DNA from: Chrysemys picta bellii
Lineage: Eukaryota
Assembly (NCBI RefSeq): GCF_011386835.1
Contig: NC_088791.1
Span: forward strand, 325,872,001-325,936,000
Length of the DNA stretch: 64,000 bases
Direction: 5' to 3'
Shown here: positions 1-64,000 of the stretch, piece by piece
Position numbering within the stretch: position 1 is the first letter of the stretch
Layout of the letters: every line of letters starts with the position of its first letter
The notes under the pieces: model-generated
The model's input: only the letters and a program-made list of their open reading frames with translations
Databases searched by the model: none
Told to the model about the DNA's origin: nothing
Translations under genes and position numbers: made by a program

Positions 1-584
1 TTAGAGCACCCACAGGGCTATTCTGGTAGGAAGAGCTGGAGCCCAGTTGCACTCTGGAACTCCTCCACAGTCTTTAGCCCTATCTATGCTCCCAACTTTC
101 ATGCCATTTTGTTGGCTCTGCAGCGGGTGAGGACACCTGGCTTACCAGGAGGATTCCCAGTTGGCCCATTTTGCCAACTGTATGGTCCCTTTGTCTAAGG
201 CCATCAGGAAGCCAGAAGGGGAAGAACCGAGGGATTCTGAAGGCCACAGGCTGGGGTGAGAACAAAAACAGTAGGAAAAAACAGAAGAGCTGGAGCTTGG
301 AAGATGGGCGACAACCAGGAAAGCGCAGCATCTATGAGGAATATTTTCTCTTTTGTAACATGCTGCTGTCCACATTGGCTCCAAAATATAATATAAAATA
401 AATAAAATACTGGAAATCTGCAAACTATGTTATAAACACCTCTCAAAGTCCGGGTTATACACACACATAAATGGCTCAGATTTCACTCTTGTGGGTTATT
501 ATTGTTTCACCAGAACTTTGAGCTGTATTTATAACTTTCTAAGCTGGAATATTGCAGGACCCATTCCTTGTTTTAGAGCGGTTA

Positions 585-775
585 CAGGCACTGTGGCCTG
601 GAGGAGTGATCATAGCACGGACAGTCAGAAGGTCTGGAATCCTGCCACTGATTCACTGTGTGGCTTTGGGGAAGTCACTTCACCTCTGTGCCTCGGTTCC
701 CCCCCATAATAAAGATGTGGGACTAGTCATACCCACAAGAGTATGAGGATCAGTTAATGTGAACACTGTAATAAA
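585..775 (+). mobile_element. Old CORE/MIR-like SINE, decayed
   Basis: Contains a MIR-core-like string (gccactgattcactgtgtggctttggggaagtcacttcacctctgtgcctcggttccc). Boundaries approximate. Confidence 0.6.
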
Positions 776-974
776 AAAATAAAGAACCTAGCACACTTTT
801 GGTGCTAAACAGATAATGGTGCTGCTGATTATAATAATAGCTAGTTACATAATAATTAGTGCAGGGAAACGGAAGCTGCTGGTTGGGTCCCACCAGTTAT
901 TCTCAGGACATTCTGAAGGGAGTGGCAGTAGGGACCATGCCTACTTGTGTATTAGTGCCTAGCACAACAGCGAC

Positions 975-1186
975 CAAGGCTTAAATTCTCACAGAGTATT
1001 TCCCAGGGCCTCCGGGCTTCTGTCCCGCAGGAGACACCAGGGTTTGGGGCTTCTGCCCTGTGGGAGGTGCTGGGGCTCAGGGCTTTAGCCCCTGAGAGGT
1101 GCTAGGGCTCAGGGCTTCTGCCTTGCGGGTTTGAAAATATTTACCGGAGTGCTGCTCCAGACAGCTCCGGCTGAATTTAAGCCCTG
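975..1186. mobile_element. hAT-type MITE
   Basis: TIRs caaggcttaaatt and aatttaagccctg; 8-bp flanks acagcgac/acagtggc (6/8 match). Confidence 0.65.
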
Positions 1187-1408
1187 ACAGTGGCCTATCC
1201 TGACTGGGATCTCTGGCTGCTACTGCGATACAGAAGGAGAAGAAACAGCCTGGAAGGGAGCTGTCGGCCACAAACAAACAAACAAAACCACAGTTCTTTC
1301 ACAACGTAATCTTAAATATTAGAAACTGTACTTCCGTAAGTTTTGTTAACACTGAAATTCTCATGGTTTTTAATGTCATGAGGCCCACTCAATAAAAAAC
1401 ACATCTAA

Positions 1409-1657
1409 GGGTACGTCTACACGGCAACAAAACACCTGTGGCTGGCCCGTGTCGGCTGACTCAGGCTCATGGGGCTCTGGGTGCGGAGCTATAAAATGGC
1501 AGTGCAGATGTTCGGGTTTAGGCTGGAGCCCAGGCTGTAGAATCCTGCATGGGGGAAAAGGTCCTAGAGCCCAGGCTTCAGCCCAAATGTCTATACTGCA
1601 GTTTTATAGCCCCACACGGGCCTGCCAGCAGTGTCTTTCTGCTATGTAGACATACCC
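1409..1657. mobile_element. PIF/Harbinger-type MITE
   Basis: TIRs gggtacgtctaca and tgtagacataccc; 3-bp TSD TAA at 1406-1408 and 1658-1660. Confidence 0.8.
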
Positions 1658-2394
1658 TAAGGTACCTACGTGTCCTCCCCACCATTCCCACAGTATCTAA
1701 GCACTTAATGCTTGTATCCTACAACATCCCTGGGGATGAGGAACTGAGGCCCAGGGTCATGCAGGAAGTATGTAGCAGAGTGGGGATATGAACCCAGATC
1801 TCTCAAATTGTAGACTGGTGCCCTAATCACTGGAACGTTCTTCCTCTATAACACGCCTTTATTATTTTCCTGGTATCTCCTTTACGTAAATGCCAAGCAA
1901 ACAGAAACAAACTTCTCACTAATTTGTTGTCCAGGTGATCATTTTACTGGAGTCATGATATGTAGCAGAGTCATATTTTGAAAGTCTCTTATCTCTAGTG
2001 AACAAAGTGTTTTGCAAGGTTAATTACCACAAATGGCTCTGATATGTAAAAATTGGTGGCTTATTTTGACAAATTTGAGTTTGTAACTTTAAGAGTTGCT
2101 CACAAGTGGTAGGAGTACAAAAGGCTTTTCTCTTTTTTAGCACATTCCTCTCCTCAACCTGTACAAATCTGTGAGCCAGGAGATGATGATATCTTGGCAG
2201 AAGGATTTTTATGTTGAAATTATGCACTGCGCTAAAGCCCTCCCCCGCCCAACGCACTCTCTGTGCACTCCATAGCATGATGAAACTGCTGATCTCAACT
2301 GGACAACAAATGATAATTCTGATAACACTTCACATTTGAAGTGTTGCCAGTTTTCAGTTTTTTATCATGTCACTTGATAGTTGACATTTTCCTT

Positions 2395-2701
2395 CATAGG
2401 CGTTGACTCTGTGGGTGCTGCGGAGCTCAAGCACCCAGCACCCACCAGCCACAACTGTTGGGCGGGGCTGCTGATCAGCTGTTGGGCAGCTGGTGGGAGG
2501 TGCTTGAAGAGCAGCAAGCAGCGAGTGAGCGGGTGGTCTCGGGGATGGGGGCGGAGTGGTGGTGGGAAGAAGTGGAGTGAGGGCAAGGCCTCAGGGCGGG
2601 AGGAGGCGGGGCGAGGGCGGAGTCTCGGCGGAGGGGGCGGGGCCTCAAGGCAGAGCGGGGATGGAGCACCCACTGGAAAAGATAAAAAAGTCAGTGTCTG
2701 T
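2395..2701 (+). mobile_element. hAT-type MITE with G-rich interior (cataggcg family)
   Basis: Begins cataggcgttgactc and ends aagtcagtgtctg. It is a reverse-complement relative of 14112-14430. Confidence 0.6.
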
Positions 2702-3232
2702 TCCCAGAGTGTTGTGGCTATTACAAATTTGTATTACCATAGCACCTACGAGCTGTAGTCATGGACCAGGAACCTACTGTACTAGGCAGCGTACAAAATT
2801 TAAAAACACATTTCTAGCCCTCATGGTTGTGAAGAAAACCTTGAAAACATGAAAGACTCCAACCCAATTTTTTAAATATCTCATGATTTTTAAGCCCATC
2901 TCATGGTTTTTTGTTTTTTTTTTTGACCACTTAGGGGGTTGGAATGTGGCACTGCTGTAGAGCCTTGTAATCAGTAATCTTCAAGTGCTTTCTAAACATT
3001 AATTCTTTAAAGTTTCACACCATCCCCTTTGCAGTGATAAAGGATAAAGTGAGCCCATTTACAGATGGGGGCAGGGAGACGGTTACGCCAAAGTTTTCAT
3101 ACCTGGGTAACTAAAGTTAGGATCCTAAATCTATATTTAGGCCTGTAAATTTAATATGGATTTAGGGGTCTGATTGTAAGCCAGATTCATCCTTCTGATC
3201 CAGTCAAACAATTCCTTTGTTCCTGTGTCTGT

Positions 3233-3335
3233 AGGTCAAAGGCCCATCTAGTTCAATATGCTACCTCTGAGAGTGGCCATCACCAAATGCTTCAGAAGTA
3301 GGTGCAAGACACCCCACAGTAGGCAGATTTGGTTA
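3233..3335 (-). mobile_element. CR1 LINE 3' end fragment
   Basis: Reverse complement resembles a CR1 3'UTR (cttctgaagcatttggtgatggccac...gaactagatgggcctttgacc). Confidence 0.55.
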
Positions 3336-4395
3336 TCCCCCTTTTTGTCTCCCCCAAACATGCCAGCACTGGAACACAGAGGAGGCAATTTGGGCATAGC
3401 CTGTTCAGGAGTTGGGGCCTTTCGAAGTCTATGCCAGCCACCTCGCCTCAGGCTCCCATCGGAGTGCTTACTGCTTCCAGAGCTACTGCACAGGAGGTAC
3501 AGAGATGATGAAGCCACCATTGCACCTGGTATGGGGAACCAACCCTCCTGCACCAGGGGTATTTCCCAGAAGTCTTATGCCCACACTAGCCTAGCTGATA
3601 TAAAGGGGGAGCAGCAAAATGTTGAATCAGGCTCCCCTCCCCCCAAGTTGAACTGGGAACCAATCCCAGGAGTCTTGCCTCCTGGTCCCCTGTGCTACAT
3701 ATTAGCATATATGGCTGTCATGGCTCTGCAAGAATATGAACATTTGTACAAAGAGGAGCAGAAGAGATAGATTGGACAAATTCCAATGTCCCTTACAGTG
3801 TGAAACCAGAAGATTGAATTCCACTGATCCTCCTGGAGTTACACTGGGCCAAACCTGCTGTCAGTGAGATCGGAATTGGACTCAGTGCCATCCAGGCAAT
3901 ACACTCTGGTTTTACACTGATGTCACTGAGCGCTGAATATGGCCAAATAACCTGACAGGGCTGTATCCTTTTTTTCAAGGAGCCGCTGTGGAATCAATGT
4001 TTGTAACAGTGGAATATGGCAAGGCCCTGTTAGTATTTCAGCTCTGATCCTCAGGGCTCTGTTTTAAAAGTAATTTTGCCAACAGTTTCATGACTATCTG
4101 AGCAGAAAGTCTGGTTTGCTTGTAAATGAGACTTTGTAGAAACATGGCAAGAGGCAGAGATACCATGAACCTGGAAATGTTTCCAGATGGGGGGATTTCT
4201 GGTGAACTTTTTACTCCTGCATCTAAATGAGACACTATTAGCATTTTAAAAGACTGCAAAGATTTGAAAATTAGGATGAAGTTAGGATCAGTTCCCACAG
4301 CTTCACTTTGAACGAGGCAGCTTCACAGTAGGATGGGGGAGGAAACACTGTCTTATTAAAATATATATCTTAGTTTATTCCCAGAAGCATAGGGC

Positions 4396-4397
<2 letters not shown>

Positions 4398-4426
<29 letters not shown>
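4398..4426. repeat. (GA)n microsatellite
   Basis: Direct reading of the sequence. Confidence 0.95.
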
Positions 4427-4427
<1 letters not shown>

Positions 4428-4900
4428 CATGCGCACGCCCAACATCTGACAGTAATAGGAACGAGGGAGTCAGGGGAACATCTTGAAAGGAACTGGGCTT
4501 GTCTTAGGAAATTAAAGACACATGAGTAGCCATTAAGAAGCCTGAGAAAGAAAAGGGGCTGGGATTCTCGAGTAAAGCAGTCCTGCAGGAGTGGTTTACA
4601 AGAGCTAGGAGCAGTAGCATGCGTGACTTTAATCTGGTGTTGGACATTATTGGTTTCTAAGTAGGCTGGAAGAAATGAAGACCAAACAATGTGTTCTAGT
4701 TCTAGAATTGCCGTCTTTGATGCTTTAGGAAAGTAATTTGATTGCAACAAATGGGTCCCAGGGACAGGAACTTAGTCCATAAATATCACCGATCCACATC
4801 ATTTAAAGAAAAAACAAAAACCTCACTCTGCGCAATTTTTTTTTGCAGGGTTAATATTCTTTGACATAAGAGGCCTGCAGCTGAGTCAGCAGAGAGATTG
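4427..4900. promoter_or_regulatory. Candidate enhancer with NRF1-like and MARE/AP-1 motifs
   Basis: gcatgcgca at 4427-4435; gctgagtcagca at 4880-4891 (12/13 of TGCTGA(G/C)TCAGCA); the sequence is not recognisably repeat-derived. Confidence 0.35.
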
Positions 4901-6959
4901 ATTTCTCTCTCCCTTTGAGAGAGAGAGAGAAAGAAGGTCCCTTTGGGTCAGGATTAAGGGCTTGGAAGGGGCCTAATGGGAAAGTTCATCTCACAGCCAC
5001 CAGTACTATCCAGTACTAGGCCCATGGATATCAACAGGATGTGGGTTTTGAGCACTGTCAGCTCCTCCATGATGTATTTCTTTTTAATTTTCTTCTTTGA
5101 AAATACACCAGCAAAGAACATTCTTTATTATCATAACAAAAGCTCTGCTTGACTGACTTTAAGACATTCCTAATTGTTTTAAATCTGTCAGGAGCGCTTT
5201 CAGTTTACATTTCTGCAACCACTCAAGAGATTGCTGTAAAGAAAACAAACAAAAATGGACTGGCTGGCTCAGAAGGTGGGTAATGGGTTATAGTGTTTTC
5301 TCCTCTAGCTCACTGCTTCAGATCACTGACCAGAACTGGACTTGTCTACCTGTTGTTTAATGGCCTTTCTGAAATGAACTGGTTGATACCGTTCAGTTCT
5401 CAGGGGACAAGTGTTAATTCTGGTGGTGGTTTCTGTGATGTTGACGCTAGTTGGCAAACTTGTTTGCAAGTTAAATAACTGAATGTATGTAATAATCAGC
5501 AGATAAAAACTAGGTCTCATTGCAGTAGGGCACACCTACCCTCTCAAAACCGGAAAAGGATGTACATAAGATGTTAAGGGGAAGACTTGTGCGTTTCTTT
5601 CCATCTTCATGTTGCCCCCAATTCTAATCGACAAACTGTGATGCTCTGTTGGGTTTCACTTCCATCTCCAACAGTTACGTACCCCAACTCCATCAAACTG
5701 ACCCTGCAATGAAACCTTAACAATGACCCCAGCAACAGTCTGGTGGAATAGCTTCCCAAGTGCATTCAAATGTCCTGACCTGTTGACAGGATTGATATAA
5801 AAGCTTATGATAGCAGCAGCTTTATACCATCATAACTACATCCACACTACGAAGTTGTACTGTTTTTGCTGTCTAAGTCAACATAGAGCAGTAAACCAGC
5901 TGCATGGAGGGCACCCAGGACCCCTTGAGCCATGGAAATATCTGTAGGGAGAACTTGGGGGCATAGCAACCATGGCAGGGTAACCATGGAATATCTCCAG
6001 AATCTCTTCTTGTGTGTGTGTGTTGCCTCCCACCAAACAGAAAGCATTCTGTTATTCGTATTTGTTTTACGCTCACAGGCGCCATCTTTCTGAATTGCTG
6101 GGGGGGCAGGGGTGCTTGACCACTGCTCCACCCCAGGCCCTGCCCCAACTCCATCCCCCCCCCCAAGCTCCACCCCTGCCCCACCTCTTCCCATCCCTGC
6201 CCAGTTCTGCCCCCTCCCCCGAGCACCCACTATTTTTTTTCTGGGGGTGCTCCAGCCCTGGAGTTAGACACACGTCAAGAGACAGGCCGCCGCACCCTGA
6301 AGCATTGCCGCCTAACTAGACAAAGGATGGGGAGAAAGGGCTACAACATACAAACAGAAGATCAGGGACTGAATCGCAGCAAGAGTAAGGGCCTGACTCA
6401 ATGAATGTTGAAGGCTTCCCAGTGGCTTTGGAGCAAGCCCATCAAGATTCCTTACGCTCACACAGGCAGCAGATGGAAGAGCTGGGATCTGAACGTGGTT
6501 CTTCTGAATCACAGCTTAGGGCTTTAACCACAAGACCATGTAGCTCCATGGAATCGCTGCTGCCCAGGCTTTTTCCAGATGCCTCTGCCCCAGCTGTCTC
6601 TCTATTTCCCAGGCTGGGGCGGGGGGACCATAGGAGAGGCAATGCAGTCTTTGCCCATGTAAACAGAAAAACAAAAATAAAGCCACATGAACTATCTATC
6701 TATCTGTGCATTTAAATAACAGTCATCACCCTGGTATCTGATGAACCAATGTCAGCTCACAATAATAAAGAAATCTGAAGACACACACACACAGTTTTTT
6801 TTCCAGAGACCCAGCCACTCAAGTCATACCCTCAGGAAAAGCCTGAGTAAGTAATTAGTCCTTGTGACATGCCCTGACAGTCAGCAAAATCTGGCTCTGT
6901 CAGAATCAGGAGCGCCGTGGGCATCAGGGTTGAGAGCCTGTCATTGAGAAGGGAGGAAG

Positions 6960-7510
6960 GAGGGACCAGTAGTTGGGGCACTGGCTTGGAAAGCAGGAGA
7001 TGTGGCCTAAGTTCACTGCCCTGCCACAGACCCCAGTGTGACCTGGGTCAAGTCACCTAGGCCTCATCTCTGCTTGCAGCAGTGTGTAGGGTCCGTGTAA
7101 CTATACACCGCAGTGAAAAGCAGGTTGTGTCCACACTGCAGCCTGTAGCTATACCTGGCAGTGAGAGGCTCTGGCAGGGGGGAAATAGCAGGACTCTACA
7201 CAGCTAAAAATAGCAGTGTAGACGTGGGAGGCACCGCTCGGGTGTGTAGGAGGCCGTGCGGAGTACACAACCCGTAGTTGTGGTGTGTCTGTACTCTGCT
7301 TGTGAAAGCAGTGCCCACCTGTGCTAGCTAGGCGTGCAACATCTATCCTCTACACACCGCTATCAGTGTTGGACCTACCCTGAGTCACTCTGGGCCTCAG
7401 TTCCCCAACTGTAAAATGGGGATAAAACCCCTACCTCATGGATGTTGTGAGGATTAAAGACGGTGAGATGCTCAGATATTACAATCACGGGGGCCTTATA
7501 AATACCTTAG
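6960..7510 (+). mobile_element. MIR-like SINE interrupted by a Harbinger-type MITE (about 7060-7380)
   Basis: The MIR core breaks at agtcacctag and resumes at tgagtcactctgggcctcagttcccc; the insert carries gtccacact/agtgtagac motifs. Confidence 0.55.
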
Positions 7511-10165
7511 ATAAACATGCTTTGTGCCCAGGGGAGCAAATTTAAAGGACTGTCATCAAGTGCTCTGGTTTACCTGCATAGTCAGAGTGAAACACACAGA
7601 GAGAACCAGGGCCTGATCCTCCCTTGCCTTGCATAGGTCATTGACCTTATGCGAAGTGGGTGTAAAATGCTACTGTTTGGATTGGGTCGTGTTTTGCGCC
7701 CACCTTGTACGGGCCTAAATGGTTATGCAAGGTGCCAGTTGCTGAAGAACCAGGCCTCTAGTTTCCACCAGAAGTATGGGACACAGGAGATGAGCTCACT
7801 TGGAACATAGTGGAAGCTGCCACAAAAGGCAATGGGAAACTCTGAAAAGCTGTTTATTCAGAAGCAATTTCTGTGTACGTGTAATATTTTCTGAATTTCT
7901 TACCCTTCCCTGGTCACTACTAAGAGCACTTCCATGGAAAAGAGGGCCAGATCCCCAGCTGGAGATTTATACCAGCTGAGGAGCTGGCCTGGGGGTCTTT
8001 GTTTCTTTTGCGATCTTCTGCTTCAGATCTCCCCTCACCCTACCTCCTCCCAAAGTCCTTCATGCCTCCTTGTGATGACATAATTTCTACTGCAACTGGT
8101 GGAACAGCATGACTTCAGGTGGAACAGGAGCAGATCGACTTTATCACCTCAGTGATAAAGAATGAGTGAAGAAAAATGCAAAATGTAAATATTTGTCTCT
8201 ATTATTTGGGTGCCTTCTTCTCTAAATTACAGCTGTGTACACCAGGATTAACTTCACTGAACACGTAGGAGTTATACCAGGGAAAGGAAATTCAGCCCTT
8301 TCATCTTTCCAATTGCCCATCTGCACAGTGGAATTCCTAATACTTCACAGGTTGTGAAATTTAACCATTTGGTGTTTGTAAGACAATGGCATCTTGGGAT
8401 GTCAGCATTGTTTAAAAAAAAAAAAACCACACCCTTGACAAATTACGATTTCTGTCATCTCTTGATTTCAGTAAAACTCTGCATTTTCTTAGAACTCTTC
8501 CACTTCCTGGTTGTTTTCGGGGGAGAATTCAAATTTCTGTTAAAATGATACAGAGTTTTTTCCAAGTTCAAGCAAATGCTGCCTTTGTAACACTCAGCAA
8601 ATAAGTGTTCTTTGGTGACAGTGCTTCCAGCAGTAATTGTGCCTCAGCAGGTAGTTAATTATTTTAGGCTACTGGGCTGTGGGTCAGTACTGAGGCAATT
8701 AGATGTTTTGAAGTTGCAATATATACAGCATGTAGGTACAGGTAGAAAGCATTGTATTCCTATGTCCATGAATCTCTGCAACAACCCCAAAGACAATCCC
8801 AGGCTTCCAGTCCATGGGTTTTTTCTGTTTTGTGCTAGTCATTAATCTCAGAAATGCATAAAAAATTGATTTCCTTTTCATGACATTGTTTTCAAATGAC
8901 TCTTCTGTTTTCTTCGGCTCATTTTGGCAGCCTCTGTAGCTTTGGAGCTATATAGAATCTGTTAGATTCATCCGTGTAGCAGTCTTGTAGTGTCTTATGT
9001 ATTTCAGGGGGGAGTGGGTTCTAGACATGTTACTGGGGTTAAACTAACACTTAAAGCTTTGGAACCCAAATGGTTCTCTTTGGCTGTGCACATCAGCCTC
9101 CCATGCGGGGAGGGGGGGGGAATAAATGCAGCAACATTCCTTTCACACTCCTACTCGCCTCTGAGGTTCTTCCACTTCCTTCCTATGGCTTTTTTTAGAA
9201 GCCAGTGTGTTTTTCTCACGTCCGGCAACAAAGGATGTTTTGTGCTGCTGCTGAGGTTGTTGAGTTGTCTTTTTTTTTTTTTTTTTTTAACTTCAGTTTG
9301 TAGCTAACGTGTTTGAAAGGGGAGCTCTTGTTTGCGTGGGAGCCCTGAAGCTTTTCGCCCTATAGTACCTTGAGACAGATCAAATGCAAGGGATTGTTTG
9401 GGGGGTTTTTTTGCCTTCCACTAGTTTACATTTGTATTTTTCTGAAATGGTCTCATTTTCATGTACGACTTGGATTCTCGCAGACTGAAACATAGGGCCA
9501 AATTCAGCTCTCATTTTTCCACCCGTGGAAGTCTGCAGTGACTCCACTGTGCTTAGTTACACTTGGATTTACATGTGTGGAATTGAGGGCAGAATTGGGC
9601 CTGTGAACTTTTTAGTGCTTTGTTAGTTTTCGGCGCAAAAATTCTAGAAAAAGTTGATCCATTTAACATATACCACACCTTAGAAAACCAATTTCCATTC
9701 TACCCATGCTGTGGTCCTAATTTACCACTGCTACTCCAATTATATGCTGTGTAACCTCATTTACTCGAGTTTATTTCCACTGATTTCAAACTGGAGTAAT
9801 GCTGTGATAGATCAAGCCTTTTATTTTGAATATATTTTTAAACATTATTGTCTCCTTCTACCATAGCTGTATCACTGCCACCATAATAAATTAACTGTGG
9901 TCACATACGTTGGCATTACATGTTTCAGGGAGAGAAACTCCAAAGGGAAATATGGGGGCAAAACCAGCCACAATGTCAAGGAGCCTGGATATTGGATACT
10001 TTGGTATTAGGTGTTTCCAATTGATTATTATTTGTGGGCTGTTAGACAAGGTGAGGCAAAAATACCCCTAAACAGCCTGGAATTGTATCATAAATCTCAG
10101 ACAGCACTAACGTAATCTTTAAGTCTGTTTGTGGATCCTTAGATAGAGAGCATGAGTTATAGCTT

Positions 10166-10273
10166 GGGCCTGATTTTGATCTCTCCCATACCAGTTTTAC
10201 ACAGGTGTGACTCAATTGGTTTCACTGAGTTACTCCTGATTTACCGCAGTGCAAATGAGATCAGAATTGGGCA
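10166..10273. mobile_element. Short palindromic MITE (gggcctgatt family; other copies about 7610-7755, 19991-20097, 39834-39937)
   Basis: About 110-bp imperfect palindrome with gggcctgatt-like termini, recurring across the window. Confidence 0.55.
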
Positions 10274-10477
10274 CAGCATGCTGTCATCTTTCCTTTTACC
10301 CTATGCATATAATTTGTTTGCAGGACATGTTATTGGGGATACACCCTGCCAACTCACATATTAGCTGCCCTCAGATTACATGTTGCAGACTTCAGACCAA
10401 TACACATAATTGCAACTTTTTAATATTATCCGTAATATCCAGTAGCTAGCATGGGCTGTTACCAAGAGTGTCTTGAC

Positions 10478-11541
10478 CAGGGTGGATAAAAAAAATGGAC
10501 TATTTTAAATTTAAATTAAGTATACTTTTGTTTTTAAAATAAACCAATTTAAAATTAATTTTAAATTAGAACAACCTTTACGGCCTGAATTTACTATATT
10601 CTATTAAAATAATTTACATTAAATAAAAATATTATTGAGCAGTATATATTTGTTGCTGAAGTTTTAAAGAAAGTCAAAGCATTGAACTGGTGGAAGTCAT
10701 TGCCTGAAGACCCTGGCACCAGAGTTTGTTGAAATGATAAACCAGCTTTTGACAACAAGAGCCTCTTCTGCAGGTACAGAGAGAATATTTTCTCCATTTC
10801 AGTTTTTCAACTAGTTCAATTCCATTACTAGTTCATTCAAAGTTAAAAAGCTGATTGGGAGTTGAAAAGGCAGGAAAGTTTGTTTTCCTCTTCCAAGCTA
10901 TGAATAAAACTAGGTGGGAGAGGATAAAATCTACTACTTCTAAAGGACCAGAAACAATCAGTTCAATTCACTAACTGTAGATGAAACTTCCTTTGTTTAT
11001 TAAATTAGTTCACTTAAAATGCAAGACATGTTTTGATAAACTTTTTTCTTGTGTATCCAGTTCATTTAAGGTAGTTTTATTTAACTAATAAAAAACCACA
11101 AATACTGTTTTTGCACATAATTGAATTCCAATTTCCATTTGAATAGAGCTTGACACGAATCCCAAGTAAAACAAATCAATCATAAGAAATGCATCATTTT
11201 CCATTTTCTAGCATAACCAAATATATGTGAAAATTAAGAATCTGAATAAATGTATGTTAATATATATAATTGATTAAATAAATGTATATAGATTTAGGGC
11301 ATTGTCCTGGTTAGCAAAAAGAGTTACCAAATTTACTGTAAAGACTATTTGGAAATCAACCTATTTTAATGGCTACCAGCCAATGAGAATCAAACTTTTC
11401 TTTAAACAAAAACAAACAAACAAACAAACCACACTAAGTAGTACAAATACAAAACAAGATTAAAATTTATGATTTAAATCAAGGTTTCCTGCTTGTTGAT
11501 TTAAATCATTATAATTGGCGATTTAAAATCAAGCCACCCTG
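10478..11541 (+). mobile_element. hAT deletion derivative retaining the transposase C-terminal dimerisation-domain remnant
   Basis: TIRs cagggtggat and agccaccctg; 8-bp flanks gtcttgac/gccttaac (6/8). About 10682-10908 translates, with shifts, to LNWWKSL..LAPEFVEMINQLLTTRASSAGTERIFS..LVHSKLKS*LGVEKAGKFVFLFQAMNK, a hAT SSAxxERxFS motif. Confidence 0.8.
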
Positions 11542-12229
11542 GCCTTAACCAGGAAAAATGGTCAAGGCAGCCTGTAACTGACTTACTTTAATGAGTTGCT
11601 GGGTTCATACCATTTCCACGCAGGCTCCGCAGAAGGGAGAGGCAAGTTCTCCCACAAGACACAACAAATATATTTATATAGAATGGCATGGTTTACTGTA
11701 GTGCTAAGAACCCTGGCATGTGCCCCAGAAACCTTACCTCTACACATATGGGAGCAGAGCTCCAGGGGGGTGTTCCACCAGCCCTTAGAGAACTCAGCTG
11801 TTATTCTGTAGGGTGGTTGCTTTCCCTCACGATAGGCTAACTCAAGGGAAGTAACTCGGCGGTGGATCACTGAAATTAATCATGGACATACATACTCTGT
11901 CAGGCTTAGCTAATGTGCTAGCTAAACCCAACCTAAACTTATCCTTTTCCATAGTGCAGATAGAGGGTAATACCTTTAGCTCGATTTTAACTGATCAAGT
12001 GGTTGTACTCAAGCCCAAGTATCTCAGGCTACGTCTATACAGCAGTGGAAGGTAACTGCTTGTCCTCTCAAAGCAGTCAGGGTGCTGTTTTTTAGGGAGT
12101 AGTCGAGATTTCTGCTATTGAAATCATATTGAGTCTAGTACGATTTCAATGCTGTTCCATAATATTTCCTAGACATTATGGCTATTACGTGGGGCCCAGT
12201 ATGAAGGAATAAAAACAACAGTACTTTGC

Positions 12230-12435
12230 AGCTTCATAGCACCTTCCATCCAGGATCACCAAGGTGCTTTGCAAACAGTAATGAACCACCCTTTGAGGTA
12301 GGGAAGTGTTGTTATCCTAATTTTACAGGCTGGGAACTCAGGAACAGGGAAGTTGTGTAACCCTCCCAGAGTCACACTGTGGCAGAGCCAGGCATTTCAG
12401 ACAGCCCAGTGCCCTAGTGCTCTCAGCTAGACAAT
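12230..12435 (-). mobile_element. MIR-like SINE
   Basis: Reverse MIR-like core (ctttgaggtagggaagtgttgttatcctaattttacag). Confidence 0.5.
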
Positions 12436-14111
12436 GCTTTTCTCATCAGATGGCACTTTTACTCAGTGAGCCAGTACAGCTCCAACCCCAGAAGGTTCCT
12501 GCTCCAGACTGTGAGGTTACATATGAATTGAAAATGGTTCGCAATCAGTTATAAGTGGCAGTTCTCTAGAAATTGAAAGTGGGGGAAGGGTGGAGCTTGC
12601 AAACATTGAGTCACAGAAATCAGTAAGGGGTCAAGAAGTTATGGGCACACTGAAATCCCAGGGAGAGGGCCGCTCTGGGAAGTTAGCCCAGTTCACATCC
12701 TTGTAGAGCATATTTTTAATCCTAGTTTATTGTCACAGTAGATTGTGATGGGCTGTTCTCTCACTGAGCTGGTCTCAGGGGAAAGGTGATCTTTAGACCT
12801 ATGGCAGGAGTTCTACTGTCTTGCTGCAGATTCTTGTGGCATTTGTGAGGACAAATGGCGAATACACATGGGCAATAACTACTCATCAGATATTTAGCAG
12901 CCATTTCACATTTTAAAAAAAGCAAAAGCAATTACAGCTAGCAGAGTGGTGTCCATAGTGCTACTTATAAGGTCTGGTTAAGGTCATATTTGACACTACC
13001 GTATGACTCAACCCACACAATAACATCTCCCAAAACACCCTGTTTCAACTCAGAACACAGCAAGCCTGATTTTCCTCTCACTTATGCTGGTGAGAATGAG
13101 GAGTAACCTGACTAAAATCAATGGAGCATCTCGGATGTAAAGCTACTGAACAAGCAGCAGCTCATCTGACCTGAACTGCAGCCACCTACAGGTTTGAGGC
13201 TATCCAGCTAGGTCAAAAGATTTAAAAATAATAATAAATAAATAAATAAAAAGCTAAGAGTCTTTGGCCTCCCAAAGTCCTGCTGCTTTGCCAATGAAGA
13301 TGCAACCCAAACTAACCCAGAATTTGAGTGTGCTTGAGCTAGACCTACATGGCTTTAATTTGCTCTTCACCAGTGGTTGTGTGCACAGAGGCTTCTGGCC
13401 TGGACAGTGAGAGTCAAGCCCTGGTTTCCTGTATAGTGGTGCAAAACACTAACCACAAAGTTGCTAGGCTGGCCCCAAGATCCGGTGCTTTTATTTTATT
13501 CACCTCTCTTCCCCCATAGTTGTACCTAGCCCAGCTAGAGCCATACATGCGAAGAAACTCTTGTTCCAGTCTTCTGAATTACAATATTCTCCGGCAACAA
13601 ACTGTCAGTTAAAGAAACAGTATTGTGAAGTACATTTAAATGTGGTATCTGTAATGTTTCTGCGGTAGCCCATACAAGAATGCAGGTGTCGCAAATCTTA
13701 ATGGATATCCAGGCCCACATTAAAGAATTTTGGGGGCCTTGTGAATTATGAAAGTTGTCCACCCCTTTCTTAAACTAGACACAGCATGTGATATACAAGA
13801 CAACTATCACCCTAGGCAAAACTTCAGCCTGCCACTCCCCACTCCCCTACTGCCCTCCTAGAAGAGGGAGTCTCAACTTTGTGGGGGAGCACGACAAGTC
13901 TTCTGATGGTTCAGTGGTTATGGTCGAAGTGAGGCAGGTCAAGCACTAGGTCACAGTGCCTCTCACTCAGGTTTGTCCCAGATACCCCTCTGTCATGATG
14001 GAAGGGCAGCTGGACTGAATCTGAGCAAGAGATGTTGTGACCTGGTGCATGGGGTTGCAACACCACTCAGCTTTTGAGTTGCTTTCCCCAGTGGTCAAAG
14101 GCCCCCCCCAC

Positions 14112-14430
14112 CGTAGGCGCTGAGTTTTATTTTTCCACAGTGATGTTCCACCCTGGCTCTGCCCCAAGAGCACACCTCCACCCCCGCTCTGCCCCAAGAT
14201 CCCACCCCCACTCCACCCCTTCCCCCGAGCCCTACCCCCGCTCTGCCCCCTCCCTGAGGCTCCACCCTCACTCTGTCTTTTCCCACCCCTGCTCCAACCC
14301 CTCCCCCAAGGTCCCCACTCACCCACCGCTCACTGCTCTCCACCCTCCCCCAGCCGCCAAACAGCTGATCACCCACTATTTTTTTCATGGGTGCTTGAGC
14401 TCTGGAGTACCCACAGAGTCCATGCCTATG
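14112..14430 (-). mobile_element. hAT-type MITE with C-rich interior
   Basis: TIRs cgtaggcgctgag and gagtccatgcctatg; flanks ccccccac/gtccccac; same family as 2395-2701. Confidence 0.65.
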
Positions 14431-14709
14431 GTCCCCACTGAAATGAGGGCCCTGTGCAGGTACACCGAGTGCACATAGTTAATCTGGGCCTATGGACACC
14501 CAGAAAGGGGTCAGACAATTAGCTATTTAAGCTATACAAATATTACATGTCACCAAATGCCTCTTCATTCTGCAGATCCCAAAGTGCTTCACCAACTCTG
14601 GATGAGATTCTGGGCAGGTGCCATTCCAGGACCCACCTTTGTGCCATCTAGATGCTGTACCACTCCAAGGGCTGAAACAGCCCTCAACATAAATTAGAAC
14701 AGCCCTAGG

Positions 14710-15360
14710 GGTGTGTTAATGTTCAGCTGCCTAGTGCATACCCTTTACACAGAGGCTTCTGAGGGGTCCAGCGTAGGCCTATGTTGTATCTGCACTGAGG
14801 GAAATTCTGCCACAGCCCCTTATGGTACAATTCTAGTCTGTGCACATGGTCTGTTGATGGGCAGGATCGAATCGGGGACCTCTGGAGCTTAGTGCATGAG
14901 CCACTACTGCAGGGATCGGCAACCTTTGGCACGCAGCTCGCCAGGGTCAGTTTGTTTACCTGCCGTGTCCACAAGTTCGGCCAATCGTGGCTCCCACTGG
15001 CCGCGGTTCGCTGTTCCAGGCCAACAGGGGTGGCGGGAAGCGGTGGCCAGCCCATCCCTCGGCCCGCGCTGCTTCCCACTGCCCCCATTGGCCTGGAGTG
15101 GCGAACCGCAGCCAGTGGGAGCTGCGATCGGCCAAACCTGCGGATGCGGCAGGTAAACAAACCGGCCCGGCCCGTCAGGGTGCTTACCCTGGTGAGCCAT
15201 GTGCCAAAGGTTGCCGATCCCTGCTCGACTGCGTGAGCTAAAAGCCAATTGCCTGTTAGCTAAGGCTGTAGAGCAGACTCATTAATTGCTCTCTCTTTAA
15301 GTGGTCTTGGTGCCACTAGATGGGACAGGACACCACACCCAGAAGATGTGTGGGTTACAC
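14710..15360 (-). mobile_element. Repeat with a tRNA-like head (A and B boxes), interrupted by a MITE
   Basis: Minus strand reads TAGCTCACGC (A-box-like, 15231-15240), then the insert, then GATTCGATCC (B-box-like, 14864-14873). Outer limits approximate. Confidence 0.55.
14910..15223. mobile_element. Palindromic hAT-Charlie-type MITE, copy 1
   Basis: TIR cagggatcggcaacctttggcac at both ends; flanks cactactg/ctcgactg; near-identical to 42004-42338 and 58077-58411. Confidence 0.9.
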
Positions 15361-15588
15361 ACAGCCTAGAGCAGGAGAAGAGAATCTGTTCCTCTGTATC
15401 TGCATATAGGCACATATATCATAAACATGCAGCACCACAGTGAAATACAGCTGGCTGGAAAATTTCAGCAGAAACATTTAAAAAACAAAATGAAAACAGA
15501 AGTGAGCCCCCCCCAATTTTCTGACCAGCTCCACATGAGTCTGGTAAACTGATGCACTCCCCTCTTCTAACAGGATGTACTGTGTCAC

Positions 15589-15696
15589 CATAGGTGCTGG
15601 ACCTAGGGGTAAGTGGTTTCCATCATATACTGGGTTTTACAGTTTGATTCAATGGCTCTCAGCACCCCCACTATTCAAATTGTTCCAGCACCTCTG
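15589..15696. mobile_element. Short hAT-type MITE
   Basis: Termini cataggtgctgg and ccagcacctctg. Confidence 0.5.
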
Positions 15697-15704
15697 AGTG
15701 GTAC

Positions 15705-16188
15705 TGTTATAAGGTCAGCCATCTCCTGCGCACTTCCCCACCCACCACAAGAGGCCATTCTGCAGCACCCTGCCTCTATTTCCCCTTCTTCAGAGCCCCT
15801 TAATAATTCAGTCCAAAAGTAACTAATTTTTCCCCTCCTGAGGTCAAATTTATTTAGTCTTTACACTAGCCCTCCAGGCCCAACCCCCACTCCCTAGCTC
15901 TCTCCCCTTGGGTAGGGGATTCTCAGCCTTTCTGATGAGAGCTGGGTCCCAGTTCACCAGTCACTCCCAGGCTTTACCTGGCTGCAGCTTAGCTTCCAGA
16001 CTCCCCCCGTATTAGGGTCATCCTGCATGATCCTTTCCTTGCTCCCTACCCCAACTTTCGCCCTTTATTGCTGCCTCCTGCTGGTCTTTATAGGGCAATC
16101 ACCTGATTCATCTCCCAGGTGTGTCTCCTTAGTAATCAGGGTTGGTGACCCAGGTCTTCCAGCCCTGAGCACCAGCCACCCTGTTACA
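15705..16188. mobile_element. Solo LTR, probably Gypsy-type
   Basis: TG..CA ends (tgttat...tgttaca); 5-bp flanks ggtac/ggcac. Confidence 0.6.
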
Positions 16189-16342
16189 GGCACCTTTTAA
16201 AGTCCATCTCTTAATATCCTGGTTGCCCTATTCCCACCAAACACCCTTGCCCTTGATTTGTAAGGTCTCATCTAACAGACCCCTCCCGCTAGGATTTCTC
16301 CTTGCCTGCGATTGCTGTGCTGTATGTCACATTGTCGAGAAA

Positions 16343-16560
16343 GGCAATACGGTCTAGTGGATTGAGCATGAGTGAGGGAGCACAGCATTCCTGGTATCTT
16401 ATTCCCAGTCTTACCACTGACTTGCTTTGGGCAATTCATGTGAGCCACTTTGTATCTCAGTTTTTCCATTTGTAAAATGGGGATAATAATTGCCTACCTA
16501 CCTCACAGGGCTGGTCTGGAGATTCATTCATTCATATTTGTAGAATAGTTTGGAAATATT
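16343..16560 (+). mobile_element. MIR-like SINE
   Basis: tRNA-like head (ggtctagtggattgagc) plus core ctcagtttttccatttgtaaaatggggataata. Confidence 0.65.
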
Positions 16561-17855
16561 AAGGGCCAGATTCTCATTGAAAATAAATCTCCTTAATGCT
16601 GCCAGTGCAGTGTTAGTGTCAATGAGATTCTGTCCCTTTGCACCAAATCTAATTATTGTACTTTAGCTTGTGGTTCTTGGGAACCTGGCTGTTCCAGATC
16701 AGACCACTTAATTATCTCCCTCTAGTCCCCTTACTGAGCACACACTTATATTTAGTTTCCCTGATTGTTAAATGCCAGAAACTAATTTCAGTTTAAATTA
16801 TCTTTAATATCACACATTTTATAAAAGGCTACAAAGCTCCCACGCTTCAGAATAGCAACTTGACATCCAGTTTCCATCTGTCTCCTATTAACAAAAACAA
16901 CCCAGATAATCTAAGGCTACCTGTTGAGCGGGATATGAAAAATTAACAGGAGATCATACAGTATAGACCACCAACCAGATCCAGTCAATAGTCAGCCCAG
17001 TGCTACAGATCTTACTCAATGTGAAGTTTAAAGAAAGAGCAGCTGAAAATGAGGAGACAGAATTAATGTACAAAGGGAATGCCGATCTAATGAAACTCCA
17101 CTTATCGATAAATCCCATATTGTCTCAGTGCATTGCCATGTGCAAACAGAAAATTCCATTTACAGTGACTCTCTGGTTATAGGGTCAAAGCTCAGGCCAA
17201 GGAACCTGGGGGAGACATGCTTGGGGTGGCTTGGATGAGTCATCCTTGCCCTATGCTGCTCCACTGAGGTTACTCAAAGTCCTGAACTGAAGTAGACCTT
17301 TGCACTCCTAATAGCCACGCAGTGGAGGTGGTAGGAGGATGCCCACTGACCCGTCTGATGTAGACGCATAAAGCTATAAGGCTGGAAGGGACCTTGAGAA
17401 GTCATCTAGTCCAGCCCTCATATCCACTCACCCTGGCTCTGTGTTGCCCTGGCATCGTGCATCCCTTGCATGATGATAGCACAGTAGTTCTGCCTCTTGG
17501 GCAGTGGGGAAGGCTCCGCAGCTGAAGAGGTGGGGGCTGGATTTGACCCAGAGTGAAGCTCTATAGGGGAAAAAAAGACAGGAGCCACACCCCAATCTTT
17601 CTCATAACAATCTCCAGAGCCCATTTTCCTGTTTACATGGTATCGGATAGTCATTACTGCCTCTCTTATTAACAAACAGCTTGGTTTCAGTGAGCTGAAC
17701 CGGCATCGGTGAGCTTTGAGTGAAGTTCCCCACACGTAATTAACTAACAGAAAAACAAGGACTCCCCACCTCTGCTTTGCACTTTGAACCCCAGTATACT
17801 CAAAGAGATGGACTGAGTTTGCTGGGGTGAACAGCAGATCTCTAGGGAAGGTCTC

Positions 17856-17978
17856 TAGGGTTGCCAATTTTGGTTGGACATATTTCTGGAAATTTAATCA
17901 CAGGACTTAATCTTTAATTAAAGATAAATCTTTAATTCCTGGAGACTCCAGGCCAATCCTGGAGGGTTGGCAACCATA
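17856..17978. mobile_element. hAT MITE (TAGGGTTGCCA termini)
   Basis: TIRs tagggttgcca and tggcaaccata; perfect 8-bp TSD aaggtctc at 17848-17855 and 17979-17986. Confidence 0.85.
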
Positions 17979-17999
17979 AAGGTCTCAGAGAAGGCAGGC

Positions 18000-18450
18000 T
18001 GCTCCTTGGCTGAAAGCTGAGGCTGCCTGTCTGCAGAATGACTGGGAGGGTTTGCAGACACACAGCGAGTTCTTTATGTTAGGACGATCACACGCAATTT
18101 TTGTCCTTGCAGAATTCCACTCTGTGTAATTATCCTTTTGATCATGTTCAACATGAAAAGAGAAGCAACTGTGTGTGAATCATGGCCTTGTTCCGCGGTG
18201 AATTAACAGTTTGGACAGGGTACGGAGGCAGGGAGAACTGCCGGGCTGAGGGATGGGTCCATGACGAGTTCCTCATTTTCAAATGTGTAAATATTTCAGG
18301 AAACCGTGCTGCTGTCAGGACAAGCGGGAACGTCCCGGAACTGCTTTCGTGGTCGTTAGCAAAGTGGAAGTCCCGTGTAGTGTTTGCTTTAGGCCTAGGC
18401 AGCTGCACGGGGCCCCAGCACTTCAAAGGCCTCTTACAGCACTCATCCCA
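18000..18450. promoter_or_regulatory. Candidate enhancer or alternative promoter
   Basis: Unique-looking and CpG-retaining; kappaB-like gggaacgtccc (18326-18336) and ggaagtccc (18366-18374). Confidence 0.3.
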
Positions 18451-20669
18451 GAGCACCACCCCTGATTTCCTAACCACAGTCTCCTCTGACTTGGGGCCTG
18501 GTTCTTCTCTCCTTTCACTTTTATTAAGGTGCGCTGCTCTAACTTCACTGGATGTACACCACTGAGAGGGTGAGGAGAATAAAGCCCTTTGGTTTCAGTG
18601 AGACACCGAAGAAACTGAAATGCTTTATCTCCACCCTTCCTTTTTGGAACGATGCACTTCAGCTCCATCTCCTGCTTCTTCCTTTGTTTGAGGGAAGTGG
18701 GTCTTTCCAAAAAGGAAGGGTGGGGATAAAGTGGGTCTGTAGATAGTGGGAACGTGGAGGTGGGGGACCTGATCATGGGAACGGAAGAAGGTGCCCCCCG
18801 CCCCCCCCAGAGTCTCATTGGTAGGGCTTGAAAACCTGAGAGCCGATCCTGAGTCTTACTTTGGGAAAACAGCTGCACCAAACTACTGGGTTTTGCCTTG
18901 TGGGTGTTAGTAGGATTAAGGAGAGGTTTTTCTTCCCTTCAGCTTTTTCCTCCCTCAAATACAGGTCTGAACCTAAGCCCCAAATCTGAACACCCAGAAC
19001 GCTAGAAAAGTTTGGATCTGGCTCAGAACTTTGAACCTGGCCCCTCTCCTTATGGTGTGCTGAACCAATCCCCCAGATCTGGAACTCTTCTGCCTTGAAC
19101 TGAGGAAACATTCACAGCTGGCTCTCACAGGAGCTCTTGAAAATACATTGCAAATTGCATTTTAAAAGGAGTAAGAGGCAGGTTCTTGCCTGCAGCCCTT
19201 ACTTCTTTTTAGGTTGCAACTGCCTGATCTCAAGTTTCCTGGCCTTGGCGCAAGTTAGAGCTGCAAAGGAGAAACTCCAACTAATGGCACTGTCCTCGGG
19301 TCCCCCAGGGCCTGCCTGCCATGAGGTGCCTCCAATGTACCCCCTTCCTCCCCTTATGCTGTGGGTTAGGATGGTATCTGGTGCAGACAGTAGCTGTGCT
19401 GGCAGAGTTCCCTTAAACAGAAAGAATTTTCTACCGGCCATCTCTTAAATCCACTTTGTGCAGTGGATTAGAGAGTACAACTGGAGATTCCCTCGAGGTT
19501 TTAGGAATATTTGCTATTTGTGGGTTTCACAGATCTTACAAACACTGTCTAAGGCAATTTAAGAGGCAAAGGAGACTGTTGCCCTCTAGGGCCCTGTCTT
19601 GAACCTGCCACAACTTACTATGAGTCTATTCATGTGTATACAGTTAAACACATGCTAGGTCTTTACAGAATCAGGGCCTTACTGCCCGGTCCTGCTCCCA
19701 CTGAAGCCAATGACAAATTTCCATTGACGTCACTGGGAGCAGAGTTGGGCCCTAAATCTAAGTGTGCGTACACCAGCAACAACTGCAAAAGCCTTCTGTG
19801 ATAACTAACGGAGAGGTCAGTAATATTTTCTGCCATCTAGTTTGTTTTAAGATTGTACATACATATAGCTACGTGCGAGATGAAAAGTCTCCGTGCAATT
19901 CCAGCTGAATGCCCAGTCAAACAAGTTTGATTAAGCTAGAGTGCAAGTTGTGAAAACAAACAAATTACTGGAGAACAGCAAAAACTTAAAGGGCCTGATT
20001 CACCATGGAGTTACTCCAGTTTTACACCGGTGTAACTCCATTTGCTTCACTGGAGTTACACTGGCCAAAAACAGTAGATCAGTGCTGAATGAGGCCTGAA
20101 GTGAGCTACTCTTTAAAAGAGCAATTGCACTTCAAAAAACACCCCACACATTGGAAAGCCAGTTTCTATTGTCATGTTAGCTTTCGGACACTCGCAAGAA
20201 GTGTCCTCTAGACTCACTCCTTTTGAGACATGATGCATTAGGAATTTGCCACTCCAGCAAATTGACTACTTTTTTCAAACACCCAAATCTCAGAATCAGC
20301 TGGGCCAATTCATGTCAAATTTTGGCAAGTGATTCTTCTTGACCTTGCTCCCTCGTGCCTTTTTCTGAGCCTTTTAAAAAGAGGTCAAACATCCGGTATA
20401 CATTGCGAATGACACTGTAACCCTAACTATCACGAGGCTGCTGTTTCTCCCTAACGTAGCCTTCTTCTCTTCCAGCCCTAAACCTTCCCAGTGTTATAGC
20501 TGTCTCTCTTGGGATTGTCTGTCGAACCCATCATGGTATTATTTAGTCACTGTTATGCTCTGTTAAACAGCTCCATTTTTCAGCCCAGAGCTGACTACAG
20601 TTTGATGGTGGATGAAGTAATACCACTATATATTTTGTATAGTGGGTCACTAAGCTGGAAAAGCGGTAA

Positions 20670-20815
20670 GGGATCCTTTAGGTACAAGTCACTTCACAGC
20701 GCCGTGCCTCAGTTTCCCCATCTGTAAAATGGGGGTAATGATACTGACTTCCTTAGTAAAGTGCTTTGAGATCTCCTGATGAAAAGTGCTATATAAGAGC
20801 TGGGCATTATATTAA
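20670..20815 (+). mobile_element. MIR-like SINE core and tail
   Basis: gtgcctcagtttccccatctgtaaaatggggg...gtgctttgagatc; runs into a (TTA)n tract at about 20811-20850. Confidence 0.7.
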
Positions 20816-21163
20816 TTTATTATTAATGATTATTATTATTATTATTATTATGTACCAATTCTTTAAAAAAATATTTAATTCAAAGAATGTATTTTGACGT
20901 TTCACTGGAATGATGTAATTTTGTTAGATGCCTGGGAGGAAATATGGAACCACCTGAAAGTGCAAAACGTGTAGATAGAAAACGTTTTGATTCCACCTTT
21001 GCTAGAAAATGGCGCACACAACATTTAAGGACAGCAGGGGGCGGGGTCAGACAGCTGAGGCCCATCACTTGCATAAATAAATAAATAGCGTAGGCCAGGA
21101 AATCGGGAGACTAGTGAAAGAGGCTTAATTGCATTATCAGTTACTGTAAATGGAATATATATA

Positions 21164-21350
21164 CATCTCTACCCCGATATAACGCAACCCGATATAACAC
21201 GAATTCGGATATAACACGGTAAAGCAGCGCTCCGGGGGGGCGGGGCTGTGCACTCGGGTGGATCAAAGCAAGTTCGACATAATGCGGTTTACCTATAACG
21301 CGGTAAGATTTTTTGGCTCCCGAGGACAGCGTTATATCGGGGTAGAGGTG
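21164..21350. mobile_element. Tc1/mariner (Tigger/pogo-like) MITE
   Basis: Near-perfect TIRs catctctaccccgatataacgc and gcgttatatcggggtagaggtg, with TA on both sides. Confidence 0.85.
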
Positions 21351-21384
21351 TATATATAAAGGATGTGTTTAGCTTTTCTCACAG

Positions 21385-21710
21385 ACTGAACATCTGGGCC
21401 TTCTGATTTGGGCTCAGCTGCGCCGCGCCACTCGAGGGCTGATGACAAAGGACCGGTGACACTTCTGCTAGCTCGGCCCAGCAGCCGTTTCGCAGTCCTG
21501 AGGGGCTCAACTTTGAGCAACACCTCCTGCTTCCCTCTGTGGCCTTCTGTGCTGGATTTATGTTTGGCTAGCGTGGGCCTCCTCCAGCAGGAAGTGGCTG
21601 CCATTTAAGGCGTGGAAGTGATTCTTGGCACAGCTGCCAGCGAAACAGCCCAAACACTTGTTCCTGATTGGCCGAAAGGCGAAGGGCCGTTTAAGCTTGT
21701 GAATGTGTGA
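21385..21710 (+). promoter_or_regulatory. Promoter-like block or candidate first non-coding exon
   Basis: CpG-retaining unique sequence; ETS caggaagt at 21588; inverted CCAAT (ctgattggcc 21664-21673); possible acceptor ttttctcacag ending at 21384 and donor GTGAGC at 21707. Confidence 0.45.
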
Positions 21711-21920
21711 GCCGTTTCAAAAATGTCTTCTTTTGTCAGTCTGAGATTTCCCAGAATTTAGAAGCGGAAAGAAAGAGAAGGGTACAAGGAAGCTATTAAA
21801 GATATATAAAATAAACTTGAACGGGGAAAGCCTGTTTCATTGAGAAACTGTCTGCTGTATTCAAGGGAAGTATTGGTGAATGCTTATTATTTTAATAAAG
21901 ACTTTTTCTGTCGTGAACAG

Positions 21921-22109
21921 GAGAAGCAGATGTTTAAAAGACGGACAGGAAGTGGCTGTGACAAATGAAAGGATTTTTGATTGAATTCATGAGCTGTGCT
22001 TCCTGCCAGTAATTCATTCAACTCTAGGCTACATAAAACACATAGTATTATGGTTTAATCAGCTCATTTTTTAACATGAAGCCAGAACATACAATTCTTG
22101 GTGCTACAG
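21921..22109 (+). other. Candidate exon A (5'UTR plus ATG at 22076: MKPEHTILGAT, phase 1)
   Basis: Acceptor tttttctgtcgtgaacag ending at 21920; donor ACAG|GTAAAA at 22110. Confidence 0.45.
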
Positions 22110-24093
22110 GTAAAAAAATCGTTAGTATTGTCAGCTGGCGTTTGAGCTCATGATTCATTTTTTTATTTAATCAGATAGTCTGTCCGTGAGCAAACACCTG
22201 AGAACTTCCTAGAGCAATGTTTTGGGAGTTTGTTTAAGCAGGTGTAGAAAGGACTTAGCACTTTCTGAGCTTGGCAAATGGAAACATGTTGTTTAAAGGT
22301 GCAACACGACTCTCTGAATTCAACTGCCATTAAAGTCAGCGAAAGACTTAAAAACCAAACTGGCACAAGGATTTTTCTTCTAGCACGATTCTGCTGAAAA
22401 GGAGGTTTTTTGTGTGTCTGATGATTAGGGTGTTTTCTGCCTCTATTCCTTTCTCCTTAATGAATTCTGTTTGCTTACTGCCTCAAGGAAAGCTTGTCAC
22501 TAGAAATTTCCTTTCGAATTTTCAGCTTGAGGATTTCACAACAGCAGAACCATTGCAACATTGCGATAAACAAGCCTACGGAAGAGTCTCTGGGGAATTG
22601 AAGCTTTGCTTTTTCACAATTTAGTTAAGTAAATAGTTACAGAATGTGTCAGGAGATGGAGAACGTGGGCCATCCATAAAAGTATTATGAAAAGTTGATT
22701 TTGGAACGGTTATTACACTGAACAGCCGACGTTTGCTTCTTCTGCATAATGGGTCAGGTCTTTGGATCTGGCTCACAGCACAGTCGGGGTGACAAAAAGT
22801 TCACTCTCGCAGTCCTGAGGTTACTGGGTGCAGGGCCGTCCCCAAGCATAAGACAGAGCAGACTGATGCCTGGAAACAACCGCAGGGGATTAGGGCAGCA
22901 TTTAGGCAACCTAACTCCATCCCCTTTCCTCTGGCCACACCCAGACACCGGCAGAAGGGAGTGCAGTGATGAAGAAGCTTCTATACCAGATCTGCACCTC
23001 CAGAGGGGCATTACAATGGTTTGATCCTCCTGGGGCCAGATTAACTGGCTCTGTGGTCAAAAGGCACTGGCGCTGAGGTACTAAGGAACCGCGCTGCAGC
23101 AACCGCGAACTTGCCCAATGACATTTGTGGAAAACAACAGCAATGCAGCCACCTGTTTCTTTTTAGCCACTGGATTCTATTGGAGAGATTGGCAGTGTAA
23201 TCTAGTGGCTAGGACGGAGGTCTGCTGTATTGATCTTGCAAAGTGCTGCGGGCCCTGCCATTTACCTGTGAATTGAGAGTGCTGAGCATCTCGTGAGAGA
23301 CATTCAGCACCTTGCAGGATCGAGCCCTAGGAGAAAGGACTCTGCCACCAAGTCACTGTGTAAACTGGAGAACCTCTCTTTGCTTCCGTTTAGCAAAGGG
23401 TATATAAATAAATCCTGCATCATAGGGGCATTAGGGGGCTTAATAAATGGATGCTTCCAAAGCGCTTTGAGATCCTCCCATGAAAGGCACTTAGTTAGGT
23501 GTGAGGCATTATTCTTGATACTAGGGAACACATCAGTTCTCCATGAGAATCAGGCGCCTCCCTCATATAGGGGGTACACACCTCATGCTGCATGGCATGT
23601 TTAAAGAACTGATACAGGAGGCCAGAATCACCAAAGGGACAGTGGTAATGGGACAAACTGTATCCTTGCTCTGCTCCAGAGTGCTAGCGACGGGGTGGGG
23701 CAGAGGTGTGCCGAGGCACTCCTCAGGGAGCATGCTGCTTAGCACGACTTACAGCTGATTTTGAAAGAAGCAGCGTATGTTCCTCAGAGTGCCTGCCAGC
23801 TGCAAAGGACCTGGGGCTTGGTGTCACAGGGCGGGGTTCCCTCACCCTTAATTCCTTACTGCAAACAGTCCTCACACACTGCTGCATTGGTTCATCAACG
23901 CCTGCTTTATTTACAATGTGCTAGTCAAGTCCTTGTTCCCCCACAACATAGGGCTTTTACCTTCTCCCCAGGCACAGAGCAAGTGGAGTGGGGAGGAGAG
24001 GGTCTGAGCTCCTGGGCTTCTCTGCCCCTTCCTTCTGGCCTTCCTCTCCTCAGTTTGGCCCATGGAGGGACACTTGCAAAGAGTGATGAGTTA

Positions 24094-24347
24094 GGGCTTC
24101 TCTACACTGGAACGCAGGCTACAGCGATACAGTTACAGCTCTGCAGTGTAGACACTACTTACGCCGACCGGAGGGGTTCTCCCATTGCTGTAGGGAATCC
24201 ACCTTCCTGAGAGGCGGTAGCTAAGTTGACCTAGCACTATCTACACCAGGGGTCAGATCGGCTTAACTACGTCTCTCAGGAGTGTGGATTTTTCACACCC
24301 CTGAACAACGTAGCTGGGTCAATCTGACCTTGTAGTGTCGACCAGCC
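24094..24347. mobile_element. PIF/Harbinger-type MITE
   Basis: Termini gggcttctctacact and agtgtcgaccagcc; TSD TTA on both sides. Confidence 0.75.
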
Positions 24348-24359
24348 TTAGGCTACTCA

Positions 24360-26170
24360 CATTCTGTCACTCATCTTCCCCCTCTTCCACCCCCTCCCCC
24401 CCCGCACCTTTCCCTCCTCTCCTGGGCTCAGCCTTTCCTCTGGGAGCTACTGTCCCCACTGGTGGACAAGGTTTCTCTCAACTGGCTCTCTGGCATCACT
24501 ATGGAAGCCTTCTCTGTCTTCCACCTGCAAAAGGTGTATTCAGATGGGTCACATCTGTTTCTGCCTCCCTGTTCTCACACTGGAGGCAACCCTGTACCCC
24601 ACTGGACTTGCGCTTGCTCAGGGGCCTTCTGGTCCTCATCCCCTTAAGCCTTCTTTCTCCACAAAATCCTGTTCTATTTTTGCCCCCTTTTCAGTCCCCT
24701 CTACCTTAGGGTATTCTCCCAGGCCTTTGGATTCTTGGCTTGTCTTCTGACTAACATGCCCCATTTCTTCTTTCTCTAGCCCTCCTGTTGCTTCCTGACC
24801 TATTCCTTGGTACCTCGCCCACCCTGGTCGTGCCCTTTCTGGCCATTTGGCTCTCCGTGAATTCCTTCCCTTCCTAAAACAAAAGGGCTCCAATCTCTTG
24901 TGATTAATACCAGGCGGGGCAAGATCCTGATCACCCTAACCCGCTGCCTTCTAAATGTTCCCCACATGTCCAGAGGTACTCTGGGCAGATTTTCTCCTCC
25001 CCATGAATACACGTCAGTTTTAAACTCTCTCCCAACACCATCTCATAGGGCTTCATCCAGTCTCCTGACCAACACGCATCTTGCGACAGAGTCTATCAGG
25101 CCAGTTCCTTGTGGTTGCCCCAGTCTCGCGGAGATGGTGGGTGTCCCCAGGGTTTCTGTTCACCCACTGAACTCAGCAAAATTACAGTCCACGCGGACTC
25201 TGACCCCCCCCCCCCACACTGATAACTCATCATTAGATGGTGCGTGGGTGCGGTCTCCTTGTCCGCCCTCTTCTTTACTGGTGTCCTTTTCATTGATGGC
25301 TCCCTGCTTTTCCTCCTTGGGTTGTGTCCTCTAAATGGATGGGCTGGTTCATTGGGGTGTCCACCTTCACAAACTCCTCAGAGAGTTTTACAGCAATGTC
25401 TCATGTAGTGGGTTGGTGCCTCTGCAGCAAAACCCTAGTGACCGCGGGCAGTTGCTCCAGAATAAGAGTAATAATAATAATCCCAACTCCTCAGTCATCC
25501 AGTCTCAGCCTCCTACTGGCCCCAATTAGATAAGTTTTGGACAGAGGCCCTAGACCGTGTTCCCTCTGACCATCTTGCCAACCATAACGTCTGCCGGTAC
25601 CGTTCAGCAGATACTCCCATTCAATCTAGAATGGCTGCTTTCACTATATCAGAGTCAGCGGCTTGTACATCACTCACTGCCATATACACAGCTTGTGCCT
25701 CTCCCGAGAGGAAGGGAGCTAATCGGAAAGTGAAACCCTCTTCTCCCAGCCCGCTCCTGAATATTAACAAAAAGGTATTGGTGTCAGGCCCATTTTGCAC
25801 AGTCCTATGCCCATCGCCCAACGTTCCCTGCCGGGGGACTCACCAACTTCTCCGTGAGCTGTTGCTGCACCTGCAGCTGGCTCGTAATAAATTGATGGAG
25901 GCTCCATTGTTGGCCTACCTGCTAGGATAGCCAGGACTGTCTCTCTTGTCGCTGGGTTTGCTGAAACTCTTGGAGGTTTTCTGCGACTCCTTTTGCTGTT
26001 CTGCTACCTGGCACACGGGCTGCTCCATGCTACCCGATCTGCCATCCCGTCTTATTGGCATATTGGAGAGTGGAGGCTTTTGGCCAAGCCCCCAGGATGA
26101 AATACACATTGTAACCAGCCAGCTGTGCAGTTTGGGGCTGTGGAGTGCCACTAAGTTCAGTGATCAGGCC
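24360..26170 (-). mobile_element. Decayed Gypsy (Gmr1-like) internal region: gag with SCAN-like domain and protease remnant
   Basis: Minus-strand peptides with stops and shifts: MEQPVCQVAEQQKES (ATG 26028), RLAPFLSGEAQAVY..IVKAAILD, AERYRQ, LILEQLPAVTRVLLQRHQPTT*DIAVKLSEEF, VLITRDWSPF (protease end). Confidence 0.75.
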
Positions 26171-27014
26171 TAGAATTCAAGGGAGCACTAGATGCCAATC
26201 ATTTCTATCTCTGGTGGGGGAAAGGCAGAGGTCCCCTGTGCCTTTTTCTACTCTCACTGCATTTCCACAGAATTTTGCCCAGTGAACAGCTGCTTTTTGG
26301 TAAACACTGCGATCATTAAATGTCAGTTACTGTTTATGGTTTAACTGCTCTTGAATGCTAGTGAGCAGCTCTCTATTTACAGCAAATTGGCATTTCGCAC
26401 ATTTGGGATTGTGCTGTTAGCTGCACAATAGAGGGGTCAGTTTTCTGTAAATATTGAGATTCGGTAATTATAACCAGACAGTCATTAAAACTCAAAAACA
26501 GATAGAAGACTCTGCTGTGGGCAAACCTCCTTACAGTAAAGGGGACGTTATCAGTGTGATGTGCAGGGATTGAGCTGCCATATTTTATTAACAGTACATT
26601 AATGAGCTAAATCCCCCCACACCACAAGGAAAATGTACCCTGAAGTGTCACAGATGGGCTCAGAAGCCAAAGACATACAGTGGAGAACCTAGGAAATATA
26701 TCCAGATTAAATACCAAACTGGAAAGGCCAGTATTTGCTGACTGTGCCTCGTTATGGTATGGATCCCAGAATAAAGGGCAATCTTAGACATTATGGGGGA
26801 CATACTGACCCCACTGAAGTCAGTGGGAGTTCTGTATAGTTTGTGCTTCAATACCAGTGCAGAAAACACTGTCCATTGACTTTGTGTTGTATTTGCAGCT
26901 CCTCTGAAACTCGTATCCGAAGTGCCTGGAACACTAGCAATTCAGGCTTTGCAATAATTGCATCTGTGGGTGGAAGGCAGCATCTCCTGCCTAGTGGTTA
27001 GAACCCAAGGTGGC

Positions 27015-27583
27015 AGTCACCCCCAATGGCTGGTCTCCAGCGACAGCCTCACCTAGTGGGCGCAGCTCTCGAGTAGCAACTCTGCCTGATGGGTAAAGTC
27101 CTGGACGGCAACCCCAGTTTGTGGGTGCAGTTCATGGGTGGCTGCTCTGCTTAACGGGTACAGTTCAAGGGCGGGATACAGGAACTCCACTGGGTTCTGA
27201 CTCAGGGCCCTGGGAGGCTGGTTTGGCTTTGTTCACCCAGTGGTGTCTGGTGTCAGCCTCAAGTGAGCTTCCCTGGGTCACTTCCTACCTCCCTCTGCAT
27301 CCCAGCTGGCCGCCGTCCGTCCCTGGAGAGTGCTGCCTTCTGGGCTTCCAGCCCTGATCCCAGTCTCTGGGTGCTGCGCCTCCCCCATTCCCTGGCTTAC
27401 ATCCTTCCCTGGAGCTCCCAGAACATGTCTTTCTCCCTGGCCTGCCAGCCCCAACTGAGCTGTCTGGCTCCCTTTTAAATCCTGCCTATAAACCAAGGTG
27501 CTCAGCAGGGGAAGGGCCTCCTTAGCCCAGAGTTGCTCCTTAAACCCCTCCTGTCCAGTGCGGGATTTATATACCCGGTCATA
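27015..27583 (-). mobile_element. Solo LTR, probably Gypsy-type
   Basis: The end cttaaacccctcctgtccagtgcgggatttatatacccggtca resembles turtle LTR termini; TATA-like tataaa inside; no clear TSD. Confidence 0.5.
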
Positions 27584-30299
27584 GCATCAATAACATATTT
27601 TGAATGTCAGTGGAGTTTTGTGACAAGATTTTATTGATTCTCTTTTCAATGTTGATTACCAGGATATCAAAATTACCTGATTTGCACCAATAGGGAGACC
27701 TGATGCATGTTATCGAAATCAGCAAAATCAGCGAACAAACCCCGTTGATAAAAAGCACAGAATGTCATGTAGTTGTATGTTATTAATGATACCCAGAGTG
27801 TACTGGTAAATCTACCACAGAATGTTTTGCAAGAGTAATGAAATCTTAGCAACAAGAGAGGCACTAATGCTTCTTACTAGTGAATTTTTGCTGAGAATCA
27901 GCATGTGACCACACGTTTTTTTTAAAAAGAATTACCTCTTCTGCGGATTGTCCATCTATGCCCCATCACTGGATCTGAGCATCTTTAGTGAGGGAAAATG
28001 CAAAATTAAAATCAAGCCAGTTTATAGTTAGGAATGCTAGCAATAGCACCCTTGTCTGCCCTGCTTGCAGGGATCATTCCTGGCAACACTGGGTGTAACT
28101 ACCACTTTTTGCTACTCCGCTATCGGTGGGCAGAAAGTGCTATTATTATTAGCATGAGCATTCCTGAATTTGATCCAAGGTAACATTTCTGCCAGTTCTG
28201 CATGGGAATGAAAATGAAATGAAAAGGCTTTAAAAACTCCTTGCCACAACGTGAAAAAGGTGTTTGCCGACACACTATCCAGCACAGCCATCTTGCCATG
28301 CCAGGAAGATGGGCCAGTTGTCTGACCCATGCCTCTCCAGGTATGCCATCCTGGACCACCTCTGCTGCCTACAGAGAGACATGGAACAAGGAATGCTGCT
28401 ACACCATGCAGTTGTGTGTGTGAGATAGTTAGACGGAAAACTACGTAGAGACCTGATACAGTTCCCCTGTGTTTAGTCCTTAGCAAAGGACTGTCAAACA
28501 TCTTTTTCACGGTCAGGGAAGGAGTGCCCCTAACTGCTTAGTCCCCAACAGGTGAAGTGGAATTATGCCTTCCTGGCACCACCACACAGGCGCTGTCCCT
28601 CATGCCTCTCCCCTACCTGAGTGAGCATTGTGGGAGGCATAATCTGGTCCCAGGCATGTAGCAGCTTCCAGCAACTGTCAATGGAGTCTGCATTGTGCTT
28701 CTCCTCTGGAAAGGAGTGAATACAGAGGGGCTGGACTAACACGAAATGACAGCCTAATAAGGAAGGAGGTGGGCACAAACCTAAGGACTGCAGGGATTAC
28801 CTCACGTTCAGCACCTTGATGAATCAGAACTCTAGTCAGGAAGGCGAGAGGCCCCTCAGTATGGATCATTGCTAGGGTTCATGGTGCCAGAGTCCATCGA
28901 GCAGGAAAGTACCTTCAAGCAGATTTTCATAGTCTTCCCCTATGGCTAAAAATAGAGAACAACAACTAAAGTAAAGCAACTGATTAAATGTACAGAGCGA
29001 TCATTTTTATGCTCTGATATTTCAGGCGTGCAGGCGGCAGACATTCCCATGCACACGCTCTGTGTAGCTGAAGTGGGATTTTTATTAGTGGCATTTTCTG
29101 ATTAGAGAGGACTTTTGTTTCCTCCTAATACAAGGCACTTCTCCTTCTCCTCAGCTGTTTTCATGGTAGAGGAAAACCAGTTTGTACCTCTGGGCATTAT
29201 TTGGAACGCTAAGCTTGGCCTCGGCTGTAATTTGGTAATTGTCATCTCAGCCGAGCTGTGCCACTGCACTGTAAATACATTTGCAACTGAGTATGCGATA
29301 TTGACACATGGCAGTTCACAGACCTTTTTGGGACAGTGTGAGAAACTGACAATGTCTTTCTGTGTATGTGCGGTAAACCTCTGCAAAATAAAAATCTCAC
29401 CAGTGCAGCAAAACACAACAGTATATAACCCAGTGTAAAACTTAACAACAGCTTGTTTGCCAAATGGTTTGTTTTCCGGGAGGTTCCATTATCTCATGTA
29501 CAAAAGCTTGCTTCTACTCTTTTGCAACCAAAAGACACCAAACCAAAATAGTAAAATGTTACTCTTTGTTGGTACTCTCTGCTAAACAACAACACATGAC
29601 ATCTGGTACACCACAGAACCCAGAAACCTAATGCAGAACATGACAGCACACTTCTGGCAGCATCCTGTACTTTATAAAGCAAAAGGGGAAGGTAGTGTGG
29701 AGACCAGCAGAGATCTAATGGGGAGGGGGGACATATGAATGTGGGCCTCGATTCCCCATCATCTTGACCAATCAAAGGCAACTTTAACATTTTTGGGCCG
29801 AACCAGTGAAACAATAACCCTCCCCCCCCCACAATTTATATCCATTCTTATCACACTTTGATATACAACGGCGCTGGCCTAAGGATCTGGGGGAGGCAGA
29901 GTGAGAGGACACTTTGGAGTACACACCCCACACTCAGCTGACTCGCTTGATATCAAGAAGTGTTGTGGAGGGAAGGATGGAAGGGGTTGGGGGGACCTGG
30001 AGCTTTAGGCCGCTTCCTGCTGCAGATGTTTAAGAAAATGAAAGCAGAGACTCTTCTTTTCATTTCTAGACCGCACCCCCAATCAGGGGGCTCCCAGCCA
30101 TGGATTTTGAAAGACCCAAAGGCTGACGTCTGTGACAAAGAGTTTAAGCCAAGGAGACCTCGTTTTTCCAAAGCAAGTACTTAAGATAGCAGGTCATTCA
30201 AACCAGGGTCCTCAAAATTCCACCTGCCTCAGGATTCTTGGAGCATTCATTTCCTCACATCATACTCAATATCCTAGAGGCACCTGCAATGGGCTCCTG

Positions 30300-31355
30300 C
30301 TGACACAATGGAGAGAGATAAATAGTGGGATGCCCCAAGGATCAATATGCGGACCAGTCCTGTTCAACATTTTGTAATGATCTGGAAAAGGGGTTGAACA
30401 GTGAGATGGCACCATTTGCAGATGATACAAAATTACAAGAGAGTTAAGTCCACAGCGGATGGTGACAAGTTATAAAGGGATCTCACCAAACTGGGAGACT
30501 GGGCAGCAAAATGGCAGATGAAATTCAGTGTTGGTAAGTGCAAAGTAATGCACGTTGTAAATAATAATCCCAACTATACACACAAAATGATGGGGTCTAA
30601 ATTAGCTGTTGCCACTCAAAAAAGAGATCTTGGAGTCACTGTGGATGGTTCTCTCAAAACATTCGCTCTAAGTGCAGCGGCAGTCAAAAACGCTAACAGG
30701 ATGTTAGGAACCATTGGTTAAGAGATAGAAAATATCACAATGGCACTGTATAAATCCATGGTACACCACACCTTGCAGGTCTGGTCACTCCACCTTAAAA
30801 AAGATATATTAGAATTGGAAAAGATGCAGAGAAAGGCAAAGAAAATGGTTAGGGAAGTGGAACAGCTTCCACGCAGGAGAGATGAAAAAGATGGGGGCTG
30901 TTCATCCAAGAAAAGAGATGATTAAGGGGGGTATGGTAGAGGTCTGTAAAATCATGACCGGTGTGGAGAAAGGAAGTGTTATTTACCCCTTCCTATAACA
31001 CAAGAACTAGGGATTACCTGATGAAATTAACAAAAGGAAGTTGTTTTTTACACAGCATGCAGTCAGCCTCTGGAGCGTGTTGTCATGAGATGTTGTGAGG
31101 GTTCAAAAAAGAATTCTATAAGTTTACGGAGAATAGGTCCAAGGGCTATTAGCCCAGATGGGATGCAACCTCATGCTCCAAGTGTCCCTAAACCTCCAAC
31201 TGCTGGAAGCTGGGACTGGACGACTGGGGATGGATCACTCTAAATTGCCCTCTTGTGTTCATTTCCTCTGACACATCTGGCACTGGCCCATGTCAGAGAC
31301 AGAATACTGGGCTAGATGGACCATTGGTCTGACCCAATGTGGCTGTTCTTATGTA
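30300..31355 (+). mobile_element. 5'-truncated CR1 LINE (RT C-terminal part and 3'UTR), frameshifted
   Basis: Peptides SGMPQGSICGPVLFNI, FADDTKL, WQMKFSVGKCKVMH and KRDLGVTVD; CR1-type 3'UTR ending ggctgttcttatg. Confidence 0.9.
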
Positions 31356-33666
31356 TGATGCTCTGACACTGTGGTGATGAGCGTAGTATAAGAAAGTATA
31401 GAATAGAACTTTAAATGTGAAAGCAGTTACAGCAGTTGCTGATGTAACTTGCTGAGTCAGGACCTTAATGTCACAGAGGACCAAGCACAGCCCCTTCACA
31501 GCCCTACCTTCCCAAGGTGTAGGAGTTTCTGGGTCTGGTGTGGGAATAATGTACGGCACCTTTCTGATATTTTATTTCACTTATATGTGGCATTGTATAC
31601 TGCATTGATGGTATTTGTAGTAGAGATAGTTTTATGACACAAAATTTGGACTCAGATCTGGATGTCACAGATATTGGAGATTTTCGAATCGGATGTTTAG
31701 AGTGTATATGGCCCAGTGCTTAGCCGTCTTTGTCCTTGCAAGAAAGTGTGCAAGATACTGCAGCCATAGTGAGCCAGCCCTTTGAAAAGCAAAGAGGTGC
31801 GGCATTATGGGAGCATTGCAACCCTTTTATCTCTGACTTCTTCTCAACACACTGCTGTAGTGGTACATTACAACACAGGCACTTTCGTGATGCATGTGTC
31901 AGCCCACCCAAAGGCACTTAAAGGTTTGGAATATAGGGAAGAAAAACAAAACTTTAAGACTTATGCGTATTCACTGGGATGTTCTGGCCCTAAAAACAAA
32001 AGCGTTGATCCTGCAGGCATCTCCATACACAGATCACCCATTGACTTCAGTGGGAGTTACGCTAAGAGGAGGAGTCAGGACTGGACTCAGAATAAAAGAA
32101 GAGGCACTGGGTGCATGGCAGGATCAGACCCCGATTGCATACACACAACAGAAGAGACAGAAATTTCTATTACATGTATAGCACATGGAAACTTAAAGCC
32201 TGCGTCCCTTCTTTGATTCTCAGTAAATTTCCCACTCTATTTTCAGATTGTATCGGCCAGGATCTTCAGCTACTGTAAATCAGTATAGTTCTAGTGACAT
32301 AACAGCAGTAGCATCTGGCCCTAATTCTGTAACCAAAAGATACCAATTTTTTTTTTTTTTGTGAGCAGGGAAAAATATATCCTTTTTGTTTGACTAAAAT
32401 GGAATAAAACATCCAGTTAGCTGCTGAAAAGGAAAATAAACTTCATCTTTAGCCTTATGCTTTATTGGTACAAATATTGCGGGTCTATTATCCATTCCAC
32501 ATAAAACCCCATACAACATACCTTTTTAATTGTCTGGCTAATTGTTTGGCCTCTGAGCTGGCTATTTCCGATTGTCTAATTCTCAGTAGAATGCCAGCTG
32601 ACACTGAGTTCTCAAAAGCTCCTTTTAGCTGCTTTTAACCACTTATATTCTAATTGGGAAGTGCTGAAAACACTTCCAGAAAGGCAATCAACAGTAAGAA
32701 ACGCAGTGTGAATGTTCCTCTTCTGTAATACATTTCAAAATTTGAAATCCTGTTCTAAAGTCGTTTTGGTGCTGGTTTAAATTAGTATGTCCCTACAAAT
32801 TCACAGAGTGTTTATTAGTGTTCAGAAAGGTGCAAAACAAAGGGACAAATCCTGCGGTCGGTATTCAAGGAAATCTCCCCGTGAAGTTAGTGGAATTTTA
32901 TTCCTGAGTAAGGGACAGATAATGATGGCAGGGTTTGGGCCGTAGACTAGAGCAGTGCATGGTCATGTGTCGTTATAGTACAGTACTCCCAACCATTTGT
33001 GTTAAGTGTTTCGGAGGAAGCTATGTTGATACTGTAAGAGTCAAAATCTTGTGTTCATGTTTTAAACCAAAGCGGACAAATTCTGCCCACGCAGCTCTTC
33101 ATTCATTTCAGTGGAAGCTATAGGCACAACTCTGGGGGCAGAATTTGGCTCACTTGGTAGGATTAGCTGGCATAGTTCTCTGTTGTCTATTCCTTCCCTT
33201 TTTTTCTTTGTAGCCCTTTCCCAACGTGGTGTAAGATCTGGGGCAGGAGCAACATATTATTGGGAAGCGATCCCACATTGCCATCAGAATGAACAAGCAC
33301 GGTCTAGTATAAAGACTCTCTTGTTCAAACCTATTTGAAGTTCATATGGAGATCACTACAGCTCTGCTCAGTATTAGTGTTGGACCGAGAGGGATGGGTT
33401 TGGGGTTAGAGACTACTCATCAATCAGATTTTGCATTTGCAGCCCTCATTTTAGCAAAACCAAACTTTGAAACTCTGGAATGGATGTGGAGGGATTCAGT
33501 AAAAGATTTTGGTGGTGCCTTGACTTCATAGCAGGCAAACAGAGATAATTTTCGTTTCTCTCTTGCAAGACTTTATTGATTGAAGTTTGGTTTTGCTAAC
33601 TAAAACCATGGTGGCTTGGATGTGGGTTCTATGCTATACAAGCTACTGAAGTTTGAGGATTTAGAT

Positions 33667-33941
33667 CAGGGGTAGGTAACCTGTGGCACACAAGCTGATT
33701 TTCAGTGGCACTCACACTGCCCGGGTCCTGGCCACCGGTCCGGGGGGCTCTGCATTTTAATTTAATTTTAAATGAAGCTTCTTAAATATTTTAAAAACCT
33801 TATTTACTTTACGTACAACAATAGACTTATAGAAAGAGACCTTCTAAAAAAGTTAAAATGTATGACTGCCACGCGAAACCTTAAATTAGAGTGAATAAAT
33901 GAAGACTCGGCACACCACTTCTGAAAGGTTGCTGACCCCTG
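33667..33941 (+). mobile_element. hAT-Charlie-type MITE, AT-rich family
   Basis: TIRs caggggtaggtaacc and ggttgctgacccctg; perfect TSD atttagat. Confidence 0.9.
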
Positions 33942-34608
33942 ATTTAGATAAAAAGTTGTGCTTTGGTTTTATCATGAATATTACACTGAGGTTTCTCAGA
34001 TGTGCAAGAGAAGAGTCGTATTGAGTGGTTTAAACACTTGTAAGGTGATGAGTGCCCTCAGGTCTCATGGAAACCAATGGAAGCTGAAGTCTATGGGAGG
34101 TGACAGTGCAGAGCACTGTGTTAGATTGGGCCCCATGTGAAGGAGTTTGATCAGTTTCAGCTGCTATTCAGTGCTGGGCTGTGTGAAACTGACAAGAATC
34201 ATGTCAATTTCAGTCAGCAGGTGCCAGGAATCCTGGGGAGCTTATTTCCTTTTGGAAATACCATGTGTTGGTGTTTCCAAAATGAAATATTGCAGGATTT
34301 TCAGTCCCACAAAAATATTTGAGTTTCTGGCTTTTCATCCCCATTCAGGAGGGAAAAAAATTCTGAAAACTTGAAAATTTTCCCAGGACTGAAATTTCGT
34401 TTCCTGTCCAGCTCTAGAAAATGCTCTTTACTGCTCCCCTGAAAACAATACAGTTGCATTTATTCTTCGCTGCACAATGATCCCCCCAAGATATGGTAAA
34501 TATATGTGGTAGTGTGAGCAACGGTCAGTGCTATTAATGACATTTCCTGCCAATGAGGGTAGACCATATGCCTGGCATAAATGTTTGTTCTGTTTATATC
34601 TTGTTCAG

Positions 34609-34665
34609 AGGATGTAGTAGCAGAGTTTGATATCAACAATCTCTTCTGTTTTGAAAGATAAAATG
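34609..34665 (+). other. Candidate exon B (57 nt, stops in all three frames, ends in ATG)
   Basis: Acceptor tgtttatatcttgttcag ending at 34608; strong donor ATG|GTAAGG at 34666. Confidence 0.55.
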
Positions 34666-35145
34666 GTAAGGAGAATAAATGTTTATCCCACCTCCCAGCT
34701 CAACGTATTTGTTCTAAAAGCCAGTCCCAGAGACCACAAGCAGAGCTATTGTAGTTCATAGACCCGTGTTACCACAATGTAATTTATTCAGACCAGCAGC
34801 AGTGTTTCTTTTGCTAAGATGAAGAAGAAAATCCTTACATTTAGAAAGATAACCTGCATTTTTCATTATTAGTTTTATTGCACTGTTATCTTTACTGAAT
34901 GTTCTATTTAAAGTACTTTATCTGCTTTAACATGGATTACACTTACTTTTTTTTTCCTTTAAGAAAACCCTGAACCTTTCTTCACATTCTTTCTCTTTGC
35001 ATGGAAAAAAGATGCTTACTGGAGTTTCTTTCCATTGTGCAAATTAGTCGATAGAATTTCTGTTTTTATCATTTTCTTATTTAAAAGCCTGGGAAATTTC
35101 ATCCAAAAAACTCTTTATCCATTCACTTCCTATAGCTCTCTACGT

Positions 35146-35451
35146 CAGGGGCTGGCAACCTTTCAGAAGTGCTGTGCCGAGTCTTCATTTATTCACTCTA
35201 ATTTAAGGTTTTGTGTGCCAGTAATACATTTTAACCTTTTTAGAAGGTCTCTTTCTATAAGTCTATAATATATAACTAAACTATTGTTGTACGTAAAGTA
35301 AATAAGGTTTTTAAAATGTTTAAGAAGCTTCATTTAAAATTAAATTAAAATGCAGAGCCCCCCAGACCGGTGGCCAGGACCAGTGTGAGTGCCACTGAAA
35401 ATCAGCTCGCATTCCGCATTTGGCACGTGTGCCATAGGTTGCCTACCCCTG
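35146..35451 (-). mobile_element. hAT-Charlie-type MITE, same family as 33667-33941 but inverted
   Basis: Reverse complement aligns along 33667-33941; flanks ctctacgt/ctcgacat. Confidence 0.9.
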
Positions 35452-35899
35452 CTCGACATCATTCTCTGTATACCTTTCAATTTCTGCTGCACGGTGCAGA
35501 GGATCTATGCTTGACTTTGAGTAATGTTAGGTTTTGTGTGCCTTTTGGGAGGAGGGTATTCTTAACCAATATATAAGAAGACAGATCCCTGCCCCAAAGG
35601 GATTGCATTCTGCACAGAAAAAACTCGCACGCACTCCTGTGTAGATATGTATAAAAATGACATGCAAAGGCTGTGGGAGAGATGCAGCACTAGACTTTTT
35701 TTTCTTTATATTCACCTCCTAGGTTTGTATCTGTGTTTTAACCCTTGGCTAATTCCCTTTGTTTCTTTACCTTTGTCAATTTTTTGCCTGCATTTCTCAT
35801 TGTTAAAGAGTAATCTGTGGCTATCTGGTTAATTTTCCTTTTTTAAGTATAAAGTATGAATAAACCCTTTCCCTCTTGCTGTTGTGTGGTAGTTCTGTT

Positions 35900-36370
35900 A
35901 AGGCCAAGATTTTCAAAAATAGGAGCCTAAAGTTGGGCTCTTTAAATCTATAAAATTTGAAAAAGTGGACTAATTTTCAAAAATGCTAAGCACCCAAAAG
36001 TCAATGGGAGTTGCTGGGGGTTCAGTGATTTTGAAAATCAGGACATTCATCCATTATTGTGGCTAGAGGAGCTTATGGACCTAAATCCATGTATAGGCAC
36101 CTAAATGCAAGGGTGCTGATTTTCAGATATGTTGAACATCCGCAACTCCAGTTGAAAGCAATGGCTTAGCAACTATGAAAATTAGAGAACTTATTTAGGA
36201 ATCTAGGTAGGATTTAGGTGATGTTAAGCACCTGCTTTTGAAAATGTTGGCCTAGGGTGAGAGTTTCAAAACTGTTCAGTATTGGCCTACCTCTGCTCCC
36301 AGTGAAGCCAGTGGAATCCTGGGAGTGGAGTTAGGTGAATGCAGAACACTTTTGAAAATCTCACCCTCAG
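35900..36370. mobile_element. Cluster of old palindromic MITEs with attttcaaaa/ttttgaaaat termini (similar at about 38555-38800 and 62870-63080)
   Basis: Repeated gattttcaaaa ... ttttgaaaatc terminal motifs with aggcacctaa interiors. Confidence 0.5.
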
Positions 36371-37979
36371 TGCATGAACATTTTGTGTTTAACAAGGATG
36401 CAGCAATAGAATATGATACACATCTGTCCCGTGGCTGAGTTAACATTGTGGGAGAACCTTTAGCTTCTAGAATTCTCAGACCTGAGTGCTTGAATTTGCA
36501 GCCTCAGTGCTCCATGAATACTACTAGATTTTTTGCATTTAATTTCCCTGTGTGTGTGCTGTGGGTTTTTTTTAACGAAAAAATGGAAAAACACAGAGCA
36601 GTTAGCTTGCAAAGTTTGCAAGTTCCACAGGTGTTGCCACCTGGCAAACTCTTTGCCCTGAAACTAATACGCTGGTGGAGTTACAATTGTTCTGTAAACT
36701 CCTTCAGATGCTGCACTGAATTCAGTGAGGCTTTGTGATGATGCAGGGGTTTGTCAGGGTAGAGCATCTTAAAGGCTCTCTACCTTAAACTGAAACCAAG
36801 CAGCTTTTTAACTCTTTCTTAACTCCAAACTCGTTGGCAAGATTTTGATCAAATGGTTGTTATTTTTTTATTATGATCTTCTTTATGGTCTGAGCCTGCA
36901 TAATATTTTATCACTGATTGAACTGGAAGCAGGATCAGATCTTTAGAGACCAAGCTTGGAAAAGCTGAGTCCAAAAGGTGTGAAAACGGGATTAGAATGG
37001 AAATTGGTTTGCATCCTTACCTATGTAATACCAGCCAGCGTAACTGGTATAACAATACAGGGGAAGCAGCATTATTTAGCTAACAGAGGCAGGTTTCTGA
37101 ACATCAGCTGTAGATGATTTACCACCTTTCCTTTGACAGCTACAGGATTAAATGTCCTCTTGAGTCAGAGATAGCTGCCTATCAGGAGATTTACCTGTGA
37201 ACGTTTCCCCTGAGTGAGACAATCTGGATTTAATAAAGATGCCAGATTAACCAAGAGAAAATGTGAGGCTACAGAGGCCCTCATGATTAAGTGACAAAAG
37301 GGAGGTGGAAACTGGGAGGAAATGAGGAGAAACACAAGGGAACACCAAATTCAAAATATGTCCTGAAAGCCAAGAGAGGCTAGAAACACCTGGGTAGAAG
37401 CTTTGAGAGGCTCGTTGGTGGCAAGAGACTGGCTCACACAGTGCCCAGGTACCCCTGGATAGCACTGGCCTTGAGTCTTTGCTTGTCTTCTCCTTGAAAA
37501 TGTGGCAAAATACTGCAAAAGTTTCTAGTGTTATTTATAGAAATAAGATCAAATGAAAGACAGGTTTGGGGTTAGTAAAACTTTGTGGTTCAAGAGCTGT
37601 AAAACCGAAAGTCTGCTTCGGATTCAGACCCACTGGATCTGAGTCCTCCGTTCAGGGAGAGGAGAATTCATTGACACGGGCCCAGTTTTTTTCCGTTTGC
37701 TAATAAATCTCGTCAGTCAGGCAGCCCGCCACGGATAACTCCTATGAACCCCTTGTGATAGGCATGCCGTACTTTAGATCAGTTCAGCTCTGCCCGCTTG
37801 TTCAAACTTGAACAAACTCAATCATTTAATCTGGAAAAGGTTCCCAACGCAAGCGGGTGGTTTTGTGGTGGAAGGTTTAAAACACATCATTGAAAAGCTG
37901 ACTCTGAAGACCTGGGAATATATTTCCATCTCTGTGTGTGAAGATCTGCGTGTGTAACAGCCAATAGAGAAAGGTTAAA

Positions 37980-38550
37980 AGACAGCCCTGCAGCTGGGAG
38001 GTGTAATTCCCGGCTGGGGGGAGGCATAGATGCATTAGCTCTGCTCTAGGTAGTGCTAAAGATAGCAGAGTGGCTGCGGCAGTCACCTGAGTAATAACCT
38101 AGGATCTCAGACAGGGTTGTACACAGGTGGCTAGCCCGAGCAGCCTCCCACGCCCCCATGGATACACTGCTGTTCTTTGGGCAGCTCTACACTCAAAGCA
38201 CTGCACTGGTGCAGCTGCGCCACTGTAGCACTTAAGTGAAGAGGCTACCCCAGTAGCAGAGTTTCTCCCATCAGTGTAGTTAATTCACCTTCCCAAGAGG
38301 CGGTATCTAGGTTGATAGGAGAAGCTCTCCTGCTGCTATAGCACACTGTCTACATGGGGTTATGGAGTTAGGTCGCTATAACTGCGTCGCTCAGGGGTGT
38401 GGATTTTTCACACCTCTGAGCGATGTAGTTATACTGATATAGGTCTTCAGTGTAGACCTTGCCCTTAGTGCGCTAGCTCAAGCAGAGCTAACACATGCAT
38501 GTCTACCTGAGCTGGGAATTACACCTCCCAGCTGTAGTGTAGACATAGCC
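37980..38550. mobile_element. Harbinger-type MITE containing a second Harbinger-type MITE (about 38179-38464)
   Basis: Outer element ends agtgtagacatagcc; inner element runs gggcagctctacact...agtgtagaccttgccc and matches the 24094 and 60988 family. Confidence 0.6.
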
Positions 38551-40369
38551 TTTGGGGCAAATTTTCAAAACAGGCACCTCAGATTTGCCAGTAAAAGTTA
38601 AATATGCACCCACTGCACACACAAAGTCCACATGCACAAATTGCATGTGCAGACAAGCAGTTAGGTGCACATTTGCCAAGTTTGCAGGCACAAATGACCC
38701 TTTACATATACAAATGCAGGATTTTCAAACATTACAGTCTGTGTGTGTGTGTGCACATCTGGAGGACACATCATAGATGCTGCCTTAGAAAATCTGGGCT
38801 TAATTTTAGTTTTAGTCAATATTCAAGTGAAATTAACCTGTAAAACATATGGTACAAATAGTGCTCACCTAAGAGGATTGTGCAGTTCAGGTTTGATTTG
38901 TGACCCTGTTTTAAATTCCCAATCGTGTGGGAGTCCACTATTGGCCTTTAAACAGAATAAACTGAAACCTTCCACAGCTGCCTTTCATCACTGACACTGT
39001 TGCAGACAGATTCCAAAGCAGACAGTCTTTATCTGGTGGAGTTATTGGAACTACCGTGGATTATTTCATGCAGAGCAAACCTAACGTGAGCATTGTCAGG
39101 AACAAAGAAATCATGTTGTTTAATTCCCCAACTTGTGCCTGTTTGTATTTGAGATAAATGTTAGTATTACGTACAATAATTCAGTTTGAGGGGAAAAAAA
39201 TTTCTAAAAATGGAGATTTGACAGTGGATTTTAAATCACATTTGGACATCACACTTTTGAATTCACAATTTCCATAGATTACTGGCATCTGTGGACCCTA
39301 GATAGTCTGTAATCACTAAGATTGTTCTAATCTTCCTCTGAAAGGTTTTCAAAGGAAGTATTGAATTACACAGATTGTTAGGAGGACTGGGTTTTAACTT
39401 GCAAGAAAGTACTTTAAAGGAAAATGCGTACATTAGTGCAAGAGCTATAAAGTCAGGATATAATGCTTGTAACATTCAGACATCCTGATGTGCAATTTGT
39501 TATCCAAATAATAAAACTTCCTGGCAGACATAGTCTCTGCTGTATTCAGTGGTAAGCATGTAAACACACTAGCAAGACATTGTTCTCATTTCTGAACCTT
39601 TTCTGCACCTCTCCTTTTCACTTGTTCTCTGCTGTTTGTTAATATCACACTATGAAGTTAGGGAAAAGCTATAGAGGAGTGACATAGCTAGAGACCTAAC
39701 TGGTATGAAAAGCAGCATATGAATAAAATAACAAGAAAGAGCAGAGCTGCATTTTCCAGAGGAGAATGCGATTTAGATTCCTGCTAAATGATTGGACTGT
39801 AAAGGCTGAAAATCAGAAACCTTCAATATCATGGGCCTGATTCTGCTCACACTTAAAATGGTGAAAGTTAAGATTAACTCCACTGAAGTCAATGGACAGC
39901 CACCAGTGTGAAACTGGTATAAAATCAGAATCAAGCCTGTTGTGTCAGTTTGACCTCCATTAAAACTAATGGAGTGGCACCAGGGATTATACTGGCCCGT
40001 TAAGTGTTTTAGGCTAGTTAACCCTTGATTTTACTGGAGATAGAAGTTTTCCCTCCTGTATGAGCGCTCAACAGCGGAATACCCTCACTCCAATGTGAGG
40101 GGATTAAATGCATATCTGAGGATTGCAAAAAGGATGTGGGAAATGTAAACCAAAAGAGAGTCTTTGGCTAAAAGTGAAGTCATATTTTTTAAAAATGTTT
40201 GCACTGCTGACAGCTTTCAGAGGTAAAACGTAACATGCTAGCAGTAACCAGCGTAGTAGTGTTTGGCCTGACCTGAGTCTGCACGGAGGGAGAAGAGGGC
40301 TAAGGGAGAACCATACCTAACCCATCACTATACCCGAGAAGCATCAGGGCAGTATGCTGTCCTTGTGCT

Positions 40370-40430
40370 GTCTTGGCGTGGGAGCCTGACGTCATGCCCA
40401 ACTGTGCGCGGAGGAAGTGTGCTCTGCGCT
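40370..40430. promoter_or_regulatory. CRE plus ETS/PU-box motif pair in a CpG-retaining unique block
   Basis: Perfect TGACGTCA at 40387-40394; GAGGAAGT at 40411-40418. Confidence 0.4.
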
Positions 40431-41326
40431 TGGAGGCATAGTCAGTGCTGCATGTGCATGAGTGACGGTGCAGGCACATGGTCTGTGGCTGGCAGCGTGC
40501 ACCAGTGGGATGAACCCTTCCTCCTGATTGAGGCAGCAGGAGCGGTGCATGCCCTGCCATCCTCCCCTGAGCTAAGCAGCGCAAAGGGAAACACTTCCCT
40601 GCTCTGACATCAGAACAGTTGATCCATTCGACAGCGGGTGCAACCCTGCTCTCTAACTGGGTACCAGAGCAGAGAAGTGTTTCCCTTTGTATTACGTCTC
40701 ATTTGGGACAAAGGTTTCTGAAACTTGAGGGAAGTGTCACAAAATGTAAATGAAATCTAAGGGAATGTTCAGTCTTCCTGGGACAGAGCGGAGCTGAGTT
40801 GGATGGATCAGATGTTCGGAACATAGCCATATTTTATTGTATTACTTTGTTATCAAAATATTGTAAGTTGACTGAGGGAGGAACATTCCTGTCAGGGAAT
40901 TGGCAGGCAACTCTTCTTAGGGCGGAACCTGAGCTTCCAGCTTTGGGTTGAAACTGGAAAAGTCCTTTTTTGGTTTGCATTGCTGCCGACTGTAGAAAAA
41001 TCATTCTCCAGAGCTATGCAAAACCCATGACATCCCGGGAAAACATTTGTTCTGCTCACATGTTGATATAATATTAATGAAAACTTTAAGATTTTGTTGG
41101 GTGTGACATGACGCCGTGACAGTGAATTCTCACATTGTGGTGGGATGCAATTGTGACACAACAGTGTTTTCACATTCTGGTGCCCACATATCACAGAGGT
41201 GACTTGGACTACATGGCCACACACCAGAGTAAAGACCTCCCCTAACATCCCTGTGCAAGCCACCTGGACTTTGGTTCTGGGTATGCAGATGATGGTCAAT
41301 CCTCCCCAGATGGGTGGTGTTACAGC

Positions 41327-41900
41327 CCTGGCCGACTGCCCTTTGTGGACCGTTACCAGCCTGCTGTGCTGAATTCGGCTTTTGGATTCTGTGTGCTTTC
41401 TAGCCAACTGAGCAGCATCCTGACACTGTCTCTCATTCCAGCATCTCAGGGACACTCCTGTGGTGCAGACTTCCTATCTGGTACCCTTTCTTGGAATGCG
41501 AGGCCCAGGTGTATTGTCTCCTCAGTAGTGTACACACATACTCTTCCCAGAACTCCCCCTCGGGGGCACGCTAGTGTATAGTTTAACTCTGTGGGGACCA
41601 ACGGACAGTTAAAGCAAGGAACTCACAGGCTTTTTACAAAGGAACTTCTTAAATACGCCCACTTTATTCATAGGAAGCAAAGAGTTACAGAGCAATGGAC
41701 AAGCAACAAACACCTACATGCAAACCCCTCTCTGCGCTGTCAGCACCATTCCTGAGAGCGAGAGAGTGTCCAAGCCTCCTCTTCTCCTGCTCAGTCTTCT
41801 GGTTCTGGTCATGGGCTCCCCCTAATATGCTGCACATATAGGCCAGCCAGAGCAAGGGGACATCAGGGAGGGAATCGTAGCCCGATAGACTGGACTTACA
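41327..41900. mobile_element. Probable decayed LTR
   Basis: tgttaca...ttaca ends and LTR-like composition; no TSD found. Confidence 0.35.
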
Positions 41901-42003
41901 GGGAGGCTGAGCAACCTGAACTCCAGCTGAAGTCAGTGTGGGGGCTGGAGATACATTTGGCTCTATCTGTGATGTTAATTGCTTTATGGGGAATGGGCTA
42001 CTT

Positions 42004-42338
42004 CAGGGATTGGCAACGTTTGGCATGCGGCTCGCCAGGGTAAGCACCCTGGTGGGCCGGGCCGGTTTGTTTACCTGCCGCGTCCACAGGTTCAGCCGAT
42101 CGTGGCTCCCACTGGCCGCGGTTCGCCTCTCCAAGCCAATGGGGGCTGCGGCAAGCGGCGGCCAGCACATCCCTCGGCCCATGCCGCTTCCTGCAGCCCC
42201 CATTGGCCAGGAGTGGCGAACCGCGGACAGTGGGAGGTGCGATCGGCCGAACCTGCGGACGCGGCAGGTAAACAAACCGGCCCGGCCCGCCAGGGTGCTT
42301 ACCCTGGCAAGCCGCGTGCCAAAGGTTGCCAATCCCTG
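42004..42338. mobile_element. Palindromic hAT-Charlie-type MITE, copy 2
   Basis: TIRs cagggattggcaac and gttgccaatccctg; perfect TSD ggctactt. Confidence 0.92.
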
Positions 42339-42654
42339 GGCTACTTGATCTAATAGGTCATCCCTGTCTCTGGTTTCTACAGTTTTCTGCTCTATGGGCT
42401 ATTCTAAATACAGATGTTGCACCAGTTCAACTAAATGGATAATAATAATATAATAAATGATGATAGGTAATATTGCATTGATTTTAGGTAAACTGGAGCA
42501 GCTTTGTGAGTGGACACTTTCCATTGCTTTAAACCTGGCTTACATCAGTTAAATCAATCCAATAACAGTAGCAACATTAACCGGGCTTAAAGTGATGTAT
42601 CCACACTTAAAGTTAAACCGATGCAGCTTCTGCGTACAGACTAGGCCATAAGAG

Positions 42655-43500
42655 AAGAAAAATTTTAAAAGCTGGAGGGAGTAACAAAACATGCCTTATA
42701 GAGATAGACACAAGGAGCTCAATCTATTTAGCTTAACAAAGAGAAGATTAAGGGGTAACTTGATTACTATCTATAGGCATCGACACGAGGAACAAAGATT
42801 TAATAATGGACTCTTCAATCTAGCAGAGAAAGGTAGAACACGATCCAATCACTGAAAATTGAAGCTAGGCAAATTCAGAGTGGAAATAAAGTGTAACTAT
42901 GTAACAGCGACAGTAATTAACCACTGGAACAATTTACCAAGGCTCGTGGTGGATTCTCCCTCACTGACAATTTTTAAATCAAGATTGGATGTTTTTCTAA
43001 AAGATCTGCTCTAGGAACTATTTCGGGGAAGTTCTATGGCCTGTGTTATACAGGAGGTCACACTTAGGGTGACCATAGGTCCCCTTTTGGCCGGGACAGT
43101 CCCTTTCTTAAGCCCTCTCCTGGCTATTCCGACTTTTTTCACAAAAGTGGACATTTGTCCTGTTTGATCAGTTGGCAACTTGATCAGTTGGCAAGAGCAA
43201 ACGGGACAAATGCCCACTTTTGTCCAAAAAGTGGGGTGCGGAGGAATGTGCAGGAGGCGAGTGGCTATGCCAGCCCTGTGGTGTGGTGGAGGCAGGGGGT
43301 AAACAGGGCTCAAGCGAAAGTGATGCCAGTGTCAGCCTCACGCAGGGGGCAGGCAGGGTGAGCAGCTCAGACCAGCCCTGCAGAGGGAGGGGTGGAGGGC
43401 TTGGGCCAGCCCCACACGGTGTTCCGTTTTCCCTTTGGGAAATAGGGTCATCCTAGATGATCACAGTGGTCCTTTCTGGCCTTGGAACAAATGAATCTAT
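42655..43500 (+). mobile_element. CR1 3' fragment split by a Blackjack-type MITE
   Basis: aagagaagattaagggg...caggaggtcacact, then the insert, then gatgatcacagtggtcctttctggccttgg...atgaatctat (CR1 terminal repeat). Confidence 0.85.
43065..43455. mobile_element. hAT-Blackjack-type MITE
   Basis: TIRs tagggtgacca and gggtcatccta; the head resembles MER94-like tagggtgaccata..gggacagtccc. Confidence 0.75.
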
Positions 43501-43522
43501 TAATCTGTTAGACCAGCTAGTA

Positions 43523-43742
43523 CAGGGGTTCTCAGACTTTTGTACTGGTGACCCCTTTCACACAGCAAGCCTCTGAGTACGACCCCCCCTTATACATTAA
43601 AAACACTTTTAAATATATTTAACACTATTATTAATGCTGGAGGCCAAGCGGGGTTTGGGGTGGAGGCTGACAGCTTGTGACCCCCCATGTAATAACCTCG
43701 CGACCCCCTGAGGGGGCCCGACCCCCAGTTTGAGAACCCCTA
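43523..43742. mobile_element. hAT-Charlie-type MITE
   Basis: TIRs caggggttctca and tgagaaccccta; perfect TSD agctagta. Confidence 0.88.
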
Positions 43743-44430
43743 AGCTAGTAGGTTAAGCTAACCAGGAACAAGGCATTCTGATTCCGGAATAAGAGGGTTC
43801 ACACATGGAGTTAATCAGGAACAACTCTATGTGTAGACAAGCCCTAACATCGCATCCACAAACTAAGGAGATCCGGAGTTATTTTCAAATCAGGAAAAAG
43901 ACAGGACACAAACACACCCTGCAGCATGAGGCTAAGACCAGTGGAAGGTCAGCGAATGTATTCTGCCTCTAGACTAGATGTAAGCCTGATAACTGTGCCA
44001 AAGACCATACTTGGATTTTGTCAATGTGTCTCTTCAGCTCTTAGTACCTCAGCAAGGGCTGGCACTGTGGTTGAAGTGGCTGGATACACAGATTTACTGT
44101 ATGTGCGTTCAGTTAGCAGCAGGATCATAAAATGTGTGCCCTCTGGCCGATTATTCTTCACAAGGGAGGTTTGTTTTCTTTGTCCTTTAGTTTTTTCAGT
44201 TTAAAATCATTGATTTGGTAACTGACGGGAAATATGGAGCAGCAATGGGCCTAATTCTGCACTGACATAAGCCATGGGGAATCAGGGATATCTCTACAGA
44301 AGACAATGGGATGCTAACAATGTAACACTAGTGCAAAAGCAAATAAAGGCTCATTTATAAAAATTTCAAAAATGCCTAAGCAGTTTAGGAGCCTAAATCC
44401 TATTTATTTTCAATGGGATTAGGCTCCTAA

Positions 44431-44843
44431 AGAAAGCTGGGCAGGCAAAAGTTTTCCCATCCTGGGAAACTATTTTAAAAAAATTTCCCATCCTGAAAAG
44501 TCAAAATTTCTAAAATTTCACAAACTGGCAAAAAACAAAACAAAAAAAAAGAAATTCAGTTTGGGTCAATCAAAATGATTCCTTTAGAGTATTTTGTATT
44601 TATTTATTTTTAAACTATAATTACCTTGAATTGTAAAACGGAAATGAACCAAAAACCCAAAACCATTTTGTTTCAGAAATGTCAAAACGGGACAGTTAGC
44701 CATTTTGAAATCTTTTCTTTCCAAATTTTTTAAAGTCAAAAAATTTGTCAGACCTGACTCCTTCTCACAAAGAGTTCTCGTTTTGAAAAACTGGCATTTT
44801 TCAGTGAGAAAAGGTCTTGTAGAAAAATTCCTGACTAGTTCTA
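44431..44843. mobile_element. AT-rich hAT-type MITE (agagctgg..ccagctcta family; relatives about 15446-15531 and 34200-34416)
   Basis: Degenerate termini aaagctgggc and ctgactagttcta. Confidence 0.5.
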
Positions 44844-44857
44844 TTAATAAATCACTT

Positions 44858-45102
44858 AGTGAGACAAGGTGGGAGAGGTAATATCTTTTACTGGACCAAC
44901 TTCTTTTGGTGAGAGAGACACGCTTTCGAGCTCACATGGAGTTCATCTTCATGTCTGGGAGAGGTACCTGAAGAAGAGCTCTGTGTAAGCATGAAAGCTT
45001 GTCTCTTTCACCAGCAGAAGTTGGTCCAGTAAAAGATATTACCTCAGCCACTTCGTCTCTCTCCTGTCCTGGGACCAACACAGCTACAACACTGCAAACA
45101 AT
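44858..45102. mobile_element. Older Penelope-derived hairpin element
   Basis: Inverted arms gagacaaggtgggagaggtaatatcttttactggaccaacttc and gaagttggtccagtaaaagatattacctcagccacttcgtctc; flanking repeat atcactt; degenerate CTGAAGA..GAAAGCTT motif. Confidence 0.75.
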
Positions 45103-45564
45103 ATCACTTCGGTGCTTTTGAAAATGCTGTTCATTGTGACTGATGGTTAGAGCAGGGACCTGGGAGTAGACTCTGAGTTTCTGTCTCTGTGGCTATCACT
45201 GGCACTCTGTGTAGATATAAACAGTAAGTGCCAAGTGTTTTTAATAATTATTATGGCCACCTTGTGTAAGATACTTTAACCCCAGTTCTGGGTTACCCAT
45301 CTGCAATGTGTATAATAATATTTACTTCTCCCATATGAGTGGGGTAGGTTAATAAGGGCCTTCCTTTATTCATGTGTTGTAGCACCTTACTCAGTAAGAG
45401 TCCTATTTACTTCAGTGGGGCCATTTGGGGGGACTATTCAGTCTGAGTAAGGATATCAGAATCTAGCCTCCGTGTTTGACTGCTCTAAGATCCTCAGATG
45501 AAAGGTGCAGCATCACGGCACTGATATTTTTATTTTAAATATTTCAGAAGGGCTGCTAGTTAAC

Positions 45565-46351
45565 TAGGGTTACCATACGTCCGGATTTTCCCGGACATGT
45601 CCGGCTTTTTGGGACTCAAATCCCCGTCCGGGGGGAAATCCCCAAAAGCCGTACATGTCCGGGAAAATCCGGCGCCGCTGGGCCGGGGGCTGGCCCGGGG
45701 CCGGCGGTGCCGGGCGGCCGGGGGGTGTGCCGGGCCGGCGGTGCCGGGCGGCCGGGGGGTGCGCCGGGCCGGCGGGGGCCGGCGGTGCCGGGCGGCCCGG
45801 GGGTGCGCCAGGGGCCGGCGGTGCCTGGCGGCCGGGGAGTGCGCCGGGCTGGCAGCGCCGGGCGGCCGGGGGGTGCGCCGGGCCGCCGGGGGCCGCCGGC
45901 GCTGGGCCGCCGGGGGGTACGCCGGGCCGCCGGGGGCCGGCGGTGCTGGGCGGTGCGCCGGGCCGCCGGGGCCGGCGGTGCTGGGTGGGCCGGGGACCGG
46001 GGGTGCTGGGCGGGCCGGGGGTGCTCGGCCGGGGACCCGGGGGCCGGGCCGGGGGTGCTCGGCCGGGGGCCCGGGGGCCGGCAGTGCTGGGCGGGCCGGG
46101 GGGTGGTCGGCCGGGGGCCGGGGCCGGCACCCCAGGGCCCGAGCCGACCCAGGCTGGAGCCGCCGGGGGGGCCATCCTGGGCTGCGCCTCCTCCCCCCAC
46201 ACCCCCCTTACCTGCTTCAGGCTTCCCGCGAATCAAATGTTCGCGGGAAGCAGGGGAGGAGGCGGAGACTTTGGGGAAGGGGCGGGGGCGGGGCGGGGCC
46301 GGGGCCCCGTGGAGTGTCCTCCATTTGGAGGCACAAAATATGGTAACCCTA
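45565..46351. mobile_element. Young Blackjack-type hAT MITE carrying a GC-only minisatellite
   Basis: TIRs tagggttaccata and tatggtaacccta; flanking repeat agttaac (7 bp matching); CpGs intact. Confidence 0.9.
45672..46140. repeat. GC-rich minisatellite, unit about GCCGGCGGTGCCGGGCGGCCGGGGGGTGCGCCGG
   Basis: Direct reading of tandem degenerate units. Confidence 0.85.
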
Positions 46352-46504
46352 AGTTAACAGTACTTTGTGCTTATTGAGCCTGATCCTGGCTGGTGCTCTG
46401 TAGCCTCATCTAATCTTCCACTGACTTGCTGGCTCAAACAAGTCCCTGGGCATTGGGGGAGGGCAGTCCCTTGTAGGGTCAGGCCCCTGTAGAACCTTCC
46501 ATCT

Positions 46505-46700
46505 GCAGAACTCAGAGTGCTTTGCTGATATGAATGAATTTGGCATGGCACCAGCCCTGTGAGGCAGGAGAAAGGAAGTGCTATTGTCCCTGTTTTAAAA
46601 ACGGGGAGACAAGGCACAGAGAGAGTCTGGGGCAGAACTCAGAACTGAACTTACATCGCCTGACTCCTAGTCATGGGGCTCAACAATAGGGCATCCTTCC
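46505..46700 (-). mobile_element. MIR-like SINE
   Basis: ccctgtgaggcagg..tattgtccctgttttaaaaacggggagacaaggcacagagag matches the reverse MIR core. Confidence 0.55.
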
Positions 46701-47462
46701 TAGTGCCCCTCCCAACAACTGGAAGAGCAAAGCACAACAATCAGGCCATATATTGTATCCTTTTAGTGTTCGTATGTCTGTCATTGCCCCACTGCTTAGA
46801 GTTAAATGATCATTGTATATGAATGGAATCAGTAGAAAGCTATGTGGAAACAAGGATGTTTTAACCTTTCCATGTGTTCCCTTTCCAAACACAGAAATAA
46901 GTTCTTTCTAAGTTCTAACAGGGTGTTATAATTTTGTTTGGGGCCACGCTGCATTAGCCTGACGAATATGGATCGTTTCACATCCTACCAACTGAAGACA
47001 GTCCCATGGGGGAGAAGGGTAGTCCTCACGGAGTGTATCTGTTTAGACCCACATTTAATTTTGTGAAATTCAGACTAAATTGTAAGGGGAAGAGAAGTAT
47101 AATGCATCTCTAAAGAACTATGCCACGTTCTTCCATTAGATGACTAATGGTGCGGAGCCTTAAACCTTATCCTTTGGTATCTTTTGGATTCCTGACAACT
47201 CCACTCTCTCCTGGGACGAATAAATAGCAGCCTGTTCCCAGGAAGATTAACTAGTACAATGATGGAGGAAAAACCAGCTACTTTTCAGAGTGCTCTACTT
47301 AAACTGCCACCCAAACTTTTACCTCCCCAGCCTCCTCTGCCATTTGCTTTTCTGGCACTTTCATTTGTCAAACTCTATAATATTTTGGTGTGTTTAAAAA
47401 GAACCCAGTTTTCTCACTGTGATAACTGATTAGACCTGGGATTTCGTCCACTTGATTAAAAT

Positions 47463-47642
47463 GGGGGGAGGGATAGCTCAATGGTTTGAGCATTGGCCTG
47501 GTAAACCCAGGGTTGTAAGCTCAATCTATGAGGGGGCCACTTAGGGATCGGGGTAAAAATCAGTACTTGGTCCTGCTAGTGAAAGCAGGGGGCTGGATTC
47601 AATGACTTTTCAGAGTCCCTTCCAGTTCTAGGAGATGGGTAT
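47463..47642 (+). mobile_element. Turtle PolIII/SINE (tRNA-derived head, CR1-derived tail)
   Basis: gggagggatagctcaatggtttgagcattggcctggtaaacccagggttg head with A box; tail ggggctggattcaatgac...cccttccagttcta. Confidence 0.85.
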
Positions 47643-47789
47643 ATTAACATGTGGTTAGCCATGGGAAGAGGGTCAAAAAATGACTATCAGTTATGTAATC
47701 CTTTTCTCTGACTTCACGGAATCTATTCCATCTTGGCTGATTCAGAAACAGTTCTGCACTGAGTGGAGCTCAGATGGTATGTTAGGTGT

Positions 47790-48222
47790 TTACAGACAGG
47801 CATGGAGACAAATGGTGAAATCCTGGTCCTGTTGGGTATAGCAACACTGCATACTAAGCCCAGGCTCTGACTCAGGCTTGAGCGTCATCCAGACACAAGA
47901 CAGTCTGTCATGGGTCAGCAAGCACTCAGGACCCAGGTCCTAGGATTTCGCTAAGGGGATGGGTCAGAGTCCAAGTTCCATTGTAACTTGGGTCCAAGCC
48001 CTGTCATTTTGCAGTGTGGATGCAGCTCAAGCCGCAGACTTGAGTCAGAAGGTCTGTGTAGTGCTATGTGGACGCAGTAGCATGGCTGTGAGACCCAGGT
48101 CCAGCAATTGTAAGCCCAGGTTTACAATGCAGTGTGGACGCTCACATGCGGGCTTGGAAACACCGAGTCCACAGCCCCAGGTCCCGCAGTCCAGGTTTAC
48201 ATTGTAATTTAGACACAGCCAT
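47790..48222. mobile_element. Probable Harbinger-type MITE
   Basis: Repeated gcagtgtggac/agtgtggat motifs and an end resembling tagacacagcc; left boundary uncertain. Confidence 0.4.
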
Positions 48223-48641
48223 TGAGGTCAATGGCAAAACTCCCATTGACTACAACAGGGCCAGAATTTCACACAAGGTCCCTGCCCTGAAGACTTGACA
48301 GTCTAGCTATCTAGACAATGTAAATAGATAACGTTCAACTAGGAAAGGGGGAATTGGGAAGCAGCAAAGGCAAAGTTTAGCACAAGTCTTACCAATGTAA
48401 CCACTTTCATTTAGACGTAGGGAGCAATTCACCATGCCTTGTCTGGTCATGAATATCACTGCAAAGTGGCTGTAAAATATTATCACATCCGAATGGCAGC
48501 ATTTCCACACTTCTTGCTTTCCTTTTTCCACTGGTGTAAAATGAAGAATCTGGCACTTTCCATCTAGTTTACTCATAGCGCTTGTTTAAGGAAGTACTAA
48601 AATAATTTATACTGGTTTTCTGTGCTGTCTGACTCTCTAAA

Positions 48642-48837
48642 AAAAGAACAGGAGTACTTGTGGCACCTTAGAGACTAACAAATTTATTAGAGCATAAGCT
48701 TTTGTGGACTACAGCCCACTTATTCGGATGCATATCCACGAAAGCTTATGCTCTAATAAATTTGTTAGTCTCTAAGGTGCCACAAGTACTCCTGTTCTTT
48801 TTGCGGATACAGACTAACACGGCTGCTACTCTGAAAC
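48642..48837. mobile_element. Minimal Penelope hairpin insertion (inverted pLTR only)
   Basis: About 65-bp near-perfect inverted arms (gtggcaccttagagactaacaaatttatt family); 13-bp TSD ctgactctctaaa at 48629-48641 and 48838-48850. Confidence 0.9.
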
Positions 48838-49150
48838 CTGACTCTCTAAAGGGTCTCAGATGCAGTTTGTATAACAGATACTATACATACAGGAGCAGAT
48901 CCTCCGCATTTTATGCCAGCTAAGGATCTGTCCCGCACTTTCTTTCTTCCCTTTCTATTGTACTCTATTTAATTACCCAGATAGATAATACACTACCACT
49001 TTTCACTTCCATATATTGTCCTATCCAAGGCTCTCACAGCACTATACACACATTAATGAGTTAAGCATAGCTCCTTTGAGGTATCAAATTTACTGATCTG
49101 TAAAACGAGACATACAGAAGTTAAGTGACTTGTCCAAGGTCACACTATGA

Positions 49151-49432
49151 GGGCATGTCTACACTTACCGGGGATCGACGCTGTGACTATTGGTGCACTG
49201 GGGATCTTCACTAGACCCGCTAAATCGACCGAAGATCACTCTCTCGTCGACTCCGGTATTCCACCGGAATGAGAAGAATAAGGGAAGTCAACAGGAGAGT
49301 GTCTCCGATTGACGCAGCATGGTCTACACACAGCAGTAAGTCGATCTAAGCTACATTGACTCCAGCTACGTTAGTCACGTAGCTGAAGTGGCGTAACTTA
49401 GGTCGACTTACCCCCACAGTGTAGATAAGGCC
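49151..49432. mobile_element. PIF/Harbinger-type MITE inside a MIR-like SINE
   Basis: Termini gggcatgtctacactt and agtgtagataaggcc. Confidence 0.7.
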
Positions 49433-50701
49433 ATAGTCACTGTTAAAGTGAGGAACTCCTGATTTCTACTCTGCTGCTCTACTCACTAGTAGGCACTGCT
49501 TCTTGTAAGATAACAGCTCATTCATGAAAAGCTGTAGGACCTTCTATTTTTAACTACTTTTAAATTGCTGATGGTATGAATACTTGTTTGGTCATTTTTC
49601 ACGTAGCAGGTTGTAGCTAAACGTTAGATCTGCTGTAGCTCTCTATGACCTGGCTGATAAAAATCCAGATGAGTCATTAATACTTAAATAGCTGCTCAAA
49701 ACTACACGTGTAATCATTGTTCGGAAATGTGTAAGCCACTGTTGGATTCAAAGATAATGTAATACCAGGCTTTGGAGATTAGCAGGGGAAAAAAGAAAAC
49801 TTGGGATCCAGGTCAGGCAGGAAATGAATGGTCTTAGGAAGTTCTCCAGTTTGTGGGGAGAGGGCTCAAGGGAATCCCAGAGCCAAAATTCTCACTGCTG
49901 CTAGATTAAAGGAAGTGCATGCATCTGTGTCTGTGGCAATGGACTGGGAAAATGGGGGACACCATCATGTTTTCCTTCCTGGTCTTCAGTTCACTTTATA
50001 GCTGATGGCTTAAAATTGTACATTCCAAAAACGAGCACACACTAGTTGGAGGTATTTCCTTAGTCATCTCAGCGCAGCTGTTTGACTCCCATGGCTCTCA
50101 AGCCTACTGTGAAGCTGCATACTATGAATCTCCTTGCAACAAGATCAGAACATACCCTATACGGAATGACTGCTAGTTTCAGCTCCCCGAGCTGCACTTG
50201 TCCCCGCACCTCCTGATCTACACACACCCTGTCTGGGGCCCCACGAAGTCGTGAGGCCTCCTTGTCAATCTTCTCCTGGTGCTGGCCAAAGTGGCCATCC
50301 ATAATACTCGGAGGAGGACGCTGGGTGAAGAGGTGCTCTGCGACTGTGGAGCCTATTTCTGTTCCGCCCTTCAATCACGTACCCAGGCAGAATTCCTCTA
50401 AGCCACATCTGCTGGCTCCTTTGAGAAGCAGTTAGTGCTGTCTGGGGTTCTCTGCTTGGTGTCCCCCTCAGACAGGGCCGGCTCTAGACACCAGCAAAGC
50501 AAGCAGGTGCTTGGGGCGGCAAATTTGCAGGAGCGCAAGAATCCAGCATGAGAGCTGAGAACCAACAGGGGGCCCTGGGAGCTGTAGTTCCTTGGTTAGC
50601 TCCCTGCCTATAGAGCCAGCCCTGGAGCAGGGAAAGAACTACATTTCCCAAAAAACAACAAGGAGTCTGGTGGCACCTTAAAGACTAACAGATTTATTTG
50701 G

Positions 50702-50743
50702 GCATAAGCTTTCGTGGGTAAAAACCTCACTTCTTCAGATGCA
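50702..50743 (-). ncRNA. Minimal type I hammerhead ribozyme motif in the Penelope pLTR
   Basis: Minus strand U-GCAU-CUGAAGA-A-GUGAG-guuuuua-CCCAC-GAAA-GC-UU-AUGC: stem I GCAU/AUGC, conserved core, stem II with one mismatch, palindromic AGCU stem III. Confidence 0.65.
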
Positions 50744-51238
50744 TAGAGTGAAAGTTACAGATGCAGGCATTATATACTGACACATGGAGAGCAGGGAGTT
50801 ACTTCTGTAATGAGCCAGCCACTCCCAGTCCCTATTCAAGCCCAGATTAACGGTGTTAAATTTGCAGATGAATTTTAGTTCTGCTGTTTCTCTCCCTGGT
50901 CATTCTATTACAGATTTAAAAGTCACTATCATTGAACAAAAAAACTTCAGAAACAGACTTCAAAGAGAAACAGCAGAACTAAAATTCATTTGCAAATTTA
51001 ACACCGTTAATCTGGGCTTGAATAGGGACTGGGAGTGGCTGGCTCACTACAGAAGCAGCTTTTCCTCTCCTGGAATTGACACCTCCTCATCTATTATTGG
51101 GAGTGGACTACATCCACCCTGATTGAATTGGCCCTGTCAACACTGGTTCTCCACTTGTGAAGTAACTCCCTGCTCGCCATGTGCCAGTATATAATGCCTG
51201 CATCTGTAACTTTCACTCTATGCATCTGAAGAAGTGAG

Positions 51239-52350
51239 TAGGGTTACCATATTTCAGCAAGCAAAAAAGAGGACGGGAGGAGCCCCGCCCTAGCCCCGCC
51301 CCTGCCCCTCCCACTTCCTGCCCCCCCAGAACCCCCAACCCTCCCCCCGTTCCTTGTCCCCTGACTGCCCCCTCCTGGGACCCCTGCCCCTAACTGCCCC
51401 CCAGGACTCCACTCCCTATCTAAGCCTCCCTGCCTCTTGTCCCCTGACTGCCCCAACCCTTATCCACACCCCCACCCCCAGACAGACCCCTGGGACTCCC
51501 ACGCCCCATCCAACCACTCCCCACCCCCTGACAGCCCCCCCCCAGAACTCCCAACCCATCTAAACCCCTCTGCTCCCTGTCCCCTGACTGCTCCGATCCC
51601 TCTCCCCACTCCTGCCCCCTGACAGCTCCCCCCCAGAACTCTCAGCCCCCCACCCTGCTCCTTGTCCCCTGACTGCCCCCTCCTGGGACCCCTGCTCCTA
51701 ACTGCCCTCCAGAACCCCACTCCCTACCTAAGACTCCCTGTTCCTTGTCCCCTAACTGCCCCCTCCTAAGACCCCCCCCAACTGCCCCCCAGGACCCTAC
51801 CCCCTACCTGTACCCTGACTGCCCAAAACTTTCTCCACTCCCCCCCAAAAGCCCCCCCCCCCCCCGTTTCTTGACTGCCACCTCCAGAACCACCCTGCCC
51901 CTTCTCCTGCCCCCTGGCCCCCTTACCCTGCTGCTCAGAACAGGGTGTTGGGCTCTGTGCCAGCCGGACACGTGGCTGCGCTCCCCAGCACAACAAAACC
52001 TGGTCCCTGGCCCAGACCGGGCTGCAGGGGAGAGCTGCCCTTGTATCAGCACAAAGTGCTCTCGCTCCCGTTTTGCTACGCTGCATGGCAGAAACCGCTC
52101 CCAGTTGCAAAAGGGGAGGGCTGCACTTTGTGCTGATACACTTGCTCAGAATGCAGGGCGGAGCTCCTCTACAGCTGCTCCGGAGTCCAGCCCGGGACTT
52201 TCCTGCAGCCCTCCCAGCCGCTCGCTCTGCTCTGCCGGGGGAGGGGGGAAATCCCGGTCATTGTGAGTGCTTTACAAATTCCCCCCGGATGCTATTTTTA
52301 GTACAAAAAGGAGGACATGTCCGGGTAAATCCGGACTAATGGTAACCCTA
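51239..52350. mobile_element. Blackjack-type hAT MITE (innermost); C-rich minisatellite at about 51350-51860
   Basis: TIRs tagggttaccat and atggtaacccta; perfect TSD gaagtgag at 51231-51238 and 52351-52358. Confidence 0.93.
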
Positions 52351-55300
52351 GAAGTGAGGTTTTTACCCACGAAAGCTTATGCCCAAATAAATCTGTTAGT
52401 CTTTAAGGTGCCACCAGACTCCTTGTTATTTTTGTAGATACAGACTAACACGGCTACCCCCTGATACATTTCCCAGCATTCCCTGGGCCGCAGTTAACAG
52501 GAAAGGGAGGGGGAAGGAGTGTAGAACTGAAACCTCATGCTGCAGCTTGCTGTAAATGGTAGGAACAGAGCCAGCTCTAGGTTTTTTGCCGCCCCCCACC
52601 TCAGCCCTGGGCTCCCCCCACACTCCTGTGTTGCCCCAGCCCTGGACTCTCCCCCGCCCACACCCCCTGCTGCCCCAGCCCTGGGTTCTCCCCCCACCCG
52701 CACCCCCTGCCGCCCCAGCCCTGGCTGCCACCCGCACCCCATGTTGCCCCAGCCCTGGGCTCTTTCCCCTCCCCCCCCGCACCTCCTGCCACCCCATCCC
52801 TGGGCTCTTCCCCCCCACACACACACCTCCTGCCACCCCAGCCCTGGGCTCTTCCCCCCCCAACCCGCACCTCCCGCCACCCCAGCCCTGGGCTCTTCCC
52901 CATCCCCACCCGCATCTCCTGCCACCCCAGCCCTGGGCTCTTCTCCCCCCCTGCACCCGCACCCCCAGCCGTCCCAGCTGTGGCCCCCACCCGCACCTCC
53001 TGCTGCCCCAGCCTGGGCTCTCTCCCCCCCCACACACACACACACCCCTGCCCTGGACTCTCCCCCAAAGAAAGAATTGGATGGACTAAATGGACATTGC
53101 ACCTCTCTATTTGAAGCCTAGCAAGGCAGGTACGTGGATCCCACTAGAATTTAAAATGAAAAGTAAGGGAGGGGAGGGCTCTACTAGACTGGGCAGCTTT
53201 AGATACAGTACCAGGCACGTAGGAGGATTTACACTTCTGAGCCATGGAAGCAGAAATTGACTTTTCTTTTCCAGATATAGCTAATATTCAGAAAGGGAAT
53301 CTAGCACCTGCCTTCCAGATTTGAACACCCTCAAAATTCAGGAGTGCTCAAGCTCAATTTGGGCAGCTGTTACTTCATTTCTCCCAAATCAAATATACTG
53401 ATCCACTGTAACTTGCTGTAGGAAAAAGTAAAATAAATTGAGCAAGAAATGCTTCCCAGTGGTTATTAGGACTGGAATTGCTATTTTCAACAGCCATTGA
53501 TTTTTTAATTATTATTATTATTATTATTAAGTTTTAGTTTTATTTGTTTAAAAGGAAGACAGTGATATTGCATTGGAAAATTCCCCATAGAAACAAAGAA
53601 TGGAACAAAAGAATAATAAAGGCACCTCAACTTTTCCTCATTTATTTAGGACAGTCTTACAATATGCATCCAGATAGCCAACCTGAAAATTGTTCCACTT
53701 TACTGCAGTTCTGTAACCATATGGGAATCAATCCTGTCTGTGTTCTGTGCACATCGAAAATTCCTGCTGAATGACCCGCCCTGGGAGCGAGTTACCAGTG
53801 ACTCAAGGCTGGGGCGGCAGGAGGGTGCAGTGGGGGGGGGGGGGGGAGGCAGCCAAAATTTGTTTTTTGCTTGGGGCAGCAAAAAAACCTAGAGCCGGCC
53901 CTGCCCTCAGATTCCCTACTTCTGGCCCTATGACCTCACTACCATTCCTGTTTTCTTATTGTCTCCTGGAATCATTTGAGCCCAGGTTCTGTCACTCCAT
54001 CCTGTAGGCTGCGGGAGGGACCTTCAGACGCCCGCCTGCTCCCGGATCTCAATAGGTATTAGGCTGTCTCTTCAGCACAGGCTGGGGATCAGTGGTTTGA
54101 GGAGGCTGACACTCACTTCAGTATCCTTTGGTGTGTTTGTTTTAGGAGCTGGGCCTGTCTGCTCCTTCATACTGCAGTGGGACTGGCAGAAGTTAAAAAA
54201 AATGTACCCTAAACTTATGAGGAAGAATCTATCTACTCTGCATTTGTGCCCTCCTTCGTGGCTTTCTGAATTGCTGCCTAATGAATAGCTTATATTTAAC
54301 TGCGGCAGAAGCTAGATTAGATGTGCCCTGGGCGTCTGAGCAAGTAGCATTAATATCTAAATTGTTCATGATTTACACATTCAGTGTGTAATTTGTATTA
54401 AGGCATATAGATGGTAATCTATATCAAACACTTATGTGGCTCTTGCTTAGATATCAGGGTAAAGAGAGATGCATATTGTTTACTTCTTGTGAATTACTCT
54501 CCATATAACTATATTACATGGACATTATCATTGAAAAAATCATGTTTTCGGGAACAATTTTTTTTTTACTTGGGGTTAGATTTGAGTTTATTTTCTGTGT
54601 GTAGTAGGGGTAGCAACCCAGAGTCAGGATCCAAGAATCACAATCTGCCTCTCAGTTACCCTGCTGCTTTGATGAGGGGAAAAACTCTGAGTCTATACCT
54701 GGTCTATACAGGAGGAAGGGGTGGAGGTATGCCTCTGCCCAGTCTCCACCCCTTTCTGCCTTGTAAGTGGCTTTGCAGGGCCTACTTCCATTCTCACATT
54801 GGTACTGGAGGTACCATGGTATGGGCATGAGAGAAGAAAGGGAATGACTAACAGGATGGACCATGATCTGTCCCTAAGAAGTTTTAGAATCTACGTTGCT
54901 GTAGTGCCAGATCTGATCTCACTGGTATCAGTGTGATTTTGCCATTGGAGAAAGATCTGGCCATTTTTACTGTCCTGGGTTTTTTGTTTATTTTGTTCTG
55001 CCTTTTGTATTTCTCTCAGCTGGGGCAATGAAGTAAACTCATCAGTTTCACTTTTGTTTCTAGTCCATCTGGGCCAAATTTTGCCTTTATTGCAAATTTA
55101 CCATGAGAGTAGAATGTGACCCTTTCACTTTCAGGTTCTTTAGTCTTCATTTAAATTCCGGGTCAGATCCTGCAGCCCTTGAGTCTCTGAATCAGCAATC
55201 CATCCCTATTCAGCAAAACACTTTTGCATATACTTAATTCCCGTTGACGTCAGTGGAACTCAGGCACATGCCTAAACTTAAGAACATACTTATATGCTTG

Positions 55301-55399
55301 GCTGAACTGAGTCATAAGTGAGCAAAGCACCCACTGACTCCTGTGGGAGTTCTCCTTAATATAAAGACAGCAGAATTCAGCCCTATCGCCCTTCTGAAA

Positions 55400-55718
55400 C
55401 AGAGGTCCCCAAAATGTGGGGTGTGCCCCCCTAGGGGGGCACAGAGGAACATTTGGGGGTCCACAACTGGGGCCCGGGCCCGCTCCCATGGGGGATGGGG
55501 AGGGAATGCCACCTAGCTCCACGCCTGGCCCCGGCTCCTGGCTCCGCTCCCAGCCCCGCCCCACCGACAGTTATGGCCCCAGATTGGCCCCCTTACCCCT
55601 GTCCACACACCCCTCTCCCGGAGCTGTGGTCCCGCTCCCGGCCCCAGCTCGTGGGGGGCCGGAGGGAGGGTGGACCGGGGTAAGGGGAGGCATGAGGTAA
55701 AAAGTCTGGGGACCGCTG
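55400..55718. mobile_element. hAT-Charlie-type MITE
   Basis: TIRs cagaggtccccaaa and tctggggaccgctg; flanks ttctgaaa/ttctaaaa. Confidence 0.8.
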
Positions 55719-56503
55719 TTCTAAAAGATGCTACAGATTTAGTTTTAATTCCTGCAATCTTTGAGCATAAAAACTCTTTGCTTAAGTGGAAACTGCACAA
55801 AAATAAGGGCTGCCAGGGGTTTGTTTGTTTTTTTTTTTTTTGATGTACCAGACAAAACTCTACTTGTACCTGGACTTGTTTCTTGTCATGGGTTTGTGGA
55901 AAATGGCTCAGCTCCCCCAAGCAGTCTGGTTGTTTGCAATTGACGGACCAAATAACTGTATCTAGTCTTTTGTCAGCTCTTTCAGAATATTGGATAGACC
56001 ATTTTTAGGCTTGTTGTGTGCAATAAAATTATATATAATTTCAGGCAGCAGGTGAAACACTGAGGGGAAAAAATTAAAACTTTTTGGTGAAGCACTCTGC
56101 AACATTGTTGCTTACCCATGCATTCAGTCTGTCTAAAAATAACAGCACTTGGAATGGGAAGCTTACAAGATCTGTTGATTTATAATGTTTTTTTCCGGGT
56201 TTATTGCTTGAGTGCCCTCCCCACTGAGATTTGATGTTGCAACCAGACTGCCATTAGATAATAAAGGAACTCTCTTTTCTTTGCTAATGTACAGTGCTCT
56301 GAACTGTATGGCATGAGCTTTATTTTTTAGCATCGCACGGATAAATGAGAAATATGGCTTCTAAACTAAGTAAAAAAAGGTGTTCCCTTCCAAATGGTGG
56401 TCTTTAATATATATAGGCCCAGGAAAAAATACTGATAGACGTATCTTTGGATCTGACTTGAATGTACAAAGCAGTCTTGAGTTAGAATTATTTTTTATTT
56501 CAG

Positions 56504-56537
56504 GATGTCAGACACAAGTTTGTATCAAGGAGAACAC
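56504..56537 (+). CDS. Candidate micro-exon C (34 nt; (G)CQTQVCIKEN(T) in the open frame)
   Basis: Acceptor ttattttttatttcag ending at 56503; donor CAC|GTATGA at 56538. Coding status is inferred. Confidence 0.5.
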
Positions 56538-56664
56538 GTATGATTAAAAATACAAGGGGTGTGTGTCTGGGCCACATTCCATTATAATTGCAGAGTTAAT
56601 CCTGTTGACACTATTACAGCACAGACATGAGTCTATTGATCTCATTGTATATTTTTACTTTTAG

Positions 56665-56687
56665 GGACCCAGCAGATCATATGCTAG
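56665..56687 (+). CDS. Candidate micro-exon D (23 nt; DPADHML) with a GC donor
   Basis: Acceptor atttttacttttag ending at 56664; AG|GCAAGT at 56688 is the consensus GC-AG donor. Confidence 0.5.
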
Positions 56688-56951
56688 GCAAGTAATATTC
56701 TGTACGGTTTGTGGAAAATAAATGTGTTTTATCCCTGCAGTAAAAAAGCAGCCAGATGTTTAGAAGAACATACACCATATTGAGGAGGCTTAGAGTCAGA
56801 GAACTTGCTAAAACCGTGCAAAGCTGCTATTATGGAGAAAACAGGAAGACAGCTTCCTCCATGAACCTACACCATTTCCCAAGGAGGAAGCAGGGGCTTT
56901 TTTTTTCCTTTCTTTCGTCTTTTTCTTTGCTCTTTGTTGATTTTGAAACAG

Positions 56952-57007
56952 AGAGACAACTATTAATTGATGACCATAAAAGGCTTATACTAGCAATGAC
57001 ATCAACG
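56952..57007 (+). CDS. Candidate micro-exon E (56 nt; (E)RQLLIDDHKRLILAMTST, phase 0 end)
   Basis: Long polypyrimidine tract ending ttttgaaacag at 56951; donor ACG|GTAAAA at 57008; open in only one frame. Confidence 0.5.
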
Positions 57008-57764
57008 GTAAAAAGAGAAAAAAAACAACCACCTTAAATAAACACAAGTTTTAAAGGACTTTGACTTCCCCTATAAAAATGTAGATGTGTAGGCCTGCAT
57101 TGCTTTGCTTGTTTTATTGCCAACTCGCATTCTGTAATACCCGCGCCTCCAAACTTTCTATTTTATGCTCACATTGTCAGCTATTAAGTTGGGTGGATTG
57201 CAGCCACCTTGCCTTGACTTAATTATTTTATTTAGATTTCTAACCAAAAAATAAACAAAAACACATCCCCATAATGCAGAGGTGCCGCCCTCCGCATCCT
57301 AGAGTGTGCCTGGCTCCAACTTGATCTAAATGGAAGGCTGCAGATTATTGTTAATTCAGTGGCAGGATGTCATCTTCCAAGTCCAAATATTATTCCTGAC
57401 AGGCAATTTGAACAGAGTAGAGCTAAGTGTAGCCTGTCAGCGAAATGTGGCCCACAGAGTTTGACACCATGTCCATGGACTGCATTCATTTTTAATATGG
57501 AGGGAAGCTTGCAGAAACTAGGGGGGGGATCCCTAGCATGCAAAACTTGATCTTGATCAGATGATATGATGAGACCTGTACTTTTCATGTGGCACACGTA
57601 GAGTTAGGATGGCTACATGCTGCACTGGAGACCTAAGTGTTCTCAGTTCTTGTGATTTTGTCCCAAGTCTCATGAGAATTGGTGTGTGCCCCAGATGATT
57701 TCACAGGAACTTTTTTATTATTATAATAATAATTATTATTATTGAGGTTTTTTTAAAGGTTTTT

Positions 57765-57955
57765 AGCCCTCATGCTGCAGAGAAAAGACTGAAATTGTGA
57801 CTAGAGTGCACCCTAAAGGCAAATAAATCCCAGAAGGCCAATAAATAGACCTCCCAAATGTATCATTTATTGTAAAAATCTCATAATTTTTAACCCAGTC
57901 TCATGATTTTTAGTGGGCTTGATTCTAGATTTTTCAATGCTTGTGACTGGCAATG
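57765..57955. mobile_element. Partial MITE related to 2815-2945
   Basis: Shared tagccctcatg and tctcatgattttta strings. Confidence 0.45.
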
Positions 57956-58076
57956 ATGAAAGCTCTGTGGGCATCATTTGTCCCCTGGCTTTCACCTGAA
58001 CAAGTGTGGCAAATTTTATTGTAAGAATAAAATCCATACTTCGAAGATGAATTCTTATCTTTATATGTATATAGTA

Positions 58077-58411
58077 CAGGGATCGGCAACCTTTGGCACG
58101 TGGCTTGCCAGGGTAAGCACCCTGGCGGGCTGGGCTGGTTTGTTTCCCTGCCGCATCTGCAGGTTCGGCCGATCGCGGCTCCCACTGGCCGCTGTTCGCC
58201 ACTCCAGGCCAATGGGGGCTGCAGGAAGTGGCGGCCAGCACATCCCTCAGCCCACGCCGCTTCCTGCAACCCCCATTGGCCTGGAACGGTGAACCACAGC
58301 CAGTGGGAGCTGCGATTGGCTGAACCTGCGGACGTGCCAGGTAAACAAACCAGCCTGGCCCACTAGGGTGCTTACCCTGGTGAGCCGCGTGCCAAAAGTT
58401 GCCGATCCCTG
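58077..58411. mobile_element. Palindromic hAT-Charlie-type MITE, copy 3
   Basis: TIR cagggatcggcaac at both ends; perfect TSD atatagta. Confidence 0.92.
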
Positions 58412-58884
58412 ATATAGTATATGTACATGTGTATAGATACACACACACCCCTTAGATCAAAATGGAGCATTACATGCCAGGACATACAGGACAAGCCTCT
58501 GAAATAAAGATAAGGAGTAGCCTGACTGAAGCACCATTTTGTTCCTATTTGGGGCCTGATCTTGCAAACACTTATGCAGATGTCTCTGGGTGAAGTCACC
58601 TGTGTAAGTGTTTGCAGGATGGAGCCTGGTGTGTTAACTCATACTTGGAAAGTTGCCAATGTGAAGCTCCTCCACCCTCAAATCAATATAAAACAGGAGC
58701 TTTTTTGTTTCCAAATTGTTTTATCACACCAGACTGGTTTCTTGCATGGCGTTTTTAACAGGTGCCAGCGGCACTGCATTAACTACTTTGACAGCTCACC
58801 TACTACCCTTTAAAAGGCTTAAGAGATAGGCCAGCCAATAATTAATAAGACACCCTCTGCTGCACTGAGTTCAGAGCAGAAAGA

Positions 58885-58885
<1 letters not shown>

Positions 58886-58914
<29 letters not shown>
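58886..58914. repeat. (CA)n microsatellite
   Basis: Direct reading of the sequence. Confidence 0.95.
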
Positions 58915-58917
<3 letters not shown>

Positions 58918-60017
58918 GCACTGCTTGGAGCACCCAAAGCCACAGATTTTACAATTGCACTAAGAGATTTGCTGCAACAGTTACAAGAAGACAAGAGCTT
59001 TTATTGCAATAGGAATATATCTCTTTATGAAACAATACGGGGAGAAAATTTCCTTGGATTACCTTGAAGGGCTGTTTAGGCTGTAATTGTATTATGTTTA
59101 TTCAGAGGAATGGAACATTTTCCCTCTTTTATCCTTCGAGGTCTACACGTTCTCTTCTCACTTTGGGATTCCCTGCTTTGCTGCTGGGTCCTGTTTAATC
59201 CTGATTTTTTTTTCTTCCCTAATCCTGATCCTTGGTCAGTTTATCTCTTTGTCCCTCTTGCAGACCCTGATCCTGGGAGGTGCTGAGCACCTCCTATTTG
59301 TTGCTGAGCCGGTGCTGGCTTAAAAATAAAGGCCCCCAGTCAGCAGATGAACTGGGGGCTCCATGTGAGAGAACTATGTTAAAACTCCCTCACGTCTTCA
59401 AGCCAAGTGAAAGATCCCACAAAGAGAGGATTCAGCTGTAATTGGCAATCTTGCCTTTCTTTAAATCCACCGTCAATGCTGAGTGACCTCAACTCCCATT
59501 GAAATCCATGCGAGGGACAGAGCGGCTCACAGAAGGTACAGAAGGCCTGACAAGATCAGACCCAGAGTTTGAAAGGGACAAAAAGTGTTTTCCTAATAAC
59601 CAAAGTGAAACGGGCCCCATTTATACTGAGCTGGGTTGCAGTGAACCAGAGGGAGATTTGCAAATGCCTCACTCTCAGAGCTAGGCACCCAACTGCCATT
59701 TGTGCTTTTAAAAATCTCACTCACACCACTCATGAGGTGAAATGATGCCATCTGCGTAGAGTATGGGTAATCTAGCATTACACGGGTGAAACGAGGAAGG
59801 GTTGGGGGGTAGAGAAGTTTGTGTCCTTGACTACACAGGTGAGTAACTTTACCCGAGTGAGTGAACTAATGGGTCTGTTCACATGCATTGAGTTCCTTTC
59901 ATAAGTGTTTGCAGCATTGGTACCTACCTGTGTGTGACAACATGGCTGAGGGGAGGCTAAATCACAGATTGGTGTTTGCTACTGAGGGCTTTTTCTGTGG
60001 GACCATTGTTAACTCTT

Positions 60018-60911
60018 TTTTTGGGGGGGGTCACTGGCTTCTGGTCATCTTCTCCAGGGGCCCCTGGCACGGCCCCGTGGCCCACCGAGATGGGCAGGCA
60101 AGGGGCGGACCCTCGACGTGGCGCCCGATGGGCCGGCGCCACACGGCCCGCCTCAGACCCCGGCTCAATGGGGGGGCGGCGGTGGAGGGAGGATAGCAGC
60201 CCCTAGTGGGTCGGGACTGGGGAACACAAAGGCCGCTCCCTGGGGGTCATCCTCTGGAAAAGAGAAGGAGACGTCCCCGGGGCGGCAATAGCATCGCGGG
60301 AGGTGGAGGGGATAGGGACGGGGGCAGGAGTAGGGGCAGGGCCGGGGGCAGGAGTAGGGTCGGGAAGAGGGATAGAGGCGGGATCCTGGGCCCCAGGAGC
60401 TGAACTGCTGGAAGGTGGCTCCTCACGGTCGGGGTCAGGGGTCTGAGGGTTAGGGAGGGGGTCCCCAGGGATGCTGAGCTCAGGCTCTACGGCAGGTGGA
60501 ACAGCCACAGCAGCAGGAGGTGGATAATCTTCAACGGGCTCCCACCCGGGAAGGAACTCGGTTGCCCCACGCCAACGAGGGATACCCCTGGTAACTCGTG
60601 TCCCAGCCGCGAGGCACCGGCTGTCGCCTCAACAGGCTCAGCGGCCGTCAGCGGGGTGGCACCCGCAGCCGGGCAGGTCAAAGAGTCCAGGGGCTCCTGT
60701 AAGGCAGGAGCAGGAGCAGCAGTTAGGGGCATGGAAGATGGAGAAAGGGGGGCTGGGGTGATGTCGGCCAGATCGAGGCCCACTGGCAGAGGGTCGTCCT
60801 CCCCCTGGGTAACTGGGGTCAGACCCAGGGCCTCGATCTCCTCATAGATAGAAGGAAGCTCACCTCCCACCACCCCGGAGTCTTCCCCGCTAGCACCCGA
60901 GGCGATGCTTG
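60018..60911 (-). mobile_element. Internal Tx1-type ORF1 fragment with short A-tail and 15-bp TSD
   Basis: Peptide ELPSIYEEIEALGLTPVTQGEDDPLPVGLDLADITP followed by a Pro/Ala-rich tract with frameshifts; TSD ccattgttaactctt at 60003-60017 and 60912-60926. The Tx1 ORF1 assignment is from recall. Confidence 0.7.
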
Positions 60912-60987
60912 CCATTGTTAACTCTTGCTGGGTGGATTCCCTAATCTAGTCCTGCCCTATAAAAGATCTGTGTCCTGCACTCCCTTA

Positions 60988-61246
60988 GGACAGGTCTCCA
61001 CTACTTATCTATATTGGTATAACTATGTGGCTCAGGGGTATGAAAAATCCACACCCCTGAGCGACTTATTTATACCAACCTAGCCCTCCACCCCACTGAC
61101 TGCTCTATAGTGGTGGGAGAGCTTCTCCCACCAACTTAGCTACGGCCTCTCAGGGAGGTGGATTAACTACAACTACGGGAGAAGTTCTGTTGGCATAGGA
61201 GCAGCTTTACTGATGCAACTGCAGCACTGTACGTGAAGACAAGCCC
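60988..61246. mobile_element. PIF/Harbinger-type MITE
   Basis: Termini ggacaggtctccact and gtgaagacaagccc; TSD TTA on both sides. Confidence 0.75.
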
Positions 61247-61443
61247 TTAGTGGCTGATGGTTTCAATGTTCTGGTGGAAGGGTATGGGACAGGGAAAAAG
61301 GTGATTCCTCAGGTAGCTAGCATCAGTCACGGGGAAGGCGGGTCTCTATATTTGGAGGAAGCCACTGCAGAGAGCAGAGCACTGGGATGATGTATTTACA
61401 TAGGATCACTGTATTTTCTACCAGTTGGAGCTGCATGAGGCCA

Positions 61444-61628
61444 TCATAGAATAGAATATCAAGGTTGGAAGGGATCTGAGGAGGTCATCTAGTTCAACCC
61501 CCTGCTCAAAGCAGGACCAATCCCCAGGCAGCTTTTTGCCCCAGATCCCTAAATGGCCCCCTCAAGGATTGAGCTCACAATGCTGGGTTTAGCAGGCCAA
61601 TGTTCAAACCACTGAACTATCCCTCCGC
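61444..61628 (-). mobile_element. Turtle PolIII/SINE
   Basis: Reverse complement of the 47463 family: head gggatagttcagtggtttgaacattggcctgctaaacc and CR1 tail cccttccaacc..ttctatg. Confidence 0.85.
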
Positions 61629-64000
61629 CCTTCAATTCTAGATGTAGGCCCAGGGTGCAAACCCCTTACTCGCATCAGTGTGCAGTTGCTCTCAGGAGTA
61701 GTTCCACTCAAGTCCAGCCGTGTACAGTTCACAAATTTGAGCAATAGGTTCACAGGCTGGCCTGTCGTGGTTAAGGTAACTAAGCCTAGAGGTCACAAAT
61801 GCATGGATCATCACAGCCAGGTCTGTGTCTGATAGGATGGGGCCAGTCACTGGTATTTTTTGCCACTGTGGCTATTTGGGCATCTTGTAGCGCTGAGGAG
61901 TCCAAAAGGATCCCAAGGTTGCACACCAGCTTAACAATCTGAGGGCAGATGCCTTCAATACTGTGGAATGTTAAAGAGGAGGCAAGTTCTTCTTAGTACT
62001 TCCCTCTTCCTACCAGCGTTGCCTCTGATTTGCTTGGGCGAATTAGAAGGCTTAGCTTTATTTTTCATTTTTCTGGGTTTACTTGACTTTTATGTGCTTG
62101 GTGGTTTCTCAGCCTTAATACTGCATTAACTTTAGTGCTTGCACTTCGTTTGTTTTCCTCCATAAGCCTGAATTAATTCCACAAAGAAATTTCTTTCATG
62201 CCCAGTGGTGGGAAATAAGACACAGGAATTCTCAATTAGCTTTTGCCATATGAGTTTCATCTTGTTTATTTGCTGGCTAGATTTGAAACTGAGCCTGGTC
62301 TCTGAGCTGAGCACTTACTAACGCAGGGTCTGTCGTCATTCACATAGATGTGTTAGAAGATGTATTGATGGGGTTGTGGAGAGGTGAGGGTTGTTGAGAA
62401 TTTTTGTCCCTTCCCTACTCAGTTTATTAGGCCATGTGACATTTGCTATCATGACATTTTTTATTCCACTTTGTCAGGCACCAGAGGCCTTCTGGCAAGG
62501 GTGCTCTATAAATAAAAAAAAAAAACATATTATTACTCTTAAAGGAGAGAATTCATATGACAGTGGAGAACATTCCCTTCACTGCATGTGTAGCAGAGCC
62601 CCTCAATTCATTTTTTTTCTTTGAGTGCATTATAAAAAGCTATCTATTTGCAGCCCGTGTAAAAAGTCCTGAACAAGGAACATTTAGGCTGGCTTCCTGG
62701 CTCACCATTATTCGGAAGTCAAAAGTTTTAAATGACACTTTGTGAAAAATAACAATGAATTTCCACTCTTTTTCACAATGACCTTAAGGGATTTTGGATG
62801 CATGTGTAAGGTCCCCATTAACTTCAATGTTATGCATTCAGAATGTACGCATCTGAGAATGGAAGTTGGCCACTTAAGCTCCTAAGGGTCAGATTTTTAA
62901 AGGTATTTAAGCACTTAATTATGCAGATATATGCCTATTGGAATTGTCAGAAGTGCCTAGGTACCTAACTCCCATTTGAAAATCCCATCTTTAGGATTAA
63001 ATACCTTTAAAAATCAGGTCCTAAGTCACTTTTGAAAATGGGCCTTAAAATCCTAGGTTTTTTGAAAAATTTACCCACTGACTTCACTCCCTTGAAGGTT
63101 GTACCCATTGTGTATTCATCTAACACAATTCATAGAAGCATTCAAAAGAGGATCGGTGTATGTAGTATAGAGAACAGCTACCAAAGCTATGAATCCTTCA
63201 TTTTTCCTGGATGGAGAAAAGAAGTTAACAAAGTGAAAAGTTATCCGGGATGGCAGTAAAATAAAAAAGTGCTCTCAGAGGAGGTTGTCTGGCCCCTTTT
63301 GTTGTGCTACATAAAATGATTGTGCATAGGGAGGAGCGGGAGTGAATTTAAATTGAAAAAAATAGCATTTGGAATAAAAGGTTGAGTGAAAGGCCCATGA
63401 CCTCTACTCCAACAGGCCCTGCCTCCTTAGGAGAAGGATAAAGAAAAGTTTTAAACAAAGATAGGTTGTTCTCCCCAAAAAAAAAAAATGGACATTCTGC
63501 TTAAATGGAGAGTGTATTTTGCAAAGGGGTCAACTAACTTCCTTTTCTGGGCTGTACACAAAGGCTTTGTCTACACTGGTGAGCATGCTTGAGTACTGAA
63601 TCATACACATGCCTGCACATGCTCCCCATACCCACGCTGAGTGTTGACATTATGCTGGACTGGACACAGGTATAATGCTGTGTACATGCATATACTCGTG
63701 TGCACACTGCCACTGTTGTTACGCAATGTTAGAGCTACCATTTCAGGGACAGCATCCCAGGATTCTCTGTGTCTATGAACTGCTTTGCTGTGTCTTGTTG
63801 GTACTGTCCCCCACCTTCACACATTTGCTGATGGCAGTTCCTGATCACGTCACCCCTCACTGTTATTCCCGGCCACACTGAGTTGAAGACATGGAGCAAT
63901 GAGATGATGATCTGGTTCTGCTCCTGCTCCCTATTGCAGGACACATTTTTAGGCAGTGGAGTAGACCATTGATGGCCCGCTGGATGGAATTTGGGCAGAA

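What the first reader, a model, noticed from the sequence alone, without database searches (positions are those of the whole stretch)
50192..54055. Four-level nested transposon stack with three readable target-site duplications
A Tx1 ORF2 3' end is split by a hAT MITE (TSD ccctcaga). That MITE is split by a Penelope element (repeat acatttccca), which is split by a Blackjack-type hAT MITE (TSD gaagtgag). Removing each insert rejoins its host; for example the Tx1 frame continues LVSPS-DSLLLAL*. This gives a strict relative age order for four families from three transposition mechanisms at one site, and about 430 bp has grown to about 3.9 kb. Inference: a permissive insertion site, or simple tolerance of insertions within already neutral DNA.
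Basis: partly seen in the sequence, partly recalled or inferred. Interest (0 to 1): 0.72.

Follow-up and report, generated by a model that had tools for sequence, protein, structure and literature searches.

The report
Nested transposon pile-up in turtle DNA
Three mobile elements inserted one inside another into the dead tail of a fourth in a turtle genome; the nesting is real and neatly readable, but it is the ordinary fate of junk DNA, not a new phenomenon.

Summary
The nesting is real, at the stated coordinates. A 5'-truncated LINE ORF2 tail (50192-50472 and 53912-~54055) is split by a terminal-inverted-repeat (TIR) element (50473-53903, 8-bp target-site duplication, TSD, CCCTCAGA). That element is split by a Penelope-like fold-back (50651-52465, 10-bp duplication ACATTTCCCA). 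The fold-back is split by a 1,112-bp TIR element (51239-52350, TSD GAAGTGAG).

- **LINE host rejoins.** About 90 turtle ORF2 homologues stop fitting at 50470, most with 7 residues left. The piece after the insert supplies exactly 7 codons plus a stop.
- **Penelope host rejoins.** Its intact left arm bridges the insertion site, and the two right-arm halves tile on it with an 8-nt overlap.
- **Middle layer rests on indirect evidence.** It is supported only by its 10-bp duplication, family ends seen in reads, and a second fold-back nearby.

Corrections:
- The "hAT MITE" is a 1.6-kb composite with four TIR-like ends and a high-copy internal block.
- "Tx1" and "Blackjack" were not testable.
- Nesting orders three insertion events, not four families.
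- Nothing points to a special insertion site.

Earlier notes of this scan record Penelope fold-backs with 10-bp duplications elsewhere in this genome. Nested insertions are already used genome-wide for dating transposons. Interest is low.

The parts
50192..50472 (+). Layer 1, left part: 5'-truncated C-terminal coding region of a LINE (non-LTR) ORF2. It has two in-frame stops, at 50252-50254 and 50399-50401, and ends in the first two bases (GA) of a split codon.
   Evidence: tblastn of 105 fetched proteins gave 89 HSPs here. The top-scoring ones all start at 50192 and most end at 50470, at 57-72 % identity. phmmer of the 48-aa piece against 1.84 billion proteins gave 15 hits, best E = 3e-13. 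Homologues come from sea turtles and Chelydra and carry zf-RVT PF13966 just upstream.
50465..50472 (.). Target-site duplication of layer 2, left copy (CCCTCAGA).
   Evidence: Identical to 53904-53911 and abuts the TIR.
50473..50650 (+). Layer 2, left part. The outer left TIR CAGGGCCGGCTCTAG is at 50473-50487. A MITE-like unit spans 50473-50624 and ends in an inner TIR-like end (ATAGAGCCAGCCCTG, 50610-50624). The first 26 bp of a 116-bp spacer follow.
   Evidence: 270-348 contigs per run, in each of 4 organisms, start to fit exactly at 50473 with unrelated sequence before it (table 7).
50641..50650 (.). 10-bp duplication flanking layer 3, left copy (ACATTTCCCA).
   Evidence: Identical to 52466-52475.
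50651..51238 (+). Layer 3, left part of a Penelope-like fold-back. The inverted arm is 50651-50893 and lacks about 98 nt that the direct arm has at 51061-51158. The loop is 50894-50963. The direct arm starts at 50964. A 74-codon ORF tail runs 50898-51119 with its stop at 51120-51122.
   Evidence: Inverted repeats I1, I2 and I3 are 96-99 % complementary. The arms differ at 7 of 251 positions. 182-255 contigs per run start to fit at 50651 with unrelated flanks. ORF tail. The nearest Pfam-bearing Atlas cluster is GIY-YIG at 0.85, a lead only.
51231..51238 (.). Target-site duplication of layer 4, left copy (GAAGTGAG).
   Evidence: Identical to 52351-52358. The sequence occurs once in the intact left arm.
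51239..52350 (+). Layer 4: a 1,112-bp non-autonomous TIR element. Its ends are TAGGGTTACCAT and ATGGTAACCCTA, it holds a C-rich ~83-bp tandem array (about 51300-51900), and it has no ORF with a family match.
   Evidence: TIR and TSD. Tandem array. A second family copy at 45565-46351 (opposite strand) shares the first 16 nt and the last ~48 nt.
52351..52465 (+). Layer 3, right part: the second TSD copy of layer 4 (52351-52358), then the rest of the direct arm and the 3' tail of the Penelope-like element.
   Evidence: Tiles on the intact left arm with an 8-nt overlap. 144-196 contigs stop fitting at 52467 with unrelated sequence after it in two of the four runs; the table was cut. The tail resembles the fold-back copy at 48641-48839.
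52466..53903 (+). Layer 2, right part, in order: the second copy of ACATTTCCCA (52466-52475), 90 bp of spacer, an inner TIR-like end (52566-52596), a 44-bp C-rich tandem array (about 52600-53057), a 740-bp block that is high-copy in reads (53058-~53800), one inverted G-rich unit, and the outer right TIR (53889-53903).
   Evidence: Paralogous contigs bridge 52565/52566 in two organisms (records 5 and 29). Summed depth over 53080-53815 is 220-400 thousand in run X1 and proportionally high in the other three.
53904..53911 (.). Target-site duplication of layer 2, right copy (CCCTCAGA).
53912..54055 (+). Layer 1, right part: T completes the split codon (GA|T = Asp), then SLLLAL and the stop at 53931-53933, then presumed 3' UTR. 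The 3' limit is not verified.
   Evidence: for the translation. Homologue C-termini ..SPSGSLCLAL..SPSGSLVLAF and ..SPSGFLHLTL come. Single-copy contigs of all four organisms run from 54900 back to 53878-53882.

Best explanation
This is a chance pile-up of successive transposon insertions in non-functional DNA of a turtle genome.

1. A LINE copy was inserted 5'-truncated and decayed. It now has two in-frame stops.
2. A 1.6-kb non-autonomous cut-and-paste element of hAT type inserted 20 bp before the ORF2 stop codon, duplicating 8 bp.
3. A Penelope-like retroelement integrated into that element as a typical 5'-inverted fold-back, duplicating 10 bp. This presumably happened by target-primed reverse transcription.
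4. A second hAT-type non-autonomous element inserted into the direct arm of the fold-back, duplicating 8 bp.

Shown: the boundaries, the duplications, the rejoining of layers 1 and 3, and that the last step happened after the fold-back formed.

Inferred: the transposition mechanisms (from the hallmarks), that step 3 happened at this locus, and neutrality.
For: - **Exact duplications next to the element ends:**. Four of 21 TIR pairs in the window have perfect 8-bp TSDs against about 0.0003 expected.
- **Layer 1 rejoins:** the top-scoring turtle ORF2 homologues begin at 50192 and most stop at 50470 with exactly 7 residues left. The downstream piece gives 7 codons plus a stop.
- **Layer 3 rejoins:** the intact left arm spans the insertion site, and the two right-arm halves overlap on it by GAAGTGAG only.
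- **Family ends in four organisms:** hundreds of contigs start or stop fitting at 50473, 50651 and 52467 with unrelated flanks.
- **Second copies in the window:** the layer-4 family at 45565-46351, and a fold-back at 48641-48839 with its own 10-bp duplication GACTCTCTAA and the same end architecture.
- **Copy number:** flanks are single copy at about 40x, while all four layers are repeated.
- **Prior art:** nested interruptions are a standard, genome-wide observed phenomenon (PMC1914374, PMC2517846, PMC2672092).
Against: - No uninterrupted copy of the second-layer element was obtained. Its contiguity across the Penelope insert therefore rests on the 10-bp repeat alone. The expected empty-site joint (50650 to 52476) was not among the 15 joints shown of 1,638, and a metagenome scan for it was blank.
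- The second layer has four TIR-like ends and only the outer pair has a TSD, so its history has more steps than one simple MITE insertion.
- Pfam and Rfam give no hit for the Penelope ORF tail or for a hammerhead.
- Orthologous empty or filled states of the inner layers could not be read. The paralogues swamped the read tables.
Confidence: 0.85

Rival explanations
1. Cargo model. The Penelope fold-back, with or without the innermost element, was already inside the second-layer element at another locus. The whole 2.3-3.4-kb unit was then cut and pasted into the LINE tail by a transposase acting on the outer TIRs. The nesting would still order the sequences, but not three events at this site.
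For: The second layer looks like a composite moved by its outer ends. It has four TIR-like ends, and a TSD exists only for the outer pair. The junction between spacer and inner end recurs in paralogous contigs of two organisms (records 5 and 29), so composites of this kind have multiplied. An unchecked first-reader note on another piece of this genome describes a block between two hAT MITEs whose outer flanks form one target site.
Against: No second copy carrying the same MITE/Penelope junction was seen. The fold-back's left arm lacks the innermost insert, so at least that step followed fold-back formation. Longer elements are usually moved less efficiently; this rests on general knowledge of hAT elements and was not tested here.
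Confidence: 0.12
2. Five or more layers. The 740-bp block 53058-~53800 is a separate, unnamed repeat that inserted into the 44-bp array of the second-layer element. The 152-bp unit 50473-50624 and the unit 52566-53903 were once independent elements.
For: Summed depth in the block is 4-7 times that of the adjoining array. Two paralogous contigs begin to fit at 53058. A partial array unit seems to resume near 53783.
Against: No TSD flanks the block or either inner unit. Tandem arrays align poorly at the 85 % threshold, which alone could lower their depth. Depth near the right TIR (about 290 thousand at 53881, table 4) is similar to that of the block, as expected if the block is the core of the family.
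Confidence: 0.3
3. The site is a preferred target: a permissive or hot spot that attracts insertions.
For: Three insertions lie within 430 bp of original sequence. Both hAT-type inserts landed in other repeats.
Against: Each insertion went into a different, newly arrived sequence, not into one site. All the families involved are very abundant in four organisms, so nested hits are expected by chance. The 64-kb window holds several other solitary insertions of similar families.
Confidence: 0.03
4. Assembly artefact: repeats were wrongly joined in the reference.
For: The short-read contigs laid here break inside the repeats, and none spans the whole stack.
Against: A misjoin would not produce three exact flanking duplications, nor hosts that rejoin in register. 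Contigs of all four organisms end 22-26 nt inside the right TIR next to the same flank. That is under the tool's 31-nt bridging rule, so it is weak evidence.
Confidence: 0.02

Closest known systems
Nested transposon clusters and 'interruption analysis' or defragmentation used to order transposon ages (Giordano et al. 2007, PMC1914374; Abrusan et al. 2008, PMC2517846; REANNOTATE, PMC2672092)
   Same: A younger element interrupts an older one. The halves of the host rejoin when the insert and one TSD copy are removed. The order of interruption gives relative age.
   Different: Nothing in kind. This is a single locus, whereas those methods draw family-level ages from thousands of interruptions. 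That is why one stack cannot give a strict order of families.
Penelope-like elements with minimal hammerhead motifs in their terminal repeats (Cervera and De la Pena 2014, PMC4209133; turtles are mentioned)
   Same: The copy is 5'-truncated, with a partial copy of its own 3' region in inverted orientation. The boxes CUGAAGA..GAAA surround a 6-bp helix with a bulge, read by eye on the minus strand of 50651-50760. It has a short target duplication. The family is very high in copy number in turtle reads.
   Different: The RT is lost by truncation, so only a 74-codon ORF tail is left. Rfam's hammerhead models do not match, and Pfam finds no GIY-YIG domain.
Non-autonomous hAT elements (MITE-like), including composite or macro-transposition known from Ac/Ds in maize (own knowledge)
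   Same: Both have 8-bp TSDs, TIRs that begin YARNG (CAGGG.., TAGGG..), no coding capacity and variable internal tandem arrays. For layer 2, two units plus a spacer were moved by the outer ends.
   Different: No transposase-bearing relative was identified.
LINE ORF2 of the L1/Tx1 group
   Same: The C-terminal region lies after a Cys/His zinc knuckle (zf-RVT in the homologues). 5' truncation is typical of LINE copies.
   Different: Only the last ~100 codons are present. The clade (Tx1 against L1 proper) was not determined.

Membership tests
LINE (non-LTR retrotransposon) ORF2, L1/Tx1 group | Sequence homology to ORF2 proteins of the family | tested here: met
   phmmer best E = 3e-13 with 15 hits. 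tblastn gave 89 HSPs at 57-72 % identity over 50192-50470. One homologous cluster is named 'Reverse transcriptase zinc-binding domain' protein by UniRef.
LINE (non-LTR retrotransposon) ORF2, L1/Tx1 group | Reverse transcriptase and endonuclease domains | tested here: not met
   Absent from this copy, because homology starts only at 50192 (5' truncation). The fetched homologues are fragments of 440 aa or less and show zf-RVT PF13966 only. One reaches Pfam's cut-off, at 27.8 against 27.5 bits.
LINE (non-LTR retrotransposon) ORF2, L1/Tx1 group | Placement in the Tx1 clade rather than L1 proper (RT phylogeny) | not tested
   No named Tx1 reference sequence was available. A PDB sequence search with a 440-aa homologue was blank.
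hAT superfamily, non-autonomous (layers 2 and 4) | 8-bp target-site duplication | tested here: met
   CCCTCAGA and GAAGTGAG are both exact. The second copy of the layer-4 family has a 7-of-8 repeat.
hAT superfamily, non-autonomous (layers 2 and 4) | Short TIRs beginning 5'-YARNG | tested here: met
   CAGGGCCGGCTCTAG matches 15/15. TAGGGTTACCAT matches 12/12.
hAT superfamily, non-autonomous (layers 2 and 4) | Relation to a hAT transposase-bearing master element; for layer 4, to the Blackjack group | not testable with these tools
   No repeat library (Dfam/Repbase) was at hand. No ORF in either element has a Pfam match.
Penelope-like element (layer 3) | GIY-YIG endonuclease / RT open reading frame | tested here: inconclusive
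   Only a 74-codon tail is left. Pfam gave nothing at E <= 10 and the word search was blank. The nearest Atlas cluster with a Pfam family is GIY-YIG at 0.85, a lead only.
Penelope-like element (layer 3) | Hammerhead ribozyme motif in the terminal repeat | tested here: inconclusive
   The boxes CUGAAGA and GAAA around a 6-bp helix are visible in the arm, as described for minimal PLE hammerheads (PMC4209133). No Rfam hammerhead model matches at E <= 10.
Penelope-like element (layer 3) | 5'-truncated insertion with an inverted partial copy at the 5' side and a short target duplication | tested here: met
   Arms are 96-99 % complementary and the duplication is 10 bp. A second copy at 48641-48839 has the same layout and its own 10-bp duplication.

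The most novel reading that the evidence does not exclude
The second layer is a composite. Two MITE-like units of one hAT family, 116 bp apart at a donor locus, were mobilised together through their outer ends, carrying the DNA between them and possibly the Penelope copy as cargo. If such composites recur in this genome, turtle hAT MITEs would be moving host DNA around by macro-transposition.
Probability: 0.3. Interest if true: 0.3.

Novelty: already known. Interest (0 to 1): 0.1.

Why it matters
It matters little beyond annotation. The locus is a clean textbook example of nested insertions and gives three relative datings: LINE copy, then layer-2 element, then Penelope copy, then layer-4 element. 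It shows that both hAT-type families and the Penelope family were active after this LINE copy died. It could serve as a presence/absence marker set for turtle phylogeny if the layers differ among species. The composite build of the second layer is the only point that could lead somewhere, namely DNA capture and movement by paired MITEs.

Tried and rejected
- **Rfam.** On 49000-55500 at E <= 0.1, it gave only sub-threshold plant microRNA-precursor hits on both strands of 50799-51058 (120 bits against a gathering score of 230). These are the long hairpin of the fold-back, not genes. On 50630-50790 at E <= 10, it gave no hammerhead family. The arm folds no better than its shuffles (z = 0.45).
- **Pfam.** Nothing for the LINE pieces, the Penelope ORF tail, or six ORF pieces of 53058-53830.
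- **ESM Atlas.** Nothing for the LINE piece and a weak GIY-YIG lead for the Penelope tail.
- **Word-based protein search** with the Penelope tail: no candidates.
- **Reads.** Read laying at 85 % likeness was swamped by paralogues. The three empty-site joints I wanted were not among the 15 joints shown, so no orthologous empty or intermediate allele could be read.
- **Metagenome scan** for the predicted uninterrupted layer-2 junction: blank.
- **PDB sequence search** with a 440-aa LINE homologue: blank.
- **Joined sequences.** The pieces were searched and aligned apart, and contiguity was judged on uninterrupted relatives.


Full report
**What is there**

- **Layer 2** spans 50473-53903. It has perfect 15-nt terminal inverted repeats (TIRs), CAGGGCCGGCTCTAG and its complement. 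It is flanked by CCCTCAGA at 50465-50472 and 53904-53911.
- **Layer 3** spans 50651-52465 and is flanked by ACATTTCCCA at 50641-50650 and 52466-52475.
- **Layer 4** spans 51239-52350. It has 12-nt perfect TIRs, TAGGGTTACCAT and its complement. It is flanked by GAAGTGAG at 51231-51238 and 52351-52358.

The sizes add up: 425 + 1606 + 695 + 1112 + 26 bp of duplicated target = 3864 bp.

Chance is not an issue. The whole window holds 21 hAT-like (YARNG) perfect 11-nt TIR pairs 100-5000 bp apart. Four of them carry a perfect 8-bp duplication, where about 0.0003 would be expected, and two of the four are these.

**Layer 1 and its rejoining**

The frame from 50192 to 50470 has two in-frame stops. I searched the 48-residue piece between them with phmmer against 1.84 billion proteins. 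It gave 15 hits, best E = 3e-13.

The informative hits are short unnamed proteins of sea turtles (Lepidochelys, Eretmochelys, Natator). A second search from one of them gave 87 relatives in sea turtles and Chelydra. One cluster is named by UniRef as a reverse transcriptase zinc-binding domain protein. Several carry Pfam zf-RVT just upstream of the region aligned here.

tblastn of all 105 fetched proteins against the window gave 89 hits at this place. The top-scoring ones all begin at 50192, and most end at 50470 with exactly seven residues of the query left. The uninterrupted homologues end ..VLCSVSPSGSLCLAL..SPSGSLVLAF or ..SPSGFLHLTL.

The window reads ..VLCLVSPS, then GA of a split codon, then the insert. 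After the second TSD copy come T, SLLLAL and a stop at 53931-53933. That is seven codons and a stop, so the host rejoins in register.

The host is therefore the 5'-truncated, decayed tail of a LINE ORF2. Whether it belongs to the Tx1 clade was not testable. Its 3' limit (54055) is unverified, because from 54000 on the read depth is single copy.

**Layer 3 and its rejoining**

The insert at 50651-52465 is a fold-back.

- The inverted arm is 50651-50893.
- The loop is 70 nt.
- The direct arm runs from 50964 to 52465 and is interrupted by layer 4.
- The arms are 96-99 % complementary, differing at 7 of 251 positions.
- The left arm lacks about 98 nt that are present in the right arm.

The intact left arm serves as an internal reference. 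The two halves of the right arm tile on it and overlap by exactly GAAGTGAG. It also shows that layer 4 entered after the fold-back existed.

The direct arm carries a 74-codon ORF tail. Pfam does not recognise it. The nearest Atlas cluster with a Pfam family is GIY-YIG at a score of 0.85, which is a lead only.

The arm contains the boxes CUGAAGA and GAAA around a 6-bp helix with a bulge. This matches the description of minimal hammerheads in Penelope-like elements, turtles included (PMC4209133). Rfam's hammerhead models do not match.

A second, shorter fold-back of the same family lies at 48641-48839. It has the same end architecture and its own 10-bp duplication, GACTCTCTAA. Earlier notes of this scan describe the same architecture and a 10-bp duplication elsewhere in this genome. 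Those notes are unchecked, but my second copy is an independent observation.

**Layer 3 inside layer 2**

This step has the weakest direct support, because I could not obtain an uninterrupted copy of layer 2. What supports it:

- The exact 10-bp repeat.
- Family ends in reads. In each of four organisms, 182-255 contigs begin to fit at 50651 with unrelated sequence before it. In two of them, 144-196 contigs stop fitting at 52467 (table 7; that table was cut).
- The matching architecture of the second fold-back copy.

**Layer 2 is not a plain MITE**

It has four TIR-like ends:

- the outer left end at 50473;
- an inner end at 50610-50624 on the opposite strand (13 of 15 matches);
- an inner end at 52566-52596, which pairs with the outer right end over 31 nt at 81-87 %;
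- the outer right end at 53903.

So a 152-bp MITE-like unit and a 1.3-kb unit lie 116 bp apart, and the Penelope copy sits in that spacer. Only the outer ends are flanked by a duplication.

Paralogous contigs in two organisms bridge the spacer/inner-end junction (records 5 and 29). The composite, or at least spacer plus the 1.3-kb unit, is therefore itself multi-copy.

The 1.3-kb unit holds a 44-bp C-rich tandem array. It also holds a 740-bp block (53058-~53800) that has no other copy in the window and no Pfam or Rfam match. That block is nevertheless very deep in all four read sets. It is either the core of the family or a further insertion, and I could not decide which.

**Layer 4**

This is a non-autonomous element with conserved ends and a C-rich array of about 83-bp units. 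A second copy at 45565-46351, on the other strand, shares the first 16 and the last ~48 nt. It has a different GC-rich array and a 7-of-8 flanking repeat. The 8-bp duplication and the TAGGG.. ends fit hAT. 'Blackjack' is a recollection that I share but could not test.

**Other organisms**

Runs of seven coded organisms hold the stretch. I laid four of them.

- The flanks are single copy, up to 50135 and from 54000.
- In organisms C, D and E the flanks differ from the window by 0.8-2.5 %.
- In all four, the right-flank contig ends 22-26 nt inside the right TIR. This suggests the layer-2 insertion is shared, but it is under the tool's 31-nt rule for bridging.
- The inner layers could not be scored, because paralogues filled the tables.
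- The fold-back arms differ by 2.8 % (7 differences). This is of the same order as the flank divergence between organisms, so the Penelope insertion is probably about as old as their split. The count is too small to say more.

**Meaning**

The stack records three insertions into DNA that was already dead. Interruption order is a long-used dating principle applied genome-wide (PMC1914374, PMC2517846, PMC2672092).

One stack orders events, not families. For the middle step, a cargo scenario is not excluded. All four families are abundant in the reads, so stacks of this depth are expected to occur by chance. I cannot give a number without the genome. Nothing suggests a targeted or permissive site.

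The finding is correct, tidy and ordinary.

Noticed in passing
window 48631-48849: A 199-bp Penelope-like fold-back (two inverted ~95-nt arms plus a 3' tail) flanked by an exact 10-bp duplication, GACTCTCTAA. It has the same end architecture as the nested copy, and its hammerhead boxes are degenerate.
   Followed up: partly
window 45565-46351: A second copy (787 bp, minus strand) of the innermost element's family. The termini are the same, the internal GC-rich minisatellite is different (GC 70 % at 46000-46499), and the flanking repeat matches 7 of 8.
   Followed up: partly
window 42004-42338 and 58077-58411 (also 14910-15223): Two 335-bp palindromic MITEs of one family (ends CAGGGATYGGCAAC..) with perfect 8-bp duplications, GGCTACTT and ATATAGTA. 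A third TIR pair of the same kind at 14910-15223 has no perfect duplication.
   Followed up: no
window 51424-51791 against 51976-52159: Summed contig depth of the C-rich array of the innermost element is about 40 times lower in organisms D and E than in A and C. Its non-array part is similar in A, C and D. This suggests a subfamily amplified in one lineage.
   Followed up: no
window 53058-53800: A block with no other copy in the window and no Pfam or Rfam match. It is very deep in all four read sets, and paralogous contigs start to fit at 53058. It is either the core of the layer-2 family or an unnamed fifth insertion.
   Followed up: partly
window 50720-50745 (minus strand) and 51222-51238 / 52351-52380 (plus strand): The innermost element split the plus-strand hammerhead-like motif of the Penelope arm inside its helix II. 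The inverted copy is intact. This is the subject of another note of this scan on the same stretch. Rfam does not recognise either copy.
   Followed up: partly
window 50252-50254: The first in-frame stop of the LINE tail (TGA) stands where the turtle homologues have Arg (..PTKSRDLL..). This is consistent with CGA-to-TGA decay at a CpG.
   Followed up: no
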